From: a virus
Virus record (IMG/VR): IMGVR_UViG_3300016484_001084
Coordinates: 1-50,869 of that record
Direction: 5' to 3' (one strand)
DNA length: 50,869 nt
A program made the position numbers and the translations under genes. This document shows positions 1 to 50,869 of this stretch, in pieces. The notes beneath the pieces are model-generated. The model was not told the origin of the DNA. It saw only the letters and a program-made list of their open reading frames with translations, and did not search any database. The first letter of the stretch is position 1. Each line of letters begins with the position of its first letter.

Positions 1-22
1 CTGGCCACAGACTGGGAAGTGG
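1..22. repeat. 22-nt terminal overlap, identical to 50848-50869 (circular closure or terminal redundancy)
   Basis: Exact string ctggccacagactgggaagtgg at both ends of the window. Confidence 0.95.
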
Positions 23-60
23 TCGAACCAGGGGAGGGCGATCATGCCGAACGTGAGTGA
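1..60 (+). CDS. 3' end of the DUF2829/Tad2-like gene that starts at 50605 (wraps the junction)
   Basis: Frame continues ...DLLATDWEVVEPGEGDHAERE, stop TGA 58-60. Positions 1-22 duplicate 50848-50869. Confidence 0.7.
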   Translation: MATDWEVVEPGEGDHAERE

Positions 61-457
61 TCGGTTAGTAGCGGGGTTTCGTCAGCGCGTCAAGCTGCGG
101 CTGGATGTGCTGGCGAACGAGTTGAAACAGGAGATGCTGGCGTCGTTGGCGCCGCACATCGATGAAGCGGTGAGTCGAGCGTTAGCGGATGAGCTAGAGA
201 CGTTGGTGGCCGTGCACGTGTCGGCAGCAGGGGATCAGCTGGTGATTCAGTTGGATCGCACGCCGCCGGCACCAGTACCGCCAGCACCGACACCGCCGGT
301 TGACACCCCTCCCGTCGAAGCCCCGCCGACAACGGTTGAGGAAGTGTTGATTGAAGTCCCGATTCCGGTGATTGAACCTGCGCCAACTCCGACACCGCCG
401 GTCGACTCAGACCGACCGACGCCGCCTGACCATCCCACACCAGGAGGTCGGCCATGA
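44..457 (+). CDS. hypothetical protein with Pro/Thr/Val-rich C-terminal half
   Basis: 137-aa ORF, ATG 44, ATGA overlap with the next gene. Low-complexity PPAPVPPAPTPP-type tract. Confidence 0.55.
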   Translation: MPNVSDRLVAGFRQRVKLRLDVLANELKQEMLASLAPHIDEAVSRALADELETLVAVHVSAAGDQLVIQLDRTPPAPVPPAPTPPVDTPPVEAPPTTVEEVLIEVPIPVIEPAPTPTPPVDSDRPTPPDHPTPGGRP

Positions 458-693
458 TGGTGGTGGATACACAACTGGACCTCAGTGAACTCGGGGTGAT
501 GGTCCGGCAGCGGCGAATCGAGGCGGGCTGGAATCAAGCGGAGATGGCGAAACGAACCGGGATCAGCCAAGGGGGCATCTCCACCTTTGAACGCTACGGA
601 GGCGGGCTGACAGTGGCGGCGTTGGCGAAACTGCTCAAAGCGTTAGGGCTTCATCTAGTGGTGTGTGACCAGTCAGAGGTGGCCAATGGCTAA
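454..693 (+). CDS. XRE-family helix-turn-helix transcriptional regulator
   Basis: VRQRRIEAGWNQAEMAKRTGISQGGISTFERYG matches the HTH_3 pattern (Q..lA...g.s...is..E.g). Confidence 0.75.
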   Translation: MMVVDTQLDLSELGVMVRQRRIEAGWNQAEMAKRTGISQGGISTFERYGGGLTVAALAKLLKALGLHLVVCDQSEVANG

Positions 694-1000
694 CCCCTCC
701 CTGCGCGAACAGGTGCTCCAAGATGAGATAGCCCGATTATCTGGCATGTTGCAAGCGACCCAACACGCCTATCTGATGCTGCTGACGGTGCTGGTACATT
801 ATATTGGGGGTGAGGTGACATTGAGTGCGGAGGATGCGAAAGCGGCGCAGGGGTTGTTGTTGACCGAGGAGTTTGATGTCTTGAGCAAGTCGCGCACGTT
901 CAGGACTCGACGAATTGGACGGGATGATGACGAGGTGGCGCGAGGGGGGTTGCTGCCGCCGACGGCTGGACAAGGAGGGGCTGATGGCGAACTCAACTGA
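686..1000 (+). CDS. hypothetical protein
   Basis: ORF 665-1000. First ATG at 686 overlaps the XRE stop by 8 nt. Confidence 0.5.
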   Translation: MANPSLREQVLQDEIARLSGMLQATQHAYLMLLTVLVHYIGGEVTLSAEDAKAAQGLLLTEEFDVLSKSRTFRTRRIGRDDDEVARGGLLPPTAGQGGADGELN

Positions 1001-1211
1001 CCCGCCGGTGCCTGGAACGATTCGTCGGCTCGGAGCGATCAGTACATTCGACAACGAAGCGGAGGCCACGGCGTTTGCGACAGCGGCGTTGCTGACGGTG
1101 AAGCAGAGTATCGATGTGCGAGTCATTCGAGATCCGGACACTGGGCAGTATGTCGTGACCCAATCCATTGCGTATCTGGAACGTCCAGGAGATCACACCT
1201 ATGCGTTGTGA
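984..1211 (+). CDS. hypothetical protein
   Basis: ATG 984 preceded by AAGGAGGGG. 75 aa. Confidence 0.5.
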   Translation: MANSTDPPVPGTIRRLGAISTFDNEAEATAFATAALLTVKQSIDVRVIRDPDTGQYVVTQSIAYLERPGDHTYAL

Positions 1212-1446
1212 TCAGTGTCAAGCCACACAGAATACAATTATCGACTCGACACCAGGCGCAGACGGCTCCATTGTGCGTCGTCGTGCTTGCGGTCAATGTG
1301 CGGCAACCTGGGAGACTGTTGAAGTCCATCGAGCCGTTTTTGATACAATGGTGACGATGCTGCGGACACAGAAACAGCACACCGAGGCGATGCTGGCCCT
1401 TTTCGGACGGCACAAACGGTTGGTGCGAAAGAAACGGTCGACCTGA
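1201..1446 (+). CDS. NrdR-like zinc-ribbon protein lacking an ATP-cone
   Basis: MRCDQCQATQNTIIDSTPGADGSIVRRRACGQCAATWETVE parallels the NrdR N-terminus (MxCPxC...IDS...G..VRRRR.C..C..RF.T.E). Confidence 0.6.
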   Translation: MRCDQCQATQNTIIDSTPGADGSIVRRRACGQCAATWETVEVHRAVFDTMVTMLRTQKQHTEAMLALFGRHKRLVRKKRST

Positions 1447-1949
1447 TGGCTCAACCGAGTACGATGGCCCAGCATCACGCCCAACCGTTGCGCTGGACCG
1501 CGCGCCATCATCGGATCGTCGAGTTGCTGGTGCTTGGCTGTACCAACAACGAGATTGCCGAAAAGCTGAAATACACACCCGGTCGTGTCTCGATCCTGGT
1601 CAACCATCCGGAGATTTTGGCGGCCGCAGCGGTGTTGCGCACTGAAATGCGGCAACGCTCGATCGGGCAGCTCCAAGACGATCTGGCGCAGGACGCTCGC
1701 AATACGTTTGACAAGCTCAAACTCCACCGTGACGATGCCGACCCTGATGTGTCGTTGAAAGCCTGCAACATGCTCTGGGATCGTCAGATCCCCAAACGCA
1801 CCGAGTCGAAGCAAGAAGCGACGATCAAGTTTGTGATCGAGTCGAAAGACCTGGCCCACCTGAAGCAGGTCGCTGCCGAAGACGACGCACCGATTGAAGC
1901 GCACTACCGCTACGACGACGAGGAGGAACCGACCGATGACGCTTCGTGA
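1446..1949 (+). CDS. HTH (LuxR/sigma-region-4-like) protein, candidate small terminase subunit
   Basis: RIVELLVLGCTNNEIAEKLKYTPGRVS HTH, acidic C-terminus, sits just upstream of the large terminase. Confidence 0.45.
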   Translation: MAQPSTMAQHHAQPLRWTARHHRIVELLVLGCTNNEIAEKLKYTPGRVSILVNHPEILAAAAVLRTEMRQRSIGQLQDDLAQDARNTFDKLKLHRDDADPDVSLKACNMLWDRQIPKRTESKQEATIKFVIESKDLAHLKQVAAEDDAPIEAHYRYDDEEEPTDDAS

Positions 1950-2100
1950 GCAGTGGTATCGATTGACGCATCCGCGCACGCTCGAGGATTACCAACGCTC
2001 GGTGGATCTCCGTGCACTGGCGCGGGAATGTCCGGATGTGTACGCCGCCGAAGTGGATCCCTACTTGGAGTCGCCTTATGGCCCTCTACCGTCGCACTGA
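1936..2100 (+). CDS. small hypothetical protein
   Basis: ATG 1936 with AGGAGGA 8 nt upstream. 54 aa. Confidence 0.4.
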   Translation: MTLREQWYRLTHPRTLEDYQRSVDLRALARECPDVYAAEVDPYLESPYGPLPSH

Positions 2101-3352
2101 CCGACCGGTACCGCCACAACCAGGTGCCGATCCGCCTGCGGAGGTGGTGTTGCCTGAGCCGGCGACATTGCCTCCCCCGGCTACCCCCGAGACGATCTCG
2201 CGCCACGAGCCCCCACCCTCCAACGAGATCGTCATCGAAACCAAAACCGGTCGAATCAGGCAAGCTGGAGCGGATAGTGAGGGGGCTTGGTTGAACGAAC
2301 AGCGTGTCCGATTTGAACGCTCCTTGTTTGCGTTTACGAAGGGGGTGCTGAAACGCAAACTGCTCTCCAACGGCTTGCACCGCTGGTTCTGTGACAGCCT
2401 GACCAAGCGCATTCCCCCTTATCGAAAAATGCGCCTCATCCCGCGCGGTCATTTGAAGTCCTCGATTGTCAGTGAAGCCATGCCGATCCACATGCACATC
2501 CAACCCACCGACGGCAACATCTACTGGCCCGGCGAACCCGGCAATGAGCTGAACATTATCCTCTGCGGCGAGAAAAAGGATCTGATGGGCTCCCACCTGC
2601 GCTGGATTGAGCAGCAATGGGAGAGTAACCCCCTGCTACGTCTGTGGCCGCATCGCTGCTGGGATAACCCCCGACGCCAATCTCGCAAGTGGAATGAGGA
2701 CGAAATGATCCTGCCTCGCAAGACCGACTACGCCGATCCCAGCTTGCGGGTCATCGGGGTCGACGGGGCTATCACCGGCGCTCACTGCAAGGTCTTGATC
2801 AAAGACGACCTGATCTCGCTGGCTGCCGCCAACAGCCAAACGGTGATGCAAGCGGCGATTGATTGGCATATTGCCAGCCGCGCCTTGCTCGCTCCCTACG
2901 AAGAAACCGGCCTGGAATACATCATCGGGACCAAATGGGCGGTCAGCGACTTGTACAGCTATATTCAAGAGCGAGATCCCAGTGTCGAATGCATCACCCG
3001 TTCGATTGTGGAAAACGGCACGGCGATCTGGCCCGAGCAGTTCACGCCCGATGTGATTGAGCAGCTGCGCCGCGATCACGGGACTCGCTTCTACCTGTTC
3101 TACATGAACAACGCCAACAACCCCGAGCTGGTCGATTTCTCCGTCGACGATCTGCGGTGGTTTGAACTGTCAGGCGGTACCGAGGTGGTGTTTGAGGAGG
3201 ATAGCCGTGATGTGTCGCTGGCCAAACGCATGCAGCGCCGGGTTCGCGACGACAGCACCAGTGAACGCTTTCGTGGCCAACCCTTCAACGCGAAGAACAT
3301 CCGCGAGATCTTCAGCGGTCGTGAGGAATACTTTCGACTCAAGGCGCGATGA
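2078..3352 (+). CDS. terminase large subunit, ATPase part (separate ORF)
   Basis: Pro-rich N-terminus, then Walker-A-like PRGHLKSS and a hydrophobic-DD stretch (CKVLIKDD). Immediately followed by the nuclease-domain ORF. Confidence 0.65.
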   Translation: MALYRRTDRPVPPQPGADPPAEVVLPEPATLPPPATPETISRHEPPPSNEIVIETKTGRIRQAGADSEGAWLNEQRVRFERSLFAFTKGVLKRKLLSNGLHRWFCDSLTKRIPPYRKMRLIPRGHLKSSIVSEAMPIHMHIQPTDGNIYWPGEPGNELNIILCGEKKDLMGSHLRWIEQQWESNPLLRLWPHRCWDNPRRQSRKWNEDEMILPRKTDYADPSLRVIGVDGAITGAHCKVLIKDDLISLAAANSQTVMQAAIDWHIASRALLAPYEETGLEYIIGTKWAVSDLYSYIQERDPSVECITRSIVENGTAIWPEQFTPDVIEQLRRDHGTRFYLFYMNNANNPELVDFSVDDLRWFELSGGTEVVFEEDSRDVSLAKRMQRRVRDDSTSERFRGQPFNAKNIREIFSGREEYFRLKAR

Positions 3353-4005
3353 AAACCTACCCCCTCCATCGTCTTCACCTCTACGCCTTTCTCGATCCTG
3401 CGGGCGGCAAGAAGATGGCGCTGAAAAAGGTCCGTGCGAACTCCGCCATCATCGTCATCGGCGTCGAACCGACCGCCCTCCAACGCATCTTTGTGCTTGA
3501 TGCTTGGCGTGGCCGTGACAGTGCCCCCCAGCTGATTCAGCGCGTCCTCGACACCAACGAACGGTGGCAACCCCGCCAGTTCGGCTGCGAAGCCAACGCG
3601 ATGCAGAGCCTCTTTACCGAGCTGGTGGAGCACGAAGCGATCAGACAAGAGAAGCACCTTCCGCTCGTCCCGGTCTACCAACCCACCAAAATCGACAAAG
3701 AATGGCGCGTGCGAGACGCGGTCCAGCCGGTCGTCGGCCACGGTCGACTCTTCATCCAGCAATCGCAGGTTGAGCTGATCAGCGAAATCACCAGTTTTCC
3801 GTTGGGCGAATATCGCGATATGATCGACGCGCTGGCGTCCGCGATCGCGATGGTGCCGCTACAAGCGCCGAGTGTACAACAGGACGCCGAACGCGAAGCC
3901 CTCGCCCGCTACTTGCGTCGGATTGGGTCAACCTCGACCGAGATTGAATCTCGCCTCGCCGCCTTCGATGCCGCTCGTGTAGAAACTGATTCGCTCCCCG
4001 CTTGA
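3349..4005 (+). CDS. terminase large subunit, RNase-H-fold nuclease part (separate ORF)
   Basis: LYAFLDPAGG...SAIIVIGVE...FVLDAW...FGCEANAMQ...FPLGEYRDMIDALASA are typical TerL C-terminal nuclease motifs. ATGA overlap with the previous ORF. Confidence 0.75.
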   Translation: MKTYPLHRLHLYAFLDPAGGKKMALKKVRANSAIIVIGVEPTALQRIFVLDAWRGRDSAPQLIQRVLDTNERWQPRQFGCEANAMQSLFTELVEHEAIRQEKHLPLVPVYQPTKIDKEWRVRDAVQPVVGHGRLFIQQSQVELISEITSFPLGEYRDMIDALASAIAMVPLQAPSVQQDAEREALARYLRRIGSTSTEIESRLAAFDAARVETDSLPA

Positions 4006-4072
4006 CCTTTTTTTCGTTTTTCCTCACAGTCATCCTAACTATGTCGTGCCCACACTTTCTCATGGAGGCGTT

Positions 4073-4246
4073 ATGGCTGACTGCGGCGAACATCAAGTTC
4101 CGTTGAAAGAGACCAACAACTTCAAGCAGGGTCGGTCTGACAGCAAGTGCAAAATCATGATGGGGCCGGCGGCTGGCCAGAAGCCCGGCAACCCGACTTC
4201 CGGCGGCGGCATCAACCGCGCGACGAAGGGCACATCCCAGCGTTAA
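4073..4246 (+). CDS. small basic Gly-rich hypothetical protein
   Basis: ATG 4073 with GGAGG upstream. 57 aa. Confidence 0.4.
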   Translation: MADCGEHQVPLKETNNFKQGRSDSKCKIMMGPAAGQKPGNPTSGGGINRATKGTSQR

Positions 4247-4261
4247 GAAAGGAGTGCCGCT

Positions 4262-4756
4262 ATGAGTGACACCCCGTATCGGGAAGCCTGGGCGTCCCTT
4301 GTCAACTTCACTCAGGGCTTCGCGGCCCCCATGCTGGCCTTGCTGCCGATCTTGGAGCAAGCCAAGGATGCCGAAGCGTTCATCGCGACGCTCCAGCCGC
4401 AAATCGACGAGAAGCAGGATGAATTGGCGAGCGCCGAAAAAGCTCTTGAGCAAGCCCGCGCAGATCGCCAATCGGTGCTGGACTCGATCGAGCATGATCG
4501 TGTGGTGAAACAAACCGACGCGAATCAGCAACTTGATGCGTATCGACTCAAGATTCAAGCCGCGATTGATCAGCTCACCGCTGATCGCGAGCAAGCCCAA
4601 GCACACACCAGCGCCGAGCTGCTGACACTAGCCCAACAAATCGAAGAACGCACGCAAATTCAGCGTGATCTTGATGCCGCGATTCAACAGAAACGGCTGG
4701 TCCTCGCTGATTTAACGGGTGCTATTCAACGAGCATCTAATGCGTTGGGTACCTAA
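4262..4756 (+). CDS. coiled-coil hypothetical protein
   Basis: 164 aa rich in Q/A/E/L with heptad-like character. AAAGGAG RBS. Confidence 0.6.
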   Translation: MSDTPYREAWASLVNFTQGFAAPMLALLPILEQAKDAEAFIATLQPQIDEKQDELASAEKALEQARADRQSVLDSIEHDRVVKQTDANQQLDAYRLKIQAAIDQLTADREQAQAHTSAELLTLAQQIEERTQIQRDLDAAIQQKRLVLADLTGAIQRASNALGT

Positions 4757-6071
4757 CTTTCATCTCTCGCTCAGGGTCTCGCTCCCCCTGACGATCGCAG
4801 TCTTGTTGGCCTTGCCTCTCGCAGGGTGGGGTCAACAAGAACTGAGATCGGGCAAAAAGGGGGTGACGGTTCCTGCGCCAGTCACCTCCACCTCGATTGA
4901 CGCCGACACACAAGCCCTCGACGTGGCGATTAAAGCCGGTTCGATCACGCTGTCCGGCGCCGACGGTGCGATTCTTGACGGGGTAACGCCGGCGGTCAAA
5001 GCCACGGTTTTTGATCGGACCAACTCAAACCCGATTGCGGTTCAAACAGTCGACAGCAACGGTGATCCGGTCTCAGCTGGTGGTGGTACACAATACACCG
5101 AAGACGCGGCTAGCGCCGCTGATCCGGTTGGCACCCAAACCATCTGCCGTCGTCGCGATACTCCAGCCACCGAAACTACCACCGACGGCGACAACACCGC
5201 CGCGAATTGTACCGGCAAAGGCGAGCTGTACGTTAAACACATCGATCCGATTGCCGTGACCCAATCCGGTGTTTGGACGGTTCAGCAAGGTACCCCGCCG
5301 TGGGCGATGAAACCAGACGGCACAGTTTGGACCCTCACCGGGACCTCCGCCAACGTCGCCGTGACCAACTCTGTTGCCGTCACCGGGACGTTTTGGCAAG
5401 CGACGCAACCGATTTCGGCGTTGAGTTTGCCCTTGCCAACGGGAGCCTCGACGCTGGCCGAACAACAAACACAAACTACGGCACTCCAGCTCATCGACAA
5501 CCTTCCGCTTGCGCAATCAGCAGCCACCGCAGGACAGAGCGGCGTGCTGGCAATGGGCGCGGTGACGACAGCCGCCCCCACCTACACAACCGGCAACACC
5601 AACCCGATCTCACTACAGACGGACGGCTCTCAGCGGGTAGCAATAACCAACACACCCACCGTGACGGCCAACGCAGGCAGCGGGACGTTCAACATTCAGG
5701 CAAATGCGTCCGTCAACGTATCGCAATATAACGGGTCTGCGGTTGGTGCAGCGAATGCGATCCATGTCCAACCCGGCACCGGGGCCAATTTTGCGACGAC
5801 GGAGCAGAGCGCAGCAGCTATCCTCGCAGGGCAGCAATCAGTGACGGCGTCTGCTGTGGCGCTCGCCACCAACACGACCAAGGAAGTGTGTGTCAAGGCG
5901 TTACTCGCGAACACCATCAATGTCTACGTCGGTCCATCAGGAGTCACCACATCAACCGGGCTTGAACTCGGTCCTGGGGACTCCTATTGCACAAGGGTCA
6001 CAAACACCAATGCGCTCTTTGTTATTGCCTCGACTACTGGTGCTGGCGTTAGCTGGGCTGCCAGGAATTAG
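4740..6071 (+). CDS. fibre-like structural protein with signal-peptide-like N-terminus
   Basis: MRWVPNFHLSLRVSLPLTIAVLLALPLAGWGQQ, then a T/S/G/A/N-rich beta-type sequence. Confidence 0.55.
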   Translation: MRWVPNFHLSLRVSLPLTIAVLLALPLAGWGQQELRSGKKGVTVPAPVTSTSIDADTQALDVAIKAGSITLSGADGAILDGVTPAVKATVFDRTNSNPIAVQTVDSNGDPVSAGGGTQYTEDAASAADPVGTQTICRRRDTPATETTTDGDNTAANCTGKGELYVKHIDPIAVTQSGVWTVQQGTPPWAMKPDGTVWTLTGTSANVAVTNSVAVTGTFWQATQPISALSLPLPTGASTLAEQQTQTTALQLIDNLPLAQSAATAGQSGVLAMGAVTTAAPTYTTGNTNPISLQTDGSQRVAITNTPTVTANAGSGTFNIQANASVNVSQYNGSAVGAANAIHVQPGTGANFATTEQSAAAILAGQQSVTASAVALATNTTKEVCVKALLANTINVYVGPSGVTTSTGLELGPGDSYCTRVTNTNALFVIASTTGAGVSWAARN

Positions 6072-6492
6072 CTGGGCGGATAGCCTCGACTCCTCGCCGG
6101 TCCTTGACCTACGCGATGAAGGGGTCAGTCAAGGCGGCGTCAAGAAGCTGGATTGCACCGGCGCAGGTGTGACCTGCTCCCGATCTGGCGTAACAGGGAC
6201 GATCAACATTGCGGGCGGTGGGGGTGCGCCGACCAATGCGACCTACCTGACCACGACGGCTGACGCAACCTTGAGCAACGAGGTGGTGATTGGGGTGGTG
6301 GATGATACGACCTTTGTGGCGAACGGTTCGACGGTGGAAGCGAAGGCGCTGCCGTCGTGCTCAAATGGGACGACCGACAAACTGCTCTACAACACCACCA
6401 CGAATAGCTTCTCATGTGGCACTGATCAGGGCGGGGCAGGAAGCGGCCTCGGTCATGCCGAAGTAATGATGCGGGTCAGCCTGGGATTTTAG
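6010..6492 (+). CDS. tail-fibre-like protein with signal-peptide-like N-terminus
   Basis: MRSLLLPRLLVLALAGLPGISWA. The APTNATYLTTTADATLSNEVVIG motif is common in phage fibre proteins. Confidence 0.5.
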   Translation: MRSLLLPRLLVLALAGLPGISWADSLDSSPVLDLRDEGVSQGGVKKLDCTGAGVTCSRSGVTGTINIAGGGGAPTNATYLTTTADATLSNEVVIGVVDDTTFVANGSTVEAKALPSCSNGTTDKLLYNTTTNSFSCGTDQGGAGSGLGHAEVMMRVSLGF

Positions 6493-6501
6493 GGAGTATC
6501 T

Positions 6502-7791
6502 ATGCCGAAACTACTGATCGGAGCCGTCTTGAGTGCAGGCGTGATTATCGGGGCCGTGTGGTACAGCACGCACCCGGCCGAAGCCACCACCATTTTGGAG
6601 TCCACAGACAGTCTCGAAGTCGTGACCTCTGGTACCTCCGCCCTGGATTATACCGCGAGTTGGGCCGATCTGACATCCAGCGGGATCACACCTGGGAAAT
6701 CCAGCGGACAAATCACGACGGCTACCACGACGACGGTAGTGGCGGCTCCGTCGGCATCTACCTATCGCCAGATCAAAGAACTGACCATCCGCAACGTGGG
6801 CGGGTCGGCGAATTTCATCACGATACAGCGCGACGTGTCCGCGACGAATCGAACCATCTACGGGCGAGTCCTCCAGCCGCTAGAGTCCATCGACATGGAC
6901 GCGAATGGGACGATTACACCGTTTGACAGTACCGGCGTCGCCATCACTACGTCCAATGTCAACAACGGGATCACCGGGACACCTTACTCCGTGAGCAAAG
7001 TCGGCACCGCCAAAGACGGCGCTGGGTTTTGGATGGGCTTGCTGAAAGACGGTGGGGTGCCTGGCGCATACGTCCTACAAGCACCCGGCCTAAACGGGTT
7101 TGCCACGGATTGTTCGATCGCGTCACAAACCACGGACCCCAACGGGGCATCCCAAATGGGGTCGCATCCGTTACCAGACCCAACGACCGGCTCGCTGTAC
7201 CTCAAACAAGCCACGCTCTACAACAGCCAAGCGGAGTTGGTCCAGCTCATCGATGTGCTGTGGTACAACACCGGCATTGTCACCACGACAACGACCGCGC
7301 AAACAATCACGATGGGCACGCTGCCGAGTCGTGATAGAGACGGGACCGCGAACGGGGCTGGCTGGCAAGCAGCACTGTATGCCACAGCGGCATTAGGTAA
7401 CGCGGCGGCTGTCGCGAACACCACACTCAGCTACACCGACCAAGACGGGAATGCTGGGAACACCGCGACATTCCAGGCCATCACAGGCTACCAAGCACCG
7501 GCGACCCCAGTCATCGGTACATGGATGCCCTTTACATTGGCAGCAGGAGACAGCGGGATCCGGTCGATCCAATCGATCACACTGGGCACCTCCTATGTGA
7601 GTGGGAGCATGTCGTTGATCCTCTATCGCGTGCTCGGATCGATCCCTGTCAGCGTGGCGACGTTCCCGCAGGTCGTCGATTTCGGCAACCCTGGCGTCAA
7701 AATTTGGCCGAACACCTGTATCAATTTTTTGCAGGTGGGGAACGCCGGAGCAGCAAACCTCATCGGCAGCTATACCATCATCGAACGATAG
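6502..7791 (+). CDS. structural (fibre/receptor-binding-like) protein with N-terminal hydrophobic segment
   Basis: MPKLLIGAVLSAGVIIGAVWYSTHPAEA. 429 aa, AGGGAG RBS. Confidence 0.55.
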   Translation: MPKLLIGAVLSAGVIIGAVWYSTHPAEATTILESTDSLEVVTSGTSALDYTASWADLTSSGITPGKSSGQITTATTTTVVAAPSASTYRQIKELTIRNVGGSANFITIQRDVSATNRTIYGRVLQPLESIDMDANGTITPFDSTGVAITTSNVNNGITGTPYSVSKVGTAKDGAGFWMGLLKDGGVPGAYVLQAPGLNGFATDCSIASQTTDPNGASQMGSHPLPDPTTGSLYLKQATLYNSQAELVQLIDVLWYNTGIVTTTTTAQTITMGTLPSRDRDGTANGAGWQAALYATAALGNAAAVANTTLSYTDQDGNAGNTATFQAITGYQAPATPVIGTWMPFTLAAGDSGIRSIQSITLGTSYVSGSMSLILYRVLGSIPVSVATFPQVVDFGNPGVKIWPNTCINFLQVGNAGAANLIGSYTIIER

Positions 7792-7800
7792 AAAGGTTCT

Positions 7801-8814
7801 ATGGATCGCATCGTTCGGGCCGTCAAACAAGTCACGTCACGTCGGCTCTACAATCGTCCAGTCAGCCGACCCACCAATCCAGCCACGCGCTCGATCTTTG
7901 CGCGGTTGTCGAGCTGGACACGTCAACCACCCAGTCCATTATTCGGTGGCACCGCCGGCAACTTCGCGGCTGACCCACACGTCTGGTCTACCGGCCCCAA
8001 CAGCTATTTCATGCTCTACACCACCGACTATCTCGGGACCCAAGCAATTGCGATGGCGCAGTCATCGAACTTGATCAACTGGACCCCCATTGTGAGTCCG
8101 CAGTATGGCAGCGAATACATCATTCGCGGCAATGGGCCGACTGCCGGCCAAAACAACCAAGAAACAGCCTGCTACTATCGCACCAACGCGGGCCTCCACC
8201 ACATCTACTACATCGGCTACGATAGTTTGGCCACCTATCAATCACAGATCTACCGTGCCACAGCCAGCTCAATTACCGGCCCGTACGTGCGTGAAGCGAC
8301 CCCCGTGGTGCCGTTCGGGACCTCTGGTGCCTACGACGATGCCGCCTTCACATCACCCTCCATCGAAGCCTACAACGGTGTGCTCTACATGAACTACACC
8401 GCGTGGGCTGATTCACCGGTTGGGGCCTCGCCTGGTGTGATCAACGCGGCCTCTTTTTCAGGCAACGACGGGACTACCTGGACTAAATTCGGTTCCATCG
8501 ATTGGACGGATACGTTTGGTGTGGAAGCCTCGGTGCACCGCGGCTTGGACGGCAACTACTATCGCGTCGGTACCGAAACCTTCAATTCACAGGATATCCT
8601 CTCCTTGGGGATAGCCTCACATCCACTTGGCCCCTACACCACTCGACAATCCGGTGTCCTGACAATCGGCGGGGCTGGGGTTGGTGAAGTTGATTCCATC
8701 ACCGGAGCCTCGTTGTTCTTTCACCCCACTCAACCGCGTGTCTACATGTTCTACAGCGCCGTCGCGGCTGGCGGCTTTCCGTGGATGACTTCAGTGGCGG
8801 TTGCGACTTATTAG
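7801..8814 (+). CDS. five-bladed beta-propeller glycoside-hydrolase-like protein (GH43-like)
   Basis: AADPHVW...SYFMLYTT and SPSIEAYNGVLYMNYTA resemble the GH43-clan DP...YYL and E.p....G.YY..Y motifs. Two GPY motifs. Confidence 0.5.
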   Translation: MDRIVRAVKQVTSRRLYNRPVSRPTNPATRSIFARLSSWTRQPPSPLFGGTAGNFAADPHVWSTGPNSYFMLYTTDYLGTQAIAMAQSSNLINWTPIVSPQYGSEYIIRGNGPTAGQNNQETACYYRTNAGLHHIYYIGYDSLATYQSQIYRATASSITGPYVREATPVVPFGTSGAYDDAAFTSPSIEAYNGVLYMNYTAWADSPVGASPGVINAASFSGNDGTTWTKFGSIDWTDTFGVEASVHRGLDGNYYRVGTETFNSQDILSLGIASHPLGPYTTRQSGVLTIGGAGVGEVDSITGASLFFHPTQPRVYMFYSAVAAGGFPWMTSVAVATY

Positions 8815-8823
8815 GAGGCTGTT

Positions 8824-16516: not shown

Positions 16517-18393
16517 TGCGGTCCATTGAACTGCATCCGCAGTCGTTGGAGTTACGCCTCTCGTCAGCGCAACACAAAGAGCTGCTTGATTGGGTTGCCG
16601 CGTCAGTCGAGGATGCGTTATCTGCAAGGGATCGGCAAGATCAACTGCAAACCGAGTTGTTGCGGATGTATGAGGCGGTGCCGCTCAACCCTGCCAAGTA
16701 TACCAATTTTCTGGAAGGCTACAAAGCAATTGAAATCCCGCTTGGTGCGATCGCAACGGACTCCATCTACGCGCAAACCCTCGATTTGATTTTCACCATC
16801 TCGCCGTTGTTGACTTGCCGTGCACAGGACGGTCGCTACACCAAACACGCGAAGGCCATGCAGCGGTTGGCGAACTTCTTACCCGACGAGATGAACTTGC
16901 GGGAAGCCGCTGAACACATGTTGTTCGATACCTGCCAGCTCGGTACGGGTTGCTACTATGTCCCGTTTACCGAAACCGTCCTCAAAACCAGCGGCTACAA
17001 AGTCACCGAACGCGGTCCCAAAATCATGGCAATTCCACCCGAAGACATCATTGTCTTTGGTGGCTCGTATCAAAACATCCAGAACCAGGCTCTTTTCGGT
17101 ATTCGTTTTTGGTACACCGAGAGCGAAATGCAGGGCCATAAAAAGTTTCGCAAGTGGGATATCTCTGGAGCGAAACCATGCCCATCCAAGGACGTGGTTC
17201 GTGCTCGGCGCGAGATCCATGCCCTGTCAACCGAGGAAAAAACCAATACCCATGTAACTCGCTACGAGACCTACGAACTCTACATCCAGTACGACATCGA
17301 CGGCGACGGCGCGGAAGAAGACTTGCTGGTCAACTACGATCGTACCGGTCGTGCTCTCTGTCGCGTGCGTTACAAACCCTACGAAAGCACCCCGGCCCGC
17401 GTCGCTCGCTATCAGATCCGCCCCCATATGTTCTATGGCGTCGGCGTCATGGAAATGCTCAAGGTGTTTCAGGAGGAGACGACCGATCTCCACAATCACC
17501 AAGTCCTCAATGTCATGCTCGCTAATGTACGCATGTGGGCTGTGAAGCGCGGGGCGCTGGCTACCGGCTCCATCGAGGTTTTTCCTGGTCGTGCCGTACC
17601 GTTCAGCGATCCGGCCAACGATGTCAAAGAGCTGCGACTTAGCGATATCTATTCGTCTTTGCCTGCAACTCAAGCTATGGTGATCGGCCTCGCGGAACGT
17701 CGCGTTGGCATCAACGACATCAACCTCCCGAAACCGTCACAAGTCATCGGATCCCGCACGCCTGGCATCACCACCATGTCCATGTTGCAGCAGGTCAACA
17801 AACGCTTTACCCCGGCGTTTGATCAGATGCGACTGGCGACCGGCGGGGCTATCATCGAAGGCATCATGCGCTACAGCGAACGGATCCAAGACGGCGATCC
17901 TCAAGTTGAACAGTATCTCAGAGAGTTGCTGGGTGATCAAGATTCCGCGCTCGTTATTGAGATTCTGAGCAAACCAAACTTTCTCCAGCGCGTGGCGGTT
18001 GAGCTGACGGCCTCCAGTGCCAGCGTCAATCGTGAAGCCGATCGGCAGAACTCGATTATGTTGGTCAATCTGCTGGGTCAGTACTACGACAAGGCGTTGC
18101 AGCTCGTACAGCTCGCGTCGAATCCACAAATTGCCGCTCCAGTGCGAGATGCCGCCCAAAAGATCGCTCAAGCCGCCGGTGAAGTGATTGAACGGACCAT
18201 TCGGACCTTTGACCAGGTCCGCGATCCACAGACCTTCATCGTCGACATCAGCGCGGAGATTGACGCTGCCGGGGCACAGGCAACCGGCGAAGGGATGTTA
18301 GGATTGGTAACAGCATTGGCTGGACAAGGAATGGGCGGTGGTCAATCAGGTGGCGGCGAGATGGGCGGCGGCGAAGCGTCCTTCGGATCTTGA
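16516..18393 (+). CDS. portal protein (candidate)
   Basis: 625 aa, position upstream of scaffold and capsid genes, Gly-rich acidic C-terminus. Assigned by synteny and size. Confidence 0.55.
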   Translation: MRSIELHPQSLELRLSSAQHKELLDWVAASVEDALSARDRQDQLQTELLRMYEAVPLNPAKYTNFLEGYKAIEIPLGAIATDSIYAQTLDLIFTISPLLTCRAQDGRYTKHAKAMQRLANFLPDEMNLREAAEHMLFDTCQLGTGCYYVPFTETVLKTSGYKVTERGPKIMAIPPEDIIVFGGSYQNIQNQALFGIRFWYTESEMQGHKKFRKWDISGAKPCPSKDVVRARREIHALSTEEKTNTHVTRYETYELYIQYDIDGDGAEEDLLVNYDRTGRALCRVRYKPYESTPARVARYQIRPHMFYGVGVMEMLKVFQEETTDLHNHQVLNVMLANVRMWAVKRGALATGSIEVFPGRAVPFSDPANDVKELRLSDIYSSLPATQAMVIGLAERRVGINDINLPKPSQVIGSRTPGITTMSMLQQVNKRFTPAFDQMRLATGGAIIEGIMRYSERIQDGDPQVEQYLRELLGDQDSALVIEILSKPNFLQRVAVELTASSASVNREADRQNSIMLVNLLGQYYDKALQLVQLASNPQIAAPVRDAAQKIAQAAGEVIERTIRTFDQVRDPQTFIVDISAEIDAAGAQATGEGMLGLVTALAGQGMGGGQSGGGEMGGGEASFGS

Positions 18394-18424
18394 CCTTTTT
18401 TTGGAATCCGCGTAGAGCGTAAGT

Positions 18425-18706
18425 ATGGAATTACGATGGGTTCTTGCTCTCCGTGAGCATGGAACGGCTTATACTCAGTGCAAGGACGATTTGAATGCCC
18501 AACGTCGTGAGTATCACGAAGAGTTAGCCCGCGCTAACCCCGAGAAGCCGTATACGGTCGCGAAGCTTCAAGGGAAAATTGAAGCGGTGGAGGATCTGCT
18601 CCACCTCGTCCAGACCGAGGAGCGAAAGGAACAACTCGATGCCGAACGACGAATCCTCAACCAACGAAACAGCCCCGGCAAGCTCAGGCGAGCCAGCGGG
18701 GGGTAG
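18425..18706 (+). CDS. hypothetical coiled-coil protein
   Basis: 93 aa. Overlaps the next ORF by 68 nt. Confidence 0.4.
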   Translation: MELRWVLALREHGTAYTQCKDDLNAQRREYHEELARANPEKPYTVAKLQGKIEAVEDLLHLVQTEERKEQLDAERRILNQRNSPGKLRRASGG

Positions 18707-19436
18707 TACCCCCGCCTATGTCACCTCCGATCAGCTGAATCAGGCGATCAGCCAGATAACTCAGGTTATGCAAACCAGCTTGCAGGCGATCGCAGCGGGT
18801 CGCAACGCTGACCCGATGGTGCACCAAGCCCCAACCGTAGTCAATCTTCCCACCGAAGCCGAAATGTTAGAAGAGATTCAGGCTGGTGGCATGGGCAAAC
18901 TCAAAAAGTTTATCGAAGGCGCGGTGGATAAGGTGCGTCGAGAGGAGATCATCCCGTTTAAGCAACAGGGTGTAGCGGCCTTAGCGCAGAACACCAAACA
19001 AGCCGCCTTGATGTCCGGCATCATGCCTCACTACAAGCGATTCCAAAAAGAAATCGACGCGGGGCTTGAGAAGATTCCCCCAGAACAGCGCACCAGCCTC
19101 GAAGTCTATAAAGGCATGCACGATTTGGTGGTGGGGCAGAATACGGATAGTATCATTCGAGAGCAGGTTGAAGCTGCCATTCGAGCGGCTCGCGAGAAGG
19201 ACAACACAAGCCTTCCTGGTGCAACCGGAGGACGGCAATCGAACACACCCAACACCGACCCCAACCGCATCCCAGCCTTTGAAGAAATCTACGGCGACAA
19301 CGGCAAGTTGGCCCTGAGCAACCTCGGTCGCGGTGGTCGCACCCCCGATGGATTTGCCCAATCGTTGGGTTACAAAGATTGGCCCACGTACTACACTGAA
19401 GTCCTTAAACCAGCAGGAGTGACTGGCAATGTCTGA
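18639..19436 (+). CDS. scaffolding protein candidate
   Basis: ATG 18639. Helical, charged, between portal and capsid genes. Confidence 0.4.
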   Translation: MPNDESSTNETAPASSGEPAGGSTPAYVTSDQLNQAISQITQVMQTSLQAIAAGRNADPMVHQAPTVVNLPTEAEMLEEIQAGGMGKLKKFIEGAVDKVRREEIIPFKQQGVAALAQNTKQAALMSGIMPHYKRFQKEIDAGLEKIPPEQRTSLEVYKGMHDLVVGQNTDSIIREQVEAAIRAAREKDNTSLPGATGGRQSNTPNTDPNRIPAFEEIYGDNGKLALSNLGRGGRTPDGFAQSLGYKDWPTYYTEVLKPAGVTGNV

Positions 19437-20133
19437 AACAACCATGAGCAAACCCTTTGTGAAAAGCAACCGACCTAATGTCCAAGCTCCACCATCTGGC
19501 GCGGCACCTGGTACGGCTATCCTGCCGCCTGCCGGTCACGCACGCAAAGAGGAGTTGAAAAAGCGTACCGACATCCTTGAAGCCAAAGCGGCGCACGACT
19601 TTGCCAACGTCGAAGCCATCGATCCGGATGCAATCGAGATTGAACGCGAGTTGGCTCAACACTTCAATGAGCTCAACGTCGCCAATGCTGAACCCGGCTT
19701 TGTCTACAAGTGGGTCAACTACACTTCCAACGGCGGAATTGCGATCCGACAAGCGATTGCGCCGCCCGAACGCTGGCAGGTAGTAACCGGCGATATGCCT
19801 GAGGCCACCGACCTCAAAGCCTCCGACGGCACTCGAAAGCTGGGCGATGTCATGCTGGTGCGTATGCCCAAGAAACGCTACGACATCCTTGAGCGGCTGC
19901 GGGCTGAGAAGAATGCACGGCAGCAACAGGGACACGAATCCAACTTGCGTGAGCTGGCTCGACGCAATCCCAAAGCAGTCAAAGTCTATGGCAGCGAAGA
20001 CATGCCTGAGAGTGTGACCAAGCGTCTGACCAACCCCAGCCAGGCCTCCATCAATGCAATGCGAGGGGCTGAGGCAGCTCAAGCACAGTTTGAGCAGAAT
20101 CTTCGAGCCGGGCACGTTGACGGGCTGCAATAG
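19429..20133 (+). CDS. hypothetical head-module protein
   Basis: 234 aa ORF, 8-nt overlap with the previous gene. Confidence 0.5.
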   Translation: MSETTMSKPFVKSNRPNVQAPPSGAAPGTAILPPAGHARKEELKKRTDILEAKAAHDFANVEAIDPDAIEIERELAQHFNELNVANAEPGFVYKWVNYTSNGGIAIRQAIAPPERWQVVTGDMPEATDLKASDGTRKLGDVMLVRMPKKRYDILERLRAEKNARQQQGHESNLRELARRNPKAVKVYGSEDMPESVTKRLTNPSQASINAMRGAEAAQAQFEQNLRAGHVDGLQ

Positions 20134-20202
20134 TTTCATCTGACTACGTTCACGCCGAGGCATGGGGCCGACGCGCCGTAGTCGTTCATAAGGAGAGTTC
20201 AC

Positions 20203-20685
20203 ATGGCTGCACGAGTTCGAGCATTGGCGACCGGATCGAAACTGGGGTTGTATTCAACGCCTTCTATTGTTCAAGGCGAAGGCGCCTCGCAGACGTTCAA
20301 GAAAGGGGCGGTGTTGGTCAACGGATCATCCGGCAACGTCGGGATGGTGGTAGAAGCCGGCGCTGATCCTACTGGTATTCTGGGCGTTGCTGAGGAAGAC
20401 GGCAAGAACCTCGCTGTCGGCGTCGGCAGCTGCCGGTTTGTCCCGGCAATTCCGAACCAAGTGTTCGAAATGACCATCGACGACGGCACCGGCACCTACG
20501 CGCTCGTCGCCGGTGACAAGAACAAGCAGTATGGTATCGCGAAGGACGGGAGCGGTATCTGGTACATCGACCAGACCGACACAACCAACCTGCGCGTGAC
20601 GATCATCGGTTTCAAAGATGCGGTGGGTACACAGGCCGCACGAGTCTACTGTGTATTTCGGAGTTCACAGACGGCCTATAACTAA
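20203..20685 (+). CDS. head decoration/cement protein candidate
   Basis: 160 aa Gly/Val-rich beta-type protein directly upstream of the major capsid gene, AAGGAGA RBS. Confidence 0.4.
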   Translation: MAARVRALATGSKLGLYSTPSIVQGEGASQTFKKGAVLVNGSSGNVGMVVEAGADPTGILGVAEEDGKNLAVGVGSCRFVPAIPNQVFEMTIDDGTGTYALVAGDKNKQYGIAKDGSGIWYIDQTDTTNLRVTIIGFKDAVGTQAARVYCVFRSSQTAYN

Positions 20686-20715
20686 ACCGCGCACAACTAA
20701 CCCAGGAGGTTTGCT

Positions 20716-21612
20716 ATGACAGGTCGCGGGTCTATTGCAGCGTTACTCACGCCGCAGTTTCGAAAGGTGTACATTGAGACAGGTAAGGAGCGACCTGCCG
20801 AAGCACCGCTGTTCTTCAACATGAGCGACATGGACTGGAATCCGATCACCGACCAGCAGGTGAGCGGCCTCGGGACCATGCCGGCCAAGTCTGAAGGGTC
20901 TCAGTTCACCTACGATGAAATGATCATGGGAGGAACGAAGACCTACACAGCGGACCCCTATGGGTTGGCGTTCGAAGCCACTTGGGAAGCATGGCGGGAC
21001 GAACTCTACGGCGTCTTGGAAGAGATGACGCGAGAGTTGGCACGCGCTGGTCGTAACCGCATGGAAGTGGATGCCTGGTCAATCCTGAACAACGGGTTCT
21101 CCACGAGCTTCAACGGGTTTACGTCCGGTGAAGCGTTGTTTTCGACATCACACACAGGATTGGACGGGGTCACGCGATCCAATCGCCCATCGCCTGACAT
21201 TGGGTTGTCGATCACCGGTATCCAGTCTGCCATCGTCCGCTTCGAAAACATGACGGACGAGCGTGGCTTGCCGCGTTTGATGGCTCCGGTCAACGTCATC
21301 ATCGGGCCGCAGAACAAGTTCGTGGCACGAGAAGTGTTGGGATCAGCAGGCAAACCCTACACGACCGACAACGAGCTTAACGCGATTATCGAGGAAGACT
21401 TGAGCTGGATGGTCTGCCACTACCTGACTTCCACAACCATGTGGGTGATGGCAGCGGCAAAAGGCGTCCACGACCTCAACTTCCTGTGGCGTGATCATCC
21501 GATCTTTGACAGCTTCGATGATCCACACACCAAGAACGCGGTGTTTACATCCTATCAACGGCACACCAAGGGCTTTGGAACCTGGCGTGGCGTCGACGGC
21601 AGCACAGGCTAG
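20716..21612 (+). CDS. major capsid protein (HK97-fold type)
   Basis: 298 aa. Position, size and resemblance by eye to Mu gpT-like / phage capsid family sequences. AGGAGG RBS. Confidence 0.65.
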   Translation: MTGRGSIAALLTPQFRKVYIETGKERPAEAPLFFNMSDMDWNPITDQQVSGLGTMPAKSEGSQFTYDEMIMGGTKTYTADPYGLAFEATWEAWRDELYGVLEEMTRELARAGRNRMEVDAWSILNNGFSTSFNGFTSGEALFSTSHTGLDGVTRSNRPSPDIGLSITGIQSAIVRFENMTDERGLPRLMAPVNVIIGPQNKFVAREVLGSAGKPYTTDNELNAIIEEDLSWMVCHYLTSTTMWVMAAAKGVHDLNFLWRDHPIFDSFDDPHTKNAVFTSYQRHTKGFGTWRGVDGSTG

Positions 21613-21648
21613 TCCATGGCGCAAGCGAACGAATAAGGAGGACTCTCT

Positions 21649-22446
21649 ATGCACTCGAAATCGCCTTTGCTTGTGGCCGGGACCAACGATACCGGCGTAG
21701 TTGCCCCCCATCCGTTTGAGGGACTCCCCGCGGAGTTCCTCAGTCGGTTGTACACTCTGCCCGATGGTGAATCGCTGGCAGGGTTAGGCGGCGTTCTGGC
21801 TTACTTCAACCACTTTCTCCAGTGGGAAGGCCCGCTGGCAGAAGGATCGGCAGGGGGCTGGACGCTGTCTGGTGTCACTGGTGCTGCAACCATCACACAG
21901 CCCAATACTCGCAACGGTGAAATTGCACTCACCGCTGATGCTACCGCGAGTGCCAATCCGACCTTGGCGCTTGGTGGCGCCGCTGCCCCGGCCAACTTCA
22001 TCTACGCCGTGGGCAAACGGATGTGGTGTTTTGCACGGTTGAAAATCGCGACGGTGGCCAGCACCGAGTTCTTTTTAGGGCTCGGGACACCGGACACTGG
22101 CCCGACGACAACCAACACCTTTCCCAGTGACGGCATCTTCTTCAACAAAGCGGCTGCTGCCACGAACTTGTCGTTGGATGTTCGAAAGGACGGGACGAGC
22201 ACACAGAAAACCAGTGTGTTGTCGTCCGTATTGGCCGATGCGACCTACACCACGATTGGATTCCATGTGAATCTCCGTGGTGATATTGTGCCGTTTCAAA
22301 ACGGCGTGGCGTTGACGAGTTCAATCGTTGCCGCTGGGTCAGCCAATATTCCTGGTTCCGGCGACCCGATGCAGTTCATGGTAGGCTTCTTGGGAGCATC
22401 CCAAGTCGTCACGTTGGATTGGTTGTTACTCGGACAGGAGATCTAA
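21649..22446 (+). CDS. hypothetical virion protein (jelly-roll-like by composition)
   Basis: 265 aa, AAGGAGG RBS, follows the capsid gene. Confidence 0.45.
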   Translation: MHSKSPLLVAGTNDTGVVAPHPFEGLPAEFLSRLYTLPDGESLAGLGGVLAYFNHFLQWEGPLAEGSAGGWTLSGVTGAATITQPNTRNGEIALTADATASANPTLALGGAAAPANFIYAVGKRMWCFARLKIATVASTEFFLGLGTPDTGPTTTNTFPSDGIFFNKAAAATNLSLDVRKDGTSTQKTSVLSSVLADATYTTIGFHVNLRGDIVPFQNGVALTSSIVAAGSANIPGSGDPMQFMVGFLGASQVVTLDWLLLGQEI

Positions 22447-22448
22447 TC

Positions 22449-22664
22449 ATGAAACACCCGACTGGAGCGATGGCGATTGCGTATGCGGTGGCACGAGGCG
22501 AGCGAAAACTCGCTGACCTGCCCAAACCGCTGCAACACCAAGTCACGCGAATCATGACTGCCTACGGTGGCGAGCAAGCCGTCAAGGACCTCGCCACCTA
22601 TAAAGCACCTGAAGTCAAATTCGGACGACGGTCGACTGTGTTTCGACACGCACGAACAGCCTAA
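22449..22664 (+). CDS. small hypothetical protein
   Basis: ATG 22449. 71 aa. Confidence 0.45.
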   Translation: MKHPTGAMAIAYAVARGERKLADLPKPLQHQVTRIMTAYGGEQAVKDLATYKAPEVKFGRRSTVFRHARTA

Positions 22665-22683
22665 TTCGTAAAGGAGCGAGACG

Positions 22684-22974
22684 ATGAACCTGATTCCAGC
22701 GGCAGGAAAGTATGTACTACGACTCGATCCCGAACAAGAAGTGACGGCAGGTGGGATTGTTTTACCCGATACTGCCGATAAACAAGGTAACTATGCGACG
22801 GTTGTTGCGGTGAACGCGGCATCCTTTCGCGACAAGAACGGCCACCTGGCCAACCCAACCAGCAAAGCCGGTGATCGTGTGTTGATTGGTCGTTATGCGG
22901 GTGTTCGCGTTGAGCATAACGGCGAAGAGCTGGTTATCATCAACCACGACGAGATACTGGCTCACATACCCTGA
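22684..22974 (+). CDS. groES: GroES/Cpn10 co-chaperonin homologue
   Basis: MNLIPAAGKYVLRLDPEQEVTAGGIVLPDTA...AGDRVLIGRYAGVRVEHNGEELVIINHDEILAHI is collinear with bacterial GroES (l.PL.DRVlv...e.e.kTaGGI.lPd.a...GD.Vlf.kY.G.e....g.e.li....DIla). Confidence 0.8.
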   Translation: MNLIPAAGKYVLRLDPEQEVTAGGIVLPDTADKQGNYATVVAVNAASFRDKNGHLANPTSKAGDRVLIGRYAGVRVEHNGEELVIINHDEILAHIP

Positions 22975-23927
22975 TGGCAACCCTTGAATCCATCGCAACG
23001 CAAATCGTGGCGTCCATCGGCGGCGACATCGGCTACCCACTCGTGGCTGAATGGGTTCGGGCTCGCTATCAACAGCTGGCCACTCGTGTCAAGCTCAAGC
23101 ACCTCCGTCAACTTGGCCAAGTCAATATCGCGGCTCCTGTTACCTTGACCAGTATCACGGCAACACGAGACAGCGATACGATTTCAACGGTGGTTGGCAG
23201 CGTCATTCCCAGTTTACGCGGACCGAATAGTCTTGGCTGGTATGCTCGTGTCTCTGTTGTGTGGTACGAGGTGGTTGAATACAACGTCACCAACAGCGGC
23301 GTCTTGTTTGTCAAACTCAAGCAACCGTTTGCAGAAGAGAGCGTCACTGGGGGAACCTGTACCCTTGTTCAACGCTATGTGAAACTGGATGCGTCGGCGG
23401 TACAAACTGGGACATCGTGGGTGCATGCGCGTCGTCGTCGTCCTGTGTTACGGACAACGATGGAAAAGCTCAATACAATCGCGGCCTTTCGACCGCTCAT
23501 CAATTCTGGTGGTCCAGAGTGGGTTGCAGACGGTCCGGAGATCGAGGGACGGCGCACCGTAGAAACCTACCCTTATTCAACAACCAGCGAGGCGTTATTC
23601 TACGTCTACTGGAAAGACGTGCCCAGCATCAGCATCACCGAAGAGTTGCCGTCCTCCATCAAAGAGTATGCGATGAAAGAAGGGGCGTTGATTGACTGCT
23701 ACCGGTACTTGATGAACCAGTACCTCAAGAAGTCGCAAGTGGACGTTGCCGGCTTCTACCGCAACGAGATGCGTGCACAAGAAACCAAGTGGGATGACTA
23801 CTTGATGGAGCTCATTCAAGCCGATCAAGGCGAAGACGACGGGCAGTTTATCCTCCGCATGCTTGGGAATTCCCCTGCTATCGGTGATATTCGAACCGCG
23901 CGCGATCTGGTCTGGGGTCGCTCATAA
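22974..23927 (+). CDS. hypothetical structural protein
   Basis: 317 aa, TGATG overlap. Confidence 0.5.
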   Translation: MATLESIATQIVASIGGDIGYPLVAEWVRARYQQLATRVKLKHLRQLGQVNIAAPVTLTSITATRDSDTISTVVGSVIPSLRGPNSLGWYARVSVVWYEVVEYNVTNSGVLFVKLKQPFAEESVTGGTCTLVQRYVKLDASAVQTGTSWVHARRRRPVLRTTMEKLNTIAAFRPLINSGGPEWVADGPEIEGRRTVETYPYSTTSEALFYVYWKDVPSISITEELPSSIKEYAMKEGALIDCYRYLMNQYLKKSQVDVAGFYRNEMRAQETKWDDYLMELIQADQGEDDGQFILRMLGNSPAIGDIRTARDLVWGRS

Positions 23928-23935
23928 GGTGAACC

Positions 23936-24580
23936 ATGCCCTTTGTCGGTCGCACTGCCGACTCGCTTACCTTTGAAGTCCTCGATCGCGTTCGCGACAA
24001 GAACGGATTGATGCACAGCGCGGTCTTTGTCCGCTCGATCTTGACGGCGGCTCAGCGCGTGCTCAACGCCGGCCTCGAGTATGTCATCAGCGTAAGCACA
24101 GCGAGTTTCTACGCCAATCGTGTCTTCTACGACATCAGCACGTTGTTTTCCCTCACCGTGCGTGTGGTGGGGCTTCGTGGCAGCACGACCGTGCGGGATG
24201 TCATCAAACTCAACAGCCTTGATGATTTTTTGATCTACGGTCCGTACTGGTCTCGCCACGTTGGACCGCATGCACTCGCGTGGACGACTGTTGGGCGTGA
24301 TGTTCTAGTCACGTATCCTGCGTTTGAAACGGACGGTACGTTGGGCCTGTACTATGTCAAACTGACCAACGCCTTCACGGCGGGTTCGACCGTCTCTGAG
24401 TTTTCGACGGAGCAGTGTGGTCCGCTGGTGACGCTGACTGAAGCGATCTTGCTGCTCCGTCAACGTGATCTGGAAGCCTGCGACCGTGCACTCGGTCGAC
24501 TCCAAGAAGACCTCCAACTTGAGTTAACGTCACCAAAACTCGGGCTGGCTTCACCACCGTCAAACGAGGCGTCGGCATGA
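23936..24580 (+). CDS. hypothetical structural protein (adaptor/connector region)
   Basis: 214 aa ORF in the late operon. Confidence 0.5.
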   Translation: MPFVGRTADSLTFEVLDRVRDKNGLMHSAVFVRSILTAAQRVLNAGLEYVISVSTASFYANRVFYDISTLFSLTVRVVGLRGSTTVRDVIKLNSLDDFLIYGPYWSRHVGPHALAWTTVGRDVLVTYPAFETDGTLGLYYVKLTNAFTAGSTVSEFSTEQCGPLVTLTEAILLLRQRDLEACDRALGRLQEDLQLELTSPKLGLASPPSNEASA

Positions 24581-25170
24581 GCAAAACGACCGTGTTGACC
24601 TTGGTGAGTGATCTGACACTGGGGGCAGCCAGCGATACGACCATCACGGGTCGCTATTATGATCGGGTTGTAGAAGACCTCGCTCGTTTTCCGTGGCTGA
24701 CGACAATGAGCCTGATTCCCGTCACCGCCAACGTCAGTCAATACACGTTGGAGACGGCACAAGCGAAAATCATCGCCATGTTCTATGATGGTCGACAGCT
24801 AAGCCGCCTGACGCGCACACAAGTCGAAGGACTGAATCGGTACTGGCGCAACGAGTATGGTACACCGCACAGCTATGTCGTCGACGACGAAGCCAACAAA
24901 ACCTTTGCGCTCTACCCAATTCCAACGCTGGATTCGAAGGCCCAGTCGTTTCCACATAGTCAACCGTTTGGGCAAGACTTCCCGGCGTACACGTTGTTGG
25001 TCATCCACACCGGGACGCGAACCGATTTGCCGACCTGGCTTGAACTGCCGGTTGCGCTGGAGGTTGCCGCTCGCGAGATGGAGCGCGAGAGCAATCATCG
25101 TGATATCGAATGGGCTGCACGCGCACGGCAGCTTTCACAGCTCTTGTTTCAGTTGGTGAGTAAACCATAA
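24577..25170 (+). CDS. hypothetical structural protein
   Basis: 197 aa, ATGA overlap. Confidence 0.5.
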   Translation: MSKTTVLTLVSDLTLGAASDTTITGRYYDRVVEDLARFPWLTTMSLIPVTANVSQYTLETAQAKIIAMFYDGRQLSRLTRTQVEGLNRYWRNEYGTPHSYVVDDEANKTFALYPIPTLDSKAQSFPHSQPFGQDFPAYTLLVIHTGTRTDLPTWLELPVALEVAAREMERESNHRDIEWAARARQLSQLLFQLVSKP

Positions 25171-25643
25171 TGGGATCCGGTCGTCTTCAACCCATTTTTC
25201 TTGCTGAAGTAGATCGTATCGAATCATTGGATGATGTACGAGAAGCTATCCGTAACTTGATTGCCGATCTCAACGATCGATTTGATCAGCTTAGCAGTGA
25301 TGCGGTTGGAATCAGCGCGAGTATCAGCCAAACCGCACTGACATACACATCTGGTGCATTGACAAATACACCTATACTCGGTAACAGTGTTCTTTTTCAA
25401 TTCAGCGCGACACAAGCCAGCATTATTCCCGGTTTTAGTGGGGGATACGGTGGTCGGTTAGTTGTGATTCAAAACACCAGTTCGTATACCTACACCATAG
25501 CACACGAAAGCAGCTCAGCCTTAGATGCACATCGTATTACGACACGAACCAAAGCTGATCTTTCTGTAGCAAGCGGTGCCGGTATTGTGTTGCTCTATGA
25601 TCAAGCCACACAACGCTGGCTTCCGGTGTGTACTCAATTATGA
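25170..25643 (+). CDS. hypothetical structural protein
   Basis: 157 aa, TAATG overlap. Confidence 0.5.
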   Translation: MGSGRLQPIFLAEVDRIESLDDVREAIRNLIADLNDRFDQLSSDAVGISASISQTALTYTSGALTNTPILGNSVLFQFSATQASIIPGFSGGYGGRLVVIQNTSSYTYTIAHESSSALDAHRITTRTKADLSVASGAGIVLLYDQATQRWLPVCTQL

Positions 25644-27379
25644 GACTGACGCTTAACAACTTCACAAAAGGCTTGTGGTTACTAAACGGCAAAGAAACGA
25701 CCATGGAGGGGTTTATTCGTCGTGCAAAAGGGATGCACGAGTTGCGAACCCCCACATTACGAACCAGAGCGGGGTGTGTTTCCTTGTCGAGTAATGTAGT
25801 CCACACCGTTGCGAGTATTGCTCAGTTATCCGGCGAAACCTACTACACCGACTGGGACGGCGCGACTGTTAAATTCTACAAAATCAGTAGTGCCGGCTCG
25901 TTAAAAACCCTCACACAGTATCCCAACGCTATCCTGCGACTTCCACCAACGGGCGGTCAAAGCGATCAGTTATTTGTCGTTGATGGAACAGGCTCGTTCA
26001 AAATCAGCAGCAGTGGAACTATTACGAATTGGGGCATTGACGCACCTCCTTTTGGTCTCGTGAATCTTGCAGACGGCGGTGCTGGAGCCATGGCAGCTGG
26101 TACTTATAGCTACCAAGTAACATTCCTCAACACAAATACAGGAGCACGGAGCAATCCTAACCTACCGGCTACGTTAATTCTAGGTGCCAATCGACGTATC
26201 AATATTACAGCTATTCCTACGTCGGCTGACAGCCAAGTAAATGCACGCGAGATTTGGCGTACGACAGCAAGCGGTGGCCGACTGTTTAAGTTAACACAAA
26301 TCAACGACAATGTGACCACGACCTACGTTGATAATGCTGCGGACACGGCTTTGCAAGCACTGGAACTTCCATTCGATAATGCGGCACCGTATACCAGCGC
26401 GTTCTCGATTTTAACTGCGTGGGCCACAGTCGATCGGCGGGTGTGGTGGTTGAGTGCTGTTGGGCCTCAAGCTGGCAATATTTACTATAGCCCTCCCGGT
26501 CGTCCTGAATCCGTACGTGGGTTTATTTTTGCGGGTGGAACTGACGAAGGTCTTGTGCAAGGACTGTCGTGGAATACCGCAAATTGGGTATTTAGCTTAC
26601 AACGGTTGTTTCGTATTGTCGGTGATGATGAGCCATTTCAAGCGGTGCCCATAGACGGCGTGCCAGGGTTAATGTCGCAAACTGGACTCGCCATTACACC
26701 AGTCGGCATTGCGTATTGTAGTTATAACGGTGTTTACCTCTTTGACGGCTCTCGTGCTGTGTTGTTGGGGTTTGATGAACTGGCTCCGTATTTTCGCGAC
26801 GAAACGGCAGAGGGTTTACTGCCATACATACCGAGTGCTAGTACTTACCTCACGTATTGGCGTGAACAACTCTACCTGTCTCAACCCACTAACAACAACC
26901 AAACGCTCGTCTACAGTTTTCGAACGCAATCGTGGCGCAATTTGGGTATCGGTCTGTCCGGCAACTACACCTTCCGCAACCACCTCTATGCTGGTGTCAA
27001 CGGACGAATCCAAGACGTTGAAAACAACAACGCGATCAACAGCCTGACCGATAACGGAACAGCAATCGATATCGAATGGGAAATCGGCGGTGCGTTGACG
27101 GATATTGCACATTACGGAACGATTCAGCGGTTATATCTCGACTTAGATACACAAAACGAAACCATAACTGTTGAATTGATTATTGACGGTTCGACAACAT
27201 CGATCGGAACAGCTAGTTGTGTTGGTCGTACACTCGTTGAATTGCCGGTCTCGTCGAATTGGCAAGCGCGTGTCTTTTCTGTTCGTTTAACCGGATCGGT
27301 TTCAAATCGCGTCGAAGTGTTTGCGATCAGTGTTGATGTGAAGTTGGAGGGCAGCAACAAAGATGTGGGGGTTGGATGA
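25640..27379 (+). CDS. large tail protein (tail tubular/nozzle-like candidate)
   Basis: 579 aa from ATG 25640 (ATGA overlap). Assigned by position only. Confidence 0.4.
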   Translation: MRLTLNNFTKGLWLLNGKETTMEGFIRRAKGMHELRTPTLRTRAGCVSLSSNVVHTVASIAQLSGETYYTDWDGATVKFYKISSAGSLKTLTQYPNAILRLPPTGGQSDQLFVVDGTGSFKISSSGTITNWGIDAPPFGLVNLADGGAGAMAAGTYSYQVTFLNTNTGARSNPNLPATLILGANRRINITAIPTSADSQVNAREIWRTTASGGRLFKLTQINDNVTTTYVDNAADTALQALELPFDNAAPYTSAFSILTAWATVDRRVWWLSAVGPQAGNIYYSPPGRPESVRGFIFAGGTDEGLVQGLSWNTANWVFSLQRLFRIVGDDEPFQAVPIDGVPGLMSQTGLAITPVGIAYCSYNGVYLFDGSRAVLLGFDELAPYFRDETAEGLLPYIPSASTYLTYWREQLYLSQPTNNNQTLVYSFRTQSWRNLGIGLSGNYTFRNHLYAGVNGRIQDVENNNAINSLTDNGTAIDIEWEIGGALTDIAHYGTIQRLYLDLDTQNETITVELIIDGSTTSIGTASCVGRTLVELPVSSNWQARVFSVRLTGSVSNRVEVFAISVDVKLEGSNKDVGVG

Positions 27380-27873
27380 TCGCCTACCAACACACGTTTG
27401 AGCAAGACGCGCTGCTGCTTACCTGGTACCAAGAACTGATCCAAAGCGGCGACATGGCCGTCACCTTCATGCCGTCGAGCTACCCCTTGAGCAAATGGTT
27501 TGAGGTGTTTCGCACGGCTGAGTTGGTGTATGAGGCGGACGAGAAAGGCATCTGGTGGGCCGCATGGGTCGAGCCGTCGTTTGGTATCTCGATGTACAGT
27601 ATGTGGTGCCGTACCGACAAACGCCGATCACTTCGGAATGCGACGAATACCAAGAAGGCGCTCAACGCGGCCCTGACGCTTAGGGGGACGGTGTTCGGCG
27701 TCACCTGCCAGCCCTCCTTGCTTGAGCTTCATCGACGCATGGGCTACACTGTGGTCGGTGAAGTTCCAGGCTTGTGGGAGGGGCGACCTGCGTGGCTGGT
27801 ATCGTTGACCCGCGAAGGGTTCGAGAAAGGCTGCTTCCATGGGCGGAAAAAAGTCGAGTTCACCGGAAGTTGA
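27376..27873 (+). CDS. possible GNAT-fold acetyltransferase-like protein
   Basis: The C-terminal LHRRMGYTVVGEVPGLW resembles the GNAT motif B region. Motif A is degenerate. Confidence 0.3.
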   Translation: MIAYQHTFEQDALLLTWYQELIQSGDMAVTFMPSSYPLSKWFEVFRTAELVYEADEKGIWWAAWVEPSFGISMYSMWCRTDKRRSLRNATNTKKALNAALTLRGTVFGVTCQPSLLELHRRMGYTVVGEVPGLWEGRPAWLVSLTREGFEKGCFHGRKKVEFTGS

Positions 27874-28426
27874 TAACCTCGGCAATTATGCGCGGGCGTT
27901 GTTTAACGAAACGGCAGGTCTGCGCAAAACTTACGAGGATCAAGGGTTAGAAGCTCTCAAGACAGGCGGCATTACCGCGCAGATTCCGCTGATTGCTCGT
28001 GCGCTGGAAGCCAGCAAAGGTCAGCTGTCACAGGATGTGAGCCAGACCAATGACGAGCTAGCTCGGCGCAATCTGTCCGGCACCCCGTTTGGAGAAGGCA
28101 TTCGTTCACAGACGCGTACACTCGGCAATCAACAGATTGCAAGGATTCCTACCGACTACGCACAAGGGTTTATTCAGCAGCTTCCCAGCTTCCTCGCCTC
28201 CTTAACTGGCCAGAGCTTTGGTGGGATGGGGAACGCCGCCGGAGCACAAAGTAACATTGTGCAAAGTCGTAACCAGGGCTTCACCAGCTCACTCAATACC
28301 TTTGTGCCGCTGGCGACGAGTTTAGGAGTTGGTGCGCTCTCAGGTGGATTAGGAGCAGGCATGGGCGGTGGAAGTCTTGGCACCATCATGACCGGCGCAC
28401 TTGGCGGCATGAAAGGAAAACTGTAA
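27839..28426 (+). CDS. Gly-rich internal virion protein candidate
   Basis: 195 aa. C-terminal GVGALSGGLGAGMGGGSLG hydrophobic-glycine tract. Confidence 0.45.
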   Translation: MGGKKSSSPEVDNLGNYARALFNETAGLRKTYEDQGLEALKTGGITAQIPLIARALEASKGQLSQDVSQTNDELARRNLSGTPFGEGIRSQTRTLGNQQIARIPTDYAQGFIQQLPSFLASLTGQSFGGMGNAAGAQSNIVQSRNQGFTSSLNTFVPLATSLGVGALSGGLGAGMGGGSLGTIMTGALGGMKGKL

Positions 28427-30765
28427 TGCTCGACGCGGTGCTGCGTACCCTCGGTGGCGCGGTCAACGGTATGGACGAGGCCATCAACGGGCGTCGGAAG
28501 CAGCAGCAGGCTCAGGACCAGGAAGCGAACGTTACCAAGCACTATGAGACTGAGGCCAACAAGGCCGCAGATACCGGTGACTGGCAGTACTTCTATGCCA
28601 ATGAAGACGAGCTGACCAAGCGGATTCATCCAGCGATCTTGCAATCCTTAGTCAGCAAAACGAAGCTCAACAACGCCCGCCTGTTCGATCAACAGATGGC
28701 AGCGGGCGAACAACCGACCATTCCACTCTCACCCGGTAACATGGCCCAGCGCGGACGACCGGTACAGTACCCGATGATGGGCGGTCCGTCGGTGCCGGTG
28801 AATCCGTTGCAAGCGGTGATGCAGACACAAATGGATCCTGGTACTGAACCGGATCAACCTTATAACGGTGAGGTAGGCGGATTTGCCCAGCCTGACATGG
28901 GCGTGCAATCGTTGAAGCCTGGTATTCCACCCACACCGCCTCCATTGCTGAATGCAGCAGCGTTTAATGGTGGGGTACCTGACCAGCCAACAGATATGTC
29001 GACGGCGATACAGCCGACTGGCCCAGAACAACCGATTGTGCAAGCTGAACCCGCACTACAACGAGCACCGGTTGCACCGACCAAATCAGTACAACCAACA
29101 GCGCCGGTTCAACAGGACTTCACATTTCCCGCTGACCGCCAAGCCAAAAACAGCTCCTCAGTCGTGCATACCCCGATCGGCCCTCGTACCCTCAGTCGCA
29201 GCCAGACCGCGCTGACTGGGCCAGAAGTGACTGGTTCGTTGCTGTCACAAGCCGACGAGATGGGCAAAACCCCCGACGAAGCGTTTACCTACTTCAACAA
29301 GGAAAACAATAAACGGCTGCAAGACGGCAAACCGACGTTTGAGTGGGATCATCAGCAGATGAATGCCGCTAATGCGCGGCAGTGGGACAAGACTCGAGCC
29401 GGTATTCAGGACTACCTCGAATCACAGCTCAACTACCCACGCGAGGTGGCCCAGCGCGAATCAGCCATCATGGCCAGCCGAAAGTTGCAATTCACGCCGT
29501 CTCAATATACCAGCCTCGTCAACCCGTCTGAGTCTGATGTGGCCAACGGCGCCTTCAACAACGCGGTCAAAACAGCCTCCATTCAGATCGACAGCATGTT
29601 GGAAGGCGTGCAAGCCCCGTTGAAATCCACCCGGCCCTCGGTGCTGCTCAATGATGTGTTTACCAAACCGTTTCTGAAGCAGGCGATCGATAGCGTCCCA
29701 GGTGCCAACTTGCAACCAGCTGCTCGGACAGCGGCCTTGCACACCCTCGCCAATACCGCCCACAGTGCCTTCTTTACTGCGATTCAGCAGGCACGACCGG
29801 ACCTGACGCGGTTCCAGCAAAACTACTTTGCGATGTCGATGGCGAGTAAAGCGGTTGGGGGAGATGTGCCGGAACAGTGGCGGGCGTTTGTCGAGCAGGA
29901 TCCGGTTAAGTTAGGGCTCCTCAGCAGCGATAACCTGCCCTACTACCAAAGTATGCCCGAGAAACTGCGACCGGACTTGCTTGATCCTGATGCCGGCCAA
30001 CGTGTACAGAATTATCGCACTGATCTCGAACGGACTCAGGATCGCGCCAAACAGTACGAGCAAGCTATGCGTGGTGTGATCAAGACGCCTGAAGGTCAAA
30101 CGGCGTTCAACCAGATGCTCACCAACCAGTCAAACGGACAAGCAGCTGGTTCTAGCAAAGGAAAAGCGATCACACCAGCCACAATCGGCCAACAAGACCG
30201 TTCTATCGCCTTGCAACAATCCAAAGCCGAGAAAACCCAAGGTGAGCAGATCAAGAAAGACTTCTCACAAGCCGACACCACCGAGATGAAGTCCATCAAG
30301 CAACGTGATGATATCTACAAACTGGCCATCCAGAGCCAGCAGGCCTTTGGTGCAAAAGACGAGGCTGGCCGCAGTGTCTTGGAACGCTATGCCGCCACCC
30401 CGGCCTTTGCGCGAGAGACAGTCCAAAGCCTGTTGAATAAGATTGGGTCAGGTGATCCGCAATTGAATCAGTTGACCAGCGTACTAGGTGAGTTGCAGAA
30501 CATCAAACGACTTGAGTTCGCCGGTACCGCCGCCTCGGTCAACGAAATGAAGGAGCTGGTGAAGTTTGTGCCCAGCATGGATGACAACTTGACACTCGCT
30601 GCCACCAAGCTGAACGAGTTCACCAAACGGTTGCGCGGTACCATGACACGTGACATCGACTTGATCGGCAAGAACACACCTGGCACCGATCTGTCTGGTC
30701 TGCACTACCACAAGATTGAAGCTGCCCGGGCTCGCCAGCGCGAGAAAGCCAAGAAGAAGGAGTAG
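28426..30765 (+). CDS. large internal virion/ejection protein candidate
   Basis: 779 aa, Q/P-rich with long helical regions. Assigned by position. Confidence 0.45.
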   Translation: MLDAVLRTLGGAVNGMDEAINGRRKQQQAQDQEANVTKHYETEANKAADTGDWQYFYANEDELTKRIHPAILQSLVSKTKLNNARLFDQQMAAGEQPTIPLSPGNMAQRGRPVQYPMMGGPSVPVNPLQAVMQTQMDPGTEPDQPYNGEVGGFAQPDMGVQSLKPGIPPTPPPLLNAAAFNGGVPDQPTDMSTAIQPTGPEQPIVQAEPALQRAPVAPTKSVQPTAPVQQDFTFPADRQAKNSSSVVHTPIGPRTLSRSQTALTGPEVTGSLLSQADEMGKTPDEAFTYFNKENNKRLQDGKPTFEWDHQQMNAANARQWDKTRAGIQDYLESQLNYPREVAQRESAIMASRKLQFTPSQYTSLVNPSESDVANGAFNNAVKTASIQIDSMLEGVQAPLKSTRPSVLLNDVFTKPFLKQAIDSVPGANLQPAARTAALHTLANTAHSAFFTAIQQARPDLTRFQQNYFAMSMASKAVGGDVPEQWRAFVEQDPVKLGLLSSDNLPYYQSMPEKLRPDLLDPDAGQRVQNYRTDLERTQDRAKQYEQAMRGVIKTPEGQTAFNQMLTNQSNGQAAGSSKGKAITPATIGQQDRSIALQQSKAEKTQGEQIKKDFSQADTTEMKSIKQRDDIYKLAIQSQQAFGAKDEAGRSVLERYAATPAFARETVQSLLNKIGSGDPQLNQLTSVLGELQNIKRLEFAGTAASVNEMKELVKFVPSMDDNLTLAATKLNEFTKRLRGTMTRDIDLIGKNTPGTDLSGLHYHKIEAARARQREKAKKKE

Positions 30766-30767
30766 TC

Positions 30768-32783
30768 GTGCCGAAACCACCGCTCCCAACCGACACCGAC
30801 GAATATCTCAATCAGCCAATTCCTGACGTTGGGGATGACAACGCGGACGCCTATCTCAACCAGGATATTCCCGATGAGGTAGCGATCCCCGCGAAACCGA
30901 CAGCGGCCTTAGCCAGCCGCGCCGACATGGGTGCGTTTATTGGCGGCATGGGTGGAGCACAGATGGGTGGTCCGATCGTTACTGCGCGTGGTGTAGGGGC
31001 TGCGGTCGGCGCTGGTGTTGGGCACTTTGTTGGTCAAATGGCAGACGATCTCGAGCAGGGCGGGTTTCAGCAAGCCACACAAAACTTCGGTGACAAGCTG
31101 ATCGAGGCCGCGAAAGTGGGGTTGACCAACGGATCCGCAGAGATGGCCCTTCCACTCCTTGGTCAGACTGCCATGGCGGTTCCTGGTGTACGAAGTGGAC
31201 TCCAGAAGGTCGGTGGTGCCATCGCCAAGAAAGTCGGCGAATGGATCATGCCGCCGATGAATCCCGAAACCAAAGCGATGGCCGGTAAGTTGAGCAAGGA
31301 AGGGTCGCCTGGATTGCCGCCGTTGACACGCATCGATCCCACCCGCGACCAACCGCAGGGGATTTCTCAACTCGGCGAAACCATCGCCTTCAATGCGTGG
31401 CATGGTACCGGTGGTCCACTCCAGCGAACCTTTGACGTGAACGAACAAGCGGCTCAGCAAGCCTTCGAACGCTTCCACGGCGCGATGAACAACATGACGC
31501 CCAAGGACTTCGAAGCGGTGGCCCAGGATGTCGTCACCAAGCGCATCAAGCAATACCTCACCGGACCGATGGACAAGATCTACGACAATATCCGGCAGCG
31601 AGCACCGGGCAATATTGTGAACGTGGATAAGATGCTGCTCGAGCTCCGCAACCCTCGCAGTAACATGGGCAACGAGGTAATCAGCGGATTGCGGAATATT
31701 CGTGAAGCTGCCGACAACCCGAAAGAGATCGATCGATTGATTGATCTGCTTGGGACACCGAAAAAGGGTACAGCGACGCAGGCTCGACCGATGCTCACAC
31801 TCGACCAGGCCATGCGACTCAAGACCCAGCTGCAAAACATTGCCGACACGCCGCTTGGCACCGACAGCAGCAAGAACGTCTACTACAAAACCGCCGGACG
31901 GTTGGCAGGTGAGGTGGAGCAGGCCATTCAGAACGGGTTGCAAAAAGCGTCGGTGCGGCTCAACGATCCGAAGCTCCTCTCTACCTACCAAAATGCCAGC
32001 CAAACTTATGCACGGTTAGCGTCAAAGTATGACAGCGATCTCCTCAACAAAACCTTGCAATCGATCGACAACCGGCCAGGGAGTCTCGCCGGGATCCTGC
32101 TTCCTCAGACTGGCCCTGGTACCGAGTTCGCCAAAAATCCCGGCAAGTGGCGTGAAAGCCTCGATGCGTTCAAGGCAGCCTACGGGCCTCGCTGGAATAC
32201 CGAGGTGCGTCCGCTGATGGCGGCCACGTTGGCCAATCGAGCCTTTACCCAATCAGAAGGACGCTACAACGGCAAGTTGCTCACTGACGAGCTCAACAAA
32301 TACGGCAAAGAGAATCTGGACGCGGTGCTCGGCTCCAACACGGCCCAGGTCTTGATGGACCACGCCAAGACCCTTGAGCGGGTGGCTCAACGACCGAAGG
32401 GGCCAGGATCGGCTTACATCAAGATCGCCCAAGCCTCGGCCCTTGCAGCTGGCGTCGGATCGGTCACTGGGTTTGCATTCACCGGCGACTACGAGAACGC
32501 CGTAAAAGACGCCTCAGCCACCATTCTCATTGCACCGTGGGTGCTGGGCCATCTCTACGGCAACCCCACCTTGCTCAAAGCCTTCGACAGCGGATTGATG
32601 AAATTTCACCAAACCGGCAAACCTCCATCAACCTTGATGACCACCCTGCGCCAGGCCGTCGCAACGGCTGCACAACCCGAGCTCGACAAGAAGGGCCAAG
32701 CGTTGATGGAATCCACCACCCGCAAGTTCCTTCCTGCCGATACGTCGGATCGGATCTTTTCGCGGCAGCCGACGCAGGAGTAG
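30768..32783 (+). CDS. large internal virion/ejection protein candidate
   Basis: 671 aa, GTG start 30768 with AAGAAGGAG RBS. Last gene of the rightward arm. Confidence 0.45.
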   Translation: MPKPPLPTDTDEYLNQPIPDVGDDNADAYLNQDIPDEVAIPAKPTAALASRADMGAFIGGMGGAQMGGPIVTARGVGAAVGAGVGHFVGQMADDLEQGGFQQATQNFGDKLIEAAKVGLTNGSAEMALPLLGQTAMAVPGVRSGLQKVGGAIAKKVGEWIMPPMNPETKAMAGKLSKEGSPGLPPLTRIDPTRDQPQGISQLGETIAFNAWHGTGGPLQRTFDVNEQAAQQAFERFHGAMNNMTPKDFEAVAQDVVTKRIKQYLTGPMDKIYDNIRQRAPGNIVNVDKMLLELRNPRSNMGNEVISGLRNIREAADNPKEIDRLIDLLGTPKKGTATQARPMLTLDQAMRLKTQLQNIADTPLGTDSSKNVYYKTAGRLAGEVEQAIQNGLQKASVRLNDPKLLSTYQNASQTYARLASKYDSDLLNKTLQSIDNRPGSLAGILLPQTGPGTEFAKNPGKWRESLDAFKAAYGPRWNTEVRPLMAATLANRAFTQSEGRYNGKLLTDELNKYGKENLDAVLGSNTAQVLMDHAKTLERVAQRPKGPGSAYIKIAQASALAAGVGSVTGFAFTGDYENAVKDASATILIAPWVLGHLYGNPTLLKAFDSGLMKFHQTGKPPSTLMTTLRQAVATAAQPELDKKGQALMESTTRKFLPADTSDRIFSRQPTQE

Positions 32784-32787
32784 TGAA

Positions 32788-33012
32788 CTACTGCACCCGC
32801 TGACAATAGCCGGTTAAGCTGTCACACACCATATTGCCCGACCGATAAAAGTACTGCTGTGACTGCATGTATCGTTGCATACGCTGCTCTTCCTGCCGCC
32901 GCTGCTGATCTGCTTGTGCGGCTTCATTCATCCCCTGCAACGCGCCGTTCATGGTTTCGCAGCCACCCACCACCAAACACACAATCACTAGGATTCCTCG
33001 TATAAGTGCCAT
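32788..33012 (-). CDS. small lipoprotein (superinfection-exclusion candidate)
   Basis: MALIRGILVIVCLVVGGC lipobox, GGAGG RBS. Last gene of the leftward arm. Confidence 0.55.
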   Translation of the reverse strand: MALIRGILVIVCLVVGGCETMNGALQGMNEAAQADQQRRQEEQRMQRYMQSQQYFYRSGNMVCDSLTGYCQRVQ

Positions 33013-34214
33013 CGATACCTCCGTTTGAGATGTCCAGTATTGACGGTTTGTACATCCACCACGACCTGATCCCCTTCAATCAACGTCGCCAACGCCTTAT
33101 CCAGCCGCTCCTTGTTCAACCCGCGCCCTTGTCCTTTTTGCATTAACTGAGAGCGAGTAATGATCCCCGCTCGTTCGATCAGCTCTTGTACTTTTAGGAC
33201 ATCCGCTGATTGCGGTGTCGTCGCCGCCATGTTCACCACCCCACCGATATCGTAGGTGAGATCAGTCCAGGCTTCAATCGCCTCAGTCATGTGCGCTGCC
33301 GTCACGGTGGTATCCACCACACACTGGCCTTGCTCATCGAACTCGCCGTCCCAGTCAGTCAGCGCAAACAGGAGCGCGAGCTTGTACACCATCTCGTCCG
33401 CTCGGTAGAAGCTCGGATCCAACGCACGATCCTCGGGCTCTGGTCGGTTGAGGTACCACTGATCATGCACCTCGATCGCGTCTTCACTGAGCTGATACTC
33501 GCCGGCGACCCAGACGTAGGCTTCCGCGCGACGACGAAGCTCGGCCTTGATGTCCTCGTAGTCTGGTGGGTACAAGACGCGAGGATGTCGCACATTCCGG
33601 TCCCGTCGAGCCTGCACCAAACACACACGAGCCAAAAATCCAGACTCCATCGCAGACTTCGGGACCGACTCCACCAACCAGGCTTCGTTGGAGCCCGCCA
33701 GCCAGTTACAGGTTGGTTTGACGATCTTGTTGTAGCCTCGACCTCGCGTGCCTTCGATAATCGGCTGACTGGGACGCATGAATACCCCTGTCATGAAGGT
33801 GAGCAACCCGTAGGCCAGCTCCCCTTGCGGCAACGCCATGGCCAGCTCCTCGGTGACAAAATAGACCTTGGGTTGGATCGCTGTCCGCATCCCATCAGGA
33901 CTGACTGCTTTGACATCCTTCAGCAGAAAATCGATAAAGGCTTGTTTCGTGGCCATCCCTGAATAGAGCTGCGTTTCCTCGATCCCCTCAATCAGCTTCA
34001 TCGCGATGTCGATCGCATTGCCCTTGCCGCACCCAGACGGACCGATGAGGAACACATAGAGGTTGGGGTAGACTTGCTTCCCCTGCGATACGTTGAGCCA
34101 CACCCGATCCCCCACCAGCGCGGCCACGACACTCAACGCACACCAGTAGTGAAATCGTTTGGGTACCTCACTGACCCCGGTATGGCGCAGATAGAGATCA
34201 ATGAAGTTTTCCAT
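32988..34214 (-). CDS. P-loop NTPase, DUF3987/primase-associated replicative helicase-like
   Basis: Walker A FLIGPSGCGKGN and Walker-B-like YFVTEE. Architecture resembles phage/plasmid D5-type or DUF3987 helicases. Confidence 0.55.
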   Translation of the reverse strand: MENFIDLYLRHTGVSEVPKRFHYWCALSVVAALVGDRVWLNVSQGKQVYPNLYVFLIGPSGCGKGNAIDIAMKLIEGIEETQLYSGMATKQAFIDFLLKDVKAVSPDGMRTAIQPKVYFVTEELAMALPQGELAYGLLTFMTGVFMRPSQPIIEGTRGRGYNKIVKPTCNWLAGSNEAWLVESVPKSAMESGFLARVCLVQARRDRNVRHPRVLYPPDYEDIKAELRRRAEAYVWVAGEYQLSEDAIEVHDQWYLNRPEPEDRALDPSFYRADEMVYKLALLFALTDWDGEFDEQGQCVVDTTVTAAHMTEAIEAWTDLTYDIGGVVNMAATTPQSADVLKVQELIERAGIITRSQLMQKGQGRGLNKERLDKALATLIEGDQVVVDVQTVNTGHLKRRYRWHLYEES

Positions 34215-34446
34215 CGCGCTTCTCCGTGGCCTCCCGTCGGCACTTCTCGATGTACAATTCACGAACACGCGACAAGGAGGCTTGCAGCGCACCGGCCACG
34301 TCGAGCGTCATTCCGATTTCGGTAAACGCGCCGATGTTCAAAATCATCAACGGTTCGCGGGTTCGTTCGTCGGTGCCTAGTCGCACCACGATTTGACGTG
34401 ACAACACTTCGATGTTAGAGAGATCAACCTTCGTTCGTCTGGGCAT
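34198..34446 (-). CDS. hypothetical protein
   Basis: ATG 34446. 82 aa. Confidence 0.45.
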   Translation of the reverse strand: MPRRTKVDLSNIEVLSRQIVVRLGTDERTREPLMILNIGAFTEIGMTLDVAGALQASLSRVRELYIEKCRREATEKRDGKLH

Positions 34447-34591
34447 GCGCACACTCCTTTGTGTCGTAGTTCATTGTCGGTGGTTTTTCTTCGGGGTGGC
34501 TTAAAAAATATAATTGCCAACAGCGACCGCACAAACTACTAGGTCGGCGTTTGGCTTCGTACTTGGGATGACTCGCGCACCAGTCGCTCAT
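34424..34591 (-). CDS. small Cys/His zinc-binding-like protein
   Basis: MSDWCASHP...CGRC. CAGGAGG RBS. Confidence 0.45.
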   Translation of the reverse strand: MSDWCASHPKYEAKRRPSSLCGRCWQLYFLSHPEEKPPTMNYDTKECAHAQTNEG

Positions 34592-34845
34592 AGCCCCTCC
34601 TGCTGTTGGCGCAACCTCGCTGCAATGCACTTGCCGTGCTGATACCAGGAAGCCCCACCTAACGCGCAATTCAGCTCAGGGTAGACCCCCTCTGTTTCGG
34701 CTATCTTCGCCGCCTGCTCCCACACCTCTCGCTCAGCTTGTACAATTCTTTCTGCTGCAACCCTCACAGGGACATACCGCTCAAATTCCTCTAGGATACT
34801 CTCGCCAGTGCTCAATTCGTATTCTAAGCGTTCTTTCCGTGTCAT
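34588..34845 (-). CDS. hypothetical protein
   Basis: 85 aa, ATGA overlap with the upstream gene. Confidence 0.5.
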   Translation of the reverse strand: MTRKERLEYELSTGESILEEFERYVPVRVAAERIVQAEREVWEQAAKIAETEGVYPELNCALGGASWYQHGKCIAARLRQQQEGL

Positions 34846-35240
34846 GGTTGATCCTCCTGCTCCCGCCAGGCCTGCACCTCGGGGGAGTCGAGAAATTGCT
34901 GCGCTTGCTTTACTGTCCCAACTGATACCGTATCCGATATGGTCGCAGCCGCAAACAACATAGCCCGCTCCATCAGCGCGTGATAGGCTTCTTTCCACGC
35001 TGCTACCGCTACTCGTGTGTATTCTGCCGCCGCCATGCGAATTACAGCCTCTTGGTCGGTTCCAGTGCCCATCACGATTGATTTCCATTCTTTGAGTTCA
35101 GCAATCTCCCGATCCTTCTCGGCCAGGGCGTGACCAACTACTAGCTTAAACGCATCCCGTTCACTTCGGGCCATCCCAGCGTATTCTCCGATCCCACGGT
35201 GAGCTGCATCAAATTGCCAATAGAGTTGTTCAATGTCCAT
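34842..35240 (-). CDS. hypothetical protein
   Basis: 132 aa ORF. Confidence 0.5.
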   Translation of the reverse strand: MDIEQLYWQFDAAHRGIGEYAGMARSERDAFKLVVGHALAEKDREIAELKEWKSIVMGTGTDQEAVIRMAAAEYTRVAVAAWKEAYHALMERAMLFAAATISDTVSVGTVKQAQQFLDSPEVQAWREQEDQP

Positions 35241-35247
35241 GCCCCCC

Positions 35248-35514
35248 TCACTTTCTGCGTTGGGTGAGTCTGTACTCTAACTCATACAGTGCGATCGATA
35301 CGCCGGCATGAATATCGGCGTTGTCGCATGATTGCGCACGCTCAATATCCCTGATCTGCCTCCGTATCCACGCATGTTCGGCACGGAGGAGTTTGGTGAC
35401 CTCTGGGTATTCCATGCACCCGCCACAACGAAACCCCTTAGTGCGTTGTTGCTTGTTTAAAACATAAATCCGTTTCAAGACCATTCTCTCAAAACGATCA
35501 GGCTTCTTCGGCAT
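35248..35514 (-). CDS. hypothetical protein
   Basis: ATG 35514 with GAGGAG upstream. 88 aa. Confidence 0.45.
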   Translation of the reverse strand: MPKKPDRFERMVLKRIYVLNKQQRTKGFRCGGCMEYPEVTKLLRAEHAWIRRQIRDIERAQSCDNADIHAGVSIALYELEYRLTQRRK

Positions 35515-35722
35515 CGTGTCTCCTCGTGTTTGGTGCCGACGGCAGGACTTGACACGTATCTCTTTCATATCGGTATCGTGGATGATCAACATGATCGCAA
35601 CCCATTCTCACGCAAAATTCGCTGAATTTGTTGTGCAAGGCGAGTAGCCCGCATTTCACGCAACGATCCCGCCCAATCCCTTTCATTTTCACCCATCGGT
35701 GAGGCTCTATTTCGAAATTCAT
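35498..35722 (-). CDS. small zinc-binding-like protein
   Basis: CVKCG...C.....CDH pattern. 74 aa. Confidence 0.45.
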   Translation of the reverse strand: MNFEIEPHRWVKMKGIGRDRCVKCGLLALHNKFSEFCVRMGCDHVDHPRYRYERDTCQVLPSAPNTRRHDAEEA

Positions 35723-35782
35723 TCAATCACCCGTATCCTTCCCGCGCACACCAACCGAACCAAGACATGCTATCCCTCCTTT

Positions 35783-36031
35783 CTAGTACACATGATCTGG
35801 AAGCGGTATCTCTGGATACTCTTTCAATTTCGCTTTCCAATACTGTTTCAACCGATACTTCCTGTGCCGCTTGTCGCAGTCCTCACAATGTTGGGTATGA
35901 TTCCGAAAATGCTGTCCGCACTTGACACACAACCCGATCGCGTAGAGGCAGAGCTGTTTCCACCGCTGACGAGACAACCGGGTGATGTCGACGACGCAGT
36001 GTACGGATCCTTCTATGCGGGTCACTGACAT
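35783..36031 (-). CDS. small zinc-ribbon protein
   Basis: CVKCG...CEDC. ATG 36031 with GGAGG upstream, TGATG overlap. Confidence 0.5.
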   Translation of the reverse strand: MSVTRIEGSVHCVVDITRLSRQRWKQLCLYAIGLCVKCGQHFRNHTQHCEDCDKRHRKYRLKQYWKAKLKEYPEIPLPDHVY

Positions 36032-36423
36032 CACGGAATCACCTCCCGATTTTTCGCCTTCACCATTTTACGCAGCTCAGCGTTGTAGGCCTTGAGATCT
36101 GCGTTCTGGTGTTGTGCGAGATCCAACGCCTGCTGCAATTGCCGAATTTGCTCCACCTGCTGCCGTCGAAGGTCCGCAAACGGATCGACCGGTTCTGCCA
36201 CCGCCATCAAGTGTTTGGTATAGTAATCAACCCCGTACACCACACCCGTCCAGACAGCAGCCAAAAAGACGACTGCGGCGACCCGCCACCCGATTTTGCT
36301 CCACCGCTCACTCGCTGTTTCCTCCAACAACGGCGCTCGGGTCGCCCTCGCATAGTCCACTTGATAGTACGGAATCCTCGGTTCCGGTTTCGAATAGTCC
36401 ACTTTGCTGTGCCACATCGTCAT
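36031..36423 (-). CDS. single-TM coiled-coil membrane protein
   Basis: ATG 36423 with AAGGAG 8 nt upstream. TM segment WRVAAVVFLAAVWTGVVYG. Confidence 0.5.
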   Translation of the reverse strand: MTMWHSKVDYSKPEPRIPYYQVDYARATRAPLLEETASERWSKIGWRVAAVVFLAAVWTGVVYGVDYYTKHLMAVAEPVDPFADLRRQQVEQIRQLQQALDLAQHQNADLKAYNAELRKMVKAKNREVIP

Positions 36424-37876
36424 GCTCACGTCTCCTTCCATAGTTAGGGTGTACTAACATCAATCGGTCTTTGGATCTGGTCATCGCCACGTACCGCAGA
36501 TTGTCTTCTTCACCGCCAGGTCTCGACCAGGTGTGTTGGAGGACCCAGACTTCCGGCGATTCGAGGCCTTTTGCCTTGTGCACGGTACTACACACCACCG
36601 CGCGGGCTTGGGCCTCGTCGGCAAAGAGCTTATCCACACGATCGCGCACGACATCAGTTGATGGGGCATCTTCAGCCAGGGCAGCTAAGGTAGCGGCCTG
36701 GTCGTAGATCCTTGCCAATCGCTCGTGTTTGGCTGAGAGCGGAAACTTGGCCGCTCGTCGTTCCTCCTCGGTCATCCAGTTGTCGATGCGAGCGAGGAAG
36801 GTATCCACGTCACGGTGGTAGTGTTTCTTGATGAGTTTCTGGAGCCCTTTGCCAATATCTTTACCCTTCACAATCGCCGGCTGGCCTTGACGCAGCAAGT
36901 CGAGACAGACGCCGACCAACGGCGCATTGGTCCGCGACAGCACAAACGCACCGGGTTGAGGCTGCCCCATCATCGGGACACGCTCAACCGTGCCTGGCTT
37001 CGCGTCAGGATGGGCGTAGAGGTCCGGTACCAGCTGGTTGACCTCCGCGACCACTGATCGAGGGCACCGAAAGGTGACTTTCAAGCCCAATTCTTTCGCC
37101 TGGAGTTGATCAATAATCCGATCTAACGCTCCTGAATCGGCCCCACGAAACCCGTAAATCGCCTGCTTATCATCACCCACAAACACCATGCGCCCGCCGT
37201 GCCGCAACACCCGCTCGGCCAGATCAAGCTGTGGTTTCGACATATCCTGCGCTTCGTCGACCATCACCAGGCTATAGCGTGGGGCGGCCCAGTTGTTGAC
37301 CAGTGGTAAGAAGATCATGTCAGCAAAATCGACAACACTCGTTTCCTCTTTCGCCGCCTGGACAATCTCCAACACCCCCTTTGCCAGCCGATCAATTGTC
37401 CACCCTCGGTCTTCCCATTCAGGATCAGGTAACAGATCGAACTGGACCGCGATCTCACACACACGCGAGGGCGTTTCGCAGTAGGGGTCCAACTCGCGAA
37501 CTTTGGTGTGGAGCTGCCGCGCGGTGCTGATCAGCCCGTCTGGAATCGTCTTCCCAAACACCCGATTGACCAGTTTTGTCGCTCGTTCGTTATCCTCACC
37601 AACACGTGCGTCTGGCCAGGCTTTGCGAATCAAGCCAAACCCCAGTGCATGGAGGGTTTTGACCTGTACGGCGGCATTGTCAACTCGTCGGCTCAGCTCG
37701 TCGGCGATTGACTTGTTGAACGCGGCGAGCAGGATGTCAGACTCCTGTGCATAGTTCAGGGCTTCCAAAATGGTGGTCGTTTTGCCGGTGCCGGCTCTCG
37801 CTCGCACCACCACATGCTGCTGCCCACGGTCAATCTCGTCAAAAATCGCTTGTTGTTCCTCAGTCCAGATTGGCAT
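36308..37876 (-). CDS. UvrD/PcrA-like superfamily 1 DNA helicase
   Basis: Walker A RARAGTGKTTT, motif II VMVDEAQD, C-terminal YVAMTRSKDRL. Confidence 0.8.
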   Translation of the reverse strand: MPIWTEEQQAIFDEIDRGQQHVVVRARAGTGKTTTILEALNYAQESDILLAAFNKSIADELSRRVDNAAVQVKTLHALGFGLIRKAWPDARVGEDNERATKLVNRVFGKTIPDGLISTARQLHTKVRELDPYCETPSRVCEIAVQFDLLPDPEWEDRGWTIDRLAKGVLEIVQAAKEETSVVDFADMIFLPLVNNWAAPRYSLVMVDEAQDMSKPQLDLAERVLRHGGRMVFVGDDKQAIYGFRGADSGALDRIIDQLQAKELGLKVTFRCPRSVVAEVNQLVPDLYAHPDAKPGTVERVPMMGQPQPGAFVLSRTNAPLVGVCLDLLRQGQPAIVKGKDIGKGLQKLIKKHYHRDVDTFLARIDNWMTEEERRAAKFPLSAKHERLARIYDQAATLAALAEDAPSTDVVRDRVDKLFADEAQARAVVCSTVHKAKGLESPEVWVLQHTWSRPGGEEDNLRYVAMTRSKDRLMLVHPNYGRRREHDDVAQQSGLFETGTEDSVLSSGLCEGDPSAVVGGNSE

Positions 37877-37906
37877 GGTCTCGCTCCTTCTTCGTCATGC
37901 GCTCGG

Positions 37907-38158
37907 CTAGAGTAATTCCGTTTCACGTAATCCATTCGGCTCGTCACGCACCACAAATGTACGTTTTTCATACTGCGCCCCTTCATTCACCAGCGGACAC
38001 AATGAGCCTTCCACCACGATTTCACACACACGAGCCCCAAACGTCAGAGGATGTTTCGGCAACACCTCGACAATCTTCAACTGCGCCGCATTCAGCGCCA
38101 AGACGTTTTCCAAGACATCAAATGACACGGTAATAACAGCTCGTCTGACTGGTTCCAT
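37907..38158 (-). CDS. hypothetical protein
   Basis: ATG 38158. 83 aa. Confidence 0.45.
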   Translation of the reverse strand: MEPVRRAVITVSFDVLENVLALNAAQLKIVEVLPKHPLTFGARVCEIVVEGSLCPLVNEGAQYEKRTFVVRDEPNGLRETELL

Positions 38159-38174
38159 GGTTAGGATTCCTTCC

Positions 38175-38363
38175 TTATCGCGAAAACGCGTTCGACCGCA
38201 TTTTGGCGGCTTTGATTTTTTGAGCAAACTGCGCTGCGTTAGCGAGTTTTCGTATACAGGCATTTCGAAGCGAAATCTCGATATTCCCCCACCAGCGCCG
38301 TTCACAGATCGGACACTGCCACCCGCTATGACTCGCTTCATGATATTTCTGACACGGCTGCAT
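38175..38363 (-). CDS. small Cys-containing zinc-binding-like protein
   Basis: MQPCQKYHEASHSGWQCPIC. Overlaps the polymerase 3' end. Confidence 0.4.
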   Translation of the reverse strand: MQPCQKYHEASHSGWQCPICERRWWGNIEISLRNACIRKLANAAQFAQKIKAAKMRSNAFSR

Positions 38364-41300
38364 CAAACACCTCCCGACTCGGCAACACCTTAAATTCCCG
38401 ATCCGCTTTCCATCGCTTGCCAATCGCGACTTCACAGGGAATGGTCAGCTCGGCCTTCCCATACAGCCTGGGCCGCTCCAGATGTTCCACGAGGAACTTG
38501 GCTACGTCATAGGCGCGTTCAGGGATCACCGAGATAAACACCCCATCGTGCACATGCACATTCAACCGTCCCCAGTCTGGGTGCTCCTCAAACAAGGCCA
38601 TGAGCGGTTTGAATCCCCACTGGTTCATCCAACGGGCCACCTCGGGTTGCATGCGGGTTGAGCAGGCTTCCCGAAAGGTGGCGTCATCCATCCGCTCGTG
38701 GCTGAAATCGTAGCGACCGCCCCAGGTGTCGTAGAGGACCTTGTTGCGTTGGACATCTCGCTTGACCCAGGCAAAGAACTCGTCGAGGGGCACCACGGAC
38801 CGATACGCGGCAATCGCCTTGTCACATTCAGCCGGGTCCAGCACAATGCCTCGTTTGGCAGCGTTGTCAGACATCGTTTGGCCTTGCATCATCCGTTGGG
38901 CACCGTGCACCACCGTTTTGGCAAAGTAGCGTTCGGCTTTGGTGATCTCCTGCTTCTTCAAGATCCGCCGCGCATTGTCGGTGTGCATGTCATAGACATC
39001 AGGCCGCGCGTTGGCTTCGACAATCAACTGTTCCTTCCCAGTCAAATGATACATCCACGCCAAGCACACCCGACCCTCGGCCTGACTGCCGTCCACCTGC
39101 AACCCGATACAGCCAGGATCGGCCATAAACATATCCCGGCTCTCGCGGTCCACGTTCTGGCCGTTGCTGCCGCTGCCGTCGTAGTAGGCCTTACTGTTCA
39201 ATCGGCCTTCCTTCGTGTTGAGGTTATAGCTGCTCCTGAACCGCCCATCCGCACTGATGCGCTTATCGTCATAGAACTCGCGCAACTTGGCCACCCGCTC
39301 TGACCGCAGTAGGAGCGGCGCGACAGCCTCAAAGTGCCGCCGTGCCGCCCGCACCTCGGGAGACACCAGCGGGGCCGCTTGATGATGCGACAGCAGCTTG
39401 CGAATCGCGAGGGCATCAGAACTGACTGTTTTCTCGTGAGTGCTCCGTTTTCGAAGTTGTTGGGGGAACTTCAGGGTGTCGTACAACCAGGCCTTAACCT
39501 TCTTGCCGCTCAGCTTCTTCTTGGCAAAGAGGTCTACCCCGTACGCTTGAATGTGTGCCTTGATCTGCTCCAACTCAGCTGCTAGCTCATGCTTCCGTCT
39601 GACCCGTTGGGCATCATCGATTGCGATCCCGGTGTGTGCCAACCGAAACAACGGCCCCAGCATCTCGGCGTACTGTTCCCAGTACCAGTCCAGGCCGTTG
39701 ATTTGCTGCCCGTCGCCGGTTTCGCGGGTCTGCGCCTCCAACCGGCTGTAGTACAGATCCAGCAACTCGCGCTGGACACAGCAATCCTTGCCGTTATAGG
39801 TCAAGAACGCCGCCATGTTGCTGGTGTACTTGCGCTGATCTTCGGGATCTTTGGCTTCATGCTTCCAAAACGGCTCGCGAGTATCCACCGACGCACAAAA
39901 GTCCAGCCGGTGCTCTGAGGTCGGATCCAGCGCGTGATGCATCAGCATGGTATCCCAGACCAGGTTGGGCAGGTCCAGCTTGCGTTCGACCTGAAACCAG
40001 TACCGTTCGTGAAAGACGTTGTGAGCTGAGCAGCACAACTTGGCCAGTTCGTCGACCAGCGACCAGACTATCCCCAGCTTGTCCTCATCCTTCCAGTAGC
40101 TCTTGGTCGTCGGGATGGTCAACGACACTGCGGGATCCTTACTAAACCCTACACAGACGATGGGTGCGACCAGCGGTGGGCCTTTTTTCTCAAGGGGGTT
40201 TTCGATATCCACCACCAGTCGCAGCTGCTCCCCTTCGCGTCGGCAGTCGGCCAGGTAGTCTTCAATATCGTGCACGGATGGGCTGATGTAGTGGGTCCGC
40301 ACCGGCAAATTCATCGCCTTGCTGTGCCGTTCCTCCGCAATGCGTGCCCAGTCGCGCCGACAAAGCGCCTCGTAGCTGGAGGTCCGGAAGGTGGCGGCTG
40401 GGTGAATGGTTGGAATCACCTTGATCAGCCGCCCGCGCCGATCTCGGTAGCTCAGAATGCTGCCTCGCCAATCGGTGATGCCCGGTCGTGAGGTTTTGCC
40501 GTCTGACTTGTGCCAGTGCACATTGCCCTTGCCGGTCAACGCATACAGGCTGTAGTTCCCCGTCGGTACAATCAGATAGGGATCCTCCAGATTGGCCAAC
40601 CGCTGGTGCAAATCCTCCATCCAGCTTTCCCAGGTTGGCTGATCCCAGGCGTCGGCCTTGTTGCCAGGCGGACGAAACTCGCAGTTGTGCACGGCAAAAC
40701 CTTCAACGATGTAGGTATGCGTATCCGTTTCGATGTCAACAACTTCGCGTTCGCCCAGCTCATTTTTTTCTTCTATCCGCACAGAAGGAAGACGTATCAC
40801 AGGCGGATCATTCAGCAGCGTTTCTAGTCTGTTCAAAAGCCGTTGCGGTCTGACTTCTCCTAAAAACCGTAGAGCTTGATTCACACCACCTTGCACACGT
40901 AGGCGCACAATGCGCTTTTTTTCGCTCTTTGTGACACCAACCGTATAACCCAGCTGTTCCATTGCTGCTTGCGTCTCGCGTAAAACCACTCCAGGATTCT
41001 GTGCCATCGCAACCATAAAATGTCGCTTCGCTCTGACCGCACTCTGAACAGAGATGAACCCCTCGCCATCAAAAATACCACGCAAATAGCCATGCTCTTC
41101 TCTTCTCTGTTCGTTCCACGGTTTCAGCGCCATGGTGAGATAGGAATGACCTGCTCTTGCTTGATCCGCTCGCATCCAATGTAGCGATGCGTTACGTCTT
41201 TGTGTTCCCGCTAAAAAACGGTGATCGCCCGTCATTGCAATGCTGCCTTCAATTGTCTGCAAGAGCAGGCACGGCTTTCGAGTTGTTTTTTTGTTTGTCA

Positions 41301-41631
41301 CTGTCGCTATTCGCCACTTTCTCAACGCCTGCCCTCGTGTTTTTCCGTACTCGTCGAAAGCCAGTACACGATCACCTATGTGTACATCGCAAATCGGACG
41401 CCATGTTAAATCAGCCATCAATACACGCTGCGATGCTTCAATGCACACATTCTCGATTCTGAAATCACGGCGGTTCAATCCCACCGCTTCCCACCATACC
41501 CGTAGCTTTTGGTGATAGCTCGGCCCGACAAACGGCTCGCCCACCGCTTCCTCGCGAGGGCCGGGAGCTTCCCCCACCAGGACCAGCTTGCTGTCAAGCC
41601 TCCCCCAACCTGGTACTCGTAGTTCGCTCAT
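38338..41631 (-). CDS. family-4 UDG-like domain fused to family A DNA polymerase, interrupted by an intein
   Basis: UDG motifs LVGEAPGPREEAVGEPFVG and PTIHPAATFR. Exo motif VVDIEN. Pol motifs VDGSQAEGR, RYFAKTVVHG, VHVHDG. ATG 41631 (TGATG overlap). Confidence 0.8.
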   Translation of the reverse strand: MSELRVPGWGRLDSKLVLVGEAPGPREEAVGEPFVGPSYHQKLRVWWEAVGLNRRDFRIENVCIEASQRVLMADLTWRPICDVHIGDRVLAFDEYGKTRGQALRKWRIATVTNKKTTRKPCLLLQTIEGSIAMTGDHRFLAGTQRRNASLHWMRADQARAGHSYLTMALKPWNEQRREEHGYLRGIFDGEGFISVQSAVRAKRHFMVAMAQNPGVVLRETQAAMEQLGYTVGVTKSEKKRIVRLRVQGGVNQALRFLGEVRPQRLLNRLETLLNDPPVIRLPSVRIEEKNELGEREVVDIETDTHTYIVEGFAVHNCEFRPPGNKADAWDQPTWESWMEDLHQRLANLEDPYLIVPTGNYSLYALTGKGNVHWHKSDGKTSRPGITDWRGSILSYRDRRGRLIKVIPTIHPAATFRTSSYEALCRRDWARIAEERHSKAMNLPVRTHYISPSVHDIEDYLADCRREGEQLRLVVDIENPLEKKGPPLVAPIVCVGFSKDPAVSLTIPTTKSYWKDEDKLGIVWSLVDELAKLCCSAHNVFHERYWFQVERKLDLPNLVWDTMLMHHALDPTSEHRLDFCASVDTREPFWKHEAKDPEDQRKYTSNMAAFLTYNGKDCCVQRELLDLYYSRLEAQTRETGDGQQINGLDWYWEQYAEMLGPLFRLAHTGIAIDDAQRVRRKHELAAELEQIKAHIQAYGVDLFAKKKLSGKKVKAWLYDTLKFPQQLRKRSTHEKTVSSDALAIRKLLSHHQAAPLVSPEVRAARRHFEAVAPLLLRSERVAKLREFYDDKRISADGRFRSSYNLNTKEGRLNSKAYYDGSGSNGQNVDRESRDMFMADPGCIGLQVDGSQAEGRVCLAWMYHLTGKEQLIVEANARPDVYDMHTDNARRILKKQEITKAERYFAKTVVHGAQRMMQGQTMSDNAAKRGIVLDPAECDKAIAAYRSVVPLDEFFAWVKRDVQRNKVLYDTWGGRYDFSHERMDDATFREACSTRMQPEVARWMNQWGFKPLMALFEEHPDWGRLNVHVHDGVFISVIPERAYDVAKFLVEHLERPRLYGKAELTIPCEVAIGKRWKADREFKVLPSREVFDAAVSEIS
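40684..41445 (-). mobile_element. intein (254 aa) within the UDG-like domain of the polymerase
   Basis: Starts CIEASQRVLMADL (block A), has TGDHRF (block B) and a LAGLIDADG-like YLRGIFDGEGF, ends IVEGFAVHN followed by +1 Cys. The flanks rejoin into the UDG motif ENV/CEFRPPGN. Confidence 0.8.
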
Positions 41632-41861
41632 CAGCTCAACACCTTCGTTCCGCGGTAGTGGTCCGGTCGTGCGTCCCACTTCGCTTCTTGATGATGGCGA
41701 CTCATATACTTCCGGCACTCCACACAGGTCTCGTGCGGCAATCGTCCGCACTCCATGCAGTGCTTTTGGGCACACCGCGCATGCATGGTTTCCGTCGAAA
41801 ACACACTCTCTGCTTGACACCATTCACAGTACAATCGGCTCTCTCGCTCGTTGAGTCGCAT
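41631..41861 (-). CDS. multi-CxxC zinc-finger protein
   Basis: CEWC...C....CMEC....CVEC. 76 aa, TGATG overlaps at both ends. Confidence 0.55.
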   Translation of the reverse strand: MRLNERESRLYCEWCQAESVFSTETMHARCAQKHCMECGRLPHETCVECRKYMSRHHQEAKWDARPDHYRGTKVLS

Positions 41862-42505
41862 CACCGCACCCCCAAGGTTTCGTCGTAGTAAAACTCAATT
41901 CCAGGAATCGGGCTGGGCTTGTCGCCGTAGCTTCGTCGGAGCTTGCCGATCGCCGCCTCGTTCAGCACCCAGCACTCGATAATTTCACCATCTACTTTGA
42001 TTTCGAGCGGGATCAGCTCTTCGTTCACCACCCGGTATTTTGGTACCTTGCGGACTGTACTCGTCCCACGATCGGTCGCCCATCCCTTCGCCTGTTCAAC
42101 CACAGGTTGAGGCGGCATGACCGGCATCGGCGGTGGCGGTGGTTGATTCGCTTTCCTTGCTGCCTCTTCCTTTGCGCGCTGCTGCCGCCTTAGTTCTTCT
42201 TGTGCTTGTTGTGCGGCTCGCTTTCCTTCTTCAAGCCGTTTTGCTTCGGCAGCTCGCCACGCCAAAATCGCGCTTTGTGTTTGTTGCTCGGCTTTTTTCA
42301 ACGGATCGATCACCAGCGCGAATTCGGCCTTCAATCGAGTCAGCCCCTCCTGAAACGGGCGCTTCATTTCATCAAACTTTTCCTCAGCAGCTTTACGAGC
42401 TTTGCGGAGGACAATCAGGTTGGCGGTTTCTTGGCCTTCGTCGTCCTCGGATTGCACGATCACCTGATTACGTGTGATCAATTGTGTCGTCGTCGGTTCT
42501 GTCAT
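41861..42505 (-). CDS. hypothetical protein with central charged coiled coil and poly-Pro linker
   Basis: 214 aa. Purine-rich RBS (GAAGGGGGGG). Confidence 0.55.
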   Translation of the reverse strand: MTEPTTTQLITRNQVIVQSEDDEGQETANLIVLRKARKAAEEKFDEMKRPFQEGLTRLKAEFALVIDPLKKAEQQTQSAILAWRAAEAKRLEEGKRAAQQAQEELRRQQRAKEEAARKANQPPPPPMPVMPPQPVVEQAKGWATDRGTSTVRKVPKYRVVNEELIPLEIKVDGEIIECWVLNEAAIGKLRRSYGDKPSPIPGIEFYYDETLGVR

Positions 42506-42532
42506 CGCCCCCCCCCCTTCCTGTTAAAAAGT

Positions 42533-42590
42533 GCCGTCTCGAGGATTCAAACCTCGTGCCCAGCGACCAGCTGGATCCGTGTCCGACGGC
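42533..42590 (-). ncRNA. tRNA-like element 2 (acceptor-like stem, anticodon-arm-like and T-arm-like hairpins, no D-arm)
   Basis: GCCGTC/GACGGC stem. TCCAG-CTGGTCG-CTGGG and CGAGG-TTTGAAT-CCTCG hairpins. Followed by AC + TTTTT. Confidence 0.35.
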
Positions 42591-42633
42591 GAGACACCCG
42601 GGAGTCGAACCCGGTTTCTTGGTTTACTGTCTC
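42591..42633 (-). ncRNA. tRNA-like element 1 (acceptor-like stem plus canonical T-arm minihelix)
   Basis: GAGACA/TGTCTC stem enclosing CCGGG-TTCGACT-CCCGG. Confidence 0.35.
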
Positions 42634-42634
42634 C

Positions 42635-43300
42635 TTACTTCCCCAACCGCCTCATGGCTGGTCGAGTCGGCGGTGCGGTTGTCGCGGCCTGCTGTGGAGC
42701 CGGTGCCGCCTGTGCCGCTGCTGGTCGTGGTCCTGCCGTTGGCGCGGTCGTCCGTGGAGCCGCCGTGCTCGCTGCCGCCGCAGCTTCCGGTGCCAACGCC
42801 GGTTCGACTTCACCCGGCGAGAACCAGCGTTCAGCCCGAGCGTTCATGAGCTGGCTACCGTCATCACGCAACATCGGCTTGCCGTCCTTGATCGCGCCCT
42901 GATGCACGATCTTGCCGATGATGTGCTTGCCCTTGATTTCGTTCAAGCACTGCTCGATGTCAGCACCCTCCAAGTTAATCCCGTACTTGCTCAGGTACCG
43001 CTTGAGCCCACCAGACCGGGCCTTCAACGTCTCAGGATTGTTGGCTTCGGGATCGGCTTGCAGCTTGCCGTCTCGCACCGCCTTCGCGTTCTCGTTCACT
43101 CCGATAAAGAACGCTTCCTTGTGCTCGACACCTGCCACACTGGCCGGTTCGATGGCGCGGTGGAGGATTTCGATCCCGTACACCTCTTCCCCTTGCTTGC
43201 CGACCCAGGCTTCGGCGGCATCCGCCACCTCAAACAAAAGGGTGCCTGCTGGACACATCTCGAACAAATCCTTGATCTCTGTTGGGAATATTTTTCCCAT
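42635..43300 (-). CDS. candidate ssDNA-binding protein (DUF669-like) with Ala/Pro-rich tail
   Basis: ATG 43300 with GGAG RBS. Sits next to the Sak4-like ATPase as in known Sak4-SSB pairs. No motif-level proof. Confidence 0.35.
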   Translation of the reverse strand: MGKIFPTEIKDLFEMCPAGTLLFEVADAAEAWVGKQGEEVYGIEILHRAIEPASVAGVEHKEAFFIGVNENAKAVRDGKLQADPEANNPETLKARSGGLKRYLSKYGINLEGADIEQCLNEIKGKHIIGKIVHQGAIKDGKPMLRDDGSQLMNARAERWFSPGEVEPALAPEAAAAASTAAPRTTAPTAGPRPAAAQAAPAPQQAATTAPPTRPAMRRLGK

Positions 43301-43323
43301 AACCACACTCCTTTTCGGCCAAT

Positions 43324-43364
43324 AAAAACCCCCGTCGCTCCAGGCCGAATAGATACGCTGGGGG
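43324..43364 (-). terminator. weak intrinsic-terminator-like hairpin (CCCCC...GGGGG + TTTTT)
   Basis: On the minus strand, a 5 G:C pair stem plus partial extension followed by a T5 run, between the ATPase and SSB-like genes. Confidence 0.3.
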
Positions 43365-43372
43365 TGCCGTCG

Positions 43373-44323
43373 TTACTTCGGCTGGTGTTCACTCAGATAG
43401 TTGGCCCACAACGAGCGAAAATCCGGCTCGCATGGACTGGGCGCATGAGCAATAATGCTGGTTGCGGCCCACAGCCCATCGTGCTTGGTTTTCGCTTGAT
43501 GGATGTACTGATCACTCACCCGCTTGACTGAGAGGTGGTACATCTCACTGAACCCGCTCGGCAGTTCGCCAGGCAACTTACCGACCGCCAAGATGCCCCT
43601 GACTGTCTCGCTGGCAAACTCAGCCTTATCCTCGCTGGTATGGAAAATGAAAATGGTGGTCGTCGGCCACCAGACGGCTTGTGATCGCACGATCCGGTTC
43701 ACGTCCTCCTTGACCTGGTTGTACCAGGCAAGATTGCTGCCTTGCTCCTTGCCCGCCGGCATCGGGAACATAAATTTAGCCCGTCTCATCGCGCCGTACT
43801 GGAAAAAGCTCATCGAATCAAACACCACCGAGGACCAGCTTGCCGCCTCGCTATAAAACCCCGCCAGCCGTGCCTCCACGTTCGCCACCGCGCGGGGCTT
43901 GTCCACGTCAGGATCGATGTAGTGTTCGACCCGACGGATCAGCTCTCCTGCCTCGTTGTAGCAATCCTCCGCCACAATGCCCGCTGACTCGTAAAACTCG
44001 TCCAGGTTCCGCTCCACCCGCAACCCGGCCTTGTAAGGATGCGCCTTGCTGGGTGGATCGAAGGCCAACACCAATTGAGGGCGCTCACCTGTCTTCGGAT
44101 ACTTCGCCGCCAGCGTGCTCTTGCCGGTGCCGCTATCCCCGTAGATGCAACAGGTGTGCGGGGGGATGATCGCTAACAGCTCAGCATCGGTATAGGCTCG
44201 ACTGCCTTGTGCTCCACCCCCTGATACCGACACCGGCGCATGATGCTCGATCTGTCCTGTCGGCGCAGGCACCGAACCTGCTGGTGGTTGACTGCCTGGT
44301 TTCAGTAACTTTCGAATCGCCAT
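43373..44323 (-). CDS. Sak4-like RecA-family ATPase (AAA_24-like)
   Basis: Walker A IYGDSGTGKSTLA, Walker-B-like VVFDSMS. ATG 44323. Confidence 0.6.
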   Translation of the reverse strand: MAIRKLLKPGSQPPAGSVPAPTGQIEHHAPVSVSGGGAQGSRAYTDAELLAIIPPHTCCIYGDSGTGKSTLAAKYPKTGERPQLVLAFDPPSKAHPYKAGLRVERNLDEFYESAGIVAEDCYNEAGELIRRVEHYIDPDVDKPRAVANVEARLAGFYSEAASWSSVVFDSMSFFQYGAMRRAKFMFPMPAGKEQGSNLAWYNQVKEDVNRIVRSQAVWWPTTTIFIFHTSEDKAEFASETVRGILAVGKLPGELPSGFSEMYHLSVKRVSDQYIHQAKTKHDGLWAATSIIAHAPSPCEPDFRSLWANYLSEHQPK

Positions 44324-44363
44324 GGTTGCTCGCTCCTTCTTGGTTGTTTGGTTGGATGCTTGT

Positions 44364-44438
44364 TTATTTATCGAGATGTTCCCACAAATAATCACACAGC
44401 AACGCAATGACTGTAATTGCATAGATACCCCACCGCAT
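44364..44438 (-). CDS. 24-aa hydrophobic micro-ORF
   Basis: MRWGIYAITVIALLCDYLWEHLDK. AAGGAGG 6 nt upstream of the ATG. Confidence 0.35.
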   Translation of the reverse strand: MRWGIYAITVIALLCDYLWEHLDK

Positions 44439-44449
44439 GCTAACCTCCT

Positions 44450-45433
44450 TTACTCATCCGCAAACGGACTCCACCATTCCACCTTATAGTTCGCATCAAT
44501 GAGGTGTGGTTGCCGTCCCATCTCGCACATGCCTAGATACTGACACCATTGACAGGTGTTGTTGAACATCCCTTCTTGTGCGATGGCCTGCACATCAGCC
44601 AGGTTCGGCGCGTCGGCCAGCAACTTACGCATCTTTCGGGCCGCGTCCAGTGCGTCGGCCTTCCACCCCTCGATCAACGGCTCAGACCGTTCCAACAACC
44701 CGACCGGCTCCCACTTCGCATGCAGCAAGCGACAATCTTTATACTTCTGGTTGTGCTTGGCGCACTTCCGACCCTCATCACTCGGCAGTTTGCTGAACTC
44801 CAGCCCTTGCACAAACACCCCCAGAATCGGTCCCTCAAACAACTGTCGCGCCCCCCACAGGTAGCCGGTCAACTGACTACTCAACTTCCACTTGTTTTTC
44901 CACATCGCATTGATCATGCCGGTCGTTTTGAACTCTTCAATCGCCCACCCGTTGTTGTACTGTCCAAACCCGTCCATGCGGATGGCGTAGTAGATCCCCT
45001 CAGCCTCATCGAGCGGCAGACAATCAGCCAGCTCGATCTGATTGGCCGGATCAGGATAGGCCAGCATCCCGCCCTTGTAGCGTCCATCACCAAGCGGCTC
45101 CAGACTCCTCAGATATTCCTGTGTGACCGCAAAGGTATTCTGGTAACTGAGCCGATCATCACCCACTACATTCGCCCCCGCCCACGCATAGTAGCTCTCC
45201 ATAAACGCCAGCATACCAGCCTGGACATCACCCCCAGACTTGTAAAACACCTCTCGCGCCTTGTGTGCCGCTGATCCCGCCTTGAGTGCCGCACTATCGT
45301 CCTTCCCGGTATACCCCTGCAAATACCGCAACCACGCCGCCGTGCTACACCCGTAGTAGCTGGCCAGTGCACTGTTATCCACGACAAACACGCCGCCCTC
45401 GTTCATGCCGATTTTGAGTGTTTTCAGATCCAT
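44450..45433 (-). CDS. PD-(D/E)XK Cas4/RecB-like exonuclease with Fe-S cysteines
   Basis: MDGFG...IEEFKT (D...ExK). One N-terminal Cys (YYGCS) plus C-terminal CQWCQYLGMC. Confidence 0.7.
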   Translation of the reverse strand: MDLKTLKIGMNEGGVFVVDNSALASYYGCSTAAWLRYLQGYTGKDDSAALKAGSAAHKAREVFYKSGGDVQAGMLAFMESYYAWAGANVVGDDRLSYQNTFAVTQEYLRSLEPLGDGRYKGGMLAYPDPANQIELADCLPLDEAEGIYYAIRMDGFGQYNNGWAIEEFKTTGMINAMWKNKWKLSSQLTGYLWGARQLFEGPILGVFVQGLEFSKLPSDEGRKCAKHNQKYKDCRLLHAKWEPVGLLERSEPLIEGWKADALDAARKMRKLLADAPNLADVQAIAQEGMFNNTCQWCQYLGMCEMGRQPHLIDANYKVEWWSPFADE

Positions 45434-45450
45434 CGCTCCCCCTTTCTGCC

Positions 45451-45639
45451 TTACTTGACCTGCCGCTCCAGTACGACCAGTCCAGCCGCCAGCGCATCGT
45501 TCAACACCATATCCAGCGTCCAATGCAGCTTCCCGTGAGCATTGCGAGCTGCCTTCAGGATATGGAGCCGACTATGCAGGCCCCGCTTCAATCGCCGTGT
45601 CGAAAAAAACACCTCATCTTTGGCTGGGCTCGTCTTCAT
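45451..45639 (-). CDS. small hypothetical protein
   Basis: ATG 45639. 62 aa. Start uncertain. Confidence 0.35.
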   Translation of the reverse strand: MKTSPAKDEVFFSTRRLKRGLHSRLHILKAARNAHGKLHWTLDMVLNDALAAGLVVLERQVK

Positions 45640-45856
45640 GATGGTTGCCGCCTTTCCTCCGCTTGTGTTGTTGCCGCACCCCAAACCGATTCAGTTGATT
45701 CTCACTCCGTCGATAAAACCCGACAATCGTACTCCAGCATTCCCACCCGACCCCACGTGCCCCACAATTGACACACCGCCAGCCCTCGATCTCCTGTTCC
45801 TGCATCGCCACCAGCAACCCCGCGCATCGGGGACACCGGCTCGGTTGTGTCGTCAT
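45614..45856 (-). CDS. zinc-ribbon protein
   Basis: CPRC...CVNC. The ATG lies 9 nt downstream of a -10 element. Confidence 0.55.
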   Translation of the reverse strand: MTTQPSRCPRCAGLLVAMQEQEIEGWRCVNCGARGVGWECWSTIVGFYRRSENQLNRFGVRQQHKRRKGGNHHEDEPSQR

Positions 45857-45865
45857 CGTGGCGGC

Positions 45866-45894
45866 AGACTAACCCAACCCGCCGCCCTTGTCAA
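45866..45894 (-). promoter_or_regulatory. sigma70-like promoter TTGACA-N17-TAGTCT with upstream A-tract
   Basis: Minus strand: -35 at 45894-45889, -10 at 45871-45866, A7 run upstream. Confidence 0.5.
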
Positions 45895-45935
45895 TAGCTT
45901 TCTCATTTTTTTGTGCTCGCTCAGCATTGCAAGAG

Positions 45936-46016
45936 TCAGACCACCCGTCGCCAGACCTCCATGACCACCCAGCTCCACCAAAGAGCCCACCAGGTCGCCC
46001 GCTGCTCCGGTGTCAT
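45936..46016 (-). CDS. 26-aa Trp-rich hydrophobic micro-ORF
   Basis: MTPEQRATWWALWWSWVVMEVWRRVV. ATGA overlap with the upstream gene stop. Confidence 0.3.
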   Translation of the reverse strand: MTPEQRATWWALWWSWVVMEVWRRVV

Positions 46017-46291
46017 AAGCCCAGCTCACGGATCAGTTTTCTCACCTTCATGGTCTGATTCCCCGCTTGCTGTGATCGGCGCTGCATCTGTCTCCGCCGA
46101 ACCCGTCGCAAACACCCACAGCTGCGTTGTCGCCCGCGCCGGAGCCACGTGCCCGGCACACTACACACCATCCCGCACTTGCACACACACTGCCAGCACA
46201 CATTGCCGGACAGATCACGCACCGGCAGCGGAAACTTCGCCGTCAACCACCCGAACTGTTTGCCTGCTAGCTCTTGAGATACTTTGGCCAT
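46013..46291 (-). CDS. Cys-rich zinc-binding DNA-binding-like protein (G..FG.L...W.C.C.CG...SCGC type)
   Basis: GKQFGWLTA...CWQCVCKCG...SCGC, a pattern recurrent in small phage proteins. Confidence 0.5.
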   Translation of the reverse strand: MAKVSQELAGKQFGWLTAKFPLPVRDLSGNVCWQCVCKCGMVCSVPGTWLRRGRQRSCGCLRRVRRRQMQRRSQQAGNQTMKVRKLIRELGL

Positions 46292-46464
46292 GGTCGATCC
46301 TTTCGTTGCAGATAATACGCCACCCCGAGCCCAACACTGATCCCGACGCCTATACTGATCAAGAGCAGGATCAGCACTTCCCAGCCAGTCACCCAGCTCC
46401 AGTACAACACCCCGTTGGCGGCTCCCAGACCTGCTCCCCACGCTTTCCACGGTGGGCGGGTCAT
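46267..46464 (-). CDS. small membrane protein
   Basis: Two hydrophobic stretches (GAGLGAANGVLYWSWV, VLILLLISIGVGISVGLGVAYY). ATGA overlap. Confidence 0.5.
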   Translation of the reverse strand: MTRPPWKAWGAGLGAANGVLYWSWVTGWEVLILLLISIGVGISVGLGVAYYLQRKDRPWPKYLKS

Positions 46465-46733
46465 GACGCCCCTGCTTTCCGCAACAACCGACGCGCTTCT
46501 GTTGCATAGGGTTCATTCAACCCAAAGGTCTCGGTTGCGTGCCCTTCACATTTCAGTATCGTTTTCCCGTCCATAAACCCCAGCTCATAGCGGCGCTGGG
46601 CCTTCTCATCCACACTCGACCACAGCTTCGGACTGTCAAACACCTGTGCATCGAGAAACCCTTGATGCTCAGAGTAGGCCAAGTGCGCTTGCTGCTTTAA
46701 CCAGTCAGCTCGTTCATAGTAGGTCATGCTCAT
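46461..46733 (-). CDS. hypothetical protein
   Basis: ATG 46733 with a GGGGGGA purine-rich RBS. 90 aa. Confidence 0.5.
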   Translation of the reverse strand: MSMTYYERADWLKQQAHLAYSEHQGFLDAQVFDSPKLWSSVDEKAQRRYELGFMDGKTILKCEGHATETFGLNEPYATEARRLLRKAGAS

Positions 46734-46870
46734 TCCCCCCTTTCTAAACAATCCTCCACACATCCCACACACTGGTCTGTACCATCATCAAACCAGCACG
46801 GCCAGGTATCTTCAATCCAATAGACTGCCAGTGCTGCTGCTAGGCTCATGGCTAGAATCACCGTTTTCAT
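46730..46870 (-). CDS. 46-aa signal/TM plus Cys-rich micro-protein
   Basis: MKTVILAMSLAAALAVYWIEDTWPCWFDDGTDQCVGCVEDCLERGE. ATGA overlaps at both ends. Confidence 0.45.
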   Translation of the reverse strand: MKTVILAMSLAAALAVYWIEDTWPCWFDDGTDQCVGCVEDCLERGE

Positions 46871-47097
46871 GCTGTCTCCTCCCCTCTCGCCCATGCCTGG
46901 AACCGTCGGGCTGATCGAATGACCTGCTCCATCTGTTCGTCTAACTCCTGCGCAAACTCCGCTACTTCATACACCTGTCCATCGTGTTCGTCGTCAAACA
47001 CATTCCGTAAGGTCCGCACATACTCCACGACCGCTGTTCGCGCCGGGTTGTCCGCCCAGGCTTCCTGCTTGATGATGGTGTCTAGGCTGTGATACAC
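46867..47097 (-). CDS. acidic hypothetical protein
   Basis: GTG 47097 with GGAGT RBS. 76 aa. Confidence 0.5.
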   Translation of the reverse strand: MYHSLDTIIKQEAWADNPARTAVVEYVRTLRNVFDDEHDGQVYEVAEFAQELDEQMEQVIRSARRFQAWARGEETA

Positions 47098-47184
47098 TCT
47101 CGCTACTCCTTTCCTTGTGATTCCCCGGTCCGCGTCGGCCCTCTCAGGTCATGCTGGGAGGGCCGGTGTGTTCTCTCACCTCTG

Positions 47185-47664
47185 CTAGCTCCGAATCCAA
47201 TAGGTCTTCCGGTCAAACTCCACAGTGGTATAGTCCTCTTTTAGCTCCTCTGCTGCCTGCTCCCAGTCAATGCACTTCATCGGCCAACGTGCGTTTGGAT
47301 CGATTGCCCCTATATCTTCGGCTAGCTGTTGTGCGTAGGTGCTAAAATAGCTATCTGCAATCAACGTTTCACCATAGGCCCAGTCTCCGTATCCCTCCGC
47401 TTCGTTAATGAGGTCCTTGAGTGCCTGCCATTCATCTCGATCATCCCAGTCGTCAAGCGCGGCCTCTGCCTCCTTAACAGCATCACGCGCAGCCTCCCAT
47501 TGTTCCCGTGTGTCTGCATCGTTTTGATCTAGCTCGTCCAGCGTTTCTTGTGCCTCCTTAATAGCCTCTTGGAGCGTGTATAGATCGTCACTCAGATCGT
47601 CAAACCGTTTGATAATATCTCGACTATCAATGACCTCGTCGCCTCGTGTGTCTCTGGTTCTCAT
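47185..47664 (-). CDS. highly acidic protein, possible ArdA-like antirestriction/DNA mimic
   Basis: 45 of 159 residues are D/E by my count. The C-terminal CIDWEQAAEELKEDYTTVEFDRKTYWIR resembles the ArdA YIDYE.F.RDL..DY...g..Y.F motif. Confidence 0.4.
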   Translation of the reverse strand: MRTRDTRGDEVIDSRDIIKRFDDLSDDLYTLQEAIKEAQETLDELDQNDADTREQWEAARDAVKEAEAALDDWDDRDEWQALKDLINEAEGYGDWAYGETLIADSYFSTYAQQLAEDIGAIDPNARWPMKCIDWEQAAEELKEDYTTVEFDRKTYWIRS

Positions 47665-47810
47665 GCTGTTCGTGCCTCCTTCAAAAGTTTGCTGATAGCC
47701 TGGTACTGGATTGTTTGTAGCGTCCCGTTGTCATTGAACGTGTTAAACAAGTGCTCCGCAATCGCTTCACCCATCTCGCGAGCTTGTGTGGTTGTTTTGA
47801 TCCCTTTCAT
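47661..47810 (-). CDS. 49-aa hypothetical micro-protein
   Basis: MKGIKTTTQAREMGEAIAEHLFNTFNDNGTLQTIQYQAISKLLKEARTA. ATGA overlap with the acidic gene start. Confidence 0.4.
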   Translation of the reverse strand: MKGIKTTTQAREMGEAIAEHLFNTFNDNGTLQTIQYQAISKLLKEARTA

Positions 47811-47880
47811 TTCGATTTGTAGTTGAATAATCACAACAGTCTTTTCCTTTCATCCCCTCAGGTTAAATGGCTAGCTTCTC

Positions 47881-48804
47881 TTATCCCTTCACCCGTACAG
47901 GCCAGTGCATCCGGTTTGCAAAGCCTTCCATGGCCTCGTAGGTCATGTCGTGACATCCGGCCCTAAGCGATCCATCACGCTTGATGTACTGAACCACAAA
48001 CGATCCCGCATGGAGACTATGACCGTTGTGATAGTACTCCTCACGGTCTCCGCACTTGATTTCTTGAATCATATCCCAGAGTTTCCGAGCGTGTAACACC
48101 GGCAATTCTGCGCCTCGGGAAGTCTGAACAGTCTCAGCATCCTTCAAGCGGAGTTGAATCACAGGGTAGTGGTACGCGCTATATGCACACTCCTTGTGCT
48201 CAATCCAATTCCACATATCCGCCAGCAACGCTTGTTCACGCGCTTGCTCCTCCCTCTTGCGTTGCTCCTTGCGTGCTTTGTTCTTTTCGGCCTGCTCCTT
48301 CAATCGGATCTGCGCTTGTGCCTTCCAATCCTCAGGAATCGCCAAACGGTCCGACACCTTTTCAAGTTGAAACGCTCGCCTATAGCGGTCATACCTCCAA
48401 ACTACTTCTTCCATCCTCTCGTTCAAGTACCCAAAGTTAGACCGGGCTCTAGCAGCTTTGTTCATCAGATCAATCAATTCCTGTTTCATAGCTGACAGAT
48501 TCAGCAAATGGTCAGACTCACTACACGGCCTCACGTTGTCGCACGCGATCACTGTGATACCGTCTGCAATGGCCCTGTTCGTCAATGCAACATGCCGCTG
48601 TGTGGTACTGCTGTAGGTCTTCGTAGTGAACAGAATAAACCGCACACCATTGACTTTGTGAAACTTCGCAATCGGGAAATGATTTCCATAGCTGTAGATG
48701 GTGTGCTCGCGAAAATAAAAGCTCTTATTGCTGTTTCTAGCCTCGGTTTGCGATTGGTTGGCCCACAAATGCGCTACCATGTTTCTGTTGACAACTGTTT
48801 TCAT
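47881..48804 (-). CDS. conserved-looking hypothetical protein (VAHLWA.QSQ...IYSYG.HFPIA N-terminal motif)
   Basis: 307 aa. I recall the N- and C-terminal motifs recurring in phage/plasmid early regions. Central charged coiled coil. Confidence 0.55.
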   Translation of the reverse strand: MKTVVNRNMVAHLWANQSQTEARNSNKSFYFREHTIYSYGNHFPIAKFHKVNGVRFILFTTKTYSSTTQRHVALTNRAIADGITVIACDNVRPCSESDHLLNLSAMKQELIDLMNKAARARSNFGYLNERMEEVVWRYDRYRRAFQLEKVSDRLAIPEDWKAQAQIRLKEQAEKNKARKEQRKREEQAREQALLADMWNWIEHKECAYSAYHYPVIQLRLKDAETVQTSRGAELPVLHARKLWDMIQEIKCGDREEYYHNGHSLHAGSFVVQYIKRDGSLRAGCHDMTYEAMEGFANRMHWPVRVKG

Positions 48805-48905
48805 CGGTCTACCCCTTTCGTGTTGGTGTTATTACGCTCGCTGTCCGTCTTCTGTAAATTCGTATGCGTTAGCCATTATCGCGTCTTCCACCTGCTCATT
48901 ACTGT

Positions 48906-49127
48906 TCAACTAAATGTGTGTTGAAACGCCTCTTCCCATGTTGCATAGAACGGCGACCGTTGCAGCCTGTCCATCTTGTTGCATTCAGTGAAAGGGTAGT
49001 AACGCGAGAGGTCTGCAATCGTTTTCCCTTTCAACTGTGCATCACTGAATACAAGCCCTGCTGTTACGCCATGATGATACTTGGACACAAACCGAATCTT
49101 GCAATACTGCGTAGGTTGATCACTCAT
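48906..49127 (-). CDS. hypothetical early protein
   Basis: 73 aa, GGAGG RBS. Confidence 0.5.
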   Translation of the reverse strand: MSDQPTQYCKIRFVSKYHHGVTAGLVFSDAQLKGKTIADLSRYYPFTECNKMDRLQRSPFYATWEEAFQHTFS

Positions 49128-49140
49128 GCGGTCCTCCTAG

Positions 49141-49323
49141 TTAGTGTGTCGCGGCTCTGAATTGGTTGTACTCGTTCACTTCAATCGCTTGCAGGAACAG
49201 CGCCCGCTCGATGGCCCGCTTCGTTCTCTTATCTTGTTTGTAGCTATGCCATTGATTAGCATGCCGTTGTGCAAAATGCGTCAGCGCCAATGAATCTTTG
49301 GTGTGTCCAATGAATCTTGCCAT
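49141..49323 (-). CDS. hypothetical early protein (first gene of the leftward arm)
   Basis: ATG 49323 with AAAGGAGA RBS. 60 aa. Confidence 0.45.
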   Translation of the reverse strand: MARFIGHTKDSLALTHFAQRHANQWHSYKQDKRTKRAIERALFLQAIEVNEYNQFRAATH

Positions 49324-49515
49324 GTTGTCGTCTCCTTTGTGTGTCGTTGCGCTCACGCTTTTACCTTATTCAAACCGCGTGCCGTACCCTCACATGAACG
49401 ATATCAATAGGTTAGCAGATAGCAGTTGCATAGCTAGCCTATCAAATGTGACACTTTTGCGCCTCAGTGGGGCGGTTTGGCCTCGTTTTGCTGTAACCAT
49501 TGGTAGAGTTTTAGG

Positions 49516-49849
49516 GACGTTTATAGACGTTTATTTGACCTACCTATAAGTGTTAACCCGTTGATTTCGTTGATAAAAATCACCAATTACCTAAGGGTTT
49601 CTGTTAAGTTTTAGAGTTTTATAGTGACAGGCTCGCGCGGGCTCTGGTCTGCCTCTCTCTCTCTATATATACACATATATATATTAAGAAGAAGAGAGAC
49701 CGACAGACTGAGCGAGCGAGAGACGACCGCCCGCCCGCGGCACTACTATAAACGTTATAAAAGATATAAACGATGGAATTCCTCAACAGTTTCAACGGGT
49801 TAGATGAATATAGTTCAATGAGTCTAGGCCATAAGTGTTAATAAACGTC
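49516..49849. promoter_or_regulatory. candidate replication origin: quasi-palindromic (CT)n / AT-rich / (GA)n core flanked by symmetric repeats
   Basis: Core 49631-49740. GACGTTTAT x2 on the left versus ATAAACGT(C) x3 on the right. 10-bp inverted repeat AACCCGTTGA/TCAACGGGTT (49555-64 / 49792-801). ATAAGTGTTAA x2. Confidence 0.45.
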
Positions 49850-49941
49850 GGCAAAGGACCTAGAGATTGGAGGGCAGGCATAGGTCTTTCGGCCTATGCT
49901 CTAGGCCTTTCGCGTATCTTGATTCTCGATATCGGCCAATC

Positions 49942-49963
49942 GCTGATTGTGGGTTATCGAGAT
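49942..49963 (+). repeat. iteron A copy 1 (GCTGATTGTGGGTTATCGAGAT)
   Basis: 21/22 identical to 50258-50279. Partial third copy at 50533-50545. Confidence 0.8.
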
Positions 49964-50038
49964 TGTAGATAAGTGTAGCGTTTTGCTACAGCACTGTGGC
50001 ATTTTGACCTACGTAGCAAATCGTTATTTCATCGATTT

Positions 50039-50054
50039 ACTACGTAGATTTTAT
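50039..50054 (+). repeat. iteron B copy 1 (ACTACGTAGATTTTAT)
   Basis: 16/16 identical to 50148-50163. CTACGTAG also at 50009-50016. Confidence 0.8.
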
Positions 50055-50147
50055 CGCTATTGGCCAATTCCCCGATTCGCCGATTCGCGGAATGCACCGA
50101 GTATGGATAACCATACACAGTGGGGTGGACGATGCAAAACACCAAAC

Positions 50148-50163
50148 ACTACGTAGATTTTAT
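50148..50163 (+). repeat. iteron B copy 2 (ACTACGTAGATTTTAT)
   Basis: Direct repeat of 50039-50054. Confidence 0.8.
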
Positions 50164-50257
50164 TCGTATACTCATATTTCGAGATTCACATAATCACGAA
50201 TCCTCATTATGTGATACCCGCAATTGCCTGTTTGCCGATTGTGAGAATTAGGTATCC

Positions 50258-50279
50258 GCTGATTCTGGGTTATCGAGAT
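50258..50279 (+). repeat. iteron A copy 2 (GCTGATTCTGGGTTATCGAGAT)
   Basis: Direct repeat of 49942-49963. Confidence 0.8.
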
Positions 50280-50513
50280 CCTGATACTGTGTTGATCCCT
50301 AACCATCAGCTGGTATGCAAGGTTGGTGCCTGGCACTGATCCTGCATACCACACCTGCTATTATGCAAGTCTCGTGCCACGCCGCCTCGCTTGATTCACC
50401 TAGGTTCAACTACTTAGCTGACCCGGGGGAGCCCCCCAGCGAGGGCCGAAGGAAGCCGGAAGCGTCTCCGGTACGCGCAATATAAAAATAGAGACTTTAT
50501 CGAAAATCGCAGA

Positions 50514-50561
50514 ATCGCGATAATGGTGATTGGCTGATTCTGGGATCTTGACAATCGCGAT
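50514..50561. promoter_or_regulatory. two palindromic ATCGCGAT boxes (AATCGCGATAAT) bracketing the -35 element: operator candidates
   Basis: ATCGCGAT at 50514-50521 and 50554-50561. The second abuts TTGACA. Confidence 0.45.
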
Positions 50562-50576
50562 AATCGGTGGTAGGCT
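50548..50576 (+). promoter_or_regulatory. sigma70-like promoter TTGACA-N17-TAGGCT for the rightward arm
   Basis: -35 at 50548-50553, -10 at 50571-50576. AGGAGG RBS at 50591, ATG at 50605. Confidence 0.55.
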
Positions 50577-50604
50577 GCGTGGTATAAACAAGGAGGACGA
50601 CACG

Positions 50605-50869
50605 ATGGAACGGATGAGCATCGGTTGGGCGGTTGCGGCAATGCGAGAGGGCAATCGAGTGAGACGATCAGGCTGGAATGGCAAGGGCATGTTTATCTTC
50701 CTTGTACTTGGGAGTACATTTCAGGTGAACCGCGCACCACTCCTTGGGATGTATCCAGCAGGAACAACGATCAACTATCACGCGCACGTGGATATGAAAA
50801 CCGCAACCGGTGAGATTGTTCCGTGGGTGTGTAGTCAAAGTGATTTACTGGCCACAGACTGGGAAGTGG
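50605..50869 (+). CDS. DUF2829 family protein (Tad2-like anti-Thoeris sponge family), 5' part; continues at 23-60
   Basis: MERMSIGWAVAAMREGNRVRRSGWNGKGMFIFL...HVDMKTATGEIVPWVCSQSDLLATDWEVV matches the DUF2829 signature (a..a.k.GkkvrR.gWngkgm......mkta.g....pW..sq.DlLaeDWe.v). Confidence 0.7.
   Translation, partial: MERMSIGWAVAAMREGNRVRRSGWNGKGMFIFLVLGSTFQVNRAPLLGMYPAGTTINYHAHVDMKTATGEIVPWVCSQSDLLATDWEV
50848..50869. repeat. second copy of the 22-nt terminal overlap
   Basis: Identical to positions 1-22. Confidence 0.95.

Follow-up and report, generated by a model that had tools for sequence, protein, structure and literature searches.

The intein of ScottMcG gp245, a terminase-like protein of mycobacteriophage cluster C, is among the closest described systems to the element reported here; this intein ("Pham3880-g") spliced in an MBP-intein-GFP reporter (Kelley et al. 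2016, PMC5050341). PI-SceI, PI-PfuI, PI-TkoII, TliVMA, and PhoVMA carry class-1 splicing residues and an endonuclease nested in the Hint domain, and two LAGLIDADG helices are present in every homing endonuclease-containing intein whose structure has been solved (PMC8966425). The homodimeric enzymes I-CreI, I-MsoI, and I-CeuI have one LAGLIDADG helix followed by a beta-beta-alpha-beta-beta-alpha arrangement, are free-standing and intron encoded, and cut pseudo-palindromic sites. To our knowledge, a half-domain that dimerizes in trans is known for intron-encoded I-CreI-type enzymes and is undescribed for inteins. UDG-PolA polymerases occur in N4-like cluster 17, SPO1-like, and SP15/YerA41-like phages, and inteins go unmentioned in the two studies of these polymerases (PMC10201439; bioRxiv 10.1101/2025.03.26.645540). 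Family-4 UDGs are defined by GE(A/G)PG, a uracil-binding Asn, HPS(S/A)(L/V)(L/V)R, and a 4Fe-4S cluster held by four Cys residues (PMC10359453).

We analyzed a 50,869-nucleotide stretch of viral DNA (IMGVR_UViG_3300016484_001084, called the window), in which a UDG-PolA gene is interrupted by an intein. Residues 289 to 557 of ScottMcG gp245 align end to end with this intein (31% identity, E 5e-36). The two share a size of ~250 to 270 aa and the Cys1, TxxH, and HN blocks, and the gp245 intein likewise has one motif only, GYLAGxxDGEG; the ScottMcG intein differs in its terminase-like ATPase host, its insertion site, and its actinobacteriophage source. The window intein has the class-1 splicing residues of PI-SceI and the other four inteins named with it, and its endonuclease region is nested at the same Hint split point; unlike canonical LAGLIDADG inteins, it has one half-domain and only 254 aa. 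The half-domain resembles I-CreI, I-MsoI, and I-CeuI in its fold, yet it is embedded in an intein and its target has no palindromic symmetry. The host protein shares the architecture of the phage UDG-PolA polymerases and, like the subgroups with an active UDG, keeps GEAPG, the Asn of the (T/E)NV segment, and HPAATFR. We judge it very likely that this ~51-kb phage carries a class-1 intein in its replicative polymerase, with a nested LAGLIDADG half-domain that likely homes via paired inteins. The literature search, which left InBase outside its scope, found no report of inteins in UDG or UDG-PolA proteins; our verdict is a known kind of intein at an insertion site for which no description was found.

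Gene start and host polymerase

The features of the polymerase locus are as follows.

38338-41823, minus strand: polymerase ORF as listed mechanically, 1161 aa
41631-41864, minus strand: small Cys-rich ORF outside the intein, 77 aa as listed (sequence reading)
41446-41631, minus strand: N-extein, 62 aa, first part of the UDG-like domain (Pfam UDG positions 1 to 56)
40684-41445, minus strand: intein, 254 aa (translation, absence from orthologues, family statistics, AF2 model, and Foldseek)
41445-41443 and 40686-40684, minus strand: intein terminal codons, Cys1 and Asn254 (translation)
40681-40683, minus strand: codon of the +1 nucleophile (Cys), first C-extein residue (translation)
40333-40683, minus strand: C-extein part of the UDG-like domain, CEFRPPGN ... 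IHPAATFR, with motif B (alignment to solved family-4 UDGs, the 40333 end being computed from the last aligned residue)
38338-40332, minus strand: remaining C-extein, with the 3'-5' exonuclease region, the family A polymerase domain, and the stop codon (Pfam and NCBIfam)

The first-pass annotation had placed an insert at 40684-41445 and given no strand. The insert exists and translates as quoted there, and its strand is minus: the 254 residues read CIEASQRVLMADL ... TGDHRF ... YLRGIFDGEGF ... AVHN, preceded by DFRIENV and followed by CEFRPPGNK. The plus strand of the same interval has stops throughout in the insert's frame.

The polymerase most likely starts at ATG 41631 (residue 65 in the ORF as listed). 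This start is fixed by the small Cys-rich ORF: its stop codon and the polymerase ATG overlap (TGATG), and its own ATG, at 41861, shares bases with the upstream gene's stop. The small ORF has a weak DZR zinc-ribbon match (E 0.025), and an 80-aa gene was called at the same position on contig L006 of an independent assembly. From ATG 41631, the precursor would most likely have 1097 aa and the spliced product 843 aa, with the intein at precursor residues 63 to 316. The listed ORF has 64 further residues at its N terminus; this extension contains a CxxC and was considered as an Fe-S arm of the UDG. It was rejected because it is not conserved in locus L001, which shows in-frame stops there; because its region is taken, in another frame, by the small ORF with the overlapping stop and start codons; and because a 1097-aa polymerase product was called in an independent assembly.

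Pfam and NCBIfam describe the host protein as an N-terminal family-4-UDG-like domain, a 3'-5' exonuclease, and a family A polymerase, with matches to UDG and DNA_pol_A (Pfam) and to UDG_fam4 and DNA polymerase I (NCBIfam). The DNA_pol_A match (E 1.5e-16) maps to about 38407-39594, and the UDG match is split at profile position 56, exactly where the intein begins. We found 192 homologues of UDG + PolA architecture, and most among the matches listed have a Pfam UDG domain as well as a PolA one. GenBank phages contain no close relative of this polymerase family, the best tblastn match having 24% identity over the polymerase part.

Alignment to the solved family-4 UDGs 4zbx, 1ui0, and 1l9g placed motif A (GEAPG), PFVG, and the Asn of IENV in the N-extein, and the spliced sequence showed no gap across the junction. 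The intein sits two residues past an Asn whose aligned counterpart in family-4 UDG/UdgX binds uracil (PMC10359453), which bears out the earlier proposal of an intein at a functional site of a UDG-PolA fusion. Excision had also been said to recreate the family-4 segment N-x-x-x-C-R-P-P. The segment is indeed restored without a gap, but the pattern does not hold: the rejoined extein reads N-V-C-E-F-R-P-P-G-N, where solved family-4 UDGs read TNV-VKC-RPPNN, so that Phe occupies the conserved Fe-S cysteine position and the +1 Cys lies two residues earlier, at a different position. The domain keeps GEAPG, the IENV Asn, and HPAATFR, with the Cys of the NVVKCRPP segment replaced by Phe, and the N-terminal CxxC is missing from the protein starting at 41631. 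Its sequence suggests a UDG-like domain without an Fe-S cluster.

Splicing residues, family, and fold

The intein was divided into the following parts.

41116-41445, minus strand: Hint N-terminal part, intein residues 1 to 110 (Pfam Hint / Hom_end_hint and profile matches)
40816-41100, minus strand: single LAGLIDADG half-domain, intein residues 116 to 210 (Pfam, profile, AF2, and Foldseek)
40684-40815, minus strand: intein C-terminal part, blocks F and G, VVDIETDTHTYIVEGFAVHN (profile match to the Mxe GyrA intein C terminus and NCBIfam intein_Cterm)

The four closest relatives of the polymerase (P0001 to P0004; 97, 85, 81, and 78% identical, 843 to 847 aa) are without exactly these 254 aa. These proteins and loci L001 to L004 read FRIENV-CE[F/Y]RPP gap-free, at both the protein and the DNA level. 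All of the intein hallmarks named in the first-pass annotation (Cys1, TGDHRF, HN, and the +1 Cys) are present in the translation. Cys1 forms block A and T72-G-D-H75 block B, and the C-terminal part ends in the penultimate His253 and the terminal Asn254. Profile searches for Hint and LAGLIDADG domains, as had been proposed, gave matches to Pfam Hint / Hom_end_hint and LAGLIDADG_3 and to NCBIfam intein_Cterm.

When the 254 aa were compared by phmmer with 1.84 billion representatives, 2,720 matches were found at E<=1e-3, of which 2,027 reach E<=1e-10 (best 1e-61). A family profile searched against the six-frame translation of the window gave exactly one match, at the intein coordinates (E 1e-91), and no further intein of this family in the window. 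Given these match numbers and this single match, the intein nature of the insert is far beyond chance. The relatives emerged by exhaustive HMMER search; a word-indexed protein search with the intein alone gave no match, and phmmer of the single sequence gave none in the PDB, whereas the family profile did match PDB entries. Over the Hint N-terminal part, the profile matches the PI-SceI, DnaB, PRP8, and gp41-1 inteins.

Family matches sit within host proteins of 332 to 2,494 aa, at many positions. The 167 full-length matches are 237 to 279 aa long; every one ends in HN, 162 have Cys1, and position +1 holds C (74 matches), S (73), or T (20). C1, H75, T240, T244, G249, H253, and N254 vary little or not at all in the family and are all present here, and Cys1 and H75 are 100% conserved in 163 aligned sequences (a set filtered for Cys1); as these figures, like those for the endonuclease residues below, come from the best matches to this query, they may overstate constraint.

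An AF2 model built from 34 family sequences showed a Hint fold with one LAGLIDADG half-domain (pLDDT 94, pTM 0.90). This alignment was needed, since the single-sequence model (pLDDT 32) was unusable. By E value, the top Foldseek matches to the model were PhoVMA, TliVMA, PI-PfuI, and PI-SceI. Target-normalized TM-scores of 0.70 to 0.82 (probability 1.00) were obtained with the mini-inteins Ssp and Npu DnaB and Spl DnaX and with a Hog domain, and a bacterial-intein-like (BIL) domain fell within the same TM-score group. Solved structures cover about half of the model at most (query-normalized TM-score <=0.49).

BIL and Hedgehog Hog domains share the Hint fold, and the Pfam intein models match the insert only below their curated thresholds; both points would fit a permanent, non-excised domain or a BIL domain, with the polymerase working with the 254 aa in place. 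We consider this highly improbable. The insert breaks the core of a UDG fold that is otherwise gap-free against solved structures, and its absence from the four closest relatives is exact. Terminal His-Asn followed by Cys, Ser, or Thr is universal in the family, a hallmark of true inteins unlike BIL or Hog domains, and one family member splices (PMC5050341). These comparisons confirm the insert as a class-1 intein whose splicing is predicted by homology.

An intein that splices conditionally could also regulate its host: since this one divides the uracil-binding pocket and has Cys at either splice junction, gating, for example by redox state, would let the polymerase or the UDG work only in certain states of the infected cell. 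Cys1 and Cys+1 are both present, the insertion lies two residues past the Asn aligned with the uracil-contacting Asn of UDGs (PMC10359453), and the literature discusses regulatory roles for some inteins (as cited in 10.1101/2025.01.02.630785). However, nothing specific in this analysis points to regulation, the close relatives function without the intein, and Cys at +1 is common in the family. Target choice by a homing endonuclease explains insertion at a conserved site equally well, and we regard a regulatory role as improbable.

The LAGLIDADG half-domain

The first-pass annotation had suggested that the endonuclease may be a single-motif enzyme, and Pfam, the family profile, AF2, and Foldseek all agree on one half-domain. 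Pfam LAGLIDADG_3 gave one match only (residues 118 to 189). Family profile positions of about 105 to 202 match I-MsoI, I-HjeMI, I-AniI, and PI-PfuI, and about 100 residues of the model align by Foldseek to half of I-DmoI / I-Tsp061I. The AF2 secondary structure is alpha-beta-beta-alpha-beta-beta-alpha-alpha. With one helix and ~95 residues between the Hint halves, the element falls outside the canonical two-motif LAGLIDADG class. Nor is it a mini-intein, a class of about 130 to 200 aa in which blocks B and F have no endonuclease domain between them, because a folded LAGLIDADG half-domain of ~95 aa is present.

The motif is G119-YLRGIFDGEG-129, with Glu128 as the putative catalytic residue. Glu128 aligns with the catalytic D20 of what we take to be the I-CreI sequence, and the family profile YLAGLFDGEGS aligns with what is presumably YLAGFVDGDGS in I-CreI. 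A point against the homing reading given below is position 122 in the LAGLIDADG helix, which is Arg here versus Ala in 77% of the family. Antisense or out-of-frame endonucleases have been reported for some actinophage inteins; the ORFs overlapping this intein gave no Pfam match.

It had alternatively been suggested that the endonuclease may be decayed. In its full form, this reading holds that the intein is predicted to be splicing competent while the endonuclease is a non-functional remnant that aids Hint folding or stability, with vertical inheritance, occasional loss, and no active homing. The single half-domain, compared with two in known endonuclease-containing intein structures (PMC8966425), is in keeping with a remnant, as is the homing site, where no palindromic symmetry above background was found in five alleles; the same result means that a simple homodimer is not favored. 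Conservation argues the other way. D126, G127, E128, G129, Q149, and R202 are 96 to 99% conserved across 163 family members and are present here, and for the putative catalytic Glu128 and for Q149 and R202 the figure is 97 to 99% across unrelated host proteins, matching that of the splicing residues. Decay thus finds no support in the putative active-site residues. Moreover, the family occupies dozens of sites in different proteins, which calls for a mechanism of invasion.

Distribution, mobility, and proposed mechanism

Allelic inteins occupy the same site in six metagenomic UDG-domain proteins (P0028, P0121, P0123, P0125, P0126, and P0145), at least three of which are UDG-PolA polymerases. 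Five of these six inteins are the closest relatives of the window intein (44 to 46% identity). The distribution is sporadic: among the matches listed, 1 of 120 homologues has a same-site intein, none of 50,697 GenBank phage records has an intein at this UDG site, and a scan of IMG/VR viral contigs found no close relatives of the intein. The UDG-PolA group as a whole has at least 8 intein insertion sites among about 120 homologues. The rarity of the allele favors the remnant reading, as does P0028, whose intein (45%) and extein (44%) identities are about equal, as vertical descent predicts.

Several observations count against a remnant. The GC3 of the intein is 44.9%, 27 points away from that of the extein (72.4%), and the lowest-GC 762-nt stretch of the polymerase gene coincides with the intein; the L005 allele has the same pattern (30% versus 60%). 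This contrast suggests that the intein is of foreign origin. A relative 97% identical to the polymerase is without the intein. Divergence is also local to the junction: in a comparison with the closest intein-less relative, nucleotide identity is 76% within +-45 nt of it, down from 89%, a value among the lowest 1 to 2% of windows, with only one amino-acid change (N/H) in the tract. This tract, which rests on one close comparison, is suggestive of co-conversion, and window-private substitutions are not enriched at the divergent flank (120 nt contain 6 such sites, a number reached by 24% of windows). Considering both sides, we regard a remnant endonuclease as possible but doubtful.

Our preferred reading is an active, homing intein, for which we infer the following course of splicing, dimerization, DNA cleavage, and homing. 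Translation from ATG 41631 would yield the 1097-aa precursor, in which the UDG-like domain is broken between Val62 and Cys317. The element would fold as a Hint domain, and Cys1 would perform the N-S acyl shift. The +1 Cys would then accept the N-extein by trans-thioesterification, Asn254 would cyclize with help from His253 to release the intein, and an S-N shift would restore a normal peptide bond. The outcome would be an 843-aa UDG-exonuclease-PolA enzyme, reading ...FRIENV-CEFRPPGN..., and a free intein. The half-domain nested between the Hint halves would most likely act as a homing endonuclease once two inteins pair through their Gly-rich LAGLIDADG helices. Paired inteins would cut the intein-less polymerase alleles of co-infecting phages at the ENV/CEF-coding site, and recombinational repair would copy the intein and some flanking sequence into the cut allele.

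For annotation, the polymerase should be given as the predicted 843-aa spliced product and not as 1161 aa, with the gene start and the intein to follow. The current understanding of inteins is unchanged; this is a well-supported, ordinary case, and the half-sized endonuclease domain is its only unusual trait. The UDG-PolA group emerges as an intein hot spot, and the UDG domain joins the replication and repair active sites colonized by inteins, which fits their known bias toward replisome proteins. The finding also draws attention to compact inteins with half the usual endonuclease as a very large family; if the half-domain is active as a dimer, it would offer a small, possibly engineerable intein-nuclease module. 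More tentatively, and with less conviction than for the homing intein itself, inteins of ~250 aa might form a large unremarked class whose half-domain dimerizes in trans, with one lineage specialized on the UDG uracil-binding pocket and moving between unrelated phage UDG-PolA replicases. The UDG sites concerned in such a specialized lineage are ENV/C, occupied here, and a second, PF/CG, about 30 residues upstream.

The insert and its host gene

Read on the minus strand, positions 40684-41445 of the window translate to 254 residues that start with CIEASQRVLMADL, contain TGDHRF and YLRGIFDGEGF, and end in AVHN; the plus-strand reading contains many stops. The insert is preceded by DFRIENV and followed by CEFRPPGNK. 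The first-pass annotation had described a 254-aa insertion with an initial Cys, these two motifs, and VHN followed by a +1 Cys, all of which the minus-strand translation bears out. Its observation was confirmed and its reading as an intein supported; strand, gene start, and motif detail were corrected. The ORFs concerned are as follows.

38338-41823, minus strand: polymerase ORF as listed (1161 aa), enclosing the insert
41631-41864, minus strand: 77-aa Cys-rich ORF (CEWC ... CMEC ... CVEC), in another frame than the polymerase and filling the stretch upstream of it

Pfam and NCBIfam models detected a UDG domain interrupted exactly by the insert (profile positions 1-56 stop at listed residue 127) and a family A polymerase domain in the same ORF. 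The polymerase most likely starts at ATG 41631, not at 41823. The equivalent Met is the start of the closest homologues, and the 64 codons upstream are unconserved in the nearest intein-less locus (L001), with in-frame stops there. An independent public assembly (L006) encodes exactly a 1097-aa product, with an 80-aa gene ahead of it. With a start at this ATG, the gene encodes a 1097-aa precursor, from which removal of the intein (residues 63-316) would leave a mature protein of 843 aa. The 77-aa ORF shares nucleotides with both neighbours: its stop codon runs into the polymerase ATG (TGATG), and its start codon, the ATG at 41861, into the stop codon of the gene before it. The ORF has a weak double-zinc-ribbon match (E, 0.025).

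Evidence for a class 1 intein

Searches with the spliced extein returned 192 homologues, and most of those listed carry both UDG and PolA domains. When intein-free homologues were aligned, as the first-pass annotation had proposed, the four closest (97, 85, 81, and 78% identical; 843 to 847 aa) lacked the 254 residues, FRIENV-CE(F/Y)RPP being ungapped in protein and DNA. The spliced UDG domain also aligns gap-free over the junction with the solved family 4 UDGs of S. tokodaii (4zbx), T. thermophilus (1ui0), and T. maritima (1l9g), placing IENV-CEF-RPPGN on ITNV-VKC-RPPNN. To this extent, rejoining DFRIENV to CEFRPPGNK restores the family 4 segment as claimed, but the family 4 Cys of NVVKCRPP is Phe in the window polymerase, and the +1 Cys of the intein falls at a different position, which is C, V, or Y among homologues. 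The proposal that the insertion site is conserved and functional agrees with the alignment, in which the Asn 2 residues ahead of the intein is that of the conserved TN(A/V)V segment; its UdgX counterpart, N91, hydrogen-bonds uracil (PMC10359453). With both motif A (GEAPG) and motif B (HPAATFR) kept, the UDG domain resembles, by sequence, the UDG-PolA type that may be active, which is discussed in two papers that describe these fusions and do not mention inteins (PMC10201439; bioRxiv 10.1101/2025.03.26.645540).

A word-indexed protein search with the insert alone gave no matches. With HMMER, run exhaustively, 2,720 cluster representatives matched at E ≤ 1e-3 and 2,027 at E ≤ 1e-10; nearly all of the matches span the full 254 residues and lie at many positions in host proteins of 332 to 2,494 aa. 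Among 167 full-length matches (inteins of 237 to 279 aa), Cys is the first residue in 162, the other 5 being one-residue alignment offsets; His-Asn is terminal in all 167; and at +1, Cys occurs 74 times, Ser 73 times, and Thr 20 times. C1, H75 (block B TxxH), W90, T244, G249, H253, and N254 are invariant in 163 aligned members, and the window intein has them all. Loss of conservation at the splice residues had been named as evidence against an intein; instead, Cys1, the terminal Asn, and a +1 C, S, or T are kept across the family.

Profile and structure searches gave the same picture. HMM searches yielded sub-threshold Hint, Hom_end_hint, and Intein_splicing matches and a single LAGLIDADG_3 match inside the insert, which also gives a clear full-length match (E, 1.4e-13) to the intein section of NCBIfam's model of intein-containing Rv2578c-family radical SAM proteins. 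The ends of the family profile match the splicing regions at the N and C termini of the Mxe GyrA, PI-SceI, DnaB, PRP8, and gp41-1 inteins, and its middle matches I-MsoI, I-HjeMI, I-AniI, and PI-PfuI. AlphaFold2 gave an unusable model from the single intein sequence (pLDDT, 32) and a model with a pLDDT of 94 and pTM of 0.90 from a 34-sequence alignment. In Foldseek searches against the PDB, the top matches to this model were the endonuclease-containing inteins PhoVMA, TliVMA, PI-PfuI, and PI-SceI, and target-normalized TM-scores were 0.70 to 0.82 for several mini-inteins and for the Hog domain of Hedgehog. The structural and sequence-profile evidence thus agree. Among family members studied by experiment, the closest is the gp245 intein of ScottMcG, a mycobacteriophage (end-to-end alignment, 31% identity; E, 5e-36), for which splicing was demonstrated in a reporter (PMC5050341). 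Absence from orthologues, conserved family residues, and Hint-type profile and fold matches support the intein interpretation, and the insert is very probably a genuine, splicing-competent class 1 intein.

The LAGLIDADG half-domain

The AlphaFold2 model places one LAGLIDADG helix (residues 116-127, GYLRGIFDGEG) between the Hint halves, followed by a beta-beta-alpha-beta-beta-alpha-alpha succession to residue 210. The endonuclease part is thus predicted to be one LAGLIDADG half-domain, and about 100 residues align to one half of I-DmoI or I-Tsp061I (Foldseek). The remark that it is too short for a two-motif endonuclease was correct, because the solved structures each account for about half of the model at most (query-normalized TM-score, ≤0.49); it holds for the whole family. 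The suggested option of decay fares less well. D126, G127, E128, and G129 are conserved at 96 to 99%, and Q149 and R202 at 99% each; these putative active-site residues are present in the window and are as highly conserved as the splicing residues. Judged from this alignment, the half-domain does not look decayed. E128 aligns with the catalytic D20 of I-CreI. The spacing of Gly 119, 123, and 127 on the LAGLIDADG helix would fit tight helix-helix packing, and an I-CreI-like homodimer would be the simplest way by which such a half-domain could cut both strands. However, no palindromic symmetry was seen at the homing site in five alleles. No antisense or out-of-frame endonuclease was found in the intein DNA. 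Whether the half-size domain is still an active homing endonuclease appears roughly evenly balanced.

Distribution, mobility, and genome setting

The intein family occurs in 171 of 50,697 GenBank phage records, the hosts being terminases of cluster C mycobacteriophages and Ralstonia phages, Gordonia phage portals, and a Xanthomonas phage metallophosphoesterase; none of these records has it in UDG-PolA. No close relative of the window intein was found in IMG/VR. A UDG host is absent from intein surveys of bacteria and archaea (PMC4760082), mycobacteriophages (PMC5050341), and actinobacteriophages (bioRxiv 10.1101/2025.01.02.630785), and the literature search, which lay outside InBase, found no report of the ENV/C site in UDG. 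The window intein itself belongs to an already known kind of element.

The intein is the lowest-GC 762-nt stretch of its gene (GC, 49.1% versus 58.3% in the extein; GC3, 44.9% versus 72.4%), a contrast repeated in the allelic intein at locus L005 (GC3, 30% versus 60%). Six other metagenomic proteins (P0028, P0121, P0123, P0125, P0126, and P0145) carry inteins at the homologous site (xNV/C ... HN/Cxx(R/Q)P). A Pfam UDG domain is found in all six; at least three of them (P0028, P0123, and P0145) are UDG-PolA polymerases of different subgroups, and five of the inteins are the closest relatives of the window intein (44 to 46% identity). Compared with L001, the nearest intein-less relative, the gene has 89.3% nucleotide identity overall but 75.6% in the 45 nt on either side of the junction, with one amino acid difference (N/H) there; the latter identity ranks in the lowest 1 to 2% of windows. 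It fits co-conversion of the flanks during homing, a reading that is suggestive only because changes private to the window are not enriched at the sites that differ.

This family of UDG-PolA polymerases is a hot spot for inteins. Inteins occur in 10 of the 120 best homologues of window 38338-41631 (P0012, P0024, P0027, P0028, P0032, P0035, P0036, P0062, P0086, and P0109) at 8 or more sites, after residues ~62, 285, 312, 336, 356, 359, and 656 (window mature numbering) and near the C-terminal polymerase motifs. They are of two types, one of ~250 aa ending in HN and one of ~300 to 315 aa with TGN or ITGN at its end; LKKPRKIERL is present in several copies of the latter type. A second UDG-domain site (G-x-PF/C ... 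HN/CGxxGxxL; Pfam UDG profile position ~30) lies ~30 residues upstream of that in the window and is occupied in P0134, P0139, P0140, P0149, P0152, P0160, P0161, P0168, P0169, P0192, P0196, P0198, and P0202. Some of these hosts look like stand-alone UDGs (~440 to 490 aa) and others are UDG-PolA fusions; their inteins rank among the next closest to the window intein (35 to 42% identity).

The window is a phage genome, with PHROGs matches to terminase, portal, primase, helicase, Sak4-like annealase, and Cas4-like exonuclease. Its first 22 nt (1-22) recur at its end (50848-50869), making circular assembly probable and suggesting a complete genome, circularly assembled or terminally redundant, of ~50,847 bp (~50.85 kb). 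None of the 50,697 GenBank phage genomes holds a close relative of the polymerase, the best tblastn matches (Desulfofustis phage LS06-2018-MD01 and Gordonia phages) being ~24% identical in the polymerase half; metagenomes contain nearly 200 homologues, and the lineage seems to be uncultured.

What looks like a variable slot, differing between close relatives, adjoins the polymerase. The interval between polymerase and UvrD-like helicase holds a 144-aa ORF with no family match in the window (37907-38341, minus strand), an 83-aa gene in L006 (3718-3969), a contig whose polymerase is otherwise identical, and almost no spacer in L001 (6773-6860). On the other side of the gene, L001 has an unrelated 131-nt spacer in place of the 77-aa Cys-rich ORF.

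What the first reader, a model, noticed from the sequence alone, without database searches (positions are those of the whole stretch)
42526..42634. Two tandem tRNA-like minihelices in an intergenic gap of the replication arm
This is the only large gap (129 nt) inside the leftward replication operon. On the minus strand it folds by eye into two adjacent self-contained elements. Element 1 (42633 down to 42591) is a 6-bp stem GAGACA/TGTCTC. It encloses a 13-nt linker and a perfect 5-bp stem with 7-nt loop, CCGGG-TTCGACT-CCCGG, which is a textbook tRNA T-arm with a TTCGA loop. Element 2 (42590 down to 42533) is a 6-bp stem GCCGTC/GACGGC. It encloses 8 unpaired nt, an anticodon-arm-like hairpin TCCAG-CTGGTCG-CTGGG (U at position 33, GGU in the anticodon position), 2 nt, and a T-arm-like CGAGG-TTTGAAT-CCTCG. 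It is followed by AC and TTTTT. Neither element has a D-arm, both have one extra nucleotide between the T-stem and the acceptor strand, and they are only about 43 and 58 nt long, so they are not canonical tRNAs. A complementary 6-mer closing each T-arm within a short window is unlikely to occur twice by chance. Possible roles are all inference. They could be RNase P/RNase Z processing signals splitting the polycistronic mRNA. They could be substrates for the CCA-adding enzyme. They could be decoys for tRNA-targeting host defence nucleases. They could be decayed tRNA genes doubling as a terminator.
Basis: partly seen in the sequence, partly recalled or inferred. Interest (0 to 1): 0.7.

Follow-up and report, generated by a model that had tools for sequence, protein, structure and literature searches.

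The report
Phage tRNA-like double T-arm pseudoknot RNA
The gap holds one conserved, about 88-nt folded RNA built from two tRNA-type T-arms tied together by a pseudoknot; it belongs to a small family of phage intergenic RNAs that matches no Rfam family, and it probably marks a processing or stability boundary in the replication-gene transcript.

Summary

**What it is.** Four further phage lineages from metagenomes carry the same element. Covariation across them supports five helices:
- T-arm 1
- a 5-bp helix S1 (GUGUC/GACAC)
- a 6–7-bp acceptor-like helix S2
- a hairpin H with a UGGUA-type loop
- T-arm 2

S1 and S2 cross, so this is one pseudoknotted module, not two self-contained minihelices. 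It is confined to the window's own clade and decays there.

**What it is not.** It is not a canonical tRNA, a tmRNA or any Rfam family; the best Rfam hit is mascRNA at 19 bits against a threshold of 42.5.

**Context.** In two lineages it directly follows a DUF669-type SSB gene. The element is 86% identical between those lineages, although BLASTP finds no significant similarity between the flanking proteins. Closer relatives carry a plain GC-rich hairpin in the same slot, and the downstream gene varies.

**Best reading (inferred, about 0.4).** It is a swappable intercistronic module that mimics tRNA, so that host tRNA-end enzymes cut or stabilise the polycistronic mRNA. A trans-acting tRNA decoy remains possible.

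**Verdict.** A new variant of tRNA-like RNA, of moderate-to-high interest.

The parts
42598..42614 (-). T-arm 1: stem CCGGG / loop UUCGACU / stem CCCGG
   Evidence: Sequence. Strict T-arm scan. The middle pair covaries: GC, AU, CG and UG in 7 sequences, 100% paired.
42593..42597 (-). S1a (GUGUC), 5' strand of pseudoknot helix S1, directly contiguous with the 3' strand of T-stem 1
   Evidence: Pairs with 42579-42583. 4 of 5 pairs change on both sides across lineages: GUGUC/GACAC, GUGUG/CACAU, AGAUG/CAUCU, UCGUG/CACGA.
42591..42592 (-). L1 (UC), a 2-nt pyrimidine loop linking S1a to S2a; in an H-type pseudoknot it would cross the deep groove of S2
   Evidence: UC in window, L002, L008, L077 and L127; UU in L111. 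The geometry is inference.
42585..42590 (-). S2a (GCCGUC), 5' strand of the acceptor-like helix S2; it lies inside the loop closed by S1
   Evidence: Pairs with 42533-42538. 5 of 7 alignment pairs change on both sides, 93% paired. Also predicted by RNAalifold.
42584..42584 (-). L2, a single G between S2a and S1b; faces A42539 (possible G.A pair at the 7:66 position)
   Evidence: G here and A at the partner position in window, L002, L008, L077, L127 and L111. The pairing itself is inference.
42579..42583 (-). S1b (GACAC), 3' strand of pseudoknot helix S1
   Evidence: helix 2.
42559..42575 (-). Hairpin H: UCCAGC / UGGUC / GCUGGG. The loop reads UGGUA in L077, L127 and L111, which resembles both a tRNA D-loop and a GGU anticodon loop.
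   Evidence: Stem covaries (4 pairs with changes on both sides). Loop variants UGGUC, GGGUA, UGGUA, GGAGCA.
42540..42556 (-). T-arm 2: stem CGAGG / loop UUUGAAU / stem CCUCG
   Evidence: 3 of 5 pairs covary, 100% paired. L008 shows the G.U intermediate between the A-U (window) and G-C (L002) states.
42539..42539 (-). Single A between T-stem 2 and S2b
   Evidence: Present in all 7 sequences; it was a required base of the search pattern only, which returned no member.
42533..42538 (-). S2b (GACGGC), 3' strand of the acceptor-like helix
42526..42532 (-). 3' tail AC + UUUUU. A is in the discriminator position; no CCA is encoded.
   Evidence: The U-run is present only in window, L008 and L002, not in L077, L127 or L111. 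No terminator is called on this strand.
42628..42633 (-). It is a lineage-specific alternative pairing partner that competes with S1, not part of the conserved module.
   Evidence: Decays to UAGACA (L008) and UAGAUA+GUAA (L002). No 6/6 complement within 40 nt upstream in the other lineages.
42635..43306 (-). Upstream gene, 223 aa, DUF669-type SSB-like protein; the element starts 20 nt after its stop codon
   Evidence: No Pfam or PHROG hit. The AlphaFold model (pLDDT 68) matches DUF669 phage proteins, PrgE and SsbA.
41861..42505 (-). Downstream gene, 214 aa (variable: absent in L002 and L008), preceded by a G10 run/RBS at 42508-42517

Best explanation
**What it is (shown).** Window 42533-42614 (minus strand) encodes one compact RNA module. 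Its order is: T-arm 1, S1a, UC, S2a, G, S1b, GGA, hairpin H, CA, T-arm 2, A, S2b, then a short tail.
- S1 and S2 cross, which makes an H-type pseudoknot.
- T-stem 1 runs straight into S1.
- T-stem 2 runs into S2 across a G/A juxtaposition, giving a 12-layer acceptor/T-type stack like that of a tRNA.
- The module belongs to a small family found in intercistronic spacers of uncultured phages.

**How it most likely works (inferred).** It acts in cis on the polycistronic replication/recombination transcript as a swappable 'punctuation' cassette.
- It occupies the slot that holds a plain stable GC-rich hairpin in related phages, right after the abundantly needed SSB gene.
- Because it mimics the acceptor/T-arm half of a tRNA, host tRNA-end enzymes would recognise it: RNase P at the 5' side of S2, and RNase Z or 3' exonucleases at the 3' side.
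- That would separate the upstream SSB message, left with a T-arm 1 hairpin at its 3' end, from the downstream and more variable genes, and so set their relative stability and expression.
For: **Structure**
- 93.6% of pair cells are standard pairs, against 34-54% when partners are slid by 1-3 columns. 17 of 28 pairs change on both sides, and 0 of 500 shuffles reach the observed values.
- RNAalifold independently recovers T-arm 1, S2, H and T-arm 2.
- S1 is fully complementary with different sequences in four lineages. By eye it also forms in L186, shifted by one column relative to the alignment.
- G.U pairs occur only on the gene-sense strand.

**Discrete family**
- Members score 71-106 bits with the covariance model. 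The next best hits score 37 bits or less in about 1.3 Mb of tRNA-rich loci, and 10.6 bits in the window.

**Slot logic**
- In the window lineage, relatives with 56-63% identical SSB carry only a GC-rich hairpin there: L003, L007, L009 and L001, with fold energies of the whole intergenic gap of -28 to -57 kcal/mol.
- In the L077 lineage, relatives with 60-90% identical SSB carry a hairpin (L190, L195, L199) or another branched structure (L198, L200).
- None of these has a clear U-tract.

**Position**
- The element always lies 7-20 nt after a stop codon and 13-27 nt before a start codon, on the sense strand.
- Within the window clade the upstream gene is constant, while the downstream gene is different in each of the three (214 aa, 76 aa, DNA polymerase).

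**tRNA mimicry**
- Both T-arms match the tRNA consensus (G53-C61 closing pair, UUCGA/UUUGA loop).
- S2(6) + G.A + T-stem(5) = 12 layers.
- The mascRNA model is the only Rfam hit, though far below threshold. ARAGORN's mitochondrial mode calls a tRNA.
Against: - There is no expression, end-mapping or cleavage data; every functional step is inference.
- The pseudoknot pairs the leader (S1a) with the body and places the would-be RNase P site in the 2-nt loop L1, which could hinder rather than help cleavage.
- No 3' CCA is encoded.
- A plain hairpin would suffice as a 3' exonuclease barrier, so stability alone does not explain two conserved T-loops and a pseudoknot.
- In L111, L127 and L186 the neighbouring genes are small unknown ORFs, not SSB.
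- The T-loop sequences of L077, L127, L111 and L186 were required by the search patterns, so their conservation outside the window clade is by construction.
Confidence: 0.4

Rival explanations
1. Trans-acting tRNA mimic. The module is excised from the mRNA by tRNA-processing enzymes, perhaps receives CCA, and accumulates as a small RNA. That RNA would titrate or inhibit a tRNA-binding factor, for example a tRNA-targeting anti-phage nuclease or toxin, a modification enzyme or a synthetase.
For: - Near-perfect tRNA-type T-arms and a 12-layer acceptor/T stack.
- The H loop reads C-UGGUA-G in three lineages, i.e. a U33-GGU-A37-like anticodon loop.
- The element is 86% identical between the window and L077, while BLASTP finds no significant similarity between their flanking proteins. 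This fits a horizontally exchanged accessory cassette.
- Presence/absence differs between close relatives, as is typical of counter-defence genes.
Against: - No promoter-like site lies upstream.
- There is one copy per genome.
- The H closing C-G pair is conserved, so the loop is more likely 5 nt than an anticodon-like 7 nt, and L002 has G at the 'U33' position.
- Plain hairpins fill the same slot in relatives.
- The papers searched describe no phage tRNA-like decoy RNA.
Confidence: 0.2
2. Cis-regulatory operator or attenuator. The fold is bound by a phage or host protein (for example the adjacent SSB, by analogy with T4 gp32 and its mRNA pseudoknot), or it switches between the S1 form and the GAGACA-stem form, to control translation or read-through into the next gene.
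For: - It sits 13-27 nt upstream of the next start codon.
- It follows an SSB gene in two lineages.
- Mutually exclusive pairings exist in the window (GAGACA/UGUCUC against S1).
- A U5 tract follows the element in the window clade.
Against: - The downstream gene differs among three near-identical copies.
- The alternative stem and the U-tract are not conserved outside the window clade.
- The ribosome-binding site is not sequestered in the conserved fold.
- The three other contexts lack an identifiable SSB.
Confidence: 0.15
3. DNA-level element: strand-specific hairpins in single-stranded DNA that serve replication or recombination (an origin or primosome-loading signal) within the replication module.
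For: It lies in the exonuclease-Sak4-SSB-polymerase block. Covariation alone cannot tell RNA from single-stranded DNA.
Against: - The T-loop sequences are the RNA (tRNA) consensus.
- Several G.U pairs are tolerated.
- The element also occurs in contexts with no visible replication genes.
- It always has the orientation of the flanking genes in the contexts where gene orientation is clear (window, L002, L008, L077, L111).
Confidence: 0.05
4. Non-functional remnants: two decayed tRNA genes, or tRNA 3'-end copies left by an integration (att) site.
For: The T-arms look tRNA-derived. The metagenome scan returned many true att-type tRNA 3'-end duplications.
Against: - 17 pairs keep pairing through changes on both sides, including S1, which has no counterpart in a tRNA.
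- None of the ten replication-arm proteins scanned hits an integrase family.
- No CCA is present, and there is no acceptor 5' strand for T-arm 1.
- The element is conserved across lineages whose proteins have diverged beyond BLASTP detection.
Confidence: 0.04

Closest known systems
mascRNA / MEN-beta tRNA-like small RNAs (Rfam RF01684) at the 3' end of MALAT1
   Same: The 58-nt part S2a to S2b has the same plan: 7-layer acceptor-like stem, short linker instead of a D-arm, small inner hairpin, canonical T-arm, no encoded CCA, embedded in a longer transcript. It is the only Rfam model that aligns at all. In the known system (established knowledge), RNase P cleavage at the tRNA-like element creates the 3' end of the upstream RNA, which is the mechanism proposed here.
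   Different: The score is 19 bits against a gathering threshold of 42.5, so it is not a member. mascRNA is vertebrate and nuclear. Here the leader is tied to the body by pseudoknot helix S1, and a second T-arm precedes it; the upstream 3'-end protector would be a T-arm hairpin, not a triple helix.
Pseudoknotted tRNA-like structures at the 3' ends of plant RNA viruses (TYMV-type TLS)
   Same: The strand order is the same: T-arm, S1a, short loop, S2a, S1b, S2b, 3' tail. That is, an acceptor-type arm built from an H-type pseudoknot stacked on a T-stem (my own knowledge of TYMV). RNase P can cleave pseudoknot substrates in loop 1 (abstract of PMC12710915).
   Different: No Rfam TLS family matches. 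The stack T1+S1+S2 is 16-17 bp, not 12. Loop 3 carries two extra hairpins, including a second T-arm. The element is internal to a DNA-phage operon transcript, has no CCA, and aminoacylation is unknown.
Canonical and D-armless (mitochondrial-type) tRNAs
   Same: T-arm sequence and geometry, a 12-layer acceptor/T stack, and an inner hairpin that can be read as a GGU anticodon loop. ARAGORN in -mt mode reports a 68-nt 'tRNA-Thr(GGU)' at 42531-42598.
   Different: ARAGORN default and the Rfam tRNA model find nothing. The acceptor stem ARAGORN uses shows no covariation (67% paired, equal to shuffles). There is no D-arm, the variable region is 2 nt, L002 has G at position 33, and the loop-closing C-G pair is conserved.
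tRNA punctuation and plant-mitochondrial 't-elements' (tRNA-like structures that direct RNase P/Z cleavage of mRNAs)
   Same: A tRNA-like fold placed between or after coding regions in a polycistronic transcript, with no decoding role (established knowledge). The position is intercistronic and on the sense strand.
   Different: Those are organellar systems. Processing here is untested, and the double T-arm pseudoknot architecture has no described counterpart there.
Intercistronic stabiliser hairpins / REP-like 3' barriers in bacterial and phage operons
   Same: It occupies the slot that holds a simple 10-16-bp GC-rich stem-loop without a U-tract in related phages.
   Different: It is far more elaborate: five helices, two T-loops and a pseudoknot, conserved across unrelated phage backbones.

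Membership tests
Canonical tRNA | Detected by tRNA gene finders or the Rfam tRNA model | tested here: not met
   ARAGORN default finds 0 genes in the window. The Rfam E<=10 scan gives no tRNA hit.
Canonical tRNA | Cloverleaf with a D-arm, a 7-nt anticodon loop with U33, and a 4-5-nt or long variable region | tested here: not met
   There is no D-arm. The variable region is 2 nt. L002 has G at the U33 position, and the loop-closing C-G pair is conserved, giving a 5-nt loop.
D-armless / mitochondrial-type tRNA | Call by a mitochondrial tRNA model whose acceptor stem is maintained in relatives | tested here: not met
   ARAGORN -mt calls mtRNA-Thr(ggt) at 42531-42598, but its acceptor pairing is 67% paired, no better than shuffles, with one compensatory cell.
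mascRNA-menRNA (RF01684) | Score at or above the Rfam gathering threshold (42.5 bits) | tested here: not met
   19 bits, E = 0.36; the same in L008.
tmRNA | tRNA-like domain plus tag reading frame, detected by ARAGORN | tested here: not met
   ARAGORN tmRNA search finds none.
Any Rfam 15 family | Covariance-model match | tested here: not met
   Only sub-threshold chance-level hits for the window element and for L008, L111, L117 and L127.
T-loop motif (tRNA T-arm type) | 5-bp stem closed by G-C, with a 7-nt loop U-U-Y-R-A-N-N | tested here: met
   Both arms fit and the stems covary. The 3D T-loop fold and any m5U/pseudouridine modification cannot be tested here.
H-type pseudoknot | Two helices with crossing strands, each supported, and sterically possible loops | tested here: met
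   S1 has 4 of 5 and S2 has 5 of 7 pairs with changes on both sides. L1 is 2 nt across a 6-7-bp S2, L2 is 1 nt, and L3 is long. Whether both helices form at once, rather than alternately, cannot be tested here.
Intrinsic (Rho-independent) terminator | GC-rich hairpin immediately followed by a U-tract, conserved | tested here: not met
   No call on the minus strand. U5 occurs only in the window clade and lies 9 nt from the last hairpin.
Viral aminoacylatable TLS | 3'-terminal CCA and charging by an aminoacyl-tRNA synthetase | not testable with these tools
   No CCA is encoded. Charging would need biochemistry.
tRNA-punctuation / t-element type processing signal | Cleavage by RNase P at the 5' side and RNase Z at the 3' side in vivo | not testable with these tools
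   Only the positional analogy and the 12-layer acceptor/T stack are shown.
tRNA-gene att site remnant | Copy of a tRNA 3' end next to an integrase | tested here: not met
   No integrase family among the 10 replication-arm proteins scanned. The region after T-arm 1 pairs downstream (S1) rather than mirroring a tRNA acceptor/CCA end.

The most novel reading that the evidence does not exclude
The module is a horizontally mobile phage RNA gene. Host RNase P/Z would cut it out of the operon transcript, it might receive CCA, and the resulting two-T-arm pseudoknotted tRNA mimic would act in trans. It could act as a decoy or inhibitor for tRNA-directed anti-phage nucleases or toxins, or as a hijacker of a tRNA-binding enzyme. 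That would make it an RNA-only counter-defence or host-takeover factor of a new structural class.
Probability: 0.15. Interest if true: 0.85.

Novelty: new variant of a known kind. Interest (0 to 1): 0.6.

Why it matters
- tRNA-like folds that do not decode are well studied in plant RNA viruses, vertebrate lncRNAs and organelles; I found none described in the interior of DNA-phage operons.
- This element is a compact, well-supported example with an unusual design: two T-arms locked by a pseudoknot.
- It moves between unrelated phage backbones and alternates with plain hairpins in one defined slot, after the SSB gene.
- If it recruits host tRNA-processing enzymes, phages would be using 'tRNA punctuation' to set the ratios of replication proteins.
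- If it acts in trans, it would be a new kind of RNA counter-defence.
- Either way it gives a small, testable RNA with clear mutational handles: S1, the G.A juxtaposition and the T-loops.

Tried and rejected
- **Thermodynamic significance.** z = -0.92, so it is uninformative. Single-sequence MFE folds of the seven members disagree with one another.
- **Close relatives among cultured phages.** blastn of the 1.6-kb region and tblastn of the Sak4-like protein against INPHARED gave no match. blastn of the element alone hit only T-arms of ordinary phage tRNAs.
- **Exact-junction patterns in IMG/VR.** No hit.
- **T-loop + UGGUA + T-loop pattern in IMG/VR.** 50 hits, none a member; they form a different, abundant class.
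- **GTDB genome scan.** Only 2 hits, both real tRNAs with downstream 3'-end copies, so I found no prophage or host copy.
- **Protein-guided IMG/VR scans.** They found one distant locus for the 214-aa gene (L001, no element) and nothing for either SSB family.
Rejected.
- **ARAGORN's alternative acceptor stem.** Rejected.
- **Terminator reading.** Rejected.
- **att-remnant reading.** Rejected.
- **Gene-specific riboswitch for the downstream gene.** Disfavoured, because three near-identical copies precede three different genes.
- **Literature.** Searches for a described phage tRNA-like, T-loop or pseudoknot element found nothing matching. One catalogue of 10,006 unnamed viral candidate RNAs (PMC10690425) could contain it, and I could not check that.
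Full report
**1. The observation**

Three checks show the T-arms are not chance:
- A strict scan for tRNA-type T-arms (5-bp stem, loop UUYRANN) finds four hits in the whole window on both strands, against about one in shuffles. Two of them lie 58 nt apart on the same strand in this spacer.
Its energy (-39.2 kcal/mol) is not better than dinucleotide shuffles (z = -0.92), so folding energy alone says nothing here.
- ARAGORN in default mode finds no tRNA or tmRNA anywhere in the window. A permissive Rfam scan gives only a sub-threshold hit to the mascRNA model (19 bits against a 42.5-bit threshold) on 'element 2'.

**2. Relatives**

The 223-aa protein has eleven homologues in the large protein collection.
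- *The two closest contigs carry the element.* These are L008 (97% protein identity) and L002 (90%). Their substitutions fall as compensatory pairs in both T-stems: CCGGG/CCCGG becomes CCAGG/CCUGG, and CGAGG/CCUCG passes through the G.U intermediate CGGGG/CCUCG to CAGGG/CCCUG. The T-loops are unchanged.
- *More distant relatives have only a GC-rich stem-loop in the same spacer.* These share 56-63% identity (L003, L007, L009), plus L001.
- *A metagenome scan found four more lineages.* I searched for the two T-loop sequences 35-60 nt apart. Most hits were unrelated tRNA material, but L077/L117, L127, L111 and L099 (the same sequence as L186 in IMG/VR) carry the whole element.
- *A covariance model separates members cleanly.* Built from the seven distinct sequences, it scores members at 71-106 bits. 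The next best hits score 37 bits or less across about 1.3 Mb of tRNA-rich loci. The window has a single copy (106 bits; next hit 10.6 bits).
- *No copies in reference collections.* I found none in one representative genome per GTDB species, in cultured-phage records, or elsewhere in IMG/VR.

**3. The fold**

Across the five lineages, five helices keep pairing:

| Helix | Window sequence | Pairs changed on both sides | Cells paired |
|---|---|---|---|
| T-arm 1 | CCGGG / CCCGG | 1 of 5 | 100% |
| S1 | GUGUC / GACAC | 4 of 5 | 88.6% |
| S2 (acceptor-like) | GCCGUC / GACGGC | 5 of 7 | 93.0% |
| Hairpin H | UCCAGC / GCUGGG | 4 of 6 | 87.2% |
| T-arm 2 | CGAGG / CCUCG | 3 of 5 | 100% |

- Overall, 93.6% of pair cells are standard pairs, against 34-54% when partners are slid by 1-3 columns. 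17 of 28 pairs change on both sides, and no shuffle out of 500 reaches the observed values.
- RNAalifold independently predicts the four nested helices.
- S1 reads GUGUC/GACAC in the window, GUGUG/CACAU in L077, AGAUG/CAUCU in L127 and UCGUG/CACGA in L111. By eye it also forms in L186, offset by one column.
- S1 encloses the 5' strand of S2, so S1 and S2 cross and form an H-type pseudoknot. Its loops are sterically reasonable: 2 nt (UC or UU) across a 6-7-bp helix, one G between the helices, and a long third loop that carries hairpin H and T-arm 2.
- G.U pairs occur only on the gene-sense strand, so the folded molecule is the transcript (or that DNA strand).

**4. What fails**

It loses pairs without compensation in L008 and L002. 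In the other four lineages no 6/6 complement lies within 40 nt upstream. It is at most a clade-specific alternative pairing.
- *ARAGORN's tRNA call.* In mitochondrial or low-threshold mode ARAGORN calls a 68-nt 'tRNA-Thr(GGU)' at 42531-42598. The acceptor stem it needs is 67% paired, no better than shuffles.
- *The anticodon reading.* L002 has G where U33 should be, and the pair that closes the H loop is conserved. The anticodon-like reading is therefore weak, and UGGUA equally resembles a D-loop.
- *The terminator reading.* No terminator or promoter is called on this strand, and the U5 tract exists only in the window clade.
- *Rfam.* No family matches four other family members either (L008, L111, L117, L127).

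**5. What the anatomy resembles**

- T-stem 2 continues into S2 across a G/A juxtaposition present in six of the seven sequences. In the window this gives 5+1+6 = 12 stacked layers, the length of a tRNA acceptor/T arm that tRNA-end enzymes measure (established knowledge).
- T-stem 1 continues without a gap into S1.
- The strand order T-arm, S1a, loop, S2a, S1b, ..., S2b, tail is also that of the pseudoknotted acceptor arm of TYMV-type viral tRNA-like structures (my own knowledge). The stack here is longer, and no CCA is encoded.
- The 58-nt part from S2a to S2b has the plan of mascRNA.

**6. Context**

- *Gene order in the window.* PD-(D/E)XK exonuclease, AAA_24/Sak4-like protein, the 223-aa protein, the element, 214 aa, 77 aa, then a family-A DNA polymerase with a UDG-like domain.
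- *The 223-aa protein is SSB-like.* It has no sequence-family hit. Its predicted structure (pLDDT 68) matches DUF669 phage proteins (several named DUF669, one named single-stranded DNA-binding protein), PrgE and SsbA.
- *L077 has the same order and position.* There the order is exonuclease, AAA_24, a 126-aa DUF669 protein, then the element 7 nt after the stop codon.
- *The element is far better conserved than its flanks.* BLASTP finds no significant similarity between the window and L077 proteins, whereas the RNA elements are 85.7% identical. The element has therefore either moved between backbones or is under much stronger constraint than its neighbours.
- *Relatives of L077 fill the slot with something else.* With 60-90% identical SSB, they have a plain GC-rich hairpin (L190, L195, L199) or a different branched structure without T-loops (L198, L200).
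- *The downstream gene varies.* Within the window clade it is the 214-aa gene, a 76-aa gene or the polymerase itself, with the breakpoint at the ribosome-binding site/ATG.
- *Other contexts differ.* In L111, L127 and L186 the neighbours are small unknown ORFs.

**7. Interpretation**

*Shown.* This is one conserved pseudoknotted RNA module with two tRNA-type T-arms. It is intercistronic, on the sense strand and single-copy. It is exchangeable with simple hairpins and is shared by otherwise unrelated phages.

*Inferred (about 0.4).* It works in cis as a punctuation cassette. By mimicking the acceptor/T half of a tRNA it would draw RNase P and RNase Z or 3' exonucleases. That would separate and stabilise the upstream SSB message relative to the downstream genes.

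*Weaknesses.*
- There are no expression data.
- The pseudoknot may hide the RNase P site.
- A plain hairpin would be enough for mere stabilisation, so the T-loops probably add a function that is still unknown.

*Rivals.*

| Rival | Confidence |
|---|---|
| Trans-acting tRNA decoy or sponge | 0.20 |
| Protein-bound operator or attenuator | 0.15 |
| Single-stranded-DNA signal | 0.05 |
| Inert tRNA/att remnants (contradicted by covariation) | 0.04 |

*Caveat on conservation.* The T-loop sequences of four lineages were demanded by my search patterns. Only the window clade, found through its protein, gives unbiased evidence that the loops are conserved while the stems change.

**8. Novelty**

The element is not a tRNA, a tmRNA, a mascRNA or any Rfam 15 family, and the papers I could search describe nothing like it. 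A 2023 catalogue of about 10,000 unnamed viral candidate RNAs (PMC10690425) could include it, and I could not check that. I rate it a new variant of the known kind 'tRNA-like structured RNA', with an unusual double T-arm pseudoknot design and cassette-like behaviour.

Noticed in passing
window 40684-41445 (minus strand; residues 127-380 of the polymerase ORF 38338-41823): The family-A DNA polymerase carries a 254-aa intein-like insertion (starting CIEASQ..., ending ...VHN|C, with a LAGLIDADG-like 'LRGIFDGEGF' motif). It splits the N-terminal UDG-like domain. Relatives L002 (847 aa) and L001 (855 aa) lack it.
   Followed up: partly
window 41861-42505 and 41631-41864; L002 3801; L008 1292: A gene-content indel lies directly after the RNA element. 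The window has a 214-aa gene plus a 77-aa gene before the polymerase, L008 has only the 76-aa gene, and L002 goes straight to the polymerase. The shared sequence ends at the RBS/ATG (GGGGGAGCGATG). The long polymerase ORF in the window probably starts at the internal MSELRVPGWG (by comparison with L002).
   Followed up: partly
window 42508-42517: A run of ten G (minus strand) sits 2 nt upstream of the ATG of the 214-aa gene, where relatives have GGGGGAG. It may be an RBS with a slippage-prone homopolymer.
   Followed up: no
L198 1128-1226; L200 1967-2063: Relatives of the L077 phage carry a different branched structure in the same post-SSB slot: a 5' hairpin, then 'CCCGAG', then an 8-bp closing stem GCUGCC../..GGCAGC around two small hairpins. 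L198 keeps a UGGUA loop but has no T-loops. This may be a degenerate or sister form of the element.
   Followed up: partly
L133-L180 (IMG/VR), e.g. L143 4505-4566: An abundant, different class in viral contigs: a T-arm, about 30 nt, 'AGUAUGGUACUAUUG', then a second T-arm, apparently inside or next to tRNA-like genes. It scores only about 25 bits with the model of this element.
   Followed up: no
L038 2927-3022: By eye, a normal tRNA is followed directly by a ~58-nt mini tRNA-like unit (6-bp closing stem CUGGUU/AACCAG, small hairpin, T-arm with UUUGAAU loop). It is the best non-member hit of the model (36.6 bits) and may be an evolutionary source of 'element 2'.
   Followed up: no
window 3457-3473 and 11080-11096 (minus strand): Two other T-arm-like hairpins (GUCGG-UUCGACG-CCGAU and UCGAA-UUCAAUG-UUUGA) lie in the structural-gene half of the window. 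I did not map them to ORFs. Their number matches chance expectation, and neither has an acceptor-like closure.
   Followed up: partly
window 42635-43306 versus L077 2112-2492: The two SSB-like proteins upstream of the element show no BLASTP similarity (E = 19). Both nevertheless assign to the DUF669 type, one by predicted fold and the other by Pfam, and both follow an AAA_24/Sak4 gene. The window protein has a long Ala/Pro-rich disordered tail ending in a conserved basic RRLGK-type motif.
   Followed up: partly
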